Positions 1-64,000 of a stretch of DNA of 64,000 nt are shown here, in pieces. The stretch comes from Candidatus Tectimicrobiota bacterium. GTDB lineage: Bacteria; JACPUC01. The translations under genes were made by a program, and so were the position numbers. The stretch spans positions 1-64,000 of the forward strand of contig JACPUC010000026.1 of assembly GCA_016192455.1 (NCBI GenBank), written 5' to 3'. The notes under the pieces are model-generated. The model worked only from the letters and a program-made list of their open reading frames with translations. It was not told the origin of the DNA and searched no databases. How positions within the stretch are numbered: the stretch's first letter is position 1; the number at the start of each line of letters is the position of its first letter.

Positions 1-723
<723 letters not shown>

Positions 724-848
724 TTTTCGAACATGCAGAGATTGACCTGTGCCACCCAAAAGCGGGTGAACCCAGGACGTATGTCGTCTCAACAGCCGAA
801 GCCATTGAACCGACAGGGCCTACACGCCCGTCAAGCACGCTATTCAGT

Positions 849-860
849 TTTCAAAGAGCA
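849..860 (-). promoter_or_regulatory. rrn leader boxA antitermination site
   Basis: TGCTCTTTGAAA on the minus strand between the promoter and the 16S gene. Confidence 0.85.
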
Positions 861-886
861 GGAAGCCACATTCGTGCTTATTACTT

Positions 887-914
887 AGTATAACCACCAG
901 CGTCAACGTGTCAA
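887..914 (-). promoter_or_regulatory. sigma70 rRNA promoter
   Basis: TTGACA (914-909), 16-bp spacer, TATACT (892-887). A 16-bp spacer is typical of rrn promoters. Confidence 0.85.
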
Positions 915-979
915 GGGGAAAAGACCCCCTCCCCATCCCCTTCGCCCGAAGCGGATGGGACTCTGTTGGGTGGTGGAAC

Positions 980-1031
980 TAGTATCTACACCTCTGACGG
1001 TGGGATTGCAAGCCCAAAATGCGATTTTTTT
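980..1031 (-). promoter_or_regulatory. possible upstream tandem rRNA promoter with UP element
   Basis: TTGCAA preceded by the A/T tract AAAAAAATCGCATTTT. The -10 match (TAGATA/GATACT) is weak. Confidence 0.35.
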
Positions 1032-1468
1032 CCGCCAGGGAAATTTTTCTTCGCCACGGCCTGGGTGGCGCCTCCCGGCGACCTCCCGAAACGCCCGGGC
1101 GCAGGCCCATCACCGCCCTTCCTAAAATCTCCGTAACCTCTTGTCTTTCAATCGCTCGGACCGCAACTCCGGAGTCGCCGGCAGTCTCTCCGAGGCCCAC
1201 CCCGCCTGCCGACTCTCCAGGTTGCCAAGCCGGCAGGCCCTCACTGCTGCGCGACCCGCCGCCGCTGGACTTGTTGCCCAGCGCGGGGCTGCAGCAGGCA
1301 TTCATCCTGTCGCGGAGACCTTCCCTGACCATCCCCCCCTGACCATCCCCGAGCGGCTGCGCGTCGCTGCCTCGGCAGGCATGCTGAGCAGCAACCGCCC
1401 CCGCAGGCCAAGTTCGGCGCCGACGGCCGCGGCGCGGCTGGACCCACCGTGGAGGACGAGGCGCCAGT

Positions 1469-1933
1469 TCACCCCGCGTGGGCGTTGCCCGATTGCGGCG
1501 CGGACGGCCCCCCGGCCTGGCAGGAGGCGCAAACGCCGTACAGCTCCATCTTGTGATCGGTGATCTTGAAGCCTTCGCGGTCGGCGACCTGATGCTGGAG
1601 GCGTTCGATGCCTTTATCGAAGAACTCGAGGATTGCCCCGCATCTGGTGCAGATCATATGATCGTGGTGCTGACGCACCGCCTCGTAGCGCGTTTCACCA
1701 TTGCTGAAGTGCTGCTCGACCGCCAAGCCGGAGTTGGCCACCAAGCGCATGGTGCGGTACACCGTCGCCAAGCCGATCCCCGGATGCTGCACGCGCAAGC
1801 GCTGGTACAGCTCATCGATGCTGATATGCCCGCTCGCATCCAGGAAGGCTTCAAGCACCGCCAGCCGCTGCCTGGTGAACTTCAACTTGCGGGTCGAGAT
1901 ATAGCGCTTAAACAGGGTGCGTTCATGCCGCAT
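1469..1933 (-). CDS. fur: Fur-family transcriptional regulator
   Basis: TRQRLAVL, GLATVYRT helix, HHDHMICTRCG and C-terminal CASC motifs. Start taken at MRHERT. Confidence 0.92.
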   Translation of the reverse strand: MRHERTLFKRYISTRKLKFTRQRLAVLEAFLDASGHISIDELYQRLRVQHPGIGLATVYRTMRLVANSGLAVEQHFSNGETRYEAVRQHHDHMICTRCGAILEFFDKGIERLQHQVADREGFKITDHKMELYGVCASCQAGGPSAPQSGNAHAG

Positions 1934-2136
1934 ACAAGCCCTCTCCTGGGCTGAGTATAACTCATCAGGGGGGGCAACGACAACCGCGGGCTTGACGCCG
2001 GGCACGGCCTGTCATTCAGCCGGCCGGCCCCTCCAGGGGCTCGCGGCGCGCTCCGAGAAGCCCGCGCGGGCGCCGGACCGGAAGGACCGCCGAGCTGGTT
2101 CATCCACCTGCCGGAGGTTCGGGGGCAGCGCTCCGG

Positions 2137-2469
2137 GTGCGTTTCGAGCTGCCTGACTCCCTGGAAGAAGGTACGCTGCCGAACCTGAGTTATTGGCAGG
2201 ACCAGGCATCTCTGCAACGTGGTACAAGAAGCGAAAGGGGGCGCCAGGTGCCATGCACCGCTACCGTCACACTACGCCTCGAGCTTGTCGATCGCGGCAA
2301 TCGCAGTGCGGAGGAGTATCGGCAGCACCTGGAGACGGAGGTGCTGCGTCACCTTGTCATGCTGCGCGGTTGGCTGGAGGGACGGCGCATCTACTTCGCC
2401 AACCCGCATCCCTCCCTGCGCATCGAAATCGAGGAGGCAGGCCAGGAGGCGGCGAACGAGGGGGGCTGA
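2137..2469 (+). CDS. hypothetical protein
   Basis: 110-aa ORF with protein-like composition filling the gap between fur and the ridA-family gene. No family recognised. Confidence 0.45.
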   Translation: MRFELPDSLEEGTLPNLSYWQDQASLQRGTRSERGRQVPCTATVTLRLELVDRGNRSAEEYRQHLETEVLRHLVMLRGWLEGRRIYFANPHPSLRIEIEEAGQEAANEGG

Positions 2470-2482
2470 GCCGCAGGATCTC

Positions 2483-2893
2483 TCAGGTGTCGAGCGCGGC
2501 GATCGCCTCCACTTCAATGAGGTAATCGGGATACGCCAGGCTGGTGACCACGAGGAGGGTATGAGGTGGGTAGGCGCCGCTGGGGTAGTACTCTTGAAAC
2601 AGCTCGTGGCGCAGGCGTGCGAACTTCTTCACGTACGCGTAGTGGGTGAGGTAGGTGCGGAACTGCACGACGTTGGTAAAATCGGCCCCCTCCGCATGCA
2701 ACACAGCGGCCAGATTGGCGAAGACCTGACGGGCCTGCGCTTCAAAGTCGTGCTTCCCCACTAGAACCCCGTTGGCGTCCAAGGGCACTTGACCAGAAAT
2801 GATGAGCAAGCTGCCGCGCGTCACGCGAACGGCATGGGAGTAATCGCTTCGGGGAGGGGCGATCCCCGGCGCTTGCACAACTCGCTTCTCCAT
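2483..2893 (-). CDS. RidA/YjgF/UK114 family protein
   Basis: YSHAV, ISGQVPLD, QARQVFANL, YPPHTL and IEVEAIA motifs. Start at MEKRVV after GGGAG. Confidence 0.9.
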   Translation of the reverse strand: MEKRVVQAPGIAPPRSDYSHAVRVTRGSLLIISGQVPLDANGVLVGKHDFEAQARQVFANLAAVLHAEGADFTNVVQFRTYLTHYAYVKKFARLRHELFQEYYPSGAYPPHTLLVVTSLAYPDYLIEVEAIAALDT

Positions 2894-3612
2894 GCGACTC
2901 CCCTTTCCCGGCCAGCGCCTTAGCACCGGCGGCAAGCGTGTCCGTAGTGTCCCTTTTCCGGCATTCCCAGGCGGAATCAACCGGCATCGTGAGGCGTATC
3001 CGTGATGGGGACCGCACCTCCCCTCTACCCCTCGTCCGCCTCACCGCAGAGATACCACAGATCTGCTGGTTTCGCCCAGCGGGGTGGCGCCGAACGTCTC
3101 CTGGCGCGTCTCTCCGAAGCTCAGCGAACGATGGGCAGGAGGGACCGGGGAACTCTTTTTCGCGCCGCAGGAACAGCTTGAACTTATCTTAACTTGCGAG
3201 GACGAACCACTTGTGGCATAAATGATTTTCGTCTCGATTGGTTGCGCCGGGGGGAACAGGCAAGGAAACGGGTCCCCTCTTGGACCTGGAGGGGAACGGA
3301 AGCTCTCCGCAGCCTCTTGTCGGTTTATCAAACGCTGGGCGCGAGACTGCTCCATGCCACTCATTGACCGCATCGCTCGGCGGTTTGCCCGATAGCCGCC
3401 GAGGACGTCAAGGACATGGCTGGACCTTTGCGGTATGCAGCCCCTAGTTTCCCGCCGTGCGTTCTCCCCCTGGGAAGAAGCGGCAGAGGCGTGCGCGCGC
3501 AAGGCGCTTCCTCGCCTGCTGCTCCTGGAGGGTAAGGAGTGCCTCCTTCACTGCGCGCTGGCCGGCCGAGTGGGAAAGCTGCGCCTCGCAGGTGGATCGC
3601 AGAGGAAGCGTG

Positions 3613-3885
3613 ATGGGAAAGGTGATCGATGCGGCAAATCGCTTCAGGCGCGGTTGCAGCAACTGTGCTGAGCTGACGGTTCGAGACAAGGTGCCTTACT
3701 GCCGGGCGGAGATGCAGGCGGCCCTGGCGGCCAGGCTGCCAGTCACGCCCCTGTTTGGCGATGAGAGTTATAGCTGTGGCGACCGCTACCTCCCGAAGCA
3801 CCTGGAGCGCAGACGGCATCAGCGCCGCACGCAGGAGAGGAAACGAAACCTGTCGATGGGATCACCAGGCGAGCCCCGGTGCTGA
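3613..3885 (+). CDS. small cysteine-containing hypothetical protein
   Basis: GAGGAAG RBS, then MGKVIDAANRF...CSNC...YC...SC with a basic tail. Confidence 0.55.
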   Translation: MGKVIDAANRFRRGCSNCAELTVRDKVPYCRAEMQAALAARLPVTPLFGDESYSCGDRYLPKHLERRRHQRRTQERKRNLSMGSPGEPRC

Positions 3886-4000
3886 GCACAATCCGCCGGC
3901 GGCGCCGCGTCAGCCGCCGGGCCAATTTGCCTGTGCCACGGGGCCTGCAGCGACACCACACCGCGTTCCCTATGCTGGAGCATCCAAGAGGAGTGGGGGT

Positions 4001-4828
4001 ATGACCAGAGAGGGCACTGAACACCTCGACGAGGTCCGGCTCCAAAAACTTGCCCGCAACAAGGAGCGCTTCGCCAGGTTCTGCAGCACAATCGTCGACC
4101 TTCAGGTCTCGATCCGGGATCTCAAGCAGGAATGTGCCGATCTCGAAGAGCAGATCGCCGTTGTGAATCAGGAGATCGCCCGCCACACCACCGACTACCA
4201 GGGGCTTTCGCCGCTGCTCGATGATCTCACCAGGATGTTCGAGGACGCGAAGAGCGGCATCGGCGTGGAGGGGGAACCGCATCGCGACGATGACGGGGGG
4301 AGGAGGTCTCAACGCCGCGCCTCCAAGACGGCGGCATCCCCGCGTGAGGATCAGCAGCGACACCCACCTGGACCGGTGTCGCCACGCCGCACAGCAGCCG
4401 CCCCGAGTGCGGAGTCGGCAAGCCGGGCCTCGGAATCGGCGGCAGGAGAGGGACTGCTGCCGATGGCAGAGCTCGATGATATCAGCAGCGAAACCGCGCA
4501 CGTGGCGGATGATGCCGAGAAACCACGCAGTTCCGAACGCCCTCCTGGGCGCACCACACCCTCCCGCGCCGCCGACAAGCCGTGGCTGCGCGCCGCGGAA
4601 CACGCCCGGCGCCTGCGCGAGCAGTCCGAAACCGTGAAGGCCGACCAAAGCCCGCCGAAGCCGATTCAGCCGATTGTCGACGAGGCGGTCGCCGACACTC
4701 CTGAGGCTGAAGAAAAAAGCGAGGACTTCGATATCGGCCGGGCCTTGAAGCACTTCAACCAGGATGCCAACAAGAAGAATCGCAGTCTGCTCAACAAGGT
4801 CTTCGGCAAGAAGCAATTTGACGTATGA
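4001..4828 (+). CDS. hypothetical protein (N-terminal coiled coil, disordered middle)
   Basis: GAGGAG RBS; heptad pattern IVDLQVSIRDLKQECADLEEQIAVVNQEI; ATGA overlap with cutA. Confidence 0.7.
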   Translation: MTREGTEHLDEVRLQKLARNKERFARFCSTIVDLQVSIRDLKQECADLEEQIAVVNQEIARHTTDYQGLSPLLDDLTRMFEDAKSGIGVEGEPHRDDDGGRRSQRRASKTAASPREDQQRHPPGPVSPRRTAAAPSAESASRASESAAGEGLLPMAELDDISSETAHVADDAEKPRSSERPPGRTTPSRAADKPWLRAAEHARRLREQSETVKADQSPPKPIQPIVDEAVADTPEAEEKSEDFDIGRALKHFNQDANKKNRSLLNKVFGKKQFDV

Positions 4829-5178
4829 GCCCCGAGGCCTCTCGGCACGTCGTCGTCTACGTTACCTGCGGCTCGCAGCAGGAGGCCAGCCGCATCGCGC
4901 ACGACCTCGTGGAGCAGAGGCTAATCGCCTGCGCCAACGTCGTGCCCGGCATCACCTCGGTGTACCGCTGGGAGGGGACCGTTCACACCGATCCCGAAGT
5001 TCTCCTCATCGCCAAGACACGCCGCGATCTCTTTGAGGCGATCACCCGCCGCGTCCGGGACCTGCACTCGTACGACCTTCCGGAGATCATTGCCCTGCCC
5101 CTGGAGGCCGGCCTCCCCGGCTACCTGCAGTGGATCGATGACGCCTGCCGCCGCCCCGAGTCGCCGTCATCGCCCTGA
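4825..5178 (+). CDS. cutA: divalent-cation tolerance protein CutA
   Basis: VVYVTC, LIACANVVPGITSVYRWEG and HSYDLPEIIALP motifs. Confidence 0.95.
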   Translation: MSPEASRHVVVYVTCGSQQEASRIAHDLVEQRLIACANVVPGITSVYRWEGTVHTDPEVLLIAKTRRDLFEAITRRVRDLHSYDLPEIIALPLEAGLPGYLQWIDDACRRPESPSSP

Positions 5179-5416
5179 CCCGGAGGCGCTCCCGGCAGAG
5201 GGAGCGCGGCGCGCGCTCAGCCAGGCCATCCATCCATGTCGCCAACAAGCCAGGGCAAGCAGGGTGGACTCCATGCCGCTCTTCCCTCCGTGGCGTATCC
5301 TCTCCAGGCTGCCGGCGCGGAGTTGACCACATCCTCCCACCTGGCATTCCCATCCCGAACTGCCTACAATCACTACAGGTGACGCCGCGAAATTTTCCGA
5401 GGAGAAGGATCACAGC

Positions 5417-7687
5417 ATGACGACCATGAACCTCGAGATGATCGAGAGGGCGTACGCCGAGGTTCCGCAGCGGCTCGCCGGCGCGCGGGCGCTACTGCGC
5501 CGCCCGCTGACCTACGCCGAGAAGGTGCTCTACGCGCATGCCTGGGCGCCGCCGAGCACGCCGTGCCAGCGGGGCGTGGACTACGTGGACTTTCGTCCCG
5601 ACCGCGTCGCCATGCAGGATGCCACCGCCCAGATGGCGCTGCTGCAGTTCATCAGCGCCGGCATCCCGCGCGTGGCCGCACCCACGACGGTGCATTGCGA
5701 CCATCTCATCCAGGCCGAGCACGGCGCCGCCCGCGACCTGCTGGCCGCCGCCGACGCCAACCGCGAGGTGTACGAGTTCCTCGCCTCGGTGTCGCGCAAG
5801 TACGGCATCGGCTTCTGGAAGCCGGGCGCCGGCATCATCCACCAGGTGGTGCTGGAGAACTACGCCTTCCCCGGCGGCATGATGATCGGCACCGATTCGC
5901 ACACGCCGAACGCCGGCGGCCTGGGGATGCTGGCGATCGGCGTCGGCGGCGCCGACGCGGTGGACGTGATGTCGGGCCTGCCGTGGGAGCTGAAGTTCCC
6001 CACTCTCATCGGCGTGCGGCTCACCGGCGCCCTGAGCGGCTGGACCTCCCCGAAGGACGTGATCCTGGCCCTGGCCGGCATCCTCACCGTGAAGGGGGGC
6101 ACGGGCGCCATCGTGGAGTACTTCGGCGACGGCTGCCGCTCCATCTCCGCCACCGGCAAGGGAACCATCTGCAACATGGGGGCGGAGATCGGCGCCACCG
6201 CTTCGGTCTTCCCCTACGACGCCAAGATGCAGGCCTACCTGAAGGCAACGGGCCGCGCCGACGTGGCGGCCCTGGCGGACGCCGTCGCCGAGCACCTGCG
6301 GGCCGACCCGGAAGTCGAGGCCGAGGCGGAGCGCTTCTTCGACAAGGTCATCCACATCGACCTCAGCAGCCTCGAGCCCCACATCAACGGCCCCTTCTCA
6401 CCCGATCGCGCCCATCCCCTGTCGAAGTTCGCCCAGGCCGTGCGGCAGAACGGCTGGCCCGACGAGCTGCGCGCGGCGCTCATCGGCTCGTGCACGAATT
6501 CGAGCTACGAGGATATCGACCGCGTCGCCGCGCTGGCCCGGCAAGCCAAGGCGGCGGGCCTGAAGACCCGCGCCCAGCTCATCATCACGCCGGGCTCCGA
6601 GCAGGTGCGCGCCACCATCGAACGCGATGGCCAGCTTGCGCTCCTGCGGGAGATCGGCGCCAGCGTGCTTGCCAATGCCTGCGGGCCATGCATCGGCCAG
6701 TGGACGCGCCACGACGTGCAGAAAGGGGAGGCGAACTCGATCGTCACCTCCTTCAACCGCAACTTCAGCGGCCGCAACGACGGCAACCCCAACACGCACG
6801 CCTTCGTCGCCAGCCCCGAGACGGTGGCGGCCCTGGCCTTGGCGGGGCGGTTGACGTTCGACTTTCGACGCGACACCCTGCGCCTGGAGGATGGTAGGCA
6901 GGTGCGGCTGGAGCCGCCCAGCGGCGAGGAACTGCCGGAGAAAGGATTCCTGCCCGACCCGGAAGGCTTCGCGCCGCCCGCGGAGGATGGCGCCGAGGTG
7001 AAGATCGTCGTCGATCCGAAGAGCGAGCGGCTGCAGCTCCTGGCGCCGTTCGCGCCGCCCAGGGCGGAGGAGTTCGCGGACCTGGCGGTGCTCCTGAAGG
7101 CAAAGGGCAAGTGCACCACCGACCACATCTCCATGGCCGGGCCCTGGCTGCGCTACCGGGGCCACCTCGACAACATCTCGAACAACCTCCTCATCGGCGC
7201 CACGAACGCCTTCACCAGCGCCACGAACAAGGCGAAGAACCAGCTCGCCGGCGCCTACGACGAGGTGCCGCGGGTGGCGCGCGCCTACAAGGCGGCGAAC
7301 CTGGGGTGGGTGGTCATCGGCGACGAGAACTACGGCGAAGGCTCCAGCCGCGAGCACGCCGCCATGGAGCCGCGCTACCTCGGCGGCAAGGCGATCATCG
7401 TCAAGTCCTTCGCCCGCATCCACGAGGCGAACCTGAAGAAGCAGGGCCTCCTGCCGCTGACCTTCGCCGAGCCGGCGGACTACGAGAAGGTGCGCGAGGA
7501 TGACCGCGTCAGCCTGAACCTGGCCGAGCTGGCCCCCGGCGCGCCGCTGACGATGACCCTGAAGCACAAGGACGGCGCCGTGGAGAGGGTGCGGCTCAAC
7601 CACACCCTGAACGCCCAACAGATCGACTGGTTCCGCGCGGGAAGCGCGCTGAACGCGGTGCGGGGGAAGAGCGCGGGGGGGGAGTGA
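5417..7687 (+). CDS. acnA: aconitate hydratase (mitochondrial-type)
   Basis: [52 protein letters not shown] and GSSREHAA motifs; 756 aa. Confidence 0.96.
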
Positions 7688-7699
7688 CGCAGGGTTGGT

Positions 7700-8698
7700 T
7701 CAATTCGGGCTGCGCCCGGGCGCCGCGAGCTCGCGCCCGGCAACCTTGGCGGCGATCTTGGGGAGACTGTGGAGCACGGTCTCCCCGATTATCTGCAGGC
7801 TCTTCGCGCTGAGCTTGTCGAGGGTGTCGTGGGGGGTGTGCCAGAAGGGGCCGGGAGAGGACGCGCCGCCGTAGGTGAAGTCGAGGAGATCGAGGGCGGG
7901 GATGCCGGCGGCGAGGAAGGGGATGTGGTCGTCCTCCACCTCCATGCTGGGACCGCTGAAGGCCGCGGCGTGTCCCAGCTCCGCGGCGCTCCGCCAGACG
8001 AGATCGCGCAGCCAGGGGGTCGAGCGGCGCTCGCGCACCACGTCGAGCCGCGCGTCGCCGATCATGTCCAGGTTGATCATCGCTTGCAGCGCGTCCGGGG
8101 GAAGTCCGTCGCCCGCCAGGCGCCCGCGCTTCAGCTCCTCGACGAAGTGGCGGCTGCCATAGAGGGAGTCGGTGGGGCTCCAGTTCAGGAGCGCCTCTTC
8201 ACCGTCGAAGAAGAGGAACCAGGCGGTCGCGGGGCGTTCCTCCGGGCGGCGCCGCGCCAGCACCCGCGCCAGCTCGAGCAAAACGCCGACCGCGGAGGCG
8301 CTGTCATTGGCGCCGACGAAGCGGAAATTCAAGAAGAGCTTGGACTCGTAGTGGGCGCCAAAGCCAATGGCCTCCGGCCGCTCTCCCGGCAGGACGGCGA
8401 GGAGGTTCACCATCGGTTTCGGTCCCAGCGGCGTGCGCGCCGTGAAGGGCTGCTCGCGCACCGCCAGGCCGAGGGACCGCAGCTCGGCGCGGAGGTAGGC
8501 CCTCGTCTGGGTCAGGGCTTCCGAGCCTACCGGGCGGGGGCCGAAGCTCACGATGCGCTCGACGTGCCGCATGGCGCGCTCGCCCTCGAAGCCGAGTCGG
8601 GCTCCTGCTGCCGGGAGCGATCCCTCCTGCGTGCCGCAGGCGGCAAGCAGAGGCACCGCGAAGACGAGGACGATCCCTACGAAGAGGCGTGAGCGCAT
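7700..8698 (-). CDS. M28-family metallopeptidase / glutaminyl-cyclase-like lipoprotein
   Basis: Lipobox LLAAC; AHYESK, GANDSAS, FDGEE, DSLYGSR, LDMIG, EDDH and WHT motifs. Confidence 0.85.
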   Translation of the reverse strand: MRSRLFVGIVLVFAVPLLAACGTQEGSLPAAGARLGFEGERAMRHVERIVSFGPRPVGSEALTQTRAYLRAELRSLGLAVREQPFTARTPLGPKPMVNLLAVLPGERPEAIGFGAHYESKLFLNFRFVGANDSASAVGVLLELARVLARRRPEERPATAWFLFFDGEEALLNWSPTDSLYGSRHFVEELKRGRLAGDGLPPDALQAMINLDMIGDARLDVVRERRSTPWLRDLVWRSAAELGHAAAFSGPSMEVEDDHIPFLAAGIPALDLLDFTYGGASSPGPFWHTPHDTLDKLSAKSLQIIGETVLHSLPKIAAKVAGRELAAPGRSPN

Positions 8699-8823
8699 CG
8701 TTCAGCTCGGTTTCCGAGAGGAGCACGGCGCTGAAGTCCGCGGCATCCGGCGGACGTCACGGTGTGGGGTCTCAGCGTAGCAGCTTCGAATGGCCGCCCA
8801 CCGCCGGCTCCCGGCGGCGGCCC

Positions 8824-11058
8824 TCACTCGCCGCCAAGCGTGGTCGCGTACCAGGCGCCCCGCTCCGTGAGCGCATAACCCCGCGGCGCGCGGCGCAGCA
8901 GCCCCTGCCTGGCCTCCATCTCATGCAGGAGCCGTCCCAGGTTCACTTCGCTACGCTCCTCCGCCAGGAGCGCCTGCAGGGCCGCCTCGTCGCAGCCCGC
9001 TCCGCCAGCCTCCGCTTGCTCCCCAGCCGCTTCCGCGAGCCGCGCCAGGTGCGCAAGAATCCGCCTCTCCGCCCGCGCATAAGGGTGGGAGGCATCCTTG
9101 AGCCTGCGCAGGAGGAGGCGCAGCGCCTCCTCTCCGGCGGCGTCGAGCAGCCGCGCCAGCTCCGCCGCGCCGCGTACGTTCACGCCGGTCTTCTCCTCGG
9201 TGCCGGAGTTGCGCGCGAAGACGCCGACCAGCAGGCGCTCCGCTGCATCATGGACGCCGAGGTAGAGCATGTCCGGCTCTTCGGGGAACTCGAGGCGGCG
9301 CACCGTGCACGGCTCTTGCGGCCGCTCGAGGCGCAGCCCTTCCGCGAGCTGCCGGCGCAGCAGCTCCTCGACCGCCACCCACGCCGGCGAGCCGCGCTGG
9401 AACTCGGCCTTGCGCGTGTAGTAGGCGTAGAACGTGCGCTTGTGACCCGGCGCGAAGGGGTGCGCCAGGAGCGCCGGACGCCGGCGCGGCTCGCAGTCGC
9501 GCAGCAGCCGCTGAGTGGCGGCGAAGGTGTTGATGGCGCTCTTCAAGCCGTTGCCGAGGAAGACCGGCAGCTCGCGGCCGTCCAGGCAGCGCGCGACTCC
9601 GGCGGTGATGCAGTGCCCTGTCTCCTCGCTGCCGATCGCGAAGGGAATCGCCCCCGGCTGCAGAAGCGCCGCCGGCGCCGCTTTAGCCGCGATTTGCGTC
9701 AGAAGCCGACTGAGGCGGGCGCCATCCACGTCCGGGTCTGTAGTGAGGGCGTCGGCGAGCCGGCAAAGCTCCACCAGCTCCCAAACAGGCTGGTCGGGTT
9801 TCGCGGCCTCGGCCATAGCCCGCAGGTAGGCACGCCAGGCGCGCAGGAGGAGCCACTTGTCCCCCACCCCCGTGAGCGCCGTCGAGAAGCCGAGCGCGGC
9901 GGCATGGTGCGCCGCGTTCAGATCGCTCTCCACGGTGTTGACGAAGAGGGCGCCGCGCCACGCTTCGCCATGGCGGCGCAGGTAGGCCGCCTGGTGGCAG
10001 GCGATCTCATCGCCGGAGAGCACCAGGAGGCGATCTTGAACGGCGTCATACTCGACGGCGTAGAAGCGGTCGCCGTCGGCATCGAAGACCGCCGCCGCCA
10101 CGCGCACCTCCCCGGCCTGCACCGCGGCACGTCGTTGCCGCCCCTCCGCGAAGAGACGCCGCAGGGCCTCGTGCTTGGCGAACGGCCCCTCCGCCTCGTG
10201 CACCATCGCCGCGGTGATGATCGCTGTACCTTCCAGGTCGGCGACGCCGCTGTTCAGGTTCACCTCGCCGCACAGACTGGTGTTGACGGGGATGACCTGC
10301 GCGCCCAGCTCCGCCAGGATCGGCGCCGCCAACTCGGAGAGGGCGCCGTTGGCGGTATCGACGACGAGGACCAGGTTGCGGAGCTCGTCGGGCACGGCAG
10401 GAGCATCACCGTCAAGCCAGGAGTTGCGGGGATCGAGGCAGAACCGGCGGAAGACCTCGACCGCCTCGGCATGCTCATCGAGGTAGTCGCCAATGCAGGT
10501 GAGCGCCGCCACCGCATCGTTGGAAGCGCCGCAGACGGCCTTAGTCAGGCGGCGATCATCGGCGGGGAAGAGCTTCAGTCCCTGCGCCGCAAGGAAGAGC
10601 TTGATGCCGTTCTGGTCCGGGCCGTTGTGCGAGGCGGTGATGACGATGGCGCCGGCGGCGTTGCGCGCCACCATGTAGAGCGCCACCGCCGGCGTCGGCA
10701 GAATGCCCACATCCACGACTGCGGCTCCCGCCTTGCGCACGCCCGCAAGCACCGCCTCGACGAAGCGCCGCGACGGGTCGCGGGGATCGTAACCCACCAC
10801 GATCGCGTCGCCGCGCCGCGCCGCGCCCGACTCGATGAGGGAGGCGACGTGGCAATAGCAGTAAAACTCCATGAACTGTTCGGTGATGAGGTCGCGCTCG
10901 AGGTAGGCCCGCAGCGGTGTCAGGCCGCCGACGCGCGGATCGCCGCCGAGCGCCGTTTGCCGGCGAATGCCGTCGGTTCCCTGCAGCCGGTCGACGGGGA
11001 GCCGAGGCTCGGCCCCCGCCTGCTGCGCGCTCGCTGTGTCGGTCCTGCGCTGCATCAT
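8824..11058 (-). CDS. alpha-D-phosphohexomutase (GlmM/PMM-like), extended
   Basis: GTDGIR, ITASHN (phosphoserine loop), FDADGDR (metal loop), GSEETGH and RNSGTE motifs. Start chosen downstream of the promoter at 11102-11130. Confidence 0.85.
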   Translation of the reverse strand: MMQRRTDTASAQQAGAEPRLPVDRLQGTDGIRRQTALGGDPRVGGLTPLRAYLERDLITEQFMEFYCYCHVASLIESGAARRGDAIVVGYDPRDPSRRFVEAVLAGVRKAGAAVVDVGILPTPAVALYMVARNAAGAIVITASHNGPDQNGIKLFLAAQGLKLFPADDRRLTKAVCGASNDAVAALTCIGDYLDEHAEAVEVFRRFCLDPRNSWLDGDAPAVPDELRNLVLVVDTANGALSELAAPILAELGAQVIPVNTSLCGEVNLNSGVADLEGTAIITAAMVHEAEGPFAKHEALRRLFAEGRQRRAAVQAGEVRVAAAVFDADGDRFYAVEYDAVQDRLLVLSGDEIACHQAAYLRRHGEAWRGALFVNTVESDLNAAHHAAALGFSTALTGVGDKWLLLRAWRAYLRAMAEAAKPDQPVWELVELCRLADALTTDPDVDGARLSRLLTQIAAKAAPAALLQPGAIPFAIGSEETGHCITAGVARCLDGRELPVFLGNGLKSAINTFAATQRLLRDCEPRRRPALLAHPFAPGHKRTFYAYYTRKAEFQRGSPAWVAVEELLRRQLAEGLRLERPQEPCTVRRLEFPEEPDMLYLGVHDAAERLLVGVFARNSGTEEKTGVNVRGAAELARLLDAAGEEALRLLLRRLKDASHPYARAERRILAHLARLAEAAGEQAEAGGAGCDEAALQALLAEERSEVNLGRLLHEMEARQGLLRRAPRGYALTERGAWYATTLGGE

Positions 11059-11101
11059 CCCGCGCGCCCTCGGAAGCTTGACGGAGCAAGGGTGAGCTTC
11101 T

Positions 11102-11130
11102 ATCATAGCCCCGCGTAAAGGGGTTCGCAA
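11102..11130 (-). promoter_or_regulatory. putative sigma70 promoter of the phosphohexomutase gene
   Basis: TTGCGA-17 bp-TATGAT on the minus strand. Confidence 0.55.
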
Positions 11131-11276
11131 AACCGCCCAGCGCGTTTGCGTGCAGTTGCGTCTCTGTCAAGAAACCTGGCGCCCGGCGTGCGCCGGAGCG
11201 TGCTGGATGGGAATGGCGGGGTGACGCGGGGTCGCCGGCTTCGCGCTCGTTCCCGGCCAGCGAAAGGGGATCGCGT

Positions 11277-11942
11277 ATGGTGATGAATGGGAACGAATTC
11301 TACGAGTACCTCGACAAACATACCTTCGAGCTGCGCATGGCGTGCATTGAGCACCCCCTCGTCGAAGGCATCTGCAAGGGCACGCTGCCGGTCGAGAAGG
11401 TGTGGGACTTCACGGAGTACAACTACTATCAAGTCATCGAGACCTGCGACCGCATCCTGAACCGCGCCCGCAACGCCCCGACGCAGGAGATCCGCAACCT
11501 CTTCATCGAGCACTGCACCGAGGAGCTGGGGCATCCCGAGCTGGCCTTGCAGTGCATCGCCGAGCTGGGGGGCGACGCGCGGGCCGTCCTCAGCCGCCCT
11601 CCCACCTTCGAGCTGGAAGGCATGACGAACTGGCTCTGGAGGTTGTCGCAGGAGCGTCCCTACATCATCAACGCGGCGAACTCGATGTTCTGCCTCGAGG
11701 GCATCCTGGAGGCGCACTGCATCAAGATGGTGCAGGCGCTGTCGAAACACTACGGCGCCACTGCGAAGGCGATTCAGTACTGGGAGGTTCATATCGAAGC
11801 GGATGAGAAGCATACGCAGAATGCCAAGCGCCTCCTGAGCACCTATGCCACGACCGAGGCAATCCAGGAGGAGTGCCTGCGCACCGCGGTGCGGACATGC
11901 CAGTACACGAAGCTCGCCATGGACAGCTACGAGCACCGCTAG
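11277..11942 (+). CDS. heme-oxygenase-like diiron enzyme (TenA/PqqC/CADD superfamily)
   Basis: HPLVEGICKGTL N-terminus; EELGH, CLEG and HIEADEKH ligand pattern. Confidence 0.8.
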   Translation: MVMNGNEFYEYLDKHTFELRMACIEHPLVEGICKGTLPVEKVWDFTEYNYYQVIETCDRILNRARNAPTQEIRNLFIEHCTEELGHPELALQCIAELGGDARAVLSRPPTFELEGMTNWLWRLSQERPYIINAANSMFCLEGILEAHCIKMVQALSKHYGATAKAIQYWEVHIEADEKHTQNAKRLLSTYATTEAIQEECLRTAVRTCQYTKLAMDSYEHR

Positions 11943-12070
11943 GGAGCGCCGCGCCGGCGCGGGGCGAGCACCTGCCGCGTTGAGGGAGCGCCGGAAGCGC
12001 GGGCCATGCTGGTCCGCGCTTTCTTTCTGACTCGGCATGCCGCGCCAGGTCGGTCGGTAACGATTACGAG

Positions 12071-12253
12071 GTGACCATGAGCCGCCTACTCTACGGATTG
12101 GCCCTGCTGAGCGTTGGGCTGCTGCTGCTCACCCTGTTCATGGGGCTGCAGGTCTCGGAAGGCACGCTGTCGGGCGAGACCCACATGGTTGTCGCCATCC
12201 TCGCCGCCGCCCTGTCGATCGTCACCCACTTCCTGTCGCTGCGGTACTACTGA
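12071..12253 (+). CDS. small two-helix membrane protein
   Basis: 60 aa with two hydrophobic segments; GAGG RBS. Confidence 0.6.
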   Translation: MTMSRLLYGLALLSVGLLLLTLFMGLQVSEGTLSGETHMVVAILAAALSIVTHFLSLRYY

Positions 12254-12353
12254 CGCGGCGCGGGGAGCGGAACGGCGCCGCGGTGGTGGGCCGCGGCGTG
12301 GCGCCACGCCGGCAGGGTCGCCGCGGCCTTGCCCGTTTGGAAGGAGCACTACG

Positions 12354-12902
12354 ATGAGCGTCCTGGAGTGTATCCGCACGCGACGGGCGATTCGTGACTT
12401 CGAGGAGCGCCAGGTCCCGGAGGAGGTGCTGCGGGCGATCCTGGAGGCGGGCCGCCTGGCTCCCAGCGCCCGCAACACCCAACCCTGGGAGTTCATCGTC
12501 ATCCGCGCGCCGGAACGCCTAACGCAGCTCAGCCGGCTCACGAGCACGGGGCCGCACCTGACCAAGGCGCCGCTGGCCGTTGCCGTGGCGATGCTGAAAG
12601 CGCGGTACCCCGAGGTGGACGCCGCGCGCGCCATCCAGAACATGATCCTGGTGGCCTGGGAGCACGGCGTCGGCTCGTGCTGGATCGGCAACTGGGACGC
12701 TGAGAAAGCGAAGGCGCTCCTCGGCCTGCCGGCAGACAGCCTCCTCATCGCCGTGGTCCCCTTCGGCTACCCGCGCGAAGGCACCAGAGTGGCGCGGAAG
12801 AAACAGCGGCGGCCGCTCCACACCCTCGTGCACCGCGAGGCGTACGGGACTCCTTACTACAAAGAGGGAGCCGGCGCGGGCACGCCGCGAGGTGGGTCAT
12901 GA
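12354..12902 (+). CDS. nitroreductase family protein
   Basis: TRRAIRDF, APSARNTQPW and GVGSCWIG motifs; AAGGAG RBS. Confidence 0.93.
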   Translation: MSVLECIRTRRAIRDFEERQVPEEVLRAILEAGRLAPSARNTQPWEFIVIRAPERLTQLSRLTSTGPHLTKAPLAVAVAMLKARYPEVDAARAIQNMILVAWEHGVGSCWIGNWDAEKAKALLGLPADSLLIAVVPFGYPREGTRVARKKQRRPLHTLVHREAYGTPYYKEGAGAGTPRGGS

Positions 12903-13816
12903 GCGCGAAGGAACGGATCGGCTTCATCGGCACTGGCATCATGGGCGAGCCGATGGCGCGCAACCTCCTGAAGGCGGGCTACGACCTCTGCGTCTTCAAC
13001 CGCAGCCGCGAGAAGCTCCAAGGACTGCTGGCGGCGGGGGCGCGCGAAGGCCGCAGCCCGACGGACGTCGCCAGGCAGAGCGACGTCGTCATCACCATCG
13101 TCACTGACACCCCGGACGTCGACCAAGTCCTCTTCGGGACGCAGGGGGATGACGACGGCGTGGCGAGCGGCGCCGCCGCCGGCACGGTGGTCATCGACAT
13201 GAGCACGATCGCCCCGGAGGCCACGCGGCGGTTCGCGGCGCGCCTGCGACAGCGCGGCATCGATATGCTCGACGCACCGGTGAGCGGCGGCGACGTGGGC
13301 GCCCGCCAGGGCACCCTGACGATCATGGTCGGCGGCGAGGCCGAGGTGGTGCAGCGCTGCCTGCCGATCCTGCGGGTCTTGGGATCGCGCATCACGCACG
13401 TGGGGCCATCGGGGGCCGGCCAGACAGTGAAACTCTGCAACCAGATTCTCTGCGCCGTCAACTTGGTGGCGGTGTGCGAAGCCCTCGCCGTGGCGAAACA
13501 GGCCGGCCTCGATCTTGCCACCTTCCTGCACGTGGTGACCGGCGGCGCGGCGAATTCCTGGTCCTTGGAGCATCTCGGGCCGAAGATCGCCGCCGGCGAC
13601 CTGCAGCCGGGCTTCATGGTGCGCTTGATGCAGAAGGACCTCGCCATTGCCCTGCAGGCGGCGAAGGAGCTGCGCGTGCCCCTGCCGGGCACCGCCCTCG
13701 CCCAGCAGCTCCTGCGCGGCGTCGAGGCGCTCGAGGGTCAGAAGCTTGGCACCCAGGCCATGATCCTGACCTTCGAGAAGCTCGGCAACTTCCAGATGCA
13801 GGAGCCTCCACGCTGA
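12899..13816 (+). CDS. beta-hydroxyacid dehydrogenase (GarR/GlxR/MmsB-like)
   Basis: GFIGTGIMG, DAPVSGG, KLCNQ and FMVRLMQKDL motifs; ATGA overlap with the nitroreductase. Confidence 0.92.
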   Translation: MSAKERIGFIGTGIMGEPMARNLLKAGYDLCVFNRSREKLQGLLAAGAREGRSPTDVARQSDVVITIVTDTPDVDQVLFGTQGDDDGVASGAAAGTVVIDMSTIAPEATRRFAARLRQRGIDMLDAPVSGGDVGARQGTLTIMVGGEAEVVQRCLPILRVLGSRITHVGPSGAGQTVKLCNQILCAVNLVAVCEALAVAKQAGLDLATFLHVVTGGAANSWSLEHLGPKIAAGDLQPGFMVRLMQKDLAIALQAAKELRVPLPGTALAQQLLRGVEALEGQKLGTQAMILTFEKLGNFQMQEPPR

Positions 13817-13974
13817 TGTGCTCCCTGCCGTGAGCGCGTGCGGTCAATCACCCCGCGCCCGCACGACGCCGCGCCCGCACCCCCCCAACGCCTCTCCCGC
13901 CGCCGCAGTTGATGCTGCCGGAGCCTGGCCCACGGCGGCTACCCCGCGCCGGGCCTGACGGCTCCGCGTGGCTT

Positions 13975-13990
13975 GGGCATGGTTCTTGCT
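13975..13990 (+). promoter_or_regulatory. putative sigma54 -24/-12 promoter
   Basis: GGGCATGGTTCTTGCT (GG-N10-GC) about 60 nt upstream of the 14053 start. Confidence 0.45.
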
Positions 13991-14052
13991 TTCGATGAGC
14001 GGAGAAGCTCAAGCGGTGCCCGTCAAGGAGCACGAGCAGGAGGCACGACGCG

Positions 14053-14613
14053 ATGGCCGAGAACGCCGCACCCAACTGGGAGTGGTTTGACGACTGGGTC
14101 AAGAACCTGGAATTCGAGGCAGGCGGTGCGTCCCCCCCGGGTCCCGCCGCAATGCCCTCCACGGAAGGGCGCCCGGCGGAGGGAGCGGCGACGCCGCCAG
14201 AACGCCGACAGCCCCTCACCTTGGAATGGTTGCTGGGCGATGCGACTGGCTGGGGGGAGTCTGCCGCCAGGTCGCACCCGCTCGAGGTGAGAGTCTGCAT
14301 GGATGCCGCCGGGCCCTGCTTTCTGTCCTACGTCCCGCGCCTCCTGCGGTTGAGGACCACCCAAGCCGGCGCCAGGTTCCAGGAGGCGGATTTCCTGCAC
14401 GCCGAGTATCTTCCAGCCTTTACGCCGCTGGGCCCCGGCAACCCCGCCGCGGACAACGGCGAGCTTGGCGCCCTTTCCGCCCCGCCACGGCGTGCCTCCG
14501 CCGCGCAGTCCCGCGCCCTGGCCCGCATCCGCGGCTTCGTGCGCCGTATGCTGCGCCTCGATCCGCAGGCGCAGCGGCCCGATGCTGCGTCACCGAGTGA
14601 TCCCTACGCCTGA
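14053..14613 (+). CDS. hypothetical protein
   Basis: AGGAGG RBS 8 nt before ATG; acidic, Trp-rich N-terminus. No family recognised. Confidence 0.55.
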   Translation: MAENAAPNWEWFDDWVKNLEFEAGGASPPGPAAMPSTEGRPAEGAATPPERRQPLTLEWLLGDATGWGESAARSHPLEVRVCMDAAGPCFLSYVPRLLRLRTTQAGARFQEADFLHAEYLPAFTPLGPGNPAADNGELGALSAPPRRASAAQSRALARIRGFVRRMLRLDPQAQRPDAASPSDPYA

Positions 14614-14885
14614 GAAGCGGCCAATCCGCCGCCCACTGGCAAGAGCGCGGCGGCCTGATCCCGCCCATGCCAAAGCGTATCTTATCCCTGGGTTGTTTCA
14701 CGCTGGTAATGTTCCAGCCTGCCGGTAGAAGAAACAAAGCCTGAGGAGGAGCATACCCCAACAGGAATAACGTTGTTGTACAGTAACGGGCAGTACAGAG
14801 TGGAGCCAGTATATTGCTGCTGCACAATGACAGGAAACTCAATCACGCGTGCCCGCGCTTCCCGATGGCTAGCGGAGCGACTTAA

Positions 14886-15746
14886 TCAGGCAGTTTCTTC
14901 CCTTGCCAACTTATCCGCCATTTCATAGCCATAATTTGTTACCTGATAGACCCGACCATGCATATTTTTGTCCCTGAGAAGATTCTCTTTACAAAGCTCA
15001 TCGAGGGCATCATCCCATCGCGCCTCAGATCGCGGATCCTGGGGTGAGACAATGTTCCTACCATTGGTTTTGATTATGAGTCCCCCCATCGTCTTAGACC
15101 TGATTACTATTCCGTCTACATCCTTCGCCGCCTCGATTAGAAGCCACTTGGCTGCGTCCGACAACAACGGTAGTGCAGGGGGTGAGACCACGATTGTTCC
15201 GCCGGCAGAGTTGTTTCCAAGATGTTCTGGAGCACCAGCGAAATCGCGAATCACTGTCTGAGCGAGCTGCCGATCGAACTTCTTCCGGAATTCCTCAGCC
15301 GTGTCATATTTGTCGATTAATCCGTTCGACTCACACCACTCCTTGAATTCCTGGAGGGCACTGTACTGTTGGTAATCAACTTGATCTGGAGTGACTCGCG
15401 CTGAAGAGAAGTAGATCATTGTTGGCTTTTTCAAGTTGAGGTGCCTTTTTATCTCTTCAACGGTTCCACTTGGAGACGAACCTGTGGGGCTCCCAAGGCG
15501 GGTCCAAAAGGCAGCCACGAGTAAATCGCAATCGGCAAGAACTTGCTTGTTGATTACATCCTGTGCCTGGCCTTCCATGGAAGGAGCAGAGTGGGTCTCC
15601 CACCCAACAGGCATCAGGACTATCTTCTTGTCCTCCGAGTTGATTGAGTTCCAATGGTGAATGACATCTCTGATAATCCGCCGCTCTTCACTTACGTCAC
15701 TCGGCGAGGCTATCATCACTTTGTAAACCTTAGCGTTGTAAGACAC
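14886..15746 (-). CDS. DUF4062-like (TIR/NDT-like) domain protein with C-terminal winged-helix-like domain
   Basis: KVMIASPSDVSEER, WETH, CDLLVAAFWTRLGSPT and SGTVEEI motifs; GTG start after GGAGGA; visibly lower GC than flanking genes. Confidence 0.8.
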   Translation of the reverse strand: MSYNAKVYKVMIASPSDVSEERRIIRDVIHHWNSINSEDKKIVLMPVGWETHSAPSMEGQAQDVINKQVLADCDLLVAAFWTRLGSPTGSSPSGTVEEIKRHLNLKKPTMIYFSSARVTPDQVDYQQYSALQEFKEWCESNGLIDKYDTAEEFRKKFDRQLAQTVIRDFAGAPEHLGNNSAGGTIVVSPPALPLLSDAAKWLLIEAAKDVDGIVIRSKTMGGLIIKTNGRNIVSPQDPRSEARWDDALDELCKENLLRDKNMHGRVYQVTNYGYEMADKLAREETA

Positions 15747-16414
15747 TCGAAATCCTCCTCCCTGCATGATGCTAACTATGGGTTCTCTTGTTTCGTAATA
15801 GACCCTGAATCATCTTCTCATCCAGCATAAGATTCCATGATTTTACCAGCAAAGAAACTTGGTCGGTTGATTTGAGAAAATAGACTCACAGCCAACCGTC
15901 GCAACAGCGAACTCCTCTCCCTCCATCTCGCATCCTCACGGGCTTACCCAAAAACTCCTCACTTGCACTATTGCCACTTCCATTCTCGGATTTCAAGTAT
16001 TTTTTTGCTTATGTGCAAAACAGCATCGTACCTGTCACACTGCTCAGCCACGGAAACTTTACTGCCACAACCAGTGCTAGCTTTGCTCTTAACGCCTTCG
16101 CCTCCTCCCCTTCTGACTTCCCGCCAGCCGCCCCCCCTTCGCAGGACGGCGCGGCGCCGCCGCAATTGCAAGCCGAGTCGTCTTCTGGCACACTAGCCGC
16201 GGCCTCCCATGGCTGGCCCCGGCAGAGCGTCCTGCCGCGGGGTTGACGGCGCGGCGGCATGCCACCCGACTCGACGCCGCCCAGCCGCCGGAGTCCCTGG
16301 GAGACCGAGGCCGCGCTCGTGGCAGGACGCTCTCCGGCGGCCGCGGAAGAGGGTGGCGCGGGGTGCGGCAGGCGTGGTCTGCAACGGCACACCCGGGCCG
16401 GCCCGCGCGGCGCA

Positions 16415-17929
16415 ATGGAAGCATCCCCGTTGACCGGCTCTCCCGACATCCACAGCCGCTCCGCCGCCTTCCCCGCCGACCTGCCGGGCGACCTCGAAGG
16501 CGAAGCGCCTCCCGCAACCTCGCCGGTGGCAGCCGCTCCGCACCGCCTCTTCTGGTTGCTGGCGATGGTCGGCAGCGGCGCCATCCTGCTGCCGCTCAAC
16601 ACCTCCATGCTCGGTCTGGCGCTGCCGCGCATCATGGACGACTTCGGCGTCAGCGTCTCCGCCGCCACCTGGTTGATGATCAGCTACATGATCACCGTCT
16701 CGGCCACGCAGCCGCTGGCGGGGCGCCTGGGCGATAAGTTCGGGCATCAGCGTATCTTCAATGTAGGGATGATCTGCTTCGCGGCGGCATCGGTGGTCTG
16801 CGCGCGTGCCCCAAGCTTTTCGACGCTCATCCTGGGGCGGGTGCTGCAAGGCATCTGCGCCGCGGCGCTGTTGCCGAACGGCTTCACGCTGGTGCGCTAC
16901 CACACCGCGGCGAACCAGCGCGGCAGGGCGATCGGCTTCATCGGCGGCATCTCGGGCACCTCGGCCGCCTTCGCGCCGGCCGTGGGCGGGCTGCTCGTGG
17001 CGTTCTTCAGTTGGCAGGCGATCTTCTGGATCAATGTGCCGATCGTCCTCCTGGGCTTGGTCATCGCCACCCTCATCGTCGGCAAGGTCTCAACCCCGCG
17101 CGACCCGCATCCCCGTTTCGATCACCTGGGGAGTCTCCTCCTGGCGGCCTTCGCCGTCAGCCTCACCCTCGCCATCAGCTTGCAGGGACGGTCAGGCCTG
17201 CCGCCGCTGCTTGGCCTCTGGCTGGGGCTGGGGTCGGCGGTCAGCCTGGGGCTCTTCCTCTGGCATGAGCAGCGCGCGGTGGCTCCCTTCCTGCACCTGT
17301 CGCTCTTCCGCATCCGCACCTACGTGGCGGCGACCTTCTGCTCCTGCTTCCTCAACCTCACCACCTTCGGCATCATCTTCATGAACCCCCTCATTCTTCA
17401 GCAAGTCCTAGGGTATACTCCGGGAGAAGCCGGGACGCTGCTGCTGGCGTTCTCCGGCGTCATCGCCATTGCGGCGCCGCTGGGCGGCACCCTCAGCGAT
17501 CGCTTCGGCCGGCGCCTGCTGCCGACCATCGGGCTGGTTCTCTTCATGTTCGGCAATCTCCTCTACTTCGCGGTTGACGCCGCCAGCGGCATGGCGCTCT
17601 TCCTCCTCTGCTTCGTCATTACCGGCGCCGGCTTTGGCCTGGCGTTCGCCGTGCTCCAGACCGCGGCGCTGGAAGCCTCGCCGCCGGAGCACTCCGGCGT
17701 GGCCACCGGGGTCTACCTGATGGCCCGCTACGTCGGTGGCGCGGTGGGCGTCAGCATCGTCAGCGGTGCCACGATCCAGGCCACCGGCAGCGCCTTGATG
17801 CCCTCCTTTCACCGCGCCATCGCCTTGCTCATCATCTTCACCATCCCGGCGTTGGCGCTGGCGCTGGTCATCCGGCCCCGCTTCGACCTGACGCGGCTGC
17901 CGGCTGGGTCTCCCGCCCAGGCTCGCTAG
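16415..17929 (+). CDS. MFS transporter, DHA2 (EmrB/QacA) type
   Basis: Many TM segments; GRLGDKFG motif A, GRVLQG, WQAIFWINVP and GTLSDRFGRR. Start uncertain. Confidence 0.9.
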   Translation: MEASPLTGSPDIHSRSAAFPADLPGDLEGEAPPATSPVAAAPHRLFWLLAMVGSGAILLPLNTSMLGLALPRIMDDFGVSVSAATWLMISYMITVSATQPLAGRLGDKFGHQRIFNVGMICFAAASVVCARAPSFSTLILGRVLQGICAAALLPNGFTLVRYHTAANQRGRAIGFIGGISGTSAAFAPAVGGLLVAFFSWQAIFWINVPIVLLGLVIATLIVGKVSTPRDPHPRFDHLGSLLLAAFAVSLTLAISLQGRSGLPPLLGLWLGLGSAVSLGLFLWHEQRAVAPFLHLSLFRIRTYVAATFCSCFLNLTTFGIIFMNPLILQQVLGYTPGEAGTLLLAFSGVIAIAAPLGGTLSDRFGRRLLPTIGLVLFMFGNLLYFAVDAASGMALFLLCFVITGAGFGLAFAVLQTAALEASPPEHSGVATGVYLMARYVGGAVGVSIVSGATIQATGSALMPSFHRAIALLIIFTIPALALALVIRPRFDLTRLPAGSPAQAR

Positions 17930-18102
17930 CCGGAGAGCGACCCGAAACCTGCCGCGGCAGTTTGGCCGCGGGCAGCCGCTCAGTCGGCGGGCGGCGAGGG
18001 GCGCGGCGATCTTAAGCCTTGCCGCGGCGGAGCGGTTGCGACGCCGCCTTCCAACGCCACGGGGATCCCCATCTCCTCCCCGCAGAGGAGGAGGGGAGCA
18101 CG

Positions 18103-19620
18103 TTGTCGAGGCGCGGCCGGCAGGAGCGGCGCGCCGCGGACGCCGGGCCCTCCCGAACCAACGAGGCACCGAGCGTGGCAGACGAATCGCCCAGTGAACC
18201 GGGAACCACCGTCGGAGCCTCCGCCGGGCCCGGCAAACCGCTTGGCTTGGCGCTCCTCGTCGGCATGGCTGTCAGCGGCACGATCCTCATGCCGCTCAAC
18301 ACCACGATGTTGGCGCTTGCCCTGCCGCGCGTCATGGCGGACCTCGACATCCAGGTGTCGGCGGCGGGCTGGCTGATGACCGCCTACCTCATCACCGGAG
18401 CCGCCACGCTTGCCATCAGCGGGCGCCTCGGCGACATGTACGGGCAGCAGCGCGTCTTCAACCTCGGCCTCATCACCTTCGCCGCCGCCTCCATGGTCTG
18501 CGCCCTGGCCCCCAACTTCGTGATCCTGCTGGTGGGGCGCATCCTCCAGGGCGCCACAGGCTCCGCCATCGTCCCCAACGGTTTCGCGCTGGTACGCTAC
18601 GGTTCCGCACCGCGCCAGCGCGGCCGCGCCTTTGGCTTCGTCACCTGCTCCAACGCCACGGCGGCAACCGTCGCGCCCGCCCTCGGCGGGTTCATCGTGG
18701 AGGCGTTCAACTGGCAGGCAATCTTCCTGCTGAACCTGGGGTTTGTCACCCTGAGCCTCATGCTTGGCAGCCTTGCCGCCGGCCGCTTATCGACGCCGCG
18801 CGATGCGGGCACGCGCCTCGATAACCTCGGCAGCACGCTGCTGGCGGCGTTCAGCATCAGCCTCGCCATCGCCATCAGCATCCGAGGCGGAGGGCAGACG
18901 CCCGCCGGGCTGCCGCCCTTGCTCATCGCCATCGCAGTCCTCAGCTTCCTCCTCTTCCTCGTGCAGGAGCACCGGGCCCGCGTGCCGCTGGTGCGCCTGG
19001 CCCTGCTGCGCATCCGCAACTTTCTGGCCGCCACCCTCTGCTCGAGCTTCCTGAACCTCACGATGTATGGGTTTTACCTCCTCATCCCCTTGATCCTCCA
19101 AGACATCCTCGGCTACAGCCCCACCGGCGCCGGCGTCATGATGCTGCTCTTCACCGGCGCCATGGCTCTGGCCGCGCCGTTCGGCGGCAGTTTGAGTGAT
19201 CGTGTCGGGCGTCGCCTCATTCCCATCCTGGGGCTCTCGACGCTGGCAGTCAGCGGCCTCTTCTTCCTGGGGATCGAGGCCGGGGCAAGCCCGACCTACG
19301 TGCTCGCCTGCTTCCTGGGCATCGGCGCGGGCTCCGGCATGACCTTCCCGGTGCTGCAGACGGCCTCCCTGGAGGCCGCGCCGCCGGAGCACACCGGGGT
19401 CGCCTCGGGGGTGTACTTCACGGCACGCTACCTGGGGGGATCGATCGGCACCAGCATCATCAGCCGCACCACCCACGGCGTGGCGCCCGGCGCCCTCCTG
19501 CCTGCCTATCGCCTGGCGCTCGTCTACCTCATCATTTGCGCGGGCGTCGCGGTCTTCCTGGCGGCCGCGCTGCGGCCGCGCTTCGATGCCTCGGTGTGGC
19601 GCCCCGCGGGGCGGAGGTGA
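18103..19620 (+). CDS. MFS transporter, DHA2 type (tandem paralog)
   Basis: GRLGDMYG, GRILQG, WQAIFLLN and GSLSDRVGRR motifs; TTG start after GGAGGAGGGG. Confidence 0.9.
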   Translation: MSRRGRQERRAADAGPSRTNEAPSVADESPSEPGTTVGASAGPGKPLGLALLVGMAVSGTILMPLNTTMLALALPRVMADLDIQVSAAGWLMTAYLITGAATLAISGRLGDMYGQQRVFNLGLITFAAASMVCALAPNFVILLVGRILQGATGSAIVPNGFALVRYGSAPRQRGRAFGFVTCSNATAATVAPALGGFIVEAFNWQAIFLLNLGFVTLSLMLGSLAAGRLSTPRDAGTRLDNLGSTLLAAFSISLAIAISIRGGGQTPAGLPPLLIAIAVLSFLLFLVQEHRARVPLVRLALLRIRNFLAATLCSSFLNLTMYGFYLLIPLILQDILGYSPTGAGVMMLLFTGAMALAAPFGGSLSDRVGRRLIPILGLSTLAVSGLFFLGIEAGASPTYVLACFLGIGAGSGMTFPVLQTASLEAAPPEHTGVASGVYFTARYLGGSIGTSIISRTTHGVAPGALLPAYRLALVYLIICAGVAVFLAAALRPRFDASVWRPAGRR

Positions 19621-19816
19621 ACCGGCCGCAGTATCCCCGGCATTTTTGCACGGCAGGGCGACGCGCGGCCTCGCCGCAAGCGCCTGCCGCATGGCGCGGC
19701 GGAATACCGCCGGTTTGGCGAGCGGCGGGCGAGGCCACGGCAGGCACGCTGCCGGGGCGTCATGGCGCCGCGCACCGTTACGGACCCAAGCCCCTGGTAC
19801 AGCTCGGAGATCCCCT

Positions 19817-21118
19817 ATGCAGGCACAGCGACGCGTCTTCTATGGCTGGTACGTCGTGGCGGTCTCCTTTCTGACCATGGGCATCAGCGTGGGACTGTGG
19901 TACGGCTACTCCGTCTTCTTCGTGGCCCTCATCAAGGAGTTTGGGCAAAGCCGCGGGGTCACGGCGGGCGCCGGCGCCTTCAACGCCGTGGTCGCCATGG
20001 CAGTGATGCCGTTCATCGGGCGCCTCTTCGATCGCCTCGGGTCGCGCCGCATGCTGCCGGCGGGGGCGGGCGTTCTCGCCCTGGCGCTGCTCCTCAGCTC
20101 GGCGGCAGGCTCGATCTGGCAGTTCTACCTCACCTACGGCGTTCTCGGCGGCATTGGCTTCATTGCCCTCGGCTTCGTGCCTCATACGGCTCTCATCAGC
20201 AACTGGTTCCACCGCAAGGTCGGTCTGGCGCTGGGGGTGGCCTTCTCCGGGGTGGGGGTGGGCACCGCCACGGTCGTGCCGCTCTGCCAATACCTCATCG
20301 ACCTCTGGGGCTGGCGAACGACCATGGCGATCCTGGGGGGCGTCATCCTCCTCGTCCTGGCGCCCCTCACCGCCTTGGTGCAGGTGCCACGACCGGAAGA
20401 CCTCGGCTTGCAGCCGGATGGCCAGGCACCCGCTACGGCTCTGGAACGCGGCGCCCCGGCCCAGCCTCAGGCGCACGCCGCCTCCAGCCGCGCCCCCGCC
20501 GCATGGACGCTCCAACGCGCCGTCGGCGAGCCGCGCTTCTGGAGTCTCTTCGTCGTGCTCGTCGGCGGGGGCTACGCCTTGCAGGCGGTGCAGACCCACC
20601 ACGTGGCGCTGCTCACCGACGTGGGAATACCGGCCCTCAAGGCGGCGCTCCTGTTCAGCGTGCTGTCGATCTCCCGCATGGCCGGGCAGCTCTTCTGGGG
20701 CGCCCTCTCGGATCGGCTCGACCGCACCACGGCGTACAGCTTCAGCTCGTTGAGCTTCATTCTGGGCATCGTCCTCCTCATGTTCGTGCGCACCCCCCCG
20801 TCGCTCGCCCTTATCTACGGCTACGCCATCCTCTTCGGTTTCGGCTCCGGCGCCCTCAGTTCGATCCCCTCCGCGATGTCGGCCGATCTCTTTCGGGGCG
20901 GCCACTTCGGCCTCATCTTCGGCGTGCTCGATACTGGCTTCCAGCTCGGCACGGGCGCCGGAAGCTGGGTGAGCGGCCTGCTCTTCGACGCGTTCCAGAA
21001 CTACCAGCTTGCGCTCGGCCTTGCGGCATGCGGCGTCCTGGTCTCCTGCCTAAGCGGTTGGATCGTCACGCTGCCACGACGGTGGGCGCGCTCCCCCTCG
21101 CAGGAAGAAGCGGCATGA
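19817..21118 (+). CDS. MFS transporter (OFA/MCT-like)
   Basis: FYGWYVV N-terminus; GRLFDRLGSR, NWFHRKVGLALG and GALSDRL motifs. Confidence 0.9.
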   Translation: MQAQRRVFYGWYVVAVSFLTMGISVGLWYGYSVFFVALIKEFGQSRGVTAGAGAFNAVVAMAVMPFIGRLFDRLGSRRMLPAGAGVLALALLLSSAAGSIWQFYLTYGVLGGIGFIALGFVPHTALISNWFHRKVGLALGVAFSGVGVGTATVVPLCQYLIDLWGWRTTMAILGGVILLVLAPLTALVQVPRPEDLGLQPDGQAPATALERGAPAQPQAHAASSRAPAAWTLQRAVGEPRFWSLFVVLVGGGYALQAVQTHHVALLTDVGIPALKAALLFSVLSISRMAGQLFWGALSDRLDRTTAYSFSSLSFILGIVLLMFVRTPPSLALIYGYAILFGFGSGALSSIPSAMSADLFRGGHFGLIFGVLDTGFQLGTGAGSWVSGLLFDAFQNYQLALGLAACGVLVSCLSGWIVTLPRRWARSPSQEEAA

Positions 21119-23109
21119 CCTCCCTCCGTCACGCTGCCCTGGCCATGGCGCTCCTCCTTGGCTGCCTGCCGGCCGGCTCTCCGCCGGCGTTTGCCCAGGC
21201 GGCGAAGGAGGCCGCCGCGGCTCCCTACCGCGACACCGGAAACTTCGCCGAGGACCTCAAAGCCTTCCTGACGGCGCGCGGCGTCATGCCTGCTTATGAG
21301 AAGCTCAGCCGGGCGCTCGACCAGGTCTACCGGCGTCAGAGCCCCAGCAGCGAGTACGCCAAGACGAGCTACTTGCTGCGACGCGTGGCCGCGGCCTTCA
21401 CCGACCCCGTCTCCCTCGATCAGGAGGCCCGCCGCACGGACCTGGCGCTGCGCCGCGCCGCCGGGACGCTTCCCGGAACGGCGCAGGAGATCCTCCGTGT
21501 CGCGGCGGATCACCTGGACTTGGCGGTCGAACGACAAGCCCCACCGCCGCCGTTCCCTGATCCCCTGACCGCGGAGGCGCTCTTCGATTACTTCGAGCTC
21601 CTTTTCGCGCGCGCCCGCGGCGTCACGCGGGCAGCCTTCTCCGCGCTCTCCGACTCGGAGCGCGCTTTCCTGCGCCGCCACGCCGCCGAGCTTGCGGCGC
21701 GCTTCGTTGGGCATCTCTACGTCAACGCGTCGGCCCCCCGCGACGTCGCCAGCCGCAACCTGGCGCTCCTCAAGCTCACCGAGAAGCTCAGCTACGACTC
21801 GCTCCTGCGCGCCGCGCTCGACCTTGCGGCGGGGATCGATGGCAAGCTGCTGGCAGCCTTGCGCCAGGGCGTAGCGGCGGCTTCTCCGCCGGCGCCGCGA
21901 CCAGGTCTCAGTGGCGACGTCCTCGCCGTGCGCGAGACGGAGTACGGCCTCTTCGTGCTGGGAGGCCCCGGCCCCACGAGGTACGATGAGGATGCGGCGC
22001 TGATCATCGACCTGGGCGGCGATGACTGGTACGCGAACAACGCCGGCGCCTCGATCTCCGCCGCCCAGGCGCATGCCGTGCTCCTCGACCTTGCCGGCGA
22101 CGACCACTACATGGCGCCCGCCGGCAGCCCCGGCGCGCCGCGCCTCGCCAGCCAGGGGAGCGGCGTCTTCGGAGTGGGCCTGCTCTTCGACCTGGCGGGG
22201 AACGACACCTATCGCGGCGGGCGTTTCGCGCAGGGGAGCGGTCATTTCGGCGTGGGGGTCCTCTTTGATGGCGGGGGGAACGACACTTACGAGGCGGAGG
22301 AGTATGCGCAAGGAAGCGGCGTTGTCGGCATCGGCCTGCTCATCGATGCCGCCGGCAACGACGCCTACGCCGCGAAGCTCTTCGCGCAGGGCTTCGGCGC
22401 CGTGAAGGGGTTTGGCGGCCTCATCGAGCTAGGCGGGGATGACCGCTACCTGGCGGGGCAGGCGCACCCGAGCGCCTGGCGCCACACCGACAGCCACGCC
22501 AGCATGGCCCAGGGCTTCGGCATCGGCCACCGTGGGCTGACGACGGGCGGGATCGGCGTGCTGCTCGACGCGGCGGGAAACGATCGCTACACCTGCGAGG
22601 AGATCTGTCAGGGCGGAGGGTACTTCCTCAGCCTGGGGATGCTCCTCGACGGCAGCGGCGATGATCAGTATGACGCCACGATCTACGCCCTTGGTTTCGG
22701 CCTCCACTCCGCGGCCGGCATCCTCATCGATGCGGCAGGCAACGACCGTTACCGGGTGACGAAGCGCAACTCCCAGGGGGACGCCTGGGACGCCGCCGTG
22801 GGCATCTTCATTGATGAGCGCGGCGACGACCACCATGAGGCGAACGTCTTCGGGCAGGGGGCGGGAGCGCAGAACGGCTTCGGCGCCTTTCTCGACCGCG
22901 CCGGTTCGGACACCTACGTGGGGGTGGCGGTGCGCGGCTACGCCGGCGGCAACTGGTACGGCACCGACGAGGAGGGCGGCCCCACGCGCGGAGCCGCCAG
23001 CATCGGCTTCTTCTTCGACGGCGGCGGAGCGCGCGACCTCTACCATGGGCCGGGAGACGACGACCGCACCACCGTCCGCCCCGACCTGACGATCTTCATC
23101 GACCAGTGA
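21115..23109 (+). CDS. secreted protein with about 12 D-x-x-G-x-D-x-Y repeats
   Basis: Signal peptide (MTSLRHAALAMALLLG...AFA); repeats such as LLFDLAGNDTY and LLIDAAGNDAY separated by QG-x-G turns; ATGA overlap with the upstream MFS gene. Confidence 0.85.
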   Translation: MTSLRHAALAMALLLGCLPAGSPPAFAQAAKEAAAAPYRDTGNFAEDLKAFLTARGVMPAYEKLSRALDQVYRRQSPSSEYAKTSYLLRRVAAAFTDPVSLDQEARRTDLALRRAAGTLPGTAQEILRVAADHLDLAVERQAPPPPFPDPLTAEALFDYFELLFARARGVTRAAFSALSDSERAFLRRHAAELAARFVGHLYVNASAPRDVASRNLALLKLTEKLSYDSLLRAALDLAAGIDGKLLAALRQGVAAASPPAPRPGLSGDVLAVRETEYGLFVLGGPGPTRYDEDAALIIDLGGDDWYANNAGASISAAQAHAVLLDLAGDDHYMAPAGSPGAPRLASQGSGVFGVGLLFDLAGNDTYRGGRFAQGSGHFGVGVLFDGGGNDTYEAEEYAQGSGVVGIGLLIDAAGNDAYAAKLFAQGFGAVKGFGGLIELGGDDRYLAGQAHPSAWRHTDSHASMAQGFGIGHRGLTTGGIGVLLDAAGNDRYTCEEICQGGGYFLSLGMLLDGSGDDQYDATIYALGFGLHSAAGILIDAAGNDRYRVTKRNSQGDAWDAAVGIFIDERGDDHHEANVFGQGAGAQNGFGAFLDRAGSDTYVGVAVRGYAGGNWYGTDEEGGPTRGAASIGFFFDGGGARDLYHGPGDDDRTTVRPDLTIFIDQ

Positions 23110-24167
23110 GCGCCCGCACCATGGCACGAACATCCCGCCCGCGGGCACGACATGCCGGTCCGCGGCTCCCCCCATGGCCTCGCGGAACCGTGCGCCGCCG
23201 GCCTCCCTGGCTGCGTTCCTGCCTGAGCTGGCTGCTGATCAGCGGAGTCCTTGCGGGAGCGGCGGCGGCGAGCCACGCGCAGGGGCGCCGTGCAGAGTAC
23301 GCCCCCGCCTCGGTCGGGGAGGAGATGATCCTTGTGCCAGCCGGCCCCTTCGCCATGGGAAGCGACGCCGGCGAGGCGAACGAGGCGCCGCTGCGCCGCG
23401 TCACGCTCGCTGCCTTCCGCATCGACCGCCTGGAGACGACGAACGCCGAGTTCGCTGCCTTCGTGCTCGTAACCGGCCACCGGACCAGCGCCGAGGAGCG
23501 CGGCTGGGGCTGGGTCTGGACCGATCGTTGGCGGCGCGTGGACGGCGCCGACTGGCGCCACCCCCACGGACCCGCCAGCACCATCGCCGGCCTCGCCACC
23601 CACCCGGTCGTGCAGGTGAGCTGGCATGACGCGCGCGCCTACTGCGCCTGGCGCGGCAAGCGCCTGCCGAGCGAGGCGGAGTGGGAGAAGGCGGCCCGCG
23701 GGGCAATCCAAGAGACTGGAAAGGAGAATGAGGCGCTGGAGCGCGCCGAGGTCCAGCGCTACCCGTGGGGTGCGGCCTCGCCGCGCGCCGCCGGCATGCA
23801 GCGCGCAAATTACGGCAGCGACGCTTGCTGCCGCCCGGACGAGAGTGACGGGCACCTCACCACCGCCCCGGTGGGGAGCTACCCGCGCGGGACCTCGCCC
23901 TACGGCGTCCTCGACATGGCGGGGAATGTCTGGGAGTGGACGGAGGACTGGTACCATCCCGCCGCCTACCGCAGTCTGCCCGACCTCAACCCCGTGATGC
24001 GGGCGCCTTCCGGCGAGAAGGTGATCCGCGGCGGCGGCTGGGGGAACGACGCGTACGGCCTGCGCCTCACTTACCGCCACATGAACGACCCCTCCTTCTC
24101 CCTCGACATGGTGGGGATTCGCTGCGCCGCGGATGCCGAGCCCCCGGCGTCTCGCGCGCTTCCGTGA
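23106..24167 (+). CDS. formylglycine-generating-enzyme (SUMF1/PvdO) family protein
   Basis: FAMGS, HPVVQVSWHDARAYC, RLPSEAEWEKAARG, DMAGNVWEW and GIRCA motifs; N-terminal hydrophobic signal. Confidence 0.9.
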   Translation: MSARTMARTSRPRARHAGPRLPPWPRGTVRRRPPWLRSCLSWLLISGVLAGAAAASHAQGRRAEYAPASVGEEMILVPAGPFAMGSDAGEANEAPLRRVTLAAFRIDRLETTNAEFAAFVLVTGHRTSAEERGWGWVWTDRWRRVDGADWRHPHGPASTIAGLATHPVVQVSWHDARAYCAWRGKRLPSEAEWEKAARGAIQETGKENEALERAEVQRYPWGAASPRAAGMQRANYGSDACCRPDESDGHLTTAPVGSYPRGTSPYGVLDMAGNVWEWTEDWYHPAAYRSLPDLNPVMRAPSGEKVIRGGGWGNDAYGLRLTYRHMNDPSFSLDMVGIRCAADAEPPASRALP

Positions 24168-24309
24168 CGCCCGCGCGCGCTCCTCATTCAGAACGATGCT
24201 GGACGGTCCCCGCGCGCCAGCGGTCAGGCGGAGGACTCCATCAGCTTCTCTCGCCGGCAAGGTTCTTTGGAGTTTCAGGAGGGCGGGAAAGGGCCGAGCC
24301 ACCGGCAGG

Positions 24310-25059
24310 TTACTGGCCAGGCTTGGAGAACGACCTGAGAAAAGCGATGAGCCCCTTCACCGCCGCCTCGTCGAGCTGGGCGCCGAAGGGGGCCATGGTG
24401 GCGTAACCGAGGCGCTCGATGCTGGCGGTCTTGCCGTGGGTGACCATGTCGATGAGGTAGCGGCGGCTGAAGCGGCTCATGTCTTGACGGTCGTTGAAAT
24501 CGGTGGGAGGCGGCTGGAGGCCGGAGGCGAGCGGGCTGTCGCCGCCGCCAAGCATACCGTGGCACGAGGCGCAGAAACGCCTGTAGACCGGCATCGCGCC
24601 GCTGCTCAGCATGACTGCCTCGCCGCCGCTTCCTCCCCGCTCGGCGAGGCTCTCCACCATGTCGGCAAGGGCTGTGATCTCGTTGCTCGAGAGCACATCC
24701 TCGAACGCCGGCATCGAGTTCGAGGAGAGCCCGGTGCTATCACCGCGGCGCAGCACCGCTAATTTGCCGCTGCGGATGACGTCGGCCAGGTAGGCATCCG
24801 TGAAGCGAGCCATGAAGCGGGCGTTGGTGAAGTCGGTCGGCCGCGGCATGAGGCCCGGCGCCGCCGGACCCTTGCCGTCCCCCTTCTCGCCGTGGCAGGT
24901 GGCGCAGAGGGCCGCATAGGTCTTCTGAAGACTCTCCGCCGTCGGGGTCGTTTCCGCCCGCGCGACGCCGGCGCCCGCGGTGCTCAGGCACGCCAGTAGA
25001 CCCAGCAGCACGATCCAGCCTCGTGGTGGCGCGCTCCTTACCCACAGGCTCCCGTGCAC
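24310..25059 (-). CDS. periplasmic di-heme c-type cytochrome
   Basis: Signal peptide; CATCH and CASCH; two P-x-P-T-D-F motifs; distal Met motifs SMPAF and TMAPF. Start estimated. Confidence 0.88.
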   Translation of the reverse strand: MHGSLWVRSAPPRGWIVLLGLLACLSTAGAGVARAETTPTAESLQKTYAALCATCHGEKGDGKGPAAPGLMPRPTDFTNARFMARFTDAYLADVIRSGKLAVLRRGDSTGLSSNSMPAFEDVLSSNEITALADMVESLAERGGSGGEAVMLSSGAMPVYRRFCASCHGMLGGGDSPLASGLQPPPTDFNDRQDMSRFSRRYLIDMVTHGKTASIERLGYATMAPFGAQLDEAAVKGLIAFLRSFSKPGQ

Positions 25060-25067
25060 AGGCCCCC

Positions 25068-26528
25068 CTATGCCACCGCCGCGAGGATGTCGCGGCTCAT
25101 GCCGCGCTGCGCCAGCCACTTCGGCAGCAACTCCTGCTCGACGCGCCGGATGACCCGCGGCGCGGCCCGACGAAGGTACGCGGCCAGCGACTCCGAGACG
25201 TTCATCCCCATGCTGGCGCCGTCGAAGATGATCACCTTGTCGGTCTTGGCGGTGCGGTAGGCGAAGTCCATCGCCGTTTCCAGCGTGTCGGCGATCATGG
25301 CGTGCTTCATGTACTCCATGTTCTGCGGGTCGCGGTTGAAGAGGTCCGCCTGCTCGCGCCCGACGACGATCGTCGGCGTGTTCTTCGAGAAGAAGACGCA
25401 GGGGTAACCGCCGAAGGCGTAGTTGTGCACCACCATCTTCAGCGCCGGGTTCACCGGCGGGATGTCCGGCAGCAGCTTCTTGCCGCTGCGCGTGTAGTAG
25501 GACTCGGTGTAGAAGGTGTACGGCGGCAGCGGCACGTCGAGGTCGAAGAGGTCCACGTTGGCGTCGATCATGTTGGCGTAAATGGTGCCGCCGGCAAAGA
25601 CGTAGGGGATGGGCCCGGGGAAGTCGAGGATGCAGATGCACTCGTCGATCTCGCCGAAGAGGTTGACGAGCTTGCTGTAGTACTTCAGCCCTATGGCGTT
25701 GACGCGTTCATCGATGGCGTAGAGGTTATTCTCGGCATCAACGCTGAGGATGCCGTAGGGCGACATCTGCAGGAAGACGGCGAAGGCGAACTTCTTCTGC
25801 ACGAAATCGCTGTCGAAGATGGCGCGGGCGACGAAGTTCGAGGCGCGGGGGCCGAGGTTCTGATGGTAGCACGAGCGCGTCTCGATGCGCGCGTACGACA
25901 TGCCGAAGGGCTTCACGGCGCGGTCGAGCTGGCGGTGGAAGTGGATCTCGCGCACGTCGCTGTTGTGCGTGTGCACGATCCAGTCGGCGTTGTAGGCCTG
26001 CGCCAGGCCGTAGAGGCGGCCGATCACCGTGTCGATGGCAACGCCGCGGTCGATGGGGCTGATGTTCGTCGCCTGGCCTTCGAAGTAGTCATCCAGGCCG
26101 TGCAGCTTGATGTACTCCTCGGACTCGCGGAAGCGCAGGCCGACGCCGGCGCGCAGGCGCACCTTGCGCGTGCCGGTGCGCTCGATGATGACGTCGCGCA
26201 GGGTGCGCAGCATTTCCGCATAGGGACCGCCCCCCAGCAGCGTGAAGCCGTGGTGCGAGGCCAGGAGGTTCACCGTGTGCCCCGGCTTGATCATGCCGAG
26301 GTCGACGTTCTCCAAGGCGCGCACGGTCGCCTCGCGGATGGCCGCCAGGCCGTCGCGGCCGTCCCCTTCGCTGCGCGGGTAGATGACCGGCGGCGCTTCG
26401 GGGAAGAGCTCGGCGATGCCGACCGAGGTGATCCCCGGCAGCTCGCAGCCCCGCATCTTGACCAGGGCCGGATCAATGCCGTACTGCGACTTGCGGGGCT
26501 TTGCCGGCGGCAAGGGTTGGCGTGTCAT
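25068..26528 (-). CDS. conserved hypothetical enzyme, possibly distant LarA/DUF2088-DUF362 superfamily
   Basis: 486 aa, clearly coding, GAGGGGG RBS. The IKPGHTVNLLASHHGF...ADWIVH...VKPFG...YH pattern resembles LarA-like proteins; that family call is tentative. Confidence 0.75.
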   Translation of the reverse strand: MTRQPLPPAKPRKSQYGIDPALVKMRGCELPGITSVGIAELFPEAPPVIYPRSEGDGRDGLAAIREATVRALENVDLGMIKPGHTVNLLASHHGFTLLGGGPYAEMLRTLRDVIIERTGTRKVRLRAGVGLRFRESEEYIKLHGLDDYFEGQATNISPIDRGVAIDTVIGRLYGLAQAYNADWIVHTHNSDVREIHFHRQLDRAVKPFGMSYARIETRSCYHQNLGPRASNFVARAIFDSDFVQKKFAFAVFLQMSPYGILSVDAENNLYAIDERVNAIGLKYYSKLVNLFGEIDECICILDFPGPIPYVFAGGTIYANMIDANVDLFDLDVPLPPYTFYTESYYTRSGKKLLPDIPPVNPALKMVVHNYAFGGYPCVFFSKNTPTIVVGREQADLFNRDPQNMEYMKHAMIADTLETAMDFAYRTAKTDKVIIFDGASMGMNVSESLAAYLRRAAPRVIRRVEQELLPKWLAQRGMSRDILAAVA

Positions 26529-26530
26529 GG

Positions 26531-27145
26531 TTAGACCCCCTCTCGGCTGGCGCGCAGCGTTTGGTTCAGCAGCGCCAGGTCCTCTTCGAAGCGGAACCGC
26601 GGGTGCTGCTCCCGAACCGCCTGCGGAATTTCCCAGGCGGTGATGCAGTCGGAGTACCACTGGTAGCCTTTGCCCGGTGGCTTGCCGAAGTCGCGTCCGG
26701 CGGCGCGGAGCATGCGCATCATCGGCTGGCAGCACTCCACGCCGCAGCCGGTCAAGGTGCCGGTGAGGCGGGAAAGGTCGCCGGGGTTTTGCGCCCCCTC
26801 GAGCACCGCCGCTGCCAGCTCGTCGGCGCGTGTGCCGGTGCAGAAGCAGACGATCTGCTCCGGGTTGATCTTGGCCCGGGCGCAGAGCGCCTCGATCTCC
26901 TCCCGGTTGTACTTGCCGGCGTCGAGGCCGATGGTGTACGGCTCCACGGGCACCATGTCGATGCAGCGCTCCGGGCAGCGCTGCTCGCAGTTCCAGCAGC
27001 CAGGACAGTGCGTCTCGTCGATGACCGGCAGCAGACGGTCTCGTTTCTCCATCGTAATCGCCAGGGTCGGGCAGACGTGGGCGCAGATGGCGCAGCCCGT
27101 ACATTCATCCGCCCGCACTTTGGCTACCAGATTGACCACACGCAT
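26531..27145 (-). CDS. 2[4Fe-4S] ferredoxin fused to a BFD-like [2Fe-2S] domain
   Basis: CTGCAICAHVCP, CPGCWNCEQRCP, then VCFC...GCGVEC; GGGGAG RBS. Confidence 0.88.
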   Translation of the reverse strand: MRVVNLVAKVRADECTGCAICAHVCPTLAITMEKRDRLLPVIDETHCPGCWNCEQRCPERCIDMVPVEPYTIGLDAGKYNREEIEALCARAKINPEQIVCFCTGTRADELAAAVLEGAQNPGDLSRLTGTLTGCGVECCQPMMRMLRAAGRDFGKPPGKGYQWYSDCITAWEIPQAVREQHPRFRFEEDLALLNQTLRASREGV

Positions 27146-27233
27146 GCTGATCTCCCCTTGAACGCCGGGTTGGGAGAACACCTCGCTAGAGTGAGTGACT
27201 TCCTCGGCTACTCCCCCGACTTGCATCAGGGGG

Positions 27234-27267
27234 GAGAGTTTCGATCTCGATAGAGTCTGAAACTCTC
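27234..27267. repeat. inverted repeat in the divergent intergenic region
   Basis: GAGAGTTTC (27234-27242) and GAAACTCTC (27259-27267). Confidence 0.6.
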
Positions 27268-27384
27268 TCCTTCTCCCATCGTAGGAGGAGCACCCACGCC
27301 TACCCGCAATCTACAAAGCGGCGCCTGAAAACTCAAGCTGCAATTGTTGCTGCCTGCAGCAGCGGCTGCGTGGCAATTGACAGC

Positions 27385-27400
27385 GGGCGCAAGAATTGCT
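27385..27400 (+). promoter_or_regulatory. putative sigma54 promoter for the amidohydrolase-grdE-grdB operon
   Basis: GGGCGCAAGAATTGCT (GG-N10-GC with TTGCT). Confidence 0.45.
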
Positions 27401-27535
27401 CTCATAGGCGGAGGTCGTCCCGAGGGGCGCCGCGGCAGGGCTCGTGCTTGCCCCAGGCGGAGGCGAGTGGAGAGCCACGAACGTATGGGAAGCTGGGACG
27501 AGAGCCAGCCCCATCATGCAGGCGGGAGGAGAGCC

Positions 27536-28174
27536 ATGAAGCCGGAAGATATCTATGCCCGCTTTGGGATCGGCACGCAGCGCGTTGGTTTCGGCAACAC
27601 GCCGGCCATCCTCGTCATTGACATGCAGCGCGACTTCTTCGACGAGAACGCCTCCACCGGCGGCGTGGAGACGGCGGCCCACGGCCCCATCGCCAAGCTC
27701 CTCGAGGCGGCGCGCACCGCCGGCGTCCACGTCATCTACACCCAGCAGGGGCACCGCGACGACATGGCCGACGGACCCCGCTGGGTCGACAAGTTCCCCG
27801 GCTTGAAGCGCGGCGGCCTGCGCACCGGCAGCACGGGCGCGCAGATCGTCCACGAGCTGGCGCCGCAGCAGGGGGACTACGTGGTTGAGAAGCGCCGCCC
27901 TAGCGGCTTTTTCCAGACCGACCTCGACCTCTACCTGCGCTCCCTCGGCGTGGATACGGTCATCGTCACCGGCTGCACCACCAGCGGCTGCGTGCGGGCG
28001 ACGGCGGTGGACGCCTTCTCGTACAACTACCGCGTCATCGTGCCGCGCGAGTGCGTCGCCGACCGCGCCCCGGAGCCGACCGAGGCGAACCTCTTCGACA
28101 TCAACATGAAGTACGGCGACGTGCTAAAGCTTGCTGAGGTGCTCGACTACCTGAAGGCCCTCAAGAAGAGCTAA
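27536..28174 (+). CDS. isochorismatase-family amidohydrolase (N-carbamoylsarcosine amidase / maleamate amidohydrolase NicF-like)
   Basis: VIDMQ, K-R-R-PSGF and GCTTSGCVRATAVDA (Asp-Lys-Cys triad); GGAGGAG RBS. Confidence 0.9.
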   Translation: MKPEDIYARFGIGTQRVGFGNTPAILVIDMQRDFFDENASTGGVETAAHGPIAKLLEAARTAGVHVIYTQQGHRDDMADGPRWVDKFPGLKRGGLRTGSTGAQIVHELAPQQGDYVVEKRRPSGFFQTDLDLYLRSLGVDTVIVTGCTTSGCVRATAVDAFSYNYRVIVPRECVADRAPEPTEANLFDINMKYGDVLKLAEVLDYLKALKKS

Positions 28175-28223
28175 GGCGTCCGGCGCGACATCACAGCGGC
28201 GCGCGCCCACCGAGGAAGGCGCG

Positions 28224-29492
28224 GTGAGACTGGAGCTGCACCACCACCAAGTCAGCGGCATCAGCTTCGGCGAGGCGACCGGGCTCGGCGCCGGAATGCT
28301 GACGATCAACCGCGAGGAGCTGAGCGCGCTGCTGTTGGCCGACGAGCGCCTTGCGGCGGTCTCCTTCGACCTCGCCGCGCCCGGCGAGGACTGCCGGATC
28401 ATCCAGGTCTGGGATGTGGTCGAGGCGCGCTACCGCGGCGACGGCGCGAACTTCCCCGGCATCCTGGGACCAATCGAGGCGGTGGGACGCGGCGTGACGC
28501 ATACCCTGAAAGGGATGGGCGTCGTCATCACCAATCCCTCGTCCAGGGGACCGGAGGCGAAGGTGATCGACATGGCCGGCCTGGGCGCCGAGTGGGGACT
28601 CTACGGCCGGCTGCATCACCTCGTCGTGCAGCCGCAACCCGCCCCCGGCCTGCCGGCCCCGGAGCTCCTCTACGCCCTGCGCAAGGCCCAGGTGGCCGCC
28701 GCTGTTTACCTGGCGCGGGCAGCCGCCGCCGCGCGCGCCGATGAAGTCGAGGTGTTCGACCTGCCCCCCCTCGGCAGCCGCCCCGACGCGGACTCCGGCC
28801 TGCCGCGCGTCGCCTACGTCTTCCAGATTCACTCCCACCAGCGCCCCACCGAGGACGCCGAGCCGGTCCTCTACGGCAACAACGTGCGCAACTTCCTGCC
28901 GACCATCCTGCACCCCAACGAGGTGCTCGACGGCGCCCTGGTGCGCTCGTACTACCGCAAGGGGTTCGAGACCTACACGGTGCAGAACCACCCGATCATC
29001 AGGGAGATGTACGCGCGCCACGGCAAGGAGCTGGAGTTCGCCGGCGTCGTCGCCACGGTGGCGCACCAGACCGAGCCGGAACGCCTGCAGAGCGCGGCGA
29101 TGGCGGCGAACCTGGTGGCCGAGGTGCTGGGCGCGAACGGCGCGGTGCTCACCAAGACCGGCGGCGGCGCGCCGCACATCGACATGGCGCAGATTGCCGA
29201 ACTGCTCGAAGCACGCGGCGTGGCGACGGTGATGATGGCCATGGACATGTCGGTTGACGGCAGCGCGGAGGGGGGCTCGCTCTTCAGCTTCCCCGGCGCC
29301 GACGCCATCGTCAACTACGGCTTTTCCCCCTCGCCCCTGGCGCTCCCCCCCGCCGCGCGCATCATCGGCGGAGCGCCGGAGACGCTCGTTTACGGCCGCC
29401 CGGCCAGCGGCGCCATCGAGGTCGATCTCGAGGTCCTCGCCGGCGCCGAGAACCCCATCGGCGCCAACCGCGTCATGGCGGCGCACTATTGA
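28224..29492 (+). CDS. glycine/sarcosine/betaine reductase component B alpha/beta proprotein-like (GrdE-like)
   Basis: MRLELHH N-terminus; A-x-PGEDCRII, GRGVTHTLKG, LPRVAYV, PTILHPNEVLDGA and QNHPII motifs. Confidence 0.88.
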   Translation: MRLELHHHQVSGISFGEATGLGAGMLTINREELSALLLADERLAAVSFDLAAPGEDCRIIQVWDVVEARYRGDGANFPGILGPIEAVGRGVTHTLKGMGVVITNPSSRGPEAKVIDMAGLGAEWGLYGRLHHLVVQPQPAPGLPAPELLYALRKAQVAAAVYLARAAAAARADEVEVFDLPPLGSRPDADSGLPRVAYVFQIHSHQRPTEDAEPVLYGNNVRNFLPTILHPNEVLDGALVRSYYRKGFETYTVQNHPIIREMYARHGKELEFAGVVATVAHQTEPERLQSAAMAANLVAEVLGANGAVLTKTGGGAPHIDMAQIAELLEARGVATVMMAMDMSVDGSAEGGSLFSFPGADAIVNYGFSPSPLALPPAARIIGGAPETLVYGRPASGAIEVDLEVLAGAENPIGANRVMAAHY

Positions 29493-29544
29493 GCGGTGCG
29501 CATTGACGTGGCGCGTCGAGCAGCAGGCTGATTTTTTCTTTGGT

Positions 29545-29636
29545 GGGGAATCATTGATCCCCCACACCCCCTCTCCGCGCGAGCTGCACAGCAGCTCGCG
29601 TAGTCGGGGTGCGCGAGGGGACGAGGTTCCCTCGCA
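29545..29636. repeat. structured intergenic repeat, copy 1
   Basis: Shares TCATTGATCCCCCACACCCCCTC and CGGGGTGCGCGAGGGG...CCCTCGCA with 60959-61052; three hairpins. Confidence 0.85.
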
Positions 29637-29667
29637 GACAAAAAACGATCTCCCGAAAGGCCGCACC

Positions 29668-31008
29668 ATGGCAGGCCCTTTGCGCATCGTTCACTACCTC
29701 AACCAGTTCTTCGGGCAGCTCGGCGGCGAGGAGGCGGCGGGCGCGGCGCCGCAAGCGCGCGACGGCGCCATCGGGCCGGGGCTGGCGATCGTGAAGCTGC
29801 TGGAACAGCGGCGCTGCGAAAGCGGCGAACTTGCGGCCGAAGTGGTCGGCACGGTCATCTGCGGCGACAACTACTTCATCGAGACGCCGACCGCCGGCGA
29901 CGAGGTCTTTGCGCTCATCGCCCCCTATCGCCCGCGGCTCCTCATCGCCGGGCCGGCGTTCAACGCGGGGCGCTACGGCATCGCCTGCGCGGCGGTCTGC
30001 AAGATGATCGGCGACAAGCTCGGCATCCCCGCAGTCACCGGCATGCACGAGGAGAACCCCGGCGTCGACATGTACCGCCGGGACGTCGTCATCGTGCGCA
30101 GCGGCGCGAGCGCCCGCGCCATGCTCCCCACGATGGAGCGCATGTTGACGGTGGCGCTGAAGCTGGTGCGCGGCGAAGCGCTCGCTCCGGCCCGCCTGGA
30201 GGGCACCTTCGCCCAGGGCCGCGTGCGCAACGAGCTGGCCGCCGAGACCGGCGCGCGGCGCGCCGTCGCCATGCTCCTAGCCAAGCTGCGCGGTGAAACG
30301 CCGACCACGGAGCTGGAGCTGCCGCGCTTCGAGAAGGTGCGTCCGGCGCCCGCCATCGTGGACCTCACGACCGCCACCATCGCTCTGGTGACGGACGGCG
30401 GCCTCGTCCCCCTGGGAAACCCCGACGGCATCGAGTCCATCTCGGCGACGAAGTTCGGCGTCTACGACATCGGCGGCGCCGAGCGTCTCGAAGCGTCGCG
30501 CTACGAGTCAGTGCACCGCGGCTACGACGTGCGCTACGTGAACGCCGACCCCCAGCGCCTGCTGCCGGTGGATGTGCTGCGCGAGCTGGAGCGCGACAAG
30601 CGCATCGGCAGGCTGCACCCGCGCTTCTACTCGACGACCGGCGTCGCCACGACGCTGCGCAACAGCCGCGCCCTCGGTGCCGCCATGGCGGAGCGCCTGC
30701 GATCGGAGGGGGTGCAGGCGGTCATCCTCACCTCGACGTGAGGCACGAGCACCCGCTGCGGCGCAGCGATCGCCAAGGAACTCGAACGCGCCGGCCTGCC
30801 GACGGCGCAGGTCTGCACCATGACGCCGGTGGCCAAGACCGTCGGCTCGCCGCGCATTGTTCCCGCCGCCGGCATCGTCCACCCGCTGGGCAACGCCCAG
30901 GCCACGCCGGAGGCTGAGCAGAAGCTGCGGCGCGACATCATCCGGCGCGCTCTCCAGGCCCTGCAAGCCGACGTGACGGAGAGCACCGTCTTTCCCGCGC
31001 AGAGCTAG
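29668..31008 (+). CDS. glycine/sarcosine/betaine reductase selenoprotein B (GrdB-like); Sec at UGA 30739-30741
   Basis: HYLNQFFGQLGGEE, CGDNYF, GPAFNAGRYG motifs. VILTST-UGA-GTSTRCGA continues in frame with a GrdB-like C-terminus (KTVGSPRIVP...HPLGN) to TAG at 31008. Confidence 0.93.
30742..30774 (+). promoter_or_regulatory. bacterial SECIS-like hairpin
   Basis: CGCTGC (30754-30759), loop GGC, GCAGCG (30763-30768). The G-initial loop lies 18 nt after the UGA; possible lower GGC/GCC stem. Confidence 0.75.
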
Positions 31009-31105
31009 CGCCCCCTCGCCGGGAGGGCCGCGCCCGCCGCAGCAGAGCCCGCCGCCGGCAGGTTGCGGGGATCGCCGGCGCCCTCCTCGTTGAGAACCAG
31101 CCTGC

Positions 31106-32305
31106 ATGAGCACCTTCCGTCTCCTCCACACTTCCGACGTGCACCTCGACACCTCCTTCTCCGGCTCCGGCTTCAGCACCAGCCAGGGACAGGCCCTGCG
31201 CGCCCACATCCGCCGAACGTTCCTGGGGATCATTGAGCTGGCCCTGAAGGAGGACGTGCAGGCGCTGCTCATCGCCGGCGACCTCTACGAAGCCGACCGC
31301 GTCACGCCCGACACGGTGAAGTTCCTCGACAGCCAGTTTCGCCGCCTCGGGGAGCGTCCCGTCGTCATTGCGCCGGGCAATCATGATCCCTGCACGCCAA
31401 CGTCGCCCTACCGGCAGCATGATTGGCCCGCGAACGTGCGCATCTTCCACAGCGACGAGCCGGCCTGCTTCGATCTCGGCCTGGCACAGGTGCACGGCCT
31501 CGCCCACCTGCACGCTGACGAGCGGCGCAACCTGATGCAGCGCCTGCGCGCTGCATCCGGCCCAGCCTTGCAACTCGCCCTCCTGCACGCCTCCGACACG
31601 CGCTTCGACTTTGCCGCCAAACAGCGGTACGCCCCCTTCCATCCCGACGACCTGGCGGGGCGCGGCTTCCACTACATTGCCCTGGGACACTACCACCGCT
31701 GCTACCGCGTTGACGCACCCCTGGGGGGCGGGACGGCGCTGCTTGGCGTCGCCGCAGTGGACGCGGCGCAGTCGATGAGCGCCGCCTGGTACTGCGGCTG
31801 CCCACAGGCGCGCGGCTTTGATGAGCCGGAGGACTGCTCCTGCCTCCTCGTTACCCTGCATGATGAGGGGAGCGCGCCGCGCGTCGAGGTCCGGCAGCAG
31901 CCCACAGGCGGCAAGCGCTTCCTCTCCGGCGAGCTTGACTGCACGAGCCACGACCACAGCGCGGCGCTCATCGCCGCCATCCGCGCTTGGATCATGGAGC
32001 GCCAGGCGGGCGACGATGCAGTGCGGCTGCGCTTGACCGGCGAGCAGTCCCCCACGCTGCGCCTGGAGCTGCACGGCATCCTCGAACAGTGCCGCGACGC
32101 CGCCTTTGCCCTGAAGCTCGTCAACACCCTGCGGCCCGCCTACGACCTCGAGGCCCTGGCGGAGGAGGACTCGCTGCGCGGCGCCTTCGTGCGCACCCTG
32201 CGGGAGCGGCTCGCCGGCGCGGAGGATGAGGAGCGGCCCCTGATCGAGCGGGCCTTGCAGTTCGGGCTCGACGCCTTTGCCGACCGCGAGCTGGTGATCC
32301 CATGA
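31106..32305 (+). CDS. Mre11/SbcD-like (YhaO) metallophosphoesterase nuclease
   Basis: HTSDVHL, AGDLYE, PGNHD and YIALGHYH motifs. Confidence 0.92.
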   Translation: MSTFRLLHTSDVHLDTSFSGSGFSTSQGQALRAHIRRTFLGIIELALKEDVQALLIAGDLYEADRVTPDTVKFLDSQFRRLGERPVVIAPGNHDPCTPTSPYRQHDWPANVRIFHSDEPACFDLGLAQVHGLAHLHADERRNLMQRLRAASGPALQLALLHASDTRFDFAAKQRYAPFHPDDLAGRGFHYIALGHYHRCYRVDAPLGGGTALLGVAAVDAAQSMSAAWYCGCPQARGFDEPEDCSCLLVTLHDEGSAPRVEVRQQPTGGKRFLSGELDCTSHDHSAALIAAIRAWIMERQAGDDAVRLRLTGEQSPTLRLELHGILEQCRDAAFALKLVNTLRPAYDLEALAEEDSLRGAFVRTLRERLAGAEDEERPLIERALQFGLDAFADRELVIP

Positions 32306-34860
32306 TCATCACGGCGCTCGACATCGATGGCTTCGGCTGCCTCCTGAAGCGCAGCTTCACGTTCGGCCCCGGCCTCAATCTCGTGCACGGCCCGAACGAG
32401 AGCGGTAAGTCAACCCTGCAGGCGTGCATCGGCGCGCTCCTCTACGGCTTGAAACGGGTCGACACCAAGGTGACCAAGTACGAGGATGCCTACGAGCGCT
32501 TCCTGCCCTGGAATGCCGAGGTTCGCTACGGCGCCCGCCTGCAGTATGAGCTGGCGCAGGGAAGCCGCTTCGAGGTGTTCCGCGTCTTCACGCAGGAGCG
32601 CGAGGAGTGTCTCCTCACCGATCTCCAGAGCGGCCGCAACGTGACCTCCTCGTTCAAGGTGGCCAAAAACCGCGAGCGCCTCTTCGCGCAGGACCACCTC
32701 GGCGTCTCGAAGACGGTCTTCCTTTCCACGGCGTTCATCACCCAGACCTCGCTGCGACGGATCGGCGAGGAGAATGCAGGGACGCACCTCCTCGACAAGC
32801 TCCAGCGCATCGCCGGGGACAGCACCGCGAGCAGCGAGCTGCGGCGCGCCCAGCAGCGCCTGCAGAAAGCCCTTGACGACATCGGCACCGAGCGGACCTG
32901 GGTGCGCGGCCTGGGGGCGGCGCAGGATCGGCAGGCGGCGCTCGAGAAGGAGCTGGACGAGCTGCGGCGGCGCCGCGACGCGCTGGCGGTCGATCAGCAG
33001 CGGCGCGACGGGCTACGCGGCTCGCTGACAACACTGCAGCGCCAGGCCCGGGAGAATCGGGGTGAACAGGAACGCCGACGCGCCGCCCTGGCGCTGAAAC
33101 GCTGCCGGCAAGCACTTGAACACCAGCGGCAGCGCGACAACCTGACGGAGGAGATCAACGGGCTTCGGAGCGTCGAAGGGTTCCCAGCTCACCGGCGCGA
33201 TTTGATCCGCGAGCGCCGGCAGCACCTCGCCCACCTCGCCGAGGAGCAGCGCCGCGCGGAGGAGCAGCTAACTGCGGCACGCGAGACCGTCGAAGCAAGC
33301 GCGCGCGAGCTCGGCGCCTACCCCGGCTTCGAGCAGCTCCCCGAGGACGCCTCCCAGCGGCTCGCCAACCTGCAAGGGCAGTGGGAGTCACAGGCGGACA
33401 ACGTCGAGAAGCTGCCGCGCGCCATTCCCGCCAATGGGGAGGTGCGCGAGGCTCTCCTGCATCGGGCGGCGCGCTGCGAGTGGCAGCGGAAGACGGCTCG
33501 GCGCCGGCAGGTGCGCTGGCGGATGCGCGGCGCCACCGCGGGTCTGCTGATGCTTATCTGCCTTGCCCTCCCTGTCGTCATGGCGGCCAAGTTCGAGCTG
33601 TGGATGGTGCTGGCAAGCCTGTTCGCGCTCATCACGGGCCTCGCCCTCCTCACCGCGCGCGGCGCCGGCGTCGAAGCGAGCCGCAACGGCGCGGCGCTGC
33701 AACAGCTCCAGGAGTGGCTTGCGATCGTGGAGCGGTTGGACGCCTGCCTCGGCCAGTTCACGACCCTCACGGCGCCGCTCGGCCGTGAGGTAACGTATCG
33801 AACCTTCGCAGTCGAGGCCACAACCCTCATCGAGCGCCTGAAGGAGTACGAGGCTCGGCGGCGGGCGCAGCGTGATGCCGAGAAGGAGGCGCAGCGCCTG
33901 CGGGGCGAGGTAGAGCGGCTCGACGAGGAGATGCAGAAGGTTCAAGGAGTGCTCACGGCCTTCCTCCAGGAGGCCGGCGTCACGACGGTTGCGGAGTTTG
34001 AGGAAGGAGCCGAGCGTGCCGGCAGGCGCGAACACCTGCAACGGCAACTCACGACCGAGGAGAACCTGCTGGCGGAGTCGCTGGGGAACGAGGACCTGGA
34101 GACCCTGCGCGCGCGGGCCACGGCGGTTCCCGTGGAGCTCCTCGACGGCATCCTCGCAAACTCGCCGCAGCTCTCCCAGGCCGACATCGAGGCCGGCGAG
34201 GCGGCGTGCCGCAATGTCGATGGCGAGGTTGCCGGCGTGCAGGCCGAGCTGCAAGGCATCGAGGGAGAAATCCGGCGGGCGCTCGAGGGCTGCCGCGACC
34301 TGGCGGTCGTCGAGGAAGAGCTGCAGGAGGCGGCGGCGGAGGTAGCGCGCCTGACCTTCAACCGCCAGGCCCTGGAGGTGGCCAAGGGTGCGATGCAGGC
34401 CGCGGCGGACGAGTTCCACGGCCGCATCCAGCCCGAGCTGCAGCGCGCCGTCGGCAGGCTGGCGCAGCGCAGCACGCGGGGTCGCTACTCCGACCTCCTC
34501 GTGGGGGACGACGATTTCCAGCTCCAGGTGCGGGCGCCCGAGCGTGGCAGCTACGTGCCCAGCGACTGGCTCAGCTCCGGCACGGCGGACCTCCTGCCGC
34601 TGCTGCTGCGGCTCGCCCTCGTCGAGGTCTTCGCCCGCGAGGGAGAACCGCTCCCCATCTTCCTTGACGAGGTGTGCGTGAACCTTGACCCGCAACGCTT
34701 CGACGCCTGCCTCGAACTCCTTCTGGAGACGGCGCGGCGGCACCAGCTCTTCTACCTCACCTGCCACGAGGAGCACGCCAAGCGGCTGGCGCCCCTCGCG
34801 GCCACGACCACCGCGCTTGAAGCTCCGCCCGCGGCAGAGCCGAAGAGCGTGCGAGGATGA
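32302..34860 (+). CDS. Rad50/SbcC-like (YhaN) ATPase with coiled coils and two central TM helices
   Basis: GPNESGKST Walker A, LSSGT signature, IFLDE Walker B, LTCH; ATGA overlap with the nuclease gene. Confidence 0.9.
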   Translation: MIITALDIDGFGCLLKRSFTFGPGLNLVHGPNESGKSTLQACIGALLYGLKRVDTKVTKYEDAYERFLPWNAEVRYGARLQYELAQGSRFEVFRVFTQEREECLLTDLQSGRNVTSSFKVAKNRERLFAQDHLGVSKTVFLSTAFITQTSLRRIGEENAGTHLLDKLQRIAGDSTASSELRRAQQRLQKALDDIGTERTWVRGLGAAQDRQAALEKELDELRRRRDALAVDQQRRDGLRGSLTTLQRQARENRGEQERRRAALALKRCRQALEHQRQRDNLTEEINGLRSVEGFPAHRRDLIRERRQHLAHLAEEQRRAEEQLTAARETVEASARELGAYPGFEQLPEDASQRLANLQGQWESQADNVEKLPRAIPANGEVREALLHRAARCEWQRKTARRRQVRWRMRGATAGLLMLICLALPVVMAAKFELWMVLASLFALITGLALLTARGAGVEASRNGAALQQLQEWLAIVERLDACLGQFTTLTAPLGREVTYRTFAVEATTLIERLKEYEARRRAQRDAEKEAQRLRGEVERLDEEMQKVQGVLTAFLQEAGVTTVAEFEEGAERAGRREHLQRQLTTEENLLAESLGNEDLETLRARATAVPVELLDGILANSPQLSQADIEAGEAACRNVDGEVAGVQAELQGIEGEIRRALEGCRDLAVVEEELQEAAAEVARLTFNRQALEVAKGAMQAAADEFHGRIQPELQRAVGRLAQRSTRGRYSDLLVGDDDFQLQVRAPERGSYVPSDWLSSGTADLLPLLLRLALVEVFAREGEPLPIFLDEVCVNLDPQRFDACLELLLETARRHQLFYLTCHEEHAKRLAPLAATTTALEAPPAAEPKSVRG

Positions 34861-35963
34861 CGCAGGTGCAGCTCCCACCAGCAGCCGACCAGAGGAGCGC
34901 GCGCGACGGGGCCCCGCTGCGCGCCCGCCAACTGCTGAAGCTGCGCCGCCAGCTCCTCTACCTGCAAAACCACTCCCCCGTCTATCGGCCCCTCCTGGAG
35001 CGCGCCGGCCTGAGCTGGAGGACGCTCGATGACGTGGAGGAGCTGCGCCGGCTGCCGCTGACGACCTTCGAGGATCTGCGCGCCCGCCAGCTTGCGGCGC
35101 CATCCCCGGACGCGGCCGCCTCCGGCGTGAGCATCGCGGCGGTCCCCACGCCTCTGCCGACCGGCGACCTGACCACCTGCCCGGCGGAGCGCGTGCGGCG
35201 CATCTACCCCGCGCCGCTGCCGGCAGGCGGGAGCTGCTTCTTCGGCGTCAGCGACCGCGACCTGAGCCTCTGGGTGCGCCTCGCCAGGGAGGCGCTGCTG
35301 GACCGGGGGATGCGGCAGGGAGAGCGCGTCCTGCACCTGGCGCTGTCGCGCCATGCCGCCCTTGACGCGGCGCTCCTCGCCCTCGAGGAGATCGGGGCGG
35401 TCGGCATTCTTGCCAACCTGGAGGAGATGTCCAGCCTGGTCGAGGAGGGTCGGCTAGACGCCGTGTGCGCGCCGGTCTCCTGCGCAATGCAGGTGGAAGA
35501 GGCGCTGCGCTCCTGTGAAGTGAAGCGGGGCGGGGCGCGCCTGGCCCGCTACTACGTCGGCGACCTGGGAGACCCAGCCGCGTGGCCGGGCGAGGATGAG
35601 CCGTGGGGCAGCAAGGAGCGCCGCGACCAGGCTGCGAAGCGCGCCGACACCGCCGGGCACGCCGGGGCGGCGCTGCTCGTCGGCGTGCCGGGCATCGCGC
35701 CGGTGCTCTTGGCAAGCTGCCCCAACCACGCCGGCTTTCATGAGGACGCCGGTGAGTACTGCTTCAGCGAGATCATCAACCCCGAGAGCGGCGAGGCGCT
35801 GCCGTGGCAGGACGGCAGCCGCGGCGAGCTCGTCCTCACGCCGCTGGAGCGCGAATGCACGCCGCTGCTGCGCCTGCGCACGGGCGTCGTCGTGCAGCTC
35901 CACACCGGCCCCTGCGCCTGCGGGCGGTCGAGCGTCCGTCTGGCGCCGGCCGATGTTTCCTGA
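34857..35963 (+). CDS. phenylacetate-CoA ligase-like protein, degenerate active site
   Basis: SPVYR, LRRLPLTT, EIINPESGE, GELVLT, PLLRLRTG and CACGR motifs; the SSGTTG loop is not conserved. Confidence 0.7.
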   Translation: MTQVQLPPAADQRSARDGAPLRARQLLKLRRQLLYLQNHSPVYRPLLERAGLSWRTLDDVEELRRLPLTTFEDLRARQLAAPSPDAAASGVSIAAVPTPLPTGDLTTCPAERVRRIYPAPLPAGGSCFFGVSDRDLSLWVRLAREALLDRGMRQGERVLHLALSRHAALDAALLALEEIGAVGILANLEEMSSLVEEGRLDAVCAPVSCAMQVEEALRSCEVKRGGARLARYYVGDLGDPAAWPGEDEPWGSKERRDQAAKRADTAGHAGAALLVGVPGIAPVLLASCPNHAGFHEDAGEYCFSEIINPESGEALPWQDGSRGELVLTPLERECTPLLRLRTGVVVQLHTGPCACGRSSVRLAPADVS

Positions 35964-36038
35964 AGGCGCCGCCGGACGCGCGGGCAGGCGGACCTTCACG
36001 GGGCGGTGCGCGTGCTGCGGAGTGACGGGAGAGGCGTG

Positions 36039-37133
36039 ATGCGGATGGCGCGCGCGGCGGTGCTCGAGGAGTACGGGCGGCTGGTGCTGCGGTCCTTCCC
36101 CGTTCCCGACCCCGGCCCCGAAGAGGCGCTGCTGCGCGTCGAGCTGGCGGGCGTCTGCGGCACCGACCCAAAGGTCTTTCACGGCCAGCTTTGCCAGGCG
36201 GAGCTACCGATCATCCTGGGGCACGAGATTCTCGGCCGCATCGAGGCGATCGGCGAGGCGGCGGCGGAGCGCACCGGCGTCGGTGTCGGCGACCGCGTCA
36301 CCGTCGAGGCAAGCGTCGGCTGCGGCGCCTGCGCACTCTGCCGGCGGGGCGCGCCGCGCTTCTGCCGCCGGGTCATCGACTACGGGGTCAGGATCTCCGC
36401 CGCCCGCCCGCCGCACCTCCTGGGGGCCTTCGCGGAGTACCTCTTCCTGCTGCCCCACACCAGCATGCACAAGATTCCCGACGACCTCCCCGCCCGCGGC
36501 GCCGTGATGCTGAACGCGGTGCTGTCGAACGGCATCCAGTGGGTGAAGCTGCAGGGAGGCGCGCGGCCCGGTGACGCGGTGGTGATTCAGGGGGCCGGCC
36601 AGCAGGCGCTGGCGTGCACCATCGCCGCGAAGGAGTGCGGCGCCGCGCCGATTGTCGTGTGCGGGCTGCGCCGCGATGCGGAACGCCTGGCTTTGGCGCG
36701 GGAGTTCGGGGCGGACGCCACGGTCATTGCCGAGGAGGAGAACCTGGCGGGCCTCGTCGCCGACCTCACGCATGGCGAAGGGGCGGACCTGGTGGTGGAG
36801 GTGACCGGCGACCCTGCCGCCCTCGCCGCCGCCCTCCACCTCCTGCGCCCGCAGGGAACCCTGGTGCACGCCGGCGTCACCGGCGACGGCGTCCTCACGC
36901 AGCTTCCCCTCGATGTCGTCCTCTTCAAGGAGCTGCGCATTCAGGGCGTCTTCAGCAAGGGAAGCGAGGCGATCCTGGCGGCGATCGACCTCCTCGCCAG
37001 CCGCAGGTATGCCGTCGAGCGCATGATCAGCCGCGTCTACCCGCTGGCGGAGGCCGAGACCGCCGTGCGCGCGGCCGGCAACGAGCTGCCGGATTTCTAC
37101 CCGATCAAGGTGGCGGTTGATCCGTGGTTGTAA
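36039..37133 (+). CDS. zinc-dependent medium-chain alcohol/polyol dehydrogenase
   Basis: GVCGTD, GHE, CGACALC...FC structural Zn motif and IQGAG. Confidence 0.92.
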   Translation: MRMARAAVLEEYGRLVLRSFPVPDPGPEEALLRVELAGVCGTDPKVFHGQLCQAELPIILGHEILGRIEAIGEAAAERTGVGVGDRVTVEASVGCGACALCRRGAPRFCRRVIDYGVRISAARPPHLLGAFAEYLFLLPHTSMHKIPDDLPARGAVMLNAVLSNGIQWVKLQGGARPGDAVVIQGAGQQALACTIAAKECGAAPIVVCGLRRDAERLALAREFGADATVIAEEENLAGLVADLTHGEGADLVVEVTGDPAALAAALHLLRPQGTLVHAGVTGDGVLTQLPLDVVLFKELRIQGVFSKGSEAILAAIDLLASRRYAVERMISRVYPLAEAETAVRAAGNELPDFYPIKVAVDPWL

Positions 37134-37271
37134 CGGCTGCGGCACGCGGGAGGTCGGCGGCGCACGGCCGCGCTGCATGGCTGCGCAGCCGGGGCGGAGA
37201 ACGGCGCCCGATGCGGCAGGACGACGGGGGGGAAGCCGAAACAGTGATCCGGGAACGAGCGAAAGAGCACC

Positions 37272-37711
37272 GGAGGAGGTCGTAAGCCGAGTTCTGTGCC
37301 GTGGCGACCCACGGTGATGGTCATTCCTCTGGGACGGCCGTTGCCGACCGCCTCTAGCGACCTACCCGAAGGCATCGGGCGAGCAGCCCTCAAGCGCCTT
37401 CCTATTTGGTCTTGCTCCGGGTGGGGTTTGCCGAGCTACCGGTGTCGCCACCGGTACTGGTGAGCTCTTACCTCACCGTTTCACCCTTGCCTGCCAACCG
37501 CGCCGCGACGCTGATCTTGCGATCAGTCGCCCCGTGCGCCTCCGAAGAGTCGCACGAGGCTTGACGTCGCAGGGCGTGCATCGGCGGTCTGTTCTCTGTG
37601 GCACTTTCCTTAGGGTCGCCCCCACTGGGTGTTACCCAGCACCCTGCTCTGTGGAGCTCGGACTTTCCTCCCGCGCCCGAGCCGGGCGCGAGCGACCATC
37701 TGGCCTGCTCC
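37272..37711 (-). ncRNA. rnpB: RNase P RNA (bacterial class A)
   Basis: Minus strand GAGGAAAGTCCGAGCTC, GGAAAGTGCCACAGA, GGGTGAAACGG, GGCAAACCCCACCCGGAGCAA and ACAGAACTCGGCTTA; the termini pair to form P1. Confidence 0.97.
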
Positions 37712-37913
37712 GGTGCTTTCCGCTCTCAGCCTCCTCTCCATGTCTGCTGAAGCAACCACCACTGGCTTGCCGACGCCGACCCAGGCGCGGCCTTCCGCTC
37801 CCTCAAGTAAAGATGGTCACCCTCCCAGCCGACCGCCACCCCGGAGGCGCGGGCGCCCTCCACCCCGTCGCCAGGGCGCGAGCTTTTCGGTCGCCGCCCG
37901 GCGCCCTGCCACG

Positions 37914-38624
37914 CTATGAAGCCCGCTCGTCGATGGCGCGATTCGCCAGGGCATCGGCGTGCGAGTTCTCCCAGCGCCGCACGTGGCGGATGTGGAAGCT
38001 CCGGAACTTCGCGGCCAGCTTGACCGCACGCTCGTAAAGCGGCCGCAGCTTCGCATTCTTCACCCGGTAGATGCCGTTCATCTGGTGACAGAGGAGCTCC
38101 GAGTCGCTGCGCACCTCGAGGCGAGCCACGCCGCGCTCAAGCGCCGCTTCAAGTCCATCCAGGAGCGCCTGGTACTCGGCGATGTTATTCGTCGCCCTTC
38201 CCAGGTAGCGGCAGTGCTCGTGCGCCACGAGGCCGGAGGGATCGAAGAGGACGGCGCCGCTGCCGGCCGGCCCCGGATTGCCGCGCGACGCGCCATCGGT
38301 GTGGAGCGTGTAGACGAGGCGGCGATCGAGGCGCGCGGGCGCGCTCTGCCGTTCCGGCGAGCGCGGCGACGCCTCGGAGACATCGCCACGCGTGCCGGCT
38401 GGCTGCCTTTCGCCCCCTGCCGTTCCTTCCCCCGCGCCGCTCTTGGGGGGCTTCCAGCGTCCGGCGGTTGCCGCGGCTTGGCGCAGCACCTGCCGCAGAT
38501 CGGCCTTCGAAAGCTCAGGGAACGCCGCCAGGACCGGCGCCACCTCCAACTCCTCGGCGAGCATCGCCAGGGCACGCTGCGCCAGCTTCGGATCAAGGCT
38601 ACGCGTCGCCAAGGAGACCCCCAA
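37914..38624 (-). CDS. rnhA: ribonuclease HI with N-terminal extension
   Basis: TDGASRGNPG, TNNIAEY, SDSEL and HVRRWENSHAD motifs. Start uncertain. Confidence 0.9.
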   Translation of the reverse strand: MGVSLATRSLDPKLAQRALAMLAEELEVAPVLAAFPELSKADLRQVLRQAAATAGRWKPPKSGAGEGTAGGERQPAGTRGDVSEASPRSPERQSAPARLDRRLVYTLHTDGASRGNPGPAGSGAVLFDPSGLVAHEHCRYLGRATNNIAEYQALLDGLEAALERGVARLEVRSDSELLCHQMNGIYRVKNAKLRPLYERAVKLAAKFRSFHIRHVRRWENSHADALANRAIDERAS

Positions 38625-38688
38625 GCACTAGAGAGAAGAACAGCGTCACATGCGGCCGCCACGCCGTCGGCAGGCAGTTGCCCGTTCC

Positions 38689-39414
38689 CTAGGCAGGGCC
38701 GGAAGGCTGCGGCTCCCGGTAGTAAAGGATGCGGCTGCAGTGGGGGCAGGTGGCGAGGCTGTTGTTGTGGCGAATCTCCTGCACGAACTGCGGCGGCAGG
38801 CTCATGTGACAGGCGAGGCAGCGCTCGCCTTCGATCTGCACGACGGTAACGCCTGGACGTTTGGCGCGTATCTTGTCGTAGGTTCGGAGCCACGCCTCCT
38901 CGATCACGGCCAGCAGGGCGGCGCGCTCGGTCTCCGCCCCGGAGGAGGCGGCGGCGAGTCCCGCAAACTCCTCTTGCTTCACCCGCACCTGGCGCTCCAG
39001 GCTCGCGGTGGTGCGCTGCATCTCCTCGCGCAACGCCGCCACTTGCGCCTGCATCTCCTCAACCCGCTCGAGATGCTCGAGAATCTTCGTCTCCAGCTCG
39101 GAGCGATGGTTCTTCAGGTAGTCGATCTCGGCCAGGGTGGCGCGGTACTCCTCGTTGGTCTTGCAGGAGAGCAGGCGTCCCTGGGTCTTCCCCAGGCGCG
39201 CGCCCGCGTCCCGCTCGTCCAACTCGAACTGCCGCAGGGCCTTCTGGGTTGCGGCAAACTCCGCTTCCGCCGCCTGCAAGCGTTGCTGGTGCTCGGCGGC
39301 CTGGCGATGCAGGTGTTCGATCTTCAGGGGAATGTCCACGTGAGCGCGATGCAGTCGCTGCAGACGCTCGTCAACACTCTGGAGCTCAATGAGCTTGGCG
39401 AGATTGATGTCCAT
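38689..39414 (-). CDS. coiled-coil C4 zinc-ribbon protein (DUF164/CT398-like)
   Basis: LIELQSVD, long coiled coil, CLAC...CPHCSRILY. Confidence 0.9.
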   Translation of the reverse strand: MDINLAKLIELQSVDERLQRLHRAHVDIPLKIEHLHRQAAEHQQRLQAAEAEFAATQKALRQFELDERDAGARLGKTQGRLLSCKTNEEYRATLAEIDYLKNHRSELETKILEHLERVEEMQAQVAALREEMQRTTASLERQVRVKQEEFAGLAAASSGAETERAALLAVIEEAWLRTYDKIRAKRPGVTVVQIEGERCLACHMSLPPQFVQEIRHNNSLATCPHCSRILYYREPQPSGPA

Positions 39415-39534
39415 GGACAGGCCCTCGGGCGTACATCTCCCCGCTTCGGGCCGGCCATGGCGGCGGGCCCTCAAGTCGGCGGCTGGGGAAAGATGTGGCG
39501 GGGAAAGCGACGCATGTTGGGCTAAGCGTGAACC

Positions 39535-39610
39535 TGGTGGGCCCACCTGGCTTCGAACCAGGGACCAACCGGTTATGAGCCGGTGGCTCTGCCAACTGAG
39601 CTATGGGCCC
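39535..39610 (-). tRNA. tRNA-Ile2 (CAT, lysidine type)
   Basis: 76-nt cloverleaf GGGCCCATAGCTCAG...CTCATAA...GTTCGAA...GGGCCCACCA. Paired G1:C72 argues against fMet; C4:G69/C5:G68 and the position after rpoD favour Ile2 over elongator Met. Confidence 0.9.
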
Positions 39611-39732
39611 GCCGCTCAACGTTCCGCGGCGCCTGAAGGGTCTCACTCGCTCCTCGAGGGGAGCGTTCGGCTCCCGGGCAGCGAACCATCCCCCTCACGG
39701 CCCCCCCGCGGGCCAAGCGCACCCTCCGGCTC

Positions 39733-41511
<1,779 letters not shown>

Positions 41512-42028
41512 GCGTCGCCGACCTCCCCTGGGAAACTCTTGAACATCAGCCCGAGATTCTGCTCCCTCCAGTGCGCTCGGCACTACCCGGCAACAACTTC
41601 AGCACCATGCTCCTCGGCTGCTCACAAAAAAGCGCCTCGACGAAGGAGCTCTCTACCGTCGCCGCCTGCCGCTCGCCACGCAACGACCTCTCTCAGCCGA
41701 TCACCAACCTCGTCAGCCTCCCTCCTCCAAGCGCTCCGGCCGCCGGCGATCTCCCGCCGCGGCAGACCCTCATCATCCCAGTCATCCCAGCCTTCTTCAA
41801 AAAGCCCCGTCCTGCGGCATGAGCGAAGTGCAGCGTCTTCCTGGCGGCTGCTTGCGGCGCGGCTCGAGAACGCCTCTCCCGGGGTGCGCTCGTCTGTCGC
41901 TGCGTGCCAGCGTGAGACGACAGGAGCGGCCCTTGCCCCCCAGGGCGCCGTTCTCCTCCCCGTCCCTTCGCCGGCGCCGGCGCCAGACGTGCATCAACCC
42001 CCGGCGGGGTATTCCGCTGCGCCGGGCG

Positions 42029-43825
42029 CTACGAAACGCTGGAATGCGGGCGCTTGCGCGCGCGCAACGCCATAGACTCCGCCCGAAGATCGAGAGCCTC
42101 CTGGCCGCGCCCAGCGCGTTCGGCCTCCTTCATGCGCGCAATAAGCTCTTTGGCCGCCACACCCTCCTGGCGACAGCGCAGATTCTTCGTGTGGTCAGCG
42201 ATCAACTCCTCAATGCTGGTGCCGGTTTCACCAATCGGCTGCAGCGCCAGGCTGGCTGCCATCCGGCGCAGGTCTTCAGCAGGGATTATTGGCAAGATTT
42301 CACGTAATTCAAGGGATTGCCCCAACTTTTCTTGATCAAACAGGAACGTTGCAAGCTTCTGGAACGGCGGCTCGCGAAAGGCCACACCCTGCAGAGCCTC
42401 TCGCACCTGAGGGATGCGCTCAGGAAACTGGAGCATGATGCTGAGGAGTTGACGTTCGGTGAACGAGCGGACATCTCGCCTCCCCATGTCGCCGCCACCC
42501 GGCGCGGGCTCCTCGTCCTTGCGGCTCTGCCGCCTCAGTTCGCGCATGATCGTGTCGCGGGGGACCTGGGTGCGATCCGCCAGGAGTGAGAGGTAGCTGC
42601 TGCGCGCCAGGTGGTCCTGCACCCTGCGGAGCGGCTCGAGAAGGTCGCGGATGACAGCGGTGCGCGCCTCGACCGAGGCCAGACCATGCTGCTCGATCGC
42701 CAGGGCGATGAGGAACTCGATGAGCGGCGGCGCCTGGGCCAGGACGCCTTCGAACGCCGCGCCTCCCGTCTTGCGGACAAAGCTGTCGGGATCCTCGCCG
42801 GCCGGGAGCTGCGCCACGCGCACCCGCAGGCCGTGCGTGAGGAAGAGGGTCTCGCCTCTTCCGGCGGCGCGACGGCCGGCGGGGTCGCCGTCGAAGGCCA
42901 CCACCACCTCCGGGGCGAAGCGCTGCAAGAGCCGCACATGCCCCTCGGTGAGGGCCGTGCCGCAGGTCGCCACCACCTGCCGCACGCCGGCCTGATGGCA
43001 ACTGAGGAGATCGAAATAGCCCTCCACGAGCACTGTTTGGCGGGCCCGGCGGATGCTCTCGCGCGCCTGGGCAAGGCCGTAGAGGAGCGCATACTTGCGA
43101 TAGATCGCCGTCTCCGGGGTGTTCAGGTACTTCGGCTGGTCGTCGCGGTTTTCGAGCAGTCGCCCTCCGAAGCCCACGGTGCGACCGTCGACGTCCTGAA
43201 TGGGAAAGATCAGCCGGTCGCGGAAGCGGTCGTAGTAGCCGCTGCCGGTGGCGCGCTCCTTCACCAGCCCGGCTTCCGCCAGCACCCGGGGGTCATACCC
43301 GCGGCCGCTGGCGAACCGCAAGAGGGCATCCCAGCTCTCCGGCGCGTAGCCGAGATGGAAGGACTCAATCGTCTCCTGCGTCATGCCGCGCCCTTGCAGG
43401 TAGGCCGCGGCCCTACCCGTTCCCCCCTGCTCGAGGAGCTGGCGATGGAAGAACTCCCGGGCCAGGTCGAGGCAGGCGAAGAGCTGCTGGCGGTGCTGCG
43501 TCTCGGCATCGCTCACCGGGGCGCGCCGCGAGGGGAGGCGCACGCCGTACCGCCGCGCCAGCACCTGGACGGCTTCGGGGAAGCTGATGTTGTTGATGAG
43601 CTGCAGGAACTTCAGGGCATCACCGCCGGCGCCGCAGCCGAAGCAGTAGAAGATGCCCTTCTCGCGGGTGACGGTAAATGAAGGGGTCTTCTCGCGATGG
43701 AAGGGGCAGAGGGCGCGGTGATTCTTGCCGCGCGCCTCGAGGCTAAGGTAGTCGCTGACGACCTCGACGATATCAGCCCGCTCGCGGAGCTGTTGGAGGA
43801 GGTCAGCGCTGGAACCCTGGGCCAT
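42029..43825 (-). CDS. dnaG: DNA primase
   Basis: CPFHREKTPSF...CFGC zinc finger, KYLNTPET, VEGYFD, FDGDPAG and DPD motifs. Confidence 0.97.
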   Translation of the reverse strand: MAQGSSADLLQQLRERADIVEVVSDYLSLEARGKNHRALCPFHREKTPSFTVTREKGIFYCFGCGAGGDALKFLQLINNISFPEAVQVLARRYGVRLPSRRAPVSDAETQHRQQLFACLDLAREFFHRQLLEQGGTGRAAAYLQGRGMTQETIESFHLGYAPESWDALLRFASGRGYDPRVLAEAGLVKERATGSGYYDRFRDRLIFPIQDVDGRTVGFGGRLLENRDDQPKYLNTPETAIYRKYALLYGLAQARESIRRARQTVLVEGYFDLLSCHQAGVRQVVATCGTALTEGHVRLLQRFAPEVVVAFDGDPAGRRAAGRGETLFLTHGLRVRVAQLPAGEDPDSFVRKTGGAAFEGVLAQAPPLIEFLIALAIEQHGLASVEARTAVIRDLLEPLRRVQDHLARSSYLSLLADRTQVPRDTIMRELRRQSRKDEEPAPGGGDMGRRDVRSFTERQLLSIMLQFPERIPQVREALQGVAFREPPFQKLATFLFDQEKLGQSLELREILPIIPAEDLRRMAASLALQPIGETGTSIEELIADHTKNLRCRQEGVAAKELIARMKEAERAGRGQEALDLRAESMALRARKRPHSSVS

Positions 43826-44012
43826 CGTCAGACTCCGACCAGTCACCCTGGCAGATCCGAGGTCGGCGCGCCGCGGCTCGCCCCTCGCCGAGCCGGCACC
43901 CAGCGGCGGACCCCTGCGAGAAGACGGTAGTGAGATTGAGTATGGAACGCTGCACCGAGAATCGCCACAGGGAAGACGCACAGACAGCGCCGCAGCGGCT
44001 CGAGAGGGACGC

Positions 44013-46454
44013 CTAGCGCAGCTCGGCGATGGTGGCGCCCGTCCCCCCCCGGGCATCGATCTCGGCATGGAAGGCGCGCACTTGGCGGTGACGGCGCAGG
44101 AACTCTCCGGTGGCCCGTCGCAATGCTCCGGTGCCCTTGCCGTGGATGATGCGCACATTCGCCAACCCACTTAGGATAGCACGGTCCAGGAATTGATCAA
44201 GGTTCGCGAGGGCCTCCTCGACGGTCTGCCCGATGAGGTTGATCTCGGCGCGCAAGGCGCTGCTGTCGACTTCCAGCGAGTACCCGGGAGCCGTGATAGG
44301 CTGGACCTCCCGCGCCTGCCGGGAAAGCGCGGCGGCACGCTGGCTCCCCTGGCGGACCTCCGCCGGGGGCGGCGCTGCGACGGAGGGCGCCGCGGGCGCA
44401 CGCCGGCGAACCGCCGCCTCGATCGACACCCGCAGCCGCCGCCCGGAGGCTTGCACGAGGAGGCTCCGGCCGCCCTCGTCGACGCGCTCGACGATGCCCC
44501 GCACGCCTCCCTGCCGCAGCTCCACCGTATCGCCGACGACGGGAGGCGTGGCGTCGAACTCGTCGGCGGCGGGCCCCGTCGGCTCGGGCGCGGCATACTC
44601 CGCCAGCGTCCCGCCGAGACTGCCGAAGACCTGCTCCGGGAAGCGCACCGGGCGGCCTGCCGCCGCCTCTTCGCGCAGCGTGTGGACCAGCTCCTCCACC
44701 TGACGCCTGGCCTGCTTGAGGAACTCGCCGCCTTCACGCTGCAGCTTGTCGCTCCAGGCGCGGCGCTCCTCGTCGAGGGCTGCGGCGCGCGCTTCGTCGT
44801 CGCGCCGCCGGCGCTCATAGGCCAGCCGCTGCTGCTCGAGCGCCTCCTGCTCGGTGGCGAGCGCGGCGCGGTCGCGGTGCACCGACTCCACCATCTCCTC
44901 GAAGGGGCTCTTCAAGCCCGTCAGCTCATGACGCGCCCGCTCCAGCACCGAGGCGGGAAACCCCAGCCGCTCGGCCACGGCAATGGCGTTGCTCTGCCCG
45001 GCGAAGCCGAGACGCAGGCGAAAGGTGGGCAGGAGCGTCTCCGCATCGAACTCCATCGAGGCGTTCTGCACGCCCGGCTGGAGATGGGCGTAGACCTTCA
45101 AGGGGTTGTGGTGCGTCGAGATGAGGGTGGGGACGCCGCGCCGGCGCAGCTCATCCGCCACCGCGATCGCCAGGGCCGCCCCCTCGGTCGGCTCGGTACC
45201 CGATCCCAGCTCATCGAGGAGGACGAGGGTTTTCGGCGTGGCCTGGTCGAGGATGAAGCGGAGTTGGCGGCAGTGCCCCGAGAAGGTGCTGAGGTTCTGC
45301 TGCAGGCTCTGCTCGTCGCCGATATCCAGGAAGAGGTCGTCCAGGGCCATGACGCTGCTCTCGGAAGCCGCCGGCAGCGGCAGACCGGCCAGCGCCATGG
45401 CATGGAGGAGGCCGACGGTCTTCAGCACCACCGTCTTGCCGCCGGTGTTCGGGCCGGTGATGATGAGGAGCGTCGTCGCTCCCCCGAGCTCGACATCCAG
45501 CGGCACCACGCCGGCGTCGCGCTTGCCGCCGCCGAGGAGGGGATGGCAGGCCCGCCGCAGGGAGCAGGAACCGTCGCGTCGGAACTCCGGCTCCGTCGCC
45601 TCGTGCTCGCTGGCCCACGCCGCGCGCGCGTACAGGCTGTCGAGCAGAGCCAAGCCGCCGATGCTGCGCAGGAGCTGCAGGCGCACCTCGGCCACGTCCA
45701 TCGTGAGTCGGCGCAGGATGCGCCGGATTTCGGTCTCCTCCTCGAGGGTCTGCTCGATGATGGCGTTGTTGAGGGGGAGGGCGATCTCAGGCTCGACGTA
45801 GAGCGTCGATCGGCTCGCCGACTGGTCGTGCACGAAGCCGCCCACGGCGCGCCGGTACGACGCCTTCAGGGGGATGACATAGCGCTGATTGCGGATGGTG
45901 ACGAAGGGCTCCTGGACGACGTCGCGCTGCGCCTCCATGAACTCACGCAGCAGATCGTTGATGCGCCGGCGGCTGTCGCGCAAACGCTGGCGCAGCATGC
46001 CGAGGCGCTCGCTGGCGCCGTCGCGCAGGTCGCCGTGCTCATCGATCGCCGAGACGATGCGCTGCTCCAGGCGGGGATTGCTGTAGAGGTCCTCGGCGGC
46101 GCGGCGCAGGAGGGGCAGAGAGACCTGACTCGCCGCCAGGTCCGCCGTGATGAGGCGGGCGATCCCCAGCACATGCGCGATGCTCCGCAGCACCAGGGGA
46201 TCGAGGATCACGCCCTCGATGCGCAGCCGTTCGAGGGAGGGCGTCACATCCTCGAACTGGCCGCAGCGGAACGCCAGCCCCTCATCCAGGTAGCGGCGCA
46301 TTTCCCGCACCATCGCAAGCTGCTCCGCCGCCCAGAGCGCCTCGCGCGGGAGCAAGCGGCGCACCGCGGCGGCTCCGACCTGCGACTGGGCATACGCGGC
46401 AACCTGCTCGAGGACCTGTTGGAATTCAAGAATCTCGAGGGTGTGGGGGTGCAT
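44013..46454 (-). CDS. mutS2: endonuclease MutS2
   Basis: ITGPNTGGKT, DIGDEQS, STFSGH, LDELGSGT and C-terminal Smr IIHGKGTG. Confidence 0.96.
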   Translation of the reverse strand: MHPHTLEILEFQQVLEQVAAYAQSQVGAAAVRRLLPREALWAAEQLAMVREMRRYLDEGLAFRCGQFEDVTPSLERLRIEGVILDPLVLRSIAHVLGIARLITADLAASQVSLPLLRRAAEDLYSNPRLEQRIVSAIDEHGDLRDGASERLGMLRQRLRDSRRRINDLLREFMEAQRDVVQEPFVTIRNQRYVIPLKASYRRAVGGFVHDQSASRSTLYVEPEIALPLNNAIIEQTLEEETEIRRILRRLTMDVAEVRLQLLRSIGGLALLDSLYARAAWASEHEATEPEFRRDGSCSLRRACHPLLGGGKRDAGVVPLDVELGGATTLLIITGPNTGGKTVVLKTVGLLHAMALAGLPLPAASESSVMALDDLFLDIGDEQSLQQNLSTFSGHCRQLRFILDQATPKTLVLLDELGSGTEPTEGAALAIAVADELRRRGVPTLISTHHNPLKVYAHLQPGVQNASMEFDAETLLPTFRLRLGFAGQSNAIAVAERLGFPASVLERARHELTGLKSPFEEMVESVHRDRAALATEQEALEQQRLAYERRRRDDEARAAALDEERRAWSDKLQREGGEFLKQARRQVEELVHTLREEAAAGRPVRFPEQVFGSLGGTLAEYAAPEPTGPAADEFDATPPVVGDTVELRQGGVRGIVERVDEGGRSLLVQASGRRLRVSIEAAVRRRAPAAPSVAAPPPAEVRQGSQRAAALSRQAREVQPITAPGYSLEVDSSALRAEINLIGQTVEEALANLDQFLDRAILSGLANVRIIHGKGTGALRRATGEFLRRHRQVRAFHAEIDARGGTGATIAELR

Positions 46455-46712
46455 GCCTGGAAATCAACCGGGGTTGCAGGCCGTGGGATCGACAGCCTGG
46501 CGACCGAGAGCGCCGGGAGGCGCGGCGTGCGTGGAGACCGGCGATCCTACCACGGCACCTCAGCTCCGTCGTCAAACCTCGCACCTCAGGCACCTGCTCC
46601 CTGGCCGCGGCCGTTGAAGACAAGCGGGAGAGCCGGGAGATGCAGGCCGAGGCACGAAGTGGGAAGCAGCACCCCTGCTTCCCACCTCCAGAGCAACGCA
46701 CTCGACAGACTT

Positions 46713-47156
46713 TCAGGAGAGCATCTCGCGCGCCAGGCGACTCACCATCTCGCCAGCGGCCTGGCCCTTCAGCCGAGCCATCACCTGCTTCATCACCTTG
46801 CCAAGGTCCTTCGGACCGCTGGCGCCGGTCTCGGCAATGGCCGCCTGGATGTACGGTCGCACCTCCTCTTCGCCGAGCTGCGGCGGCAGGTAGGCGCTCA
46901 GAATGCCCAGCTCCTGGGTTTCCTTCTCCACCAAGTCGGCTCTGCCACCCTCCTCGAAGTACTTGATCGACTCGCGGCGCTGCTTGATGCTCGAGGTGAT
47001 GACCGCCAGGACCTCCTCGTCGGTAAGCTCGCGGCGAAGCTCGATCTCCCGGTTCTTGATGGCTGCCTGCAGCAACCGCACAACCGAGAGCTTCACCTTG
47101 TCGGCAGCTTTCAAGGATGTCGTCAGGTCAGTCCGCAAGCGCTCCTTCAAGGCCAT
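46713..47156 (-). CDS. GatB/YqeY domain protein
   Basis: KQRRESI, YLPPQL and KDLGKVM motifs; follows rpsU. Confidence 0.93.
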   Translation of the reverse strand: MALKERLRTDLTTSLKAADKVKLSVVRLLQAAIKNREIELRRELTDEEVLAVITSSIKQRRESIKYFEEGGRADLVEKETQELGILSAYLPPQLGEEEVRPYIQAAIAETGASGPKDLGKVMKQVMARLKGQAAGEMVSRLAREMLS

Positions 47157-47186
47157 GGACATCTCTCGGGCAGGCGGCACCGCCTG

Positions 47187-47381
47187 TCATTCCTCAAGCT
47201 CCATCATCTTGAGCATTTTCTTCCGCGCCGCCAAGAGTTTGCGCTTGCGACGCACGCTGGGCTTCTCGTAATGCTCGCGCTTGCGGATTTCCGAGAGGAT
47301 GCCGGCCTTCTCACACTGCTTCTTGAATCGCTTCAACGCATTCTCAAACGGCTCGTTCTCTTTCACCTTCACGCCTGGCAC
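47187..47381 (-). CDS. rpsU: 30S ribosomal protein S21
   Basis: [38 protein letters not shown]. Confidence 0.98.
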
Positions 47382-47556
47382 GAATATCAGCCTCCTTCAC
47401 TGCCATGTCGGTTAGGGTTGCATTGCCTTGAGTGAATAAGAAACGACACTCTTGAAACTCAGCGGTTCCCACCGCCCACCGGGCCGCTGCGGACGAGATT
47501 CCGCTCCCCCTGGATAGCGCAAATCACCGCGACGATGCAGATGAAGACAAAACGTT

Positions 47557-47585
47557 AGGCTACGCCGCTGCGGGGTATCTGTCAA
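47557..47585 (-). promoter_or_regulatory. putative sigma70 promoter of the rpsU operon
   Basis: TTGACA-17 bp-TAGCCT. Confidence 0.6.
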
Positions 47586-47766
47586 GGAGATTCTCTCCCT
47601 TTGGCGGCACCCTCTCCTCCCGCCTATCCACGCCTTGGCGTCGTAGGCGCCGTCCTGCTCATGGGGAAGGCAACCTCCCTGAATTCGCCAGGGTCGCCCC
47701 CGGCCCATTCACCGGTCGGCAGTCCCTCCCGCCGACGCCGGCTCTCCCCGGTGTACGCCCGAGGTT

Positions 47767-48933
47767 TCAGCGTTGCAGGATGTGGATCGTGGTGGCGAGA
47801 GCATCGCCCTGGACGTTGCCACCCTGGCAATGCGTCAGGCCCACCCTCGCGCCGTCAACCTGCCGACCCTGCGCTTCGCCGCGAAGCTGCCACACCACCT
47901 CGGCGATCTGGGCCAGGCCGGTGGCGCCCACGGGATGTCCCTTCGCCAGCAGCCCGCCGCTCGGGTTCACCGGTACCCGTCCCCCCAAGGCGGTGGCGCC
48001 GCTCTCGATGAGACGGCCCCCCTCTCCCGGCGCGCAGAAGCCGAGGTCCTCATAGTGGCAAAGCTCGGCCACGCTGAAGCAGTCGTGCACCTCGGCAAGG
48101 TCGATCTCCTCCGGCCCTACGCCGGCCTGCTCGTAAGCCTGAGCCGCAGCCCGCTGCGTCGACTCGAAACCGACATACTCGCGATCCTCGCGGAAGAGCC
48201 CGGAGGTGAGGGCGGAAGCGGCGACGCGGATGGCGGGGCGGCCGCCGCGCCTGGCCACGTCGGCGCTGCAGAGGATCGCCGCCGCCGCGCCGTCGCCGAT
48301 CGGGCAGCAGTGCAGGAGCGTCAGCGGATCGCTGATCATCGGCGAGGCGGCGATCTCCTCCAGGGTGATCTCGTTGCGGTACTGGGCCCGCGGGTTGAGC
48401 GCCCCGTGGCGGTGATTCTTGATAGCGACGCGGGCGCACTGCTCGATGCTCTCGCCATACACCGCCATGCGGCGCCGCGCCAGCATGGCGTAGATGCCCG
48501 GGAAGACGAGGCCCAGAGCCGCCTCCATCTCCATGTCTCCCGCCGAGGCCAGCGCCGTGGTTACCTCCGCGGTCGTCCCCTCGGTAAGCTTCTCGACGCC
48601 GATGGCGAAGGCCACGTCGTAGAGGCCGGAGCCCACGGCGATCCACGCCTCCCGAAAGGCCACCGAGCCGCTCGAGCAGGCGTTCTCAACCTTCGTGACC
48701 GGGATGCCGGCAATGCCGATCTCGCGCAGGATGATCTGCCCGAGGCCCGCTTCCTGGCCACTCAGCAGCCCGCCGGCGAGGTTGCCGCAGTAGGCCACCT
48801 GCACCTCGCTCGGCTTCATGCCGGCATCCGCCAGGGCATCCCAGCACGCATCCGCGCCCAGCTCCCGCAGGCTCCTGGCGCGAAACTTGCCGAACGGCGT
48901 CATCCCCACGCCCAGCACCATCACCTCTCGCAT
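47767..48933 (-). CDS. SCP2/SCP-x-type thiolase
   Basis: GVGMTPFGK, ENACSSG, CCPIGDGAAA, EVHDCF and KGHPVGATG motifs. Confidence 0.93.
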   Translation of the reverse strand: MREVMVLGVGMTPFGKFRARSLRELGADACWDALADAGMKPSEVQVAYCGNLAGGLLSGQEAGLGQIILREIGIAGIPVTKVENACSSGSVAFREAWIAVGSGLYDVAFAIGVEKLTEGTTAEVTTALASAGDMEMEAALGLVFPGIYAMLARRRMAVYGESIEQCARVAIKNHRHGALNPRAQYRNEITLEEIAASPMISDPLTLLHCCPIGDGAAAAILCSADVARRGGRPAIRVAASALTSGLFREDREYVGFESTQRAAAQAYEQAGVGPEEIDLAEVHDCFSVAELCHYEDLGFCAPGEGGRLIESGATALGGRVPVNPSGGLLAKGHPVGATGLAQIAEVVWQLRGEAQGRQVDGARVGLTHCQGGNVQGDALATTIHILQR

Positions 48934-49039
48934 TGGACCCACCTCTGACGGGGACGGCACCGCCGCGGTCCCCGATCTTTCCTGCCGGCTGCGGCCCGAG
49001 TCGCCGCGGGCGCGGCCCCCCTTCCTGGCCCGACGCCGC

Positions 49040-49462
49040 TCAAGCGCGGCGCGCGCCGGTCGGCACGGGCACGAAGCGGTAGCCGAGAACGCGGCGTCCT
49101 AACCGGTCACGCTTGTAGGGAGCAAGCTCCAGCTCCACCGTTTGGCCGATCTGCAGTGCCTCGAGATCACCTCCCAGCAGGGCGAACACCCGCAGCCCTT
49201 CGGGAAGATCAACATACCCGAAGGCGTACGGCGTCTCATAGCCTACCGGCGGGACGCGGACGACCGTAAAGGTGTACAGCTTGCCGCGGCGAGAGAGCGG
49301 CAGACGCTCCACCGTGCCGCTCGAAAAGCAGGCCACGCAGCGCGTGCGCCAGGGGAAGCGCACGGCTCCGCAGACCGTACAGCGCCCGCCGATGAGGTAC
49401 GGGGGCGCATTGTCGGGAGCCGCAAAGAGACCTTCACGCACCGGAACCAGTTCCGCTTCCAT
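49040..49462 (-). CDS. DUF35 Zn-ribbon/OB-fold thiolase partner
   Basis: CTVCG..RFP....CVAC, GKLYTFTVV and YVDLPEG motifs. Confidence 0.9.
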   Translation of the reverse strand: MEAELVPVREGLFAAPDNAPPYLIGGRCTVCGAVRFPWRTRCVACFSSGTVERLPLSRRGKLYTFTVVRVPPVGYETPYAFGYVDLPEGLRVFALLGGDLEALQIGQTVELELAPYKRDRLGRRVLGYRFVPVPTGARRA

Positions 49463-49752
49463 GGCTCTCCTCGGCTCCCGACCACGGACCCAGCCCGCGC
49501 CCCGCGGCAGCCGCGCAGTGGCAGCCTCTTCCCAGTCACCGTTACCGCCGGCGCCGCTCGCCGCCCAAACCGCCGGCATGGCTCCGCATCGGACGGACTG
49601 CTCCAGCATAGCGTTACGCCTGCGGCGACGCAACTCCCCCGGCGACCGGGTAGGGAGCGGCTGAAGCGGTTCCCCATGGGCCTTCGGCCCACCCGCAAGC
49701 TCATGAAAATAAGCAGACACTTCTTTCTCGGCAGGGTTCCATCCCATCGGCC

Positions 49753-49780
49753 GTAGGGGCGGTTCGCGAACCGCCCCTAC
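49753..49780. repeat. 28-bp perfect GTAG-type REP-like palindrome
   Basis: GTAGGGGCGGTTCGCGAACCGCCCCTAC. Confidence 0.8.
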
Positions 49781-49867
49781 CATCGGCATACAAGAAACCG
49801 TTGAGGCACGCGGATCTCGGTGTGCCTCCGTGTCCATCTGTGGTTCCTTCCCCTGCCTTCTCTGCGT

Positions 49868-49915
49868 TCTCTGCGTCTCTGCGGTGCAATCATTTGAACC
49901 GCAGAGGCGCAGAGA
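49868..49915. repeat. 18-bp inverted repeat built from CGCAGAG units
   Basis: TCTCTGCGTCTCTGCGGT / ACCGCAGAGGCGCAGAGA (one G-U position). Confidence 0.75.
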
Positions 49916-50119
49916 GCACCGAAGTGGAGGAGACTAGCCGCACGAGCGTCAGCTTCATCATCGCGCAACATCAACCACGTACGCGCCTCTTTTCGAAAGC
50001 AGGGTGCGGCGCGGCTGGGAATCCGCATGGCGCCGCGCCTCTTCCACGCAGCGCATCGCCCTCCCCAGCTCCCCTCGGGCCGCTGCCGCCTCTCTGCCCT
50101 CGCCCTGCCCTGGCTCCTC

Positions 50120-51124
50120 TCATCCCCTCCAGTACTCCGCCGGCTGCATGGTGATCCGGTTGCGCTGCGTGCCGATCTGCTCAATCGTTCCCTCGATGAT
50201 ATCGCCATCCTTCAGGAAGGCGCCAAAGGCGGCGGCATTCCCCGCCGGCGAGCCGGTGGCGATGATATCCCCGGGCTCCAGCGTGCAGAGGCGCGAGATG
50301 CCCGCAATGATCTGCGGGATGGAGAAGAGCATCTCCGCGGTGCTGGCGCTCTGGCGCACCTCGCCGTTCACCTTCAGGCTGAGGGAGAGCGCGTGCGGAT
50401 CGAACCCCGCCTCGGGAATGAGGAGGTAGGGACCGAGGGGACCGAACGTGTCCTGGCCCTTCATGCCCAGCCAGTCCACGCGCCCCTCCGCGGGGAGGTA
50501 GGAACGGTCGGAGATGTTGTTGATGATCGTGTACGCGCCCACGTGGTCGTAGGCGCGCGCCACAGGGATATGCCGTCCCGCCCGCCCGACGACCACGGCA
50601 AGCTCCAGCTCGTAGTCGAGCTTCTCAACCCAGGGGGGAATGATGATGGGGCTGTAAGGGCCGGTGATACAGGTCGGCGGTTTCTGGAAGGCAAAGAAAC
50701 GGCCCGCGCGCATGCTCTCCCCCGGCTTCAAGGTGCGATCCACCTCCTCGGCGTGGAGGGCGTAGTTGCGCGCCATGCCAAACACCTTGCGCGGCTGAGG
50801 AACGGGTGGCAGGAAGGTGAGACCCTTGGGATCAAGGAGGACGCTCTGGTTCTCGAACATGGTGCGGTCGGCGCCGAGCCTTTGCTCGCGGGCCAGGGCG
50901 CCCTCGATGACCACCTGCGTCAGCCGCCGCGTCTCGTCATCAGCTTGCAGGAAAGCGACCGGATCGGGCGGCAGCTCACGGCCGGCCACGCTGATGCGGT
51001 CCACCGGGCTGATGCCCCCCTCCATCGTGAAGGCATAGGCGAGCACGAGGTCGAGAATCTTCCCCTGCAGCTCGACGCCCAGCCGCATCCTGCCCGTGTG
51101 CGTGAACAGGCATAACCGCATCAC
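50120..51124 (-). CDS. fumarylacetoacetate hydrolase family protein
   Basis: ARNYALH, LDYELEL, KGQDTFGPLGP and PGDIIATGSPAG motifs. Confidence 0.92.
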   Translation of the reverse strand: MMRLCLFTHTGRMRLGVELQGKILDLVLAYAFTMEGGISPVDRISVAGRELPPDPVAFLQADDETRRLTQVVIEGALAREQRLGADRTMFENQSVLLDPKGLTFLPPVPQPRKVFGMARNYALHAEEVDRTLKPGESMRAGRFFAFQKPPTCITGPYSPIIIPPWVEKLDYELELAVVVGRAGRHIPVARAYDHVGAYTIINNISDRSYLPAEGRVDWLGMKGQDTFGPLGPYLLIPEAGFDPHALSLSLKVNGEVRQSASTAEMLFSIPQIIAGISRLCTLEPGDIIATGSPAGNAAAFGAFLKDGDIIEGTIEQIGTQRNRITMQPAEYWRG

Positions 51125-51223
51125 CCCCGCCGTCTCCTTGCACCCGCCACCTGGGGGCCGGCGATCCTCGCGGCCGACGCGCTGGCGCCGCCCCGCTTTC
51201 GAGCGCGGCGCCCCTCACGCTCG

Positions 51224-51499
51224 CTAGGCTTGGTCACGCGCGGCTTGCTGGAGGGTCTGCTTCACCAGGCTCTTGATGATCTCCAGGTGCTGGCGCAGGG
51301 TGGCGATATCCGGCGCTCCCTGCGCGGGGTCGCCGATGTGCCGGTAGTAGACATCAAGCTGCCCGAGGAGCACCTGGCAGTCGACCAGATGATCGATCGC
51401 CAAGGCGAGAGGGCCGCGCACCTGGCCGTACTGGAAGCAGTAGTCGTCGTACTTGTCTGTATCGAAGAGGGCAGGTCGACCTTTTGAATCGTTGGTCAT
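51224..51499 (-). CDS. hypothetical helical protein
   Basis: 91 aa, AAAGGTGG RBS-like site, amphipathic helices. Confidence 0.65.
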   Translation of the reverse strand: MTNDSKGRPALFDTDKYDDYCFQYGQVRGPLALAIDHLVDCQVLLGQLDVYYRHIGDPAQGAPDIATLRQHLEIIKSLVKQTLQQAARDQA

Positions 51500-51561
51500 G
51501 GAGCCACCTTTGGCAGAACGGGGAGGTGAGGCGCCGCGCCCTCCCGCTCCTTGCCCGCGAG

Positions 51562-51661
51562 GGTGCAACCTGTACGTGCGCGCGAAGGCGGGAGATTTTT
51601 CCCCATGTTCCACGTGGAACATTGCTTCAGGTGCAACCTGTACGTAGGCGCGAAGGCGGGA
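51562..51661. repeat. two 32-bp direct repeats flanking a 36-bp spacer
   Basis: GGTGCAACCTGTACGT(GC/AG)GCGCGAAGGCGGGA at 51562-51593 and 51630-51661. Confidence 0.9.
51606..51621. promoter_or_regulatory. parS: parS centromere-like site
   Basis: Perfect palindrome TGTTCCACGTGGAACA matching the ParB-binding consensus TGTTNCACGTGNAACA. Confidence 0.85.
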
Positions 51662-51784
51662 AGAGGATCGAGGCCCCCTCACCAAACGGGCAACTTTGCA
51701 CGCCTGCGCAAAAGGCCTCTCTTCCTGCCCCCACCTCCTCCCACCCCGGCAAGGAGGCAGGGAAAGGGCTTGCGGGGCGCGAGC

Positions 51785-52333
51785 CTAACGCGTAAATGGC
51801 TCGGAGGCTCGCTGGGGATTCGCCTGGAGACCCCCGGGGGAGGGAGGGAGCGGCCGCGCGGCCGCCGGCTTCGGCGGCTCGATCTGGACCAGGTTCGCGT
51901 GCCGCATCCACGCGTCACGAAAGGCGGAGGGGTCGTCCAGGTAGCGGTTGAGCCGCGGCAGCATGGTCTCGAGGCTTACAGCATGGACGCGGCAGAACTC
52001 CTCGATCGTCTGCGAGGGATTGAGCGTCGCCGCGATGGCGCCGTCCGGCAGGCAGCTCAGGAGGAGATCCCGCACCCCAGGTTCCATCTCCATCGCCTCC
52101 ACCAGCGTAGTCTCGCGGCGGCACTGCAGCTCGCCGAAACGCCGCCTGAGATCGCGTCCCACCTGTTGGACGCGCCGCTCCAAGCGCGTGAGGCTCTCCT
52201 GCTGGCGCATCAGGGTGGGGGACAACGAGCGGTGCAGCTCATCCACGCGGCGCGCCTGCGCACGACCGCGGACGAAGGCGAGCAGCGCCACGCACAGCCC
52301 GACCAGGCTCAGGATGAAGGTGATCGTCAGCAT
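51785..52333 (-). CDS. membrane-anchored protein with a DUF1858-like C-terminal domain
   Basis: N-terminal TM helix, coiled coil, then TTLVEAMEMEP...TIEEFCRVHAVSLETMLPRLN; GGAGG RBS. Confidence 0.7.
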   Translation of the reverse strand: MLTITFILSLVGLCVALLAFVRGRAQARRVDELHRSLSPTLMRQQESLTRLERRVQQVGRDLRRRFGELQCRRETTLVEAMEMEPGVRDLLLSCLPDGAIAATLNPSQTIEEFCRVHAVSLETMLPRLNRYLDDPSAFRDAWMRHANLVQIEPPKPAAARPLPPSPGGLQANPQRASEPFTR

Positions 52334-52547
52334 CGTTCCTCCGTCTCAGCCGCCCCCCGCGAGTGCTCCCGGCAAGCCCTTCCAAGGGTGCCTGGCCTGG
52401 TCTCGGAGAGGGCGGGAATTCCACTTCCCCCGCGGCGCAACCCGCCGGCGCCCCGCCGCGCCCGCGGTCCTGGGCCGCCCAGCGCCACAGCCCGTGCAAC
52501 CACCGGCGCCGCCCTCTTCCGCTCGCCGCAGCGCGCCGCCTCGCCGC

Positions 52548-53585
52548 CTACGCGGTCACCAGCCGCGGCAGCGAGGCTGCGATGCCGCGCACCGTGTAGA
52601 GCGATTCAATCTCGCCCCTGCAGTTGTACCAACAGGCCGTGCAGGTGTTCCCCCGCTGCTTCTCGGCCAGCGCCGCGAAGAGATCCCGGGCGCTATGGGT
52701 ATGGATGTTGCCCACCGGATCATTGAGGTTCTCGACGCAGATGGAGACGTTCCCATAGTGATCGATATTGAAGAATGACTTGCCGGCACGACAGTTCCGC
52801 ACTCCCTGCCGCAGGGCGAGATCAAACTTTTCGAGGAAGATCGGGTTGGAGAGGAAGTTGGGGTAGCGGCGCTTCAGGCCAAGCAGGTAGGAGCTCACCT
52901 CGCCGCGATGGAGGAAGCGCGCCTCGCCGGTCTTCATCATGCCGTACGGCTGGATCATGAAGCCGGCCTGGTGCGCTGCGGCCAGCTTGATGAGGTCCTC
53001 AACCTCGCTGATATTCTGATCGTTGAGGACGGTGATGAGATTCACCTGCTGGTGCGCTGCGCAGCGCGCCTCCGAGAAACTGCGCAAGGCGCGGACGGCG
53101 CGCTCGAAGGCCCCCTGTTTGCCGCGGTAGGCGTCATGCTTCTCCGGGGTGGCGAAGTCGATCGACACGCTCGCCCCCCACAGTCCCGCCTCGTAGAGCC
53201 GCCGCGCCCGCTCCGGCGTGACCAGCCAGCCGTTTGTCGTCAGCAGCGGAAAATGGTAGGCGCTCAGCGCCTCGACAATCGCCTCGAGGTCCTGGCGGAT
53301 GAACGGCTCCCCGCCGGCCAGGGAGATCATGAACGAGCCAAGCTTGGCGAGCTTTTGCCCGGCTGAGCGGAAGCCTGCGGGAGAAGTCTCTTTCGAGCGA
53401 TCGACGGGAAAGCTCCAGTAATCGCAAAAGACGCATTCGAAGTTGCAGAGGTAGGTCACCTGCCAGGATATCCAGACCGGGCGGCCTTGCGCATAAGCCC
53501 GTAGGAGGGCGGCCTTCTTCTTCCACGTCGAGCGCTGCTCCTTTTTCAGCTTGCGCTCCTCCGCCTGCCGGGGCAGCAGCCTCAT
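52548..53585 (-). CDS. radical SAM enzyme with SPASM/Twitch-type C-terminus
   Basis: CNFECVFC, GGEP, TTNG, SID, CRAG...C and CTACWYNC motifs; GAGGAGG RBS. Confidence 0.92.
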   Translation of the reverse strand: MRLLPRQAEERKLKKEQRSTWKKKAALLRAYAQGRPVWISWQVTYLCNFECVFCDYWSFPVDRSKETSPAGFRSAGQKLAKLGSFMISLAGGEPFIRQDLEAIVEALSAYHFPLLTTNGWLVTPERARRLYEAGLWGASVSIDFATPEKHDAYRGKQGAFERAVRALRSFSEARCAAHQQVNLITVLNDQNISEVEDLIKLAAAHQAGFMIQPYGMMKTGEARFLHRGEVSSYLLGLKRRYPNFLSNPIFLEKFDLALRQGVRNCRAGKSFFNIDHYGNVSICVENLNDPVGNIHTHSARDLFAALAEKQRGNTCTACWYNCRGEIESLYTVRGIAASLPRLVTA

Positions 53586-53986
53586 CCCTGCCTCCTCTCT
53601 ATTGATTCCCCCGCGCCCTGGATGCCCCAGCGCCGTGGAGAGGGATAGTCGCCTGCCAAGGAGAGACTGCCTCGCCTTGGGAACTCCGCAGCTCATCCCG
53701 CCCTGCTCCCGAGTGCAGAGCAAGAGGACTTGTTCCAAGACATATTGTTCCAAGTTTGCGTCCGGAGCGCAAGTCCCCACCTGCACGGAGCGAAACCGGG
53801 AGCGCCTCCAGAGCCTGCGCGCCGCCAGGAGCTGCCGTAGAAACAGAAAGGGCGAGCCCGTCCCTGAACCGACGGCCCGCCCTCGCAGCGAAGTCCTCGC
53901 TGCAATAACCAATGAATATTCCCTGGGCAGAGGGAAGGCTGGAGAGGCTCCCCTTCCAGTTCGCCTCTCGCCGCTGCCGCAACTCC

Positions 53987-54187
53987 TTACGCGATGATCG
54001 ACATCTGGGCTGCCCGTGGCCCCTTGTCGCCCTGCTCCACCTGGAACTCCAGTTCGTCGCCCTCCTCGAGGGAGTCGAAGGATCCCGGCGGCAAGGCCGA
54101 CGAGTGGAAAAAGATCTCTCGACCGTCTTCCGCCCTGACAAAACCAAAGCCGCGATTCCGAACGAGCTTCTTCACGACACCTTTCAC
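53987..54187 (-). CDS. cold-shock domain protein
   Basis: RGFGFV (RNP1), IFFHSSAL (RNP2) and KGPRA; GTG start after AAGGAG. Confidence 0.95.
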   Translation of the reverse strand: MKGVVKKLVRNRGFGFVRAEDGREIFFHSSALPPGSFDSLEEGDELEFQVEQGDKGPRAAQMSIIA

Positions 54188-54296
54188 GCACTCTCTCCTT
54201 ACCGAGGACAAAAAAACCGCCGGGCCACTGGTTGTAAGCCTCTGCGGTCCACCACGCAGACCTTCCCTTCGGTAGGCTGCATTCTGTCTTCTGTTG

Positions 54297-54325
54297 AGTA
54301 TGGTCCGCCACGGGACGTTTGTCAA
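54297..54325 (-). promoter_or_regulatory. putative sigma70 promoter of the cold-shock gene
   Basis: TTGACA-17 bp-CATACT, giving a 5' UTR of about 100 nt. Confidence 0.6.
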
Positions 54326-54479
54326 GTAAAAGGAATGCCAGCCTGAGATAAGGACGAGAGAATCCGCACCACCTCTCGGCTCGAAGGCCGGCACTCATCC
54401 TCGGGAGTCCACCGTCCAGGAGCTGGTTGCATTATTATGATACATAGGGGCGGAAACTCGTGCTCTCTATGCTCCAATG

Positions 54480-54517
54480 TGAGACAAATACTCTCTGCCG
54501 CCCTAAAGTTTGTCTCA
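54480..54517. promoter_or_regulatory. inverted repeat, possible operator
   Basis: TGAGACAAA-N20-TTTGTCTCA in the AT-rich divergent intergenic region. Confidence 0.45.
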
Positions 54518-54820
54518 TTTCGGTACAGAGAAGCTCGCCCCCTGCCTCGCTTCGCACTTTAAGGCATGCCACGAAAGCTCTCCAGAAGACCTCCGGGGAT
54601 TCCCGAAAAGCCGTTGAACTTCAATACATTACGTGATCCCCTCCGGCTCATCCCCAAGGCATTTGCAGAGGCGTGCCGGCGCTCCACGTCGCTGTGCCGC
54701 TGGCATGCTGTTTGCTCAGAAACAGGAGCGCATGTCCCGTCGGCGAGCGATAGTATCGTGCCTCTTGTCAATCCCGAAGACACCGAGTCAACCTCGGCTT
54801 GCAGATTAGAAGGTGCCCGC

Positions 54821-56704
54821 ATGGGAGATCACCCCTCCATCCAGCCAGCCGCCGGCGCCGTGGAGGCCGCGACATTGCCGCGCGGCCAACTTCCTGCCTG
54901 CCGCGATCTGTCTGTGGCCGCACAGGCAGGCGGTGGCGCAGGCAGGTTGCTGGAGGATTCAGAAAGTAGGTACGCAATCCCTCCGGGCCTCGACACCGGC
55001 CTGGTCTCCGAAGCCGCCATCCGCGGCAGGCTCGAGGGTGAGCGCCGGCGCCTGGAGGAGGAGGCCGGCTTGAAGCAGCGCTTCACGGCGCACTTCAAGC
55101 GGCCCGACGAGGCCCCCTTCACCAAGGCCGAGCGGGAGCAGGTGACGCTCCTCTTCGGCGGCCTGACCATCAAGCACGAGTTCCTCATCCACGGGGCCTT
55201 GCACGGGCTGGGGTATCGCAACCAGATTCTGCCCACGCCGACCGTGGCCTCCTTCCAGCTCGGCAAGGAGTACGGCAACAACGGGCAATGCAACCCAACC
55301 TACTTCACGGTCGGGAACCTCGTCAAGCACCTGCAGCACCTGCGGGACGTCGAAAAGGTCCCCGCCGAGGAGATCAAGCGGAACTACGTCTACCTGACGG
55401 CCGGCGCCTGCGGTCCGTGCCGCTTCGGCATGTACGAGGCGGAATACCGCCTGGCGCTGCGCAACGCCGGCTTCGATGGCTTCCGCGTCATCCTCTTCCA
55501 GCAGTCCGGCGGGCTGAACCAAGTCGAGGCCGAGGCCGGCCTCGAAATGAACATGAACTTCTTCACGGGCCTGCTCAGCGCCTTCAACCTCGGCGACCTC
55601 GTCAATGAGATCTGCAACCAGATTCGTCCCTACGAGGTTGAAGATGGGGCGACGCAGGCGGCCCTTGATTGGTCCCTCCACTACCTGCACGACGTGCTGC
55701 GCCGCAAGCGCTGCTACGAACTGGGCACGCGGCTGCGCCGTTTGCTGGAAGGCGCGCCGAAGCTGGCGGAGATTGTCGAAGGAATCGGCAAGCTCATGGC
55801 GCAGCTTCGCGCCACCGACCTCACCGACGCCCTGCGCGTGGTGGGCGAGCGCTTCAATGAGATCGAGATTGACCGTCTGCGCGTCAAGCCGCTCACCAAG
55901 ATTACCGGCGAGTTCTGGGCCCAGACCACCGAAGGCGACGGCAACTTCAACATGTTCCGCTTCCTCGAGCGCGAGGGCTCAGAAGTGCTGGTGGAGCCGG
56001 TGGCGACGTGGATCACCTACATGCTGCACCAGGCCCGCCAGAGCCTTGACGACCGCCGCGGTCTGGACGATGCCGCGCAGCTCAGGCAGCGCCCGGGGTT
56101 GCGCCCACGCCTGCGCGGCGCCTGGGAGTACCGCCGCGACGCGGCGCTGCTGAGCCTCGCCGGCCGCCTCTTCCAGCGCGAGTATGACCGCTTGCGCCGC
56201 GCCCTCGGCGGCACCGGTCACGAACTCGTCTGCCAGCGCCAGATGCAGCGCCTTGGCCACCCTTTTTACAACTCTCGCGCCAGCGGCGGCGAAGGGCACC
56301 TCGAGGTCGCCAAAAACATCTACTACAGCAACAAGGACCTCGCCCACTTCGTGCTCTCGCTGAAGCCCTTCGGCTGCATGCCGAGCACGCAGAGCGACGG
56401 CGCCCAGTCGGCGGTCGTGTCGCTGTACAAGGACATGCTCTTCCTCCCTATCGAGACTTCCGGCGAAGGGGAGATCAACGCCCAAAGCCGCGTGCAAATG
56501 GCCCTGGGCGAGGCGAAGGCGAAGGCGAAGGCCGAGTTCGCCCGGGTCCGCGAGGAGATTCCGTTCACCCTCGACGAGGTGCGCGCCTACGTGAACCGCC
56601 ATGACGAGCTGCGCCGGCCGCTCTCCAGGGTGCCGCGCCACCCCGGCGTCATCGGCACGGCGGCGAACTTCCTCAAGCATGTCGCTGAGCGCATGGCGGC
56701 GTAG
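54821..56704 (+). CDS. PlsR-like / 2-hydroxyacyl-CoA dehydratase-related Fe-S subunit
   Basis: GQCNPTYFTVGNL, GACGPCRFGMY, TGEFWAQ, GGEGHLE and KPFGCMPS motifs. Start estimated. Confidence 0.82.
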   Translation: MGDHPSIQPAAGAVEAATLPRGQLPACRDLSVAAQAGGGAGRLLEDSESRYAIPPGLDTGLVSEAAIRGRLEGERRRLEEEAGLKQRFTAHFKRPDEAPFTKAEREQVTLLFGGLTIKHEFLIHGALHGLGYRNQILPTPTVASFQLGKEYGNNGQCNPTYFTVGNLVKHLQHLRDVEKVPAEEIKRNYVYLTAGACGPCRFGMYEAEYRLALRNAGFDGFRVILFQQSGGLNQVEAEAGLEMNMNFFTGLLSAFNLGDLVNEICNQIRPYEVEDGATQAALDWSLHYLHDVLRRKRCYELGTRLRRLLEGAPKLAEIVEGIGKLMAQLRATDLTDALRVVGERFNEIEIDRLRVKPLTKITGEFWAQTTEGDGNFNMFRFLEREGSEVLVEPVATWITYMLHQARQSLDDRRGLDDAAQLRQRPGLRPRLRGAWEYRRDAALLSLAGRLFQREYDRLRRALGGTGHELVCQRQMQRLGHPFYNSRASGGEGHLEVAKNIYYSNKDLAHFVLSLKPFGCMPSTQSDGAQSAVVSLYKDMLFLPIETSGEGEINAQSRVQMALGEAKAKAKAEFARVREEIPFTLDEVRAYVNRHDELRRPLSRVPRHPGVIGTAANFLKHVAERMAA

Positions 56705-56872
56705 CACCCGACGCAGCCCGCCGACCGGCGCCGAGACCTGTTCGCGAGACATCCCTGGCGTCGCCGCCCTTCGAGCCGGGTCTGTGGAGGCGGGGCTTGC
56801 CCCGCCCGCGCGTCGCGTTCGCAAGACATCCCCGGGCGCGCCCTTCGAGCTGGGGATCGCAAGGTTGTCCAC

Positions 56873-60574
<3,702 letters not shown>

Positions 60575-60607
60575 ACCCGACGCCGCATCCTCGCCCGGGA
60601 AGCCAGC

Positions 60608-60892
60608 ATGTTCCTGCGAGCCGACAAGGTGATGTTTGAGATTTACCGCGAGGCAAGCTACGCCGCCCGCTACCACGTCGTCTACTACACCGATCTCGAC
60701 GAGCAGCAGCGCGACCGCGAGGTCAACCGGGCCCTCGCCGGCGATCATTTCACCAGCGGCTTCATCAGCAACCACCGCAAGGAGGAGGCAAAACAGATCA
60801 TCGCCGCCTTCGTGGCGCGGCTGAACGAAGCCGAGCCTCTCCAAACGGCGCAGCTCGCTGAAGCCCTGGCGGGGTTTCTCGCCCCCGTGTAG
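60608..60892 (+). CDS. small hypothetical protein
   Basis: 94 aa directly downstream of the activase gene; FEIYRE..YHVVYYTDL. Confidence 0.7.
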   Translation: MFLRADKVMFEIYREASYAARYHVVYYTDLDEQQRDREVNRALAGDHFTSGFISNHRKEEAKQIIAAFVARLNEAEPLQTAQLAEALAGFLAPV

Positions 60893-60958
60893 CCTCTTGT
60901 TCCCAACACAGCCCCTCGGCATCCTGCGTAAACAGCAAAGCCCGAGAACGTTTGTCCT

Positions 60959-61052
60959 GGGGGATCATTGATCCCCCACACCCCCTCCTTACGCGAGTGC
61001 GCATGGCGCACTCGCGGGGACGGGGTGCGCGAGGGGGCATTGCTCCCTCGCA
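60959..61052. repeat. structured intergenic repeat, copy 2
   Basis: Homologous to 29545-29636, same orientation, between convergent genes. Confidence 0.85.
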
Positions 61053-61101
61053 TCCTTCCCTTTCAAACGCCAAGACAATCCGTTGAGCGCTCGGCGCGGC
61101 G

Positions 61102-61893
61102 TTACCGCCTCGTCAGGCGGGTCATGCCGAGGTGCCAGTGGATGAGGCGGTTGGAGGCGAGTCGGAAGAGGAAGTTGAAGAGGTAGCCGATGCCGCCCAG
61201 GATGATGATGCCGGCGAACATATCGAGGACGCGCATCTTGCGTTGCGCGTTGAGGATGAAGAAGCCGATGCCGTTCATGCCGCCGATCATCTCGGAGATG
61301 ACCATGAGGATGAGCGAGGTGGCCACGCTGATGCGCAGCCCGGTGACGATGACCGGCAGCGCCGCGGGCAGGATCACGTAGCGCAGGAGCTGCATCGGCG
61401 AGGCGCCGAGGGTGCGCGCCGTGTGCACGAGGACGGCGTCGATGCCGCGCACGCCGTCGATGGTGTTGAGGAGGATCGGCCAGACGCAGGCGAGGAAGAT
61501 GATGAAGACCTTCATCTGCCAGCCCAGCCCCAGGAAGAGGATGATCACCGGGATGAGGGCTACGATCGGCATGGGGCGCAGCATCTCCATGAACGGCTCG
61601 ACGACCTCGTAGACGACGCGGTAGTAGCCCATGACGATGCCCAGGCTGATGGCGAAGAGTGCCGCGATGAGGTAGGCCGAGAGGCTGCGCGCCAAGCTGA
61701 TCGCCACCTGCGCCAGGATGTCGCCGGCCGTCAGCAGCTTGCCAAGGTACGTCAGGATCAAGCTGACGCGCGGGAAGAGGAGGGTGTTGACCATCTCGGC
61801 GCGCGCCAGGACCTCCCACAGGGCGAGGAGCCCCAGCAAGAAGAGGTAGCCCCACAGCCGCGACTCCGCTTGCAGTCGCCCCGGCCCCCTCAT
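61102..61893 (-). CDS. ABC transporter permease (NitT/TauT/SsuC family)
   Basis: LRPMPIVALIP, NTIDGVR...ARTLGAS and SEMIG motifs. Confidence 0.93.
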   Translation of the reverse strand: MRGPGRLQAESRLWGYLFLLGLLALWEVLARAEMVNTLLFPRVSLILTYLGKLLTAGDILAQVAISLARSLSAYLIAALFAISLGIVMGYYRVVYEVVEPFMEMLRPMPIVALIPVIILFLGLGWQMKVFIIFLACVWPILLNTIDGVRGIDAVLVHTARTLGASPMQLLRYVILPAALPVIVTGLRISVATSLILMVISEMIGGMNGIGFFILNAQRKMRVLDMFAGIIILGGIGYLFNFLFRLASNRLIHWHLGMTRLTRR

Positions 61894-62666
61894 CGCGCCT
61901 CCCGCTTCTTCGAGCCGTAGTACCACGCCATCGCCCGGCCTTCCAGGGAGACGAACGTCTTATTGAGCAGGTAGCCGAGCAGCGCCAGCACCAGCACCGC
62001 GCCGAACATCTCGGCCACCTCGAAGTTGCGCGCCGTCTCCAAGATGTAGAAACCGATGCCATCCACCGCCGCGATCATCTCCGAGGTGACGACCAGGATG
62101 AGCGCGATTCCCAGGCTGATGCGCAGGCCCGTCACCATCTGCGGCGAGGCCGCGCGCAGGATGACCTTCAGGAGGAGTTGCCGCTCGCTGGCGCCGAAAG
62201 TGTGCGCCGTGTGGATGAGGACCGGCTCGGCGCCGCGCACGCCGTCGATGGTGTTGAGGAGGATCGGCCAGGTGCAGGCGTAGACGGTGATGGCGATGCG
62301 CATGCTCTCGTCAATGCCAAAGATGAGGATGGCAATGGGGATCATCGCCGGCGTGGGGAGGGGGCGGAGCAGCTCGATCGGCGGCTCGAAGAGGTGGAAG
62401 AGCCAGCGCCAGCGACCCAGCAGAACCCCGCCGGTCAAGCCGATGAAGGCCGCCAGGGCGTAGGCTTTCAGGAACGTTGCAAGGCTCGACCCGAGGTGGC
62501 GCGGGAGCTCGCCCTGGGCGATGCTCTGCACCGCGGTAGGGAAGATGAGCGACAGGGGCGGGAAGAATTCCGTCAGCTCCGGGTTTCCGCGCGCTCCCAG
62601 CTCCCAGGCAGCGACGCAGAGGGCGAAGAGGAGCGTTCGGAGCAGGTAGACCCACAGCTTCCTCAT
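61890..62666 (-). CDS. ABC transporter permease (NitT/TauT/SsuC family)
   Basis: LRPLPTPAMIP, NTIDGVR and TSEMIA motifs; ATGA overlap with the next permease. Confidence 0.93.
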   Translation of the reverse strand: MRKLWVYLLRTLLFALCVAAWELGARGNPELTEFFPPLSLIFPTAVQSIAQGELPRHLGSSLATFLKAYALAAFIGLTGGVLLGRWRWLFHLFEPPIELLRPLPTPAMIPIAILIFGIDESMRIAITVYACTWPILLNTIDGVRGAEPVLIHTAHTFGASERQLLLKVILRAASPQMVTGLRISLGIALILVVTSEMIAAVDGIGFYILETARNFEVAEMFGAVLVLALLGYLLNKTFVSLEGRAMAWYYGSKKREAR

Positions 62667-62724
62667 CCCTGCTGCTCCGGCATCTCGCCCATCCCTCCCG
62701 CCCGCACCGCGAACCTTCCGCTCC

Positions 62725-63519
62725 CTACGCCGGGCTCTGCTCGGAGAAGGTGCGCATCATCTCGTAGATGCGCGTGCGATGCTCGACGAACTCCGGATGA
62801 CTGCGGGTGCGCACCTGGTCGCGCGGGCGGCGCAGCCCGACGGCGCGCTCCTCGACAATCTCGCTCGGCCGCCGACCGCTTACCAGAACACGGTCCGAGA
62901 GGTAGATCGCTTCATCGATGTCGTGCGTCACGAAGAGGATCGTGATGGCGAACTCCTGCCACAGCATGAGCAGGGAGTCTTCCAGCTCGAAGCGCATCTG
63001 CGCATCCACGGAGCCGAACGGCTCGTCCATGAGGAGAATTTCAGGCTTGCAGGCCAGCGCCCGGGCGATGGCAACGCGCTGCTGCATGCCGCCGGAGAGT
63101 TCCCAGGGGTAACGCCCGGCGAAGTCGCTCAAGCCGACGACCTTCAGGAGACGCTCGAGGTGGTGGCGATTGCCCTCTGGAAATGTCAGCTTCTTGATCT
63201 CCAGCCCGAAGGAGATGTTCTGCAGCACCGTGCGCCACGGCATCAGTGACTTGTTGTACTCCTGGAAGACCAGGATGAGGTTATCCGGTGGCCCCGCCAC
63301 CGCTTGGCCGTCCAGCAGCACCACACCTTGCGAGGGGCGCAGCAGCCCGGCGAGGCACATGAGCATCGTCGTCTTGCCGCAGCCGCTCGGTCCGACGAGG
63401 GAGATGAACTCACCCTGATTGACCGAGAAGCTGAGATCACGGATGGCGAGCACATCGCCCCGCTTCGCATCACGGTAGGTGTGCCGCAGGTTCCTGACCT
63501 CGAGCAACGGCATCCGCAT
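62725..63519 (-). CDS. ABC transporter ATP-binding protein (NitT/TauT family)
   Basis: GPSGCGKT, LSGGMQQR, LLMDEPF and VTHDIDEA motifs. Confidence 0.95.
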   Translation of the reverse strand: MRMPLLEVRNLRHTYRDAKRGDVLAIRDLSFSVNQGEFISLVGPSGCGKTTMLMCLAGLLRPSQGVVLLDGQAVAGPPDNLILVFQEYNKSLMPWRTVLQNISFGLEIKKLTFPEGNRHHLERLLKVVGLSDFAGRYPWELSGGMQQRVAIARALACKPEILLMDEPFGSVDAQMRFELEDSLLMLWQEFAITILFVTHDIDEAIYLSDRVLVSGRRPSEIVEERAVGLRRPRDQVRTRSHPEFVEHRTRIYEMMRTFSEQSPA

Positions 63520-63638
63520 CTCCTGGCCGAGGGCCGCTTCCGAGAGGGTGGGGGAGGGCAAGGACCCCCCACAACAACCCCCCAGCCAATTTCATCTCCG
63601 CCGCATCGAACTACTCTCATGGCGAGGCCGGCGACAGG

Positions 63639-64000
63639 TCACCAGGGCGCGCCGCTGACGGGGTTCTCCAAGGTGCCGATCTTCTCCACCACCACCTGCA
63701 CCACATCGCCGGGTTTCAGGAAGATCGGCGGATTGCGCATGCCGCCGACCCCCTCAGGCGTGCCGGTGGAGATGACGTCACCCGGCTCCAGGGTGAACCG
63801 CTCGCTGATGAAGGAGACGATTCGGTCAATGGGAAAGATCATCTGACGGGTGTTGGAGTCCTGTATCGCCATGCCGTTGAGGAAGCCCTGAATCCTGAGG
63901 TTCTGCGGCTCCCCGACCTCATCCTTCGTCACCAGCCACGGGCCCAGCGGGGCGAAGGTGTCGAGCGACTTGTTGAGGAGCCACTGACCCCGCTCGCGGT
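63639..64000 (-). CDS. fumarylacetoacetate hydrolase family protein (3' part; start lies outside the window)
   Basis: KSLDTFAPLGP, LEPGDVISTGTPEGVG and LKPGD motifs. Confidence 0.92.
   Translation of the reverse strand, partial: RERGQWLLNKSLDTFAPLGPWLVTKDEVGEPQNLRIQGFLNGMAIQDSNTRQMIFPIDRIVSFISERFTLEPGDVISTGTPEGVGGMRNPPIFLKPGDVVQVVVEKIGTLENPVSGAPW

Follow-up and report, generated by a model that had tools for sequence, protein, structure and literature searches.

To our knowledge, Grd-type selenoenzymes have been characterized biochemically for five substrates only, namely glycine, sarcosine, betaine, proline and fluoroacetate. In the canonical systems, GrdE and GrdG undergo autocatalytic cleavage into fragments of about 25 and 22 kDa, giving an N-terminus with a carbonyl, and GrdD forms acetyl phosphate. 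According to the excerpts of PMC9908766, the probe-labelled peptide that carries the Cys-derived pyruvoyl group in C. difficile GrdE comprises residues 242-266; the role of this group is debated, and the same excerpts relay a proposal that GrdB has a carbonyl of its own. GrdI and FarE are already known to lack the cleavage cysteines and not to be proproteins (PMC10838667, in excerpt), so a missing cysteine by itself would not surprise a specialist. Here, we describe a GrdE-like gene from a Candidatus Tectimicrobiota bacterium, located in a 64,000-nucleotide stretch of DNA (the window) that was analyzed as a whole. An earlier sequence-only reading had reported that its product lacks the cysteine cleavage/pyruvoyl motif.

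The GrdE-like gene occupies positions 28224..29492 of the forward strand, starts with GTG and encodes a subunit of 422 aa without a cleavage cysteine (translation: ...PTILHPNEVLDGALVRSYYRKGFETYTVQNHP...), as assigned from PF09338, alignment, a tree and an AlphaFold2 model. Its GC3 of 0.92 is typical for coding sequence in a window with 67% GC. The protein scored 300.5 bits against PF09338 (Gly_reductase, the GrdE/GrdG/GrdI superfamily; gathering score 22.2), and the match ran from end to end, with residues 2-418 covering profile positions 2-424 (of 426). The NCBI models for individual members placed it well below their cut-offs, at 193 bits for GrdG (cut-off 780), 187 bits for FarE (NF053623; cut-off 675) and 34.7 bits for PrdA (cut-off 700), and no GrdI model was among its NCBIfam matches. 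The AlphaFold2 model had a mean pLDDT of 82.6 and a pTM of 0.87, with a pLDDT of 67 (moderate confidence) for residues 241-250.

In place of the canonical ...SGNCVSACDKNTTY cleavage/pyruvoyl segment, translation and alignment identified a loop, L239-Y251 (LVRSYYRKGFETY; 28938..28976, forward strand). Where canonical members have SGNCVSACDKNTTY, the protein reads RSYYRKGFETY, which makes the loop about 5 residues shorter and leaves it without either conserved cysteine. In a MAFFT alignment of 21 sequences, Tyr244 aligned with the first canonical Cys column and the VSAC segment corresponded to a gap of 4-5 residues, and thus the second conserved cysteine is absent too. The reported loss of the motif was therefore confirmed, as neither canonical position holds a Cys, the loop is shortened and the sole Cys of the protein is C57. 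The G-N-C-V-S-A-C-type segment that had been ascribed to canonical members was also recovered, in the family members P0268 (...DGAILSGNCVSACDKNTTYHHLNNP), P0231 and P0225, which share the pattern DGAI[LV]SGNCVSACDK[NS][TS]TY; P0268 scored 631 bits on the NCBI GrdG model.

The missing Cys is a lineage trait, neither a chance event nor a sequencing artefact, because it recurs throughout the close homologues (the best 120, 48-64% identical apart from the self-match, of which 119 were parsed for the loop). The loop measured 16 residues in 119/119 of them and contained no Cys in 109/119; a Cys stood at position 245 in nine and elsewhere in the loop in one. Family-wide, the canonical Cys segment (G[NC]C-type) was present in 6 of 150 representatives (the best 150 of 1003 clusters). 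Cysteine loss is a known and common state of this family; the sequence-only reading had treated it as unusual, which the 6/150 count and the precedents of GrdI and FarE (PMC10838667, in excerpt) contradict.

The same reading had proposed processing at Ser as one alternative. R241 and T250 were the sole invariant loop columns (119/119 clade members each), and none of the conserved loop positions was a Ser or a Cys; position 245, for example, held G in 102 members, C in 9, A in 5, S in 2 and R in 1. The proposal of a Ser site did not survive this comparison. We consider it very improbable that processing occurs at any other residue (Ser242, Thr250 or Cys57) to create a carbonyl or a new N-terminus. 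The GrdE-like protein does have S242, T250 is invariant, and C57 is conserved, but S242 is found in just 3/119 clade members, and T250 is invariant as well in the Cys-type proteins of the 21-sequence alignment, which are cleaved elsewhere, so that it is not a replacement site. C57, for its part, is far in sequence from the canonical site and lies in a confidently modelled strand.

The codon of this residue (28392..28394, forward strand) falls in a PGEDCR motif, and Cys occupies position 57 in 113/120 close homologues; canonical members have Val, and their rows read PGESVR in the 21-sequence alignment. In the AlphaFold2 model, C57 begins a beta-strand of the N-terminal domain (pLDDT 96 for residues 51-60). 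Judging from this predicted fold, C57 is not plausible as a cleavage site, and we know of no precedent for processing there. A search for a conserved cleavage Cys elsewhere in the protein gave no other candidate. Together with the invariant Arg241 of the short loop, the clade-specific Cys57 might be a substrate-binding or redox residue.

To place the protein in its family, 1.84 billion representatives were scanned without a profile, and 1003 clusters were recovered at E<=0.001. The tree had 119 rows, comprising 110 full-length representatives (400-460 aa, a range that excluded 40 others), 6 clade members, and the GrdE-like protein with its two paralogues. As a maximum-likelihood tree (LG+G4 'quick') with SH-aLRT support only, its deep branches are to be read with care. 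The GrdE-like protein had P0003 as its sister (support 100), and both fell within a 33-tip clade of short-loop proteins (SH-aLRT 92). A Cys occupied the canonical column in 6 of the 119 rows, the GrdE-like protein not being one of them, and five of these six rows formed a 6-tip clade elsewhere in the tree (support 82), separate from the short-loop clade. The alignment and tree comparison that had been recommended thus set the protein outside the Cys-bearing clade. The genome contains three GrdE/GrdB-like pairs, and its two other GrdE-like proteins made up a third clade (support 100). None of the 110 family representatives scanned matched at the FarE level.

Across 25 sequences spanning several phyla, the clade has 58 invariant columns. 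A scan of a genome collection recovered 345 related loci, the best 80 of which all came from metagenome-assembled genomes and were hosted by Methylomirabilota/Rokubacteria, Chloroflexota, Binatia, Desulfobacterota and a few others. The source names of the homologues were automatic and generic ('glycine reductase' or 'sarcosine reductase'), and as a means of telling GrdE, GrdG and GrdI apart they proved uninformative. No published account of the clade was found in the literature covered, supplements excluded; a relevant paper had filtered for the GrdB motif, according to the excerpts of PMC9751293.

The GrdE-like gene is preceded on its strand by a gene for an isochorismatase-family amidohydrolase (27536..28174, forward strand; PF00857, 159.7 bits), which ends 49 nt before it, and the two are probably co-transcribed here. 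The best NCBIfam matches of the amidohydrolase, to BiuH (91 bits) and RutB (82 bits), were both far under their cut-offs, and its homologues carry generic automatic names such as 'maleamate amidohydrolase' and 'nicotinamidase-related amidase'. Among the best 80 of the 345 related loci, no amidohydrolase homologue was found beside the GrdE-like gene (0/80). We considered the enzyme as a pointer to the substrate, for instance through an N-carbamoylsarcosine-type pathway, and rejected it for want of a conserved link and because the names are generic. The locus therefore gives no substrate clue, since its sole context gene is not conserved. As SbcCD-like genes follow downstream of the GrdB-like gene, the local unit consists of the amidohydrolase, the GrdE-like gene and the GrdB-like gene. 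The spacer between the two subunit genes is unusually long at 175 nt (29493-29667), against mostly about 20-50 nt in related loci. It holds a copy of a hairpin-rich dispersed repeat of about 77 nt (29560..29636), and blastn of the spacer against the genome returned dozens of copies, about 85-95% identical, on many contigs.

The GrdB-like gene (29668..31008, forward strand) encodes, by read-through translation, a selenoprotein of 446 aa with Sec357, the predicted catalytic partner of the GrdE-like protein (PF07355, 434 bits). The in-frame TGA for selenocysteine is at 30739..30741 in the context ILTST-U-GTSTRCGA (motif STUGTSTRC), and a SECIS-like hairpin lies directly 3' of it on the same strand (30742..30779; Rfam RF01990, SECIS_4), with 35.4 bits and an E value of 1.6e-5, slightly below the gathering score of 38. 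The minimum-free-energy fold of the 62 nt 3' of the TGA could not be told apart from those of shuffled sequences (z 0.63); the Rfam covariance model is the more informative of the two. SelB (366 bits) and SelD (389 bits) are encoded in the genome.

On the model level, the GrdB-like protein scored 377.5 bits against TIGR01918, above the cut-off of 65.45, and stayed below the cut-offs for GrdF (387 bits; 800), GrdH (340.2 bits; 775), GrdB (338.5 bits; 602) and PrdB (31.6 bits; 300). The diagnostic GrdB and GrdF motifs were taken from the methods of PMC9751293, of which excerpts were used. By these, the family-wide elements YxNx6GGE, CGD and GPxFNAGRYG are all present in the GrdB-like protein, the GrdB-specific elements AHGGxD[QTAP], RV[IL]PxD and TxGNxTxV are absent from it, as are the GrdF-specific elements IHGGYDR and TTGTGT, and its GGE-to-CGD spacing is 43, outside the range of 34-38. 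Its post-Sec motif is UxxSxxC; the canonical motif is UxxCxxC, as stated in the excerpts of PMC13188914. A strict coupling of Cys57 with UxxSxxC was considered and rejected, as Geobacteraceae-type loci combine Val57 with UxxSxxC.

In the best 80 of the 345 related loci, the GrdB-like gene adjoined the GrdE-like gene in 74, and a TGA stood at the Sec position in 71, with a Cys codon in 0; for the remaining 9, the DNA retrieved did not include a full GrdB-like gene. Prediction of the GrdE-GrdB complex, as the sequence-only reading had advised, supported a direct interaction. When the GrdE-like protein was paired with residues 1-357 of its GrdB-like partner, the score was 0.95, whereas the best of 3 controls scored 0.00; a mark of 0.95 is reached by 116/157 solved complexes and by 2/215 mismatched pairs. 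The runs agreed in at least 88% of contacts, and the pLDDT of the partner was at least 88. Loop 238-253 lies outside the confident predicted interface, in a model from which the C-terminal 89 residues, the Sec-bearing part of the partner, are missing. No solved relative of either subunit was found by sequence, and a Foldseek search of the PDB returned nothing at E<=0.001, only generic flavodoxin-like matches to part of the model; these searches offered no solved relative from which the predicted interface could have been memorized.

These data also bear on whether the gene is a decayed, non-functional paralogue (a pseudo-enzyme) left by grd gene duplication. The three GrdE/GrdB-like pairs in the genome, the repeat inserted between the two subunit genes and the unconserved local gene context would all fit such decay. 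However, both reading frames are intact, the Sec codon and the SECIS-like hairpin are kept, 58 columns are invariant in 25 sequences from several phyla, the TGA is retained in 71/80 loci and is never replaced or lost, and the interface with the GrdB-like protein is confidently predicted. We accordingly regard decay as exceedingly improbable.

The other components of a Grd system are found in part. GrdA (192.6 bits; a single TGA, CxxU motif CFVU) and GrdC (646 bits; cut-off 450) are encoded on another contig than the GrdE-like/GrdB-like pair. GrdD, the alpha subunit of protein C, gave no match in this genome, which is 88% complete. Five other clade-bearing genomes all contained GrdC (5/5), and none of them had GrdD above the cut-off (0/5), the best scores being 24-29 bits against 350. 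Among the related loci, a PlsX/GrdD-like gene was present only in 7 more distant ones of Geobacteraceae type. As no GrdD was found, the later steps of the reaction may depart from the textbook ones. Within 6 kb of the best 80 of the 345 related loci, GrdC was encoded in 33/80, GrdA in 25/80, a DsbA-like protein in 18/80, thioredoxin in 16/80 and a 2-hydroxyacid dehydrogenase in 15/80.

What is new here is an uncharacterized variant with a short loop, Arg241, Cys57, UxxSxxC and no GrdD. We consider it likely that the GrdE-like/GrdB-like pair is an unprocessed, pyruvoyl-free 'protein B' of a Grd-type system, resembling GrdHI and FarBE, and that its substrate is neither glycine nor sarcosine. The claims of the sequence-only reading that the protein is not a Cys-cleaved proprotein, that the substrate is probably not glycine and that it perhaps needs no Schiff base gain support, at the level of sequence, from the missing cysteines, the separate clade, and the motif and cut-off failures of the partner. 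In the putative mechanism, the GrdE-like protein would act as the non-selenium subunit of this substrate-specific 'protein B' and bind the adjacent GrdB-like selenoprotein, staying a single uncleaved chain without a pyruvoyl group. By analogy with GrdHI and FarBE, we infer that selenocysteine would attack the alpha-carbon of X-CH2-COO-, that the leaving group X would depart without a Schiff base, and that the resulting carboxymethyl-selenoether would be handed over to GrdA, the acetyl unit then being released through GrdC.

A different view is that the pair is still an amine reductase, acting on glycine, sarcosine or another N-substituted glycine, with the Schiff-base carbonyl located elsewhere, for example on the GrdB-like subunit, and with a dispensable GrdE pyruvoyl group. 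The isochorismatase-type amidohydrolase family includes enzymes that free amines from carbamoyl or amide compounds, and the amidohydrolase of the locus belongs to it by computed family match. According to the excerpts of PMC9908766, it has been proposed that a carbonyl of GrdB itself binds glycine, the GrdE pyruvoyl group merely keeping GrdB active; on this proposal, a protein that has lost the pyruvoyl group could perhaps still act on an amine. Formation of formylglycine from the Ser of the STUG motif has also been speculated upon (PMC10838667, in excerpt); STUG is present here, and a gene with an FGE-sulfatase domain lies about 4 kb upstream (23106-24167). However, opposite-strand genes separate this FGE-like gene from the operon, and the annotated neighbour clusters that recur in the related loci included no FGE-like family. 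The partner is without the GrdB- and GrdF-specific elements (motifs from the excerpts of PMC9751293) and scores far below the NCBI cut-offs, and no carbonyl was detectable on GrdB of C. difficile, as reported in the excerpts of PMC9908766. On balance, we regard an amine reductase as unlikely, and the pyruvoyl-free 'protein B' with another substrate is the reading that we favor.

The clade is widespread, conserved and, to judge from its genes, Sec-dependent, and it agrees with no criterion applied here for a reductase of glycine, sarcosine, betaine, proline or fluoroacetate, GrdI having been compared without its sequence. It lives in abundant uncultured phyla of soil and sediment, and the automatic names 'glycine reductase' and 'sarcosine reductase' would wrongly credit these organisms with Stickland-type glycine reduction. 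Identification of the substrate would extend selenium biochemistry by one reaction and would explain why such bacteria retain the costly selenocysteine machinery. In a bolder form, which we offer tentatively and with more doubt than confidence, soil and groundwater Rokubacteria/Methylomirabilota, Chloroflexota, Binatia and Desulfobacterota may harbor a large undescribed Grd-type branch that reductively cleaves a new class of X-CH2-COO- compounds. Such a branch would have no pyruvoyl group and mostly no GrdD, a re-wired active site (Arg241, Cys57 and UxxSxxC) and a DsbA-like or thioredoxin reductant. If true, the reaction would be new, and the acetyl unit might end up as something other than acetyl phosphate.

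Compared with known systems, the pair shares with GrdE/GrdB and GrdG/GrdF the families PF09338 and PF07355, the gene order, Sec in a STUG context and, as predicted, the reliance on GrdA and GrdC. In contrast to these systems, the GrdE-like protein has a shorter loop without the cleavage Cys, the specific motif elements fail, and the scores are low (GrdG 193/780, GrdF 387/800 and GrdB 338.5/602 bits). D-proline reductase (PrdA/PrdB) is distantly homologous in both subunits but differs in architecture (PrdA 34.7 versus 700 bits, PrdB 31.6 versus 300 bits), and PrdA has a Cys-derived pyruvoyl group, whereas the GrdE-like protein is without the cleavage Cys.

The relation to GrdI and FarE is read from HMM scores and from the statement of one paper (PMC10838667, in excerpt). 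According to that source, FarE of the fluoroacetate reductase of Cloacibacillus porcorum MFA1 (FarE/FarB; NF053623) is unprocessed and without both cysteines, the post-Sec CxxC of FarB is altered and the system uses GrdA, all of which resembles the present case. However, one Cys is left after the Sec of the partner described here (UxxSxxC), whereas the same excerpts report FarB to be without CxxC, and the GrdE-like protein reaches 187 of the 675 bits required by the FarE model. Betaine reductase (GrdI/GrdH) of Eubacterium/Peptoclostridium acidaminophilum differs in that the partner here scores 340 bits on the GrdH model against a cut-off of 775 and has the Sec motif UxxSxxC; moreover, it is a system of Firmicutes, whereas the present clade belongs to uncultured phyla of soil and sediment, and GrdD did not turn up here. 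As predicted for our pair, its PF09338 subunit is without the conserved cysteines and is no proprotein (PMC10838667, in excerpt), it has a selenoprotein of the GrdB family as partner, and GrdA and protein C complete the system. The substrate of betaine reductase needs no Schiff base, and we propose that the same may apply to the substrate of the GrdE-like/GrdB-like pair.

Besides the pair in the window, which joins a GrdE-like gene without the cleavage Cys to a GrdB-like selenoprotein gene, the genome (G000) carries two more GrdE-like/GrdB-like(Sec) pairs. One (L010, G000:C5:54622-57129) is flanked on one side by a molybdenum hydroxylase gene and on the other by a gene for an AMP-binding enzyme, and the other (L011, G000:C30:92888-95302) lies downstream of hydantoinase A/B genes. 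Both further pairs also lack the cleavage Cys (DGAVVSHHYDISPGMKNTTY and DGAVVSFHYDMPPGVKNNTY), and their Sec motif reads TAT-U-GTGVRC. The SelD gene of this genome (G000:C3:190907-191827) has one in-frame TGA; therefore, SelD itself is probably a selenoprotein.

In the window, the two subunit genes are separated by 175 nt (29493-29667), whereas most related loci have a gap of about 20-50 nt. This spacer holds a hairpin-rich element of ~77 nt, with its core at about 29560-29636, of which dozens of copies, about 85-95% identical, are spread across many contigs of the genome. The element looks like a REP/MITE-like dispersed repeat.

The surroundings of the pair varied among related loci. Within the best 80 of 345 loci, the Rokubacterial relatives often carry a 2-hydroxyacid dehydrogenase gene upstream of the GrdE-like gene (15 of 80), and in 18 of 80 (for example, L014, L018 and L028) these relatives have a DsbA-like thioredoxin-fold gene directly 3′ of the GrdB-like gene; the window has neither gene. 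In L051 and L057, the motif of the selenoprotein partner is TST-U-GTSTRG, in which the final Cys is also lost, and in three loci from Chloroflexota MAGs (L013, L031 and L041) the GrdE-like gene of the clade was found with no GrdB-like gene in the flanks fetched. A thioredoxin-reductase-like gene is located directly upstream of the GrdE-like gene in L031.

About 4 kb upstream of the operon, with opposite-strand genes in between, the window encodes an FGE-sulfatase-domain protein (23106-24167, + strand; PF03781, 231 bits). PMC10838667 offers, as a speculation, formylglycine on the serine of the GrdB STUG motif as a candidate for the unidentified carbonyl. Elsewhere in the window, we observed a tandem array of three MFS transporter genes (16259-21118, + strand) and a 678-aa ORF (25068-27104, − strand) of coding-like composition that had no match in Pfam or NCBIfam.

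GrdD was not found in this genome or in any of five other genomes that carry the clade (G001-G005), and GrdC is present in all six. A PlsX/GrdD-like gene adjoins the pair only in seven Geobacteraceae-type loci (L063, L069-L071, L073, L084 and L088). In canonical systems, GrdD is the alpha subunit of protein C and makes acetyl phosphate.
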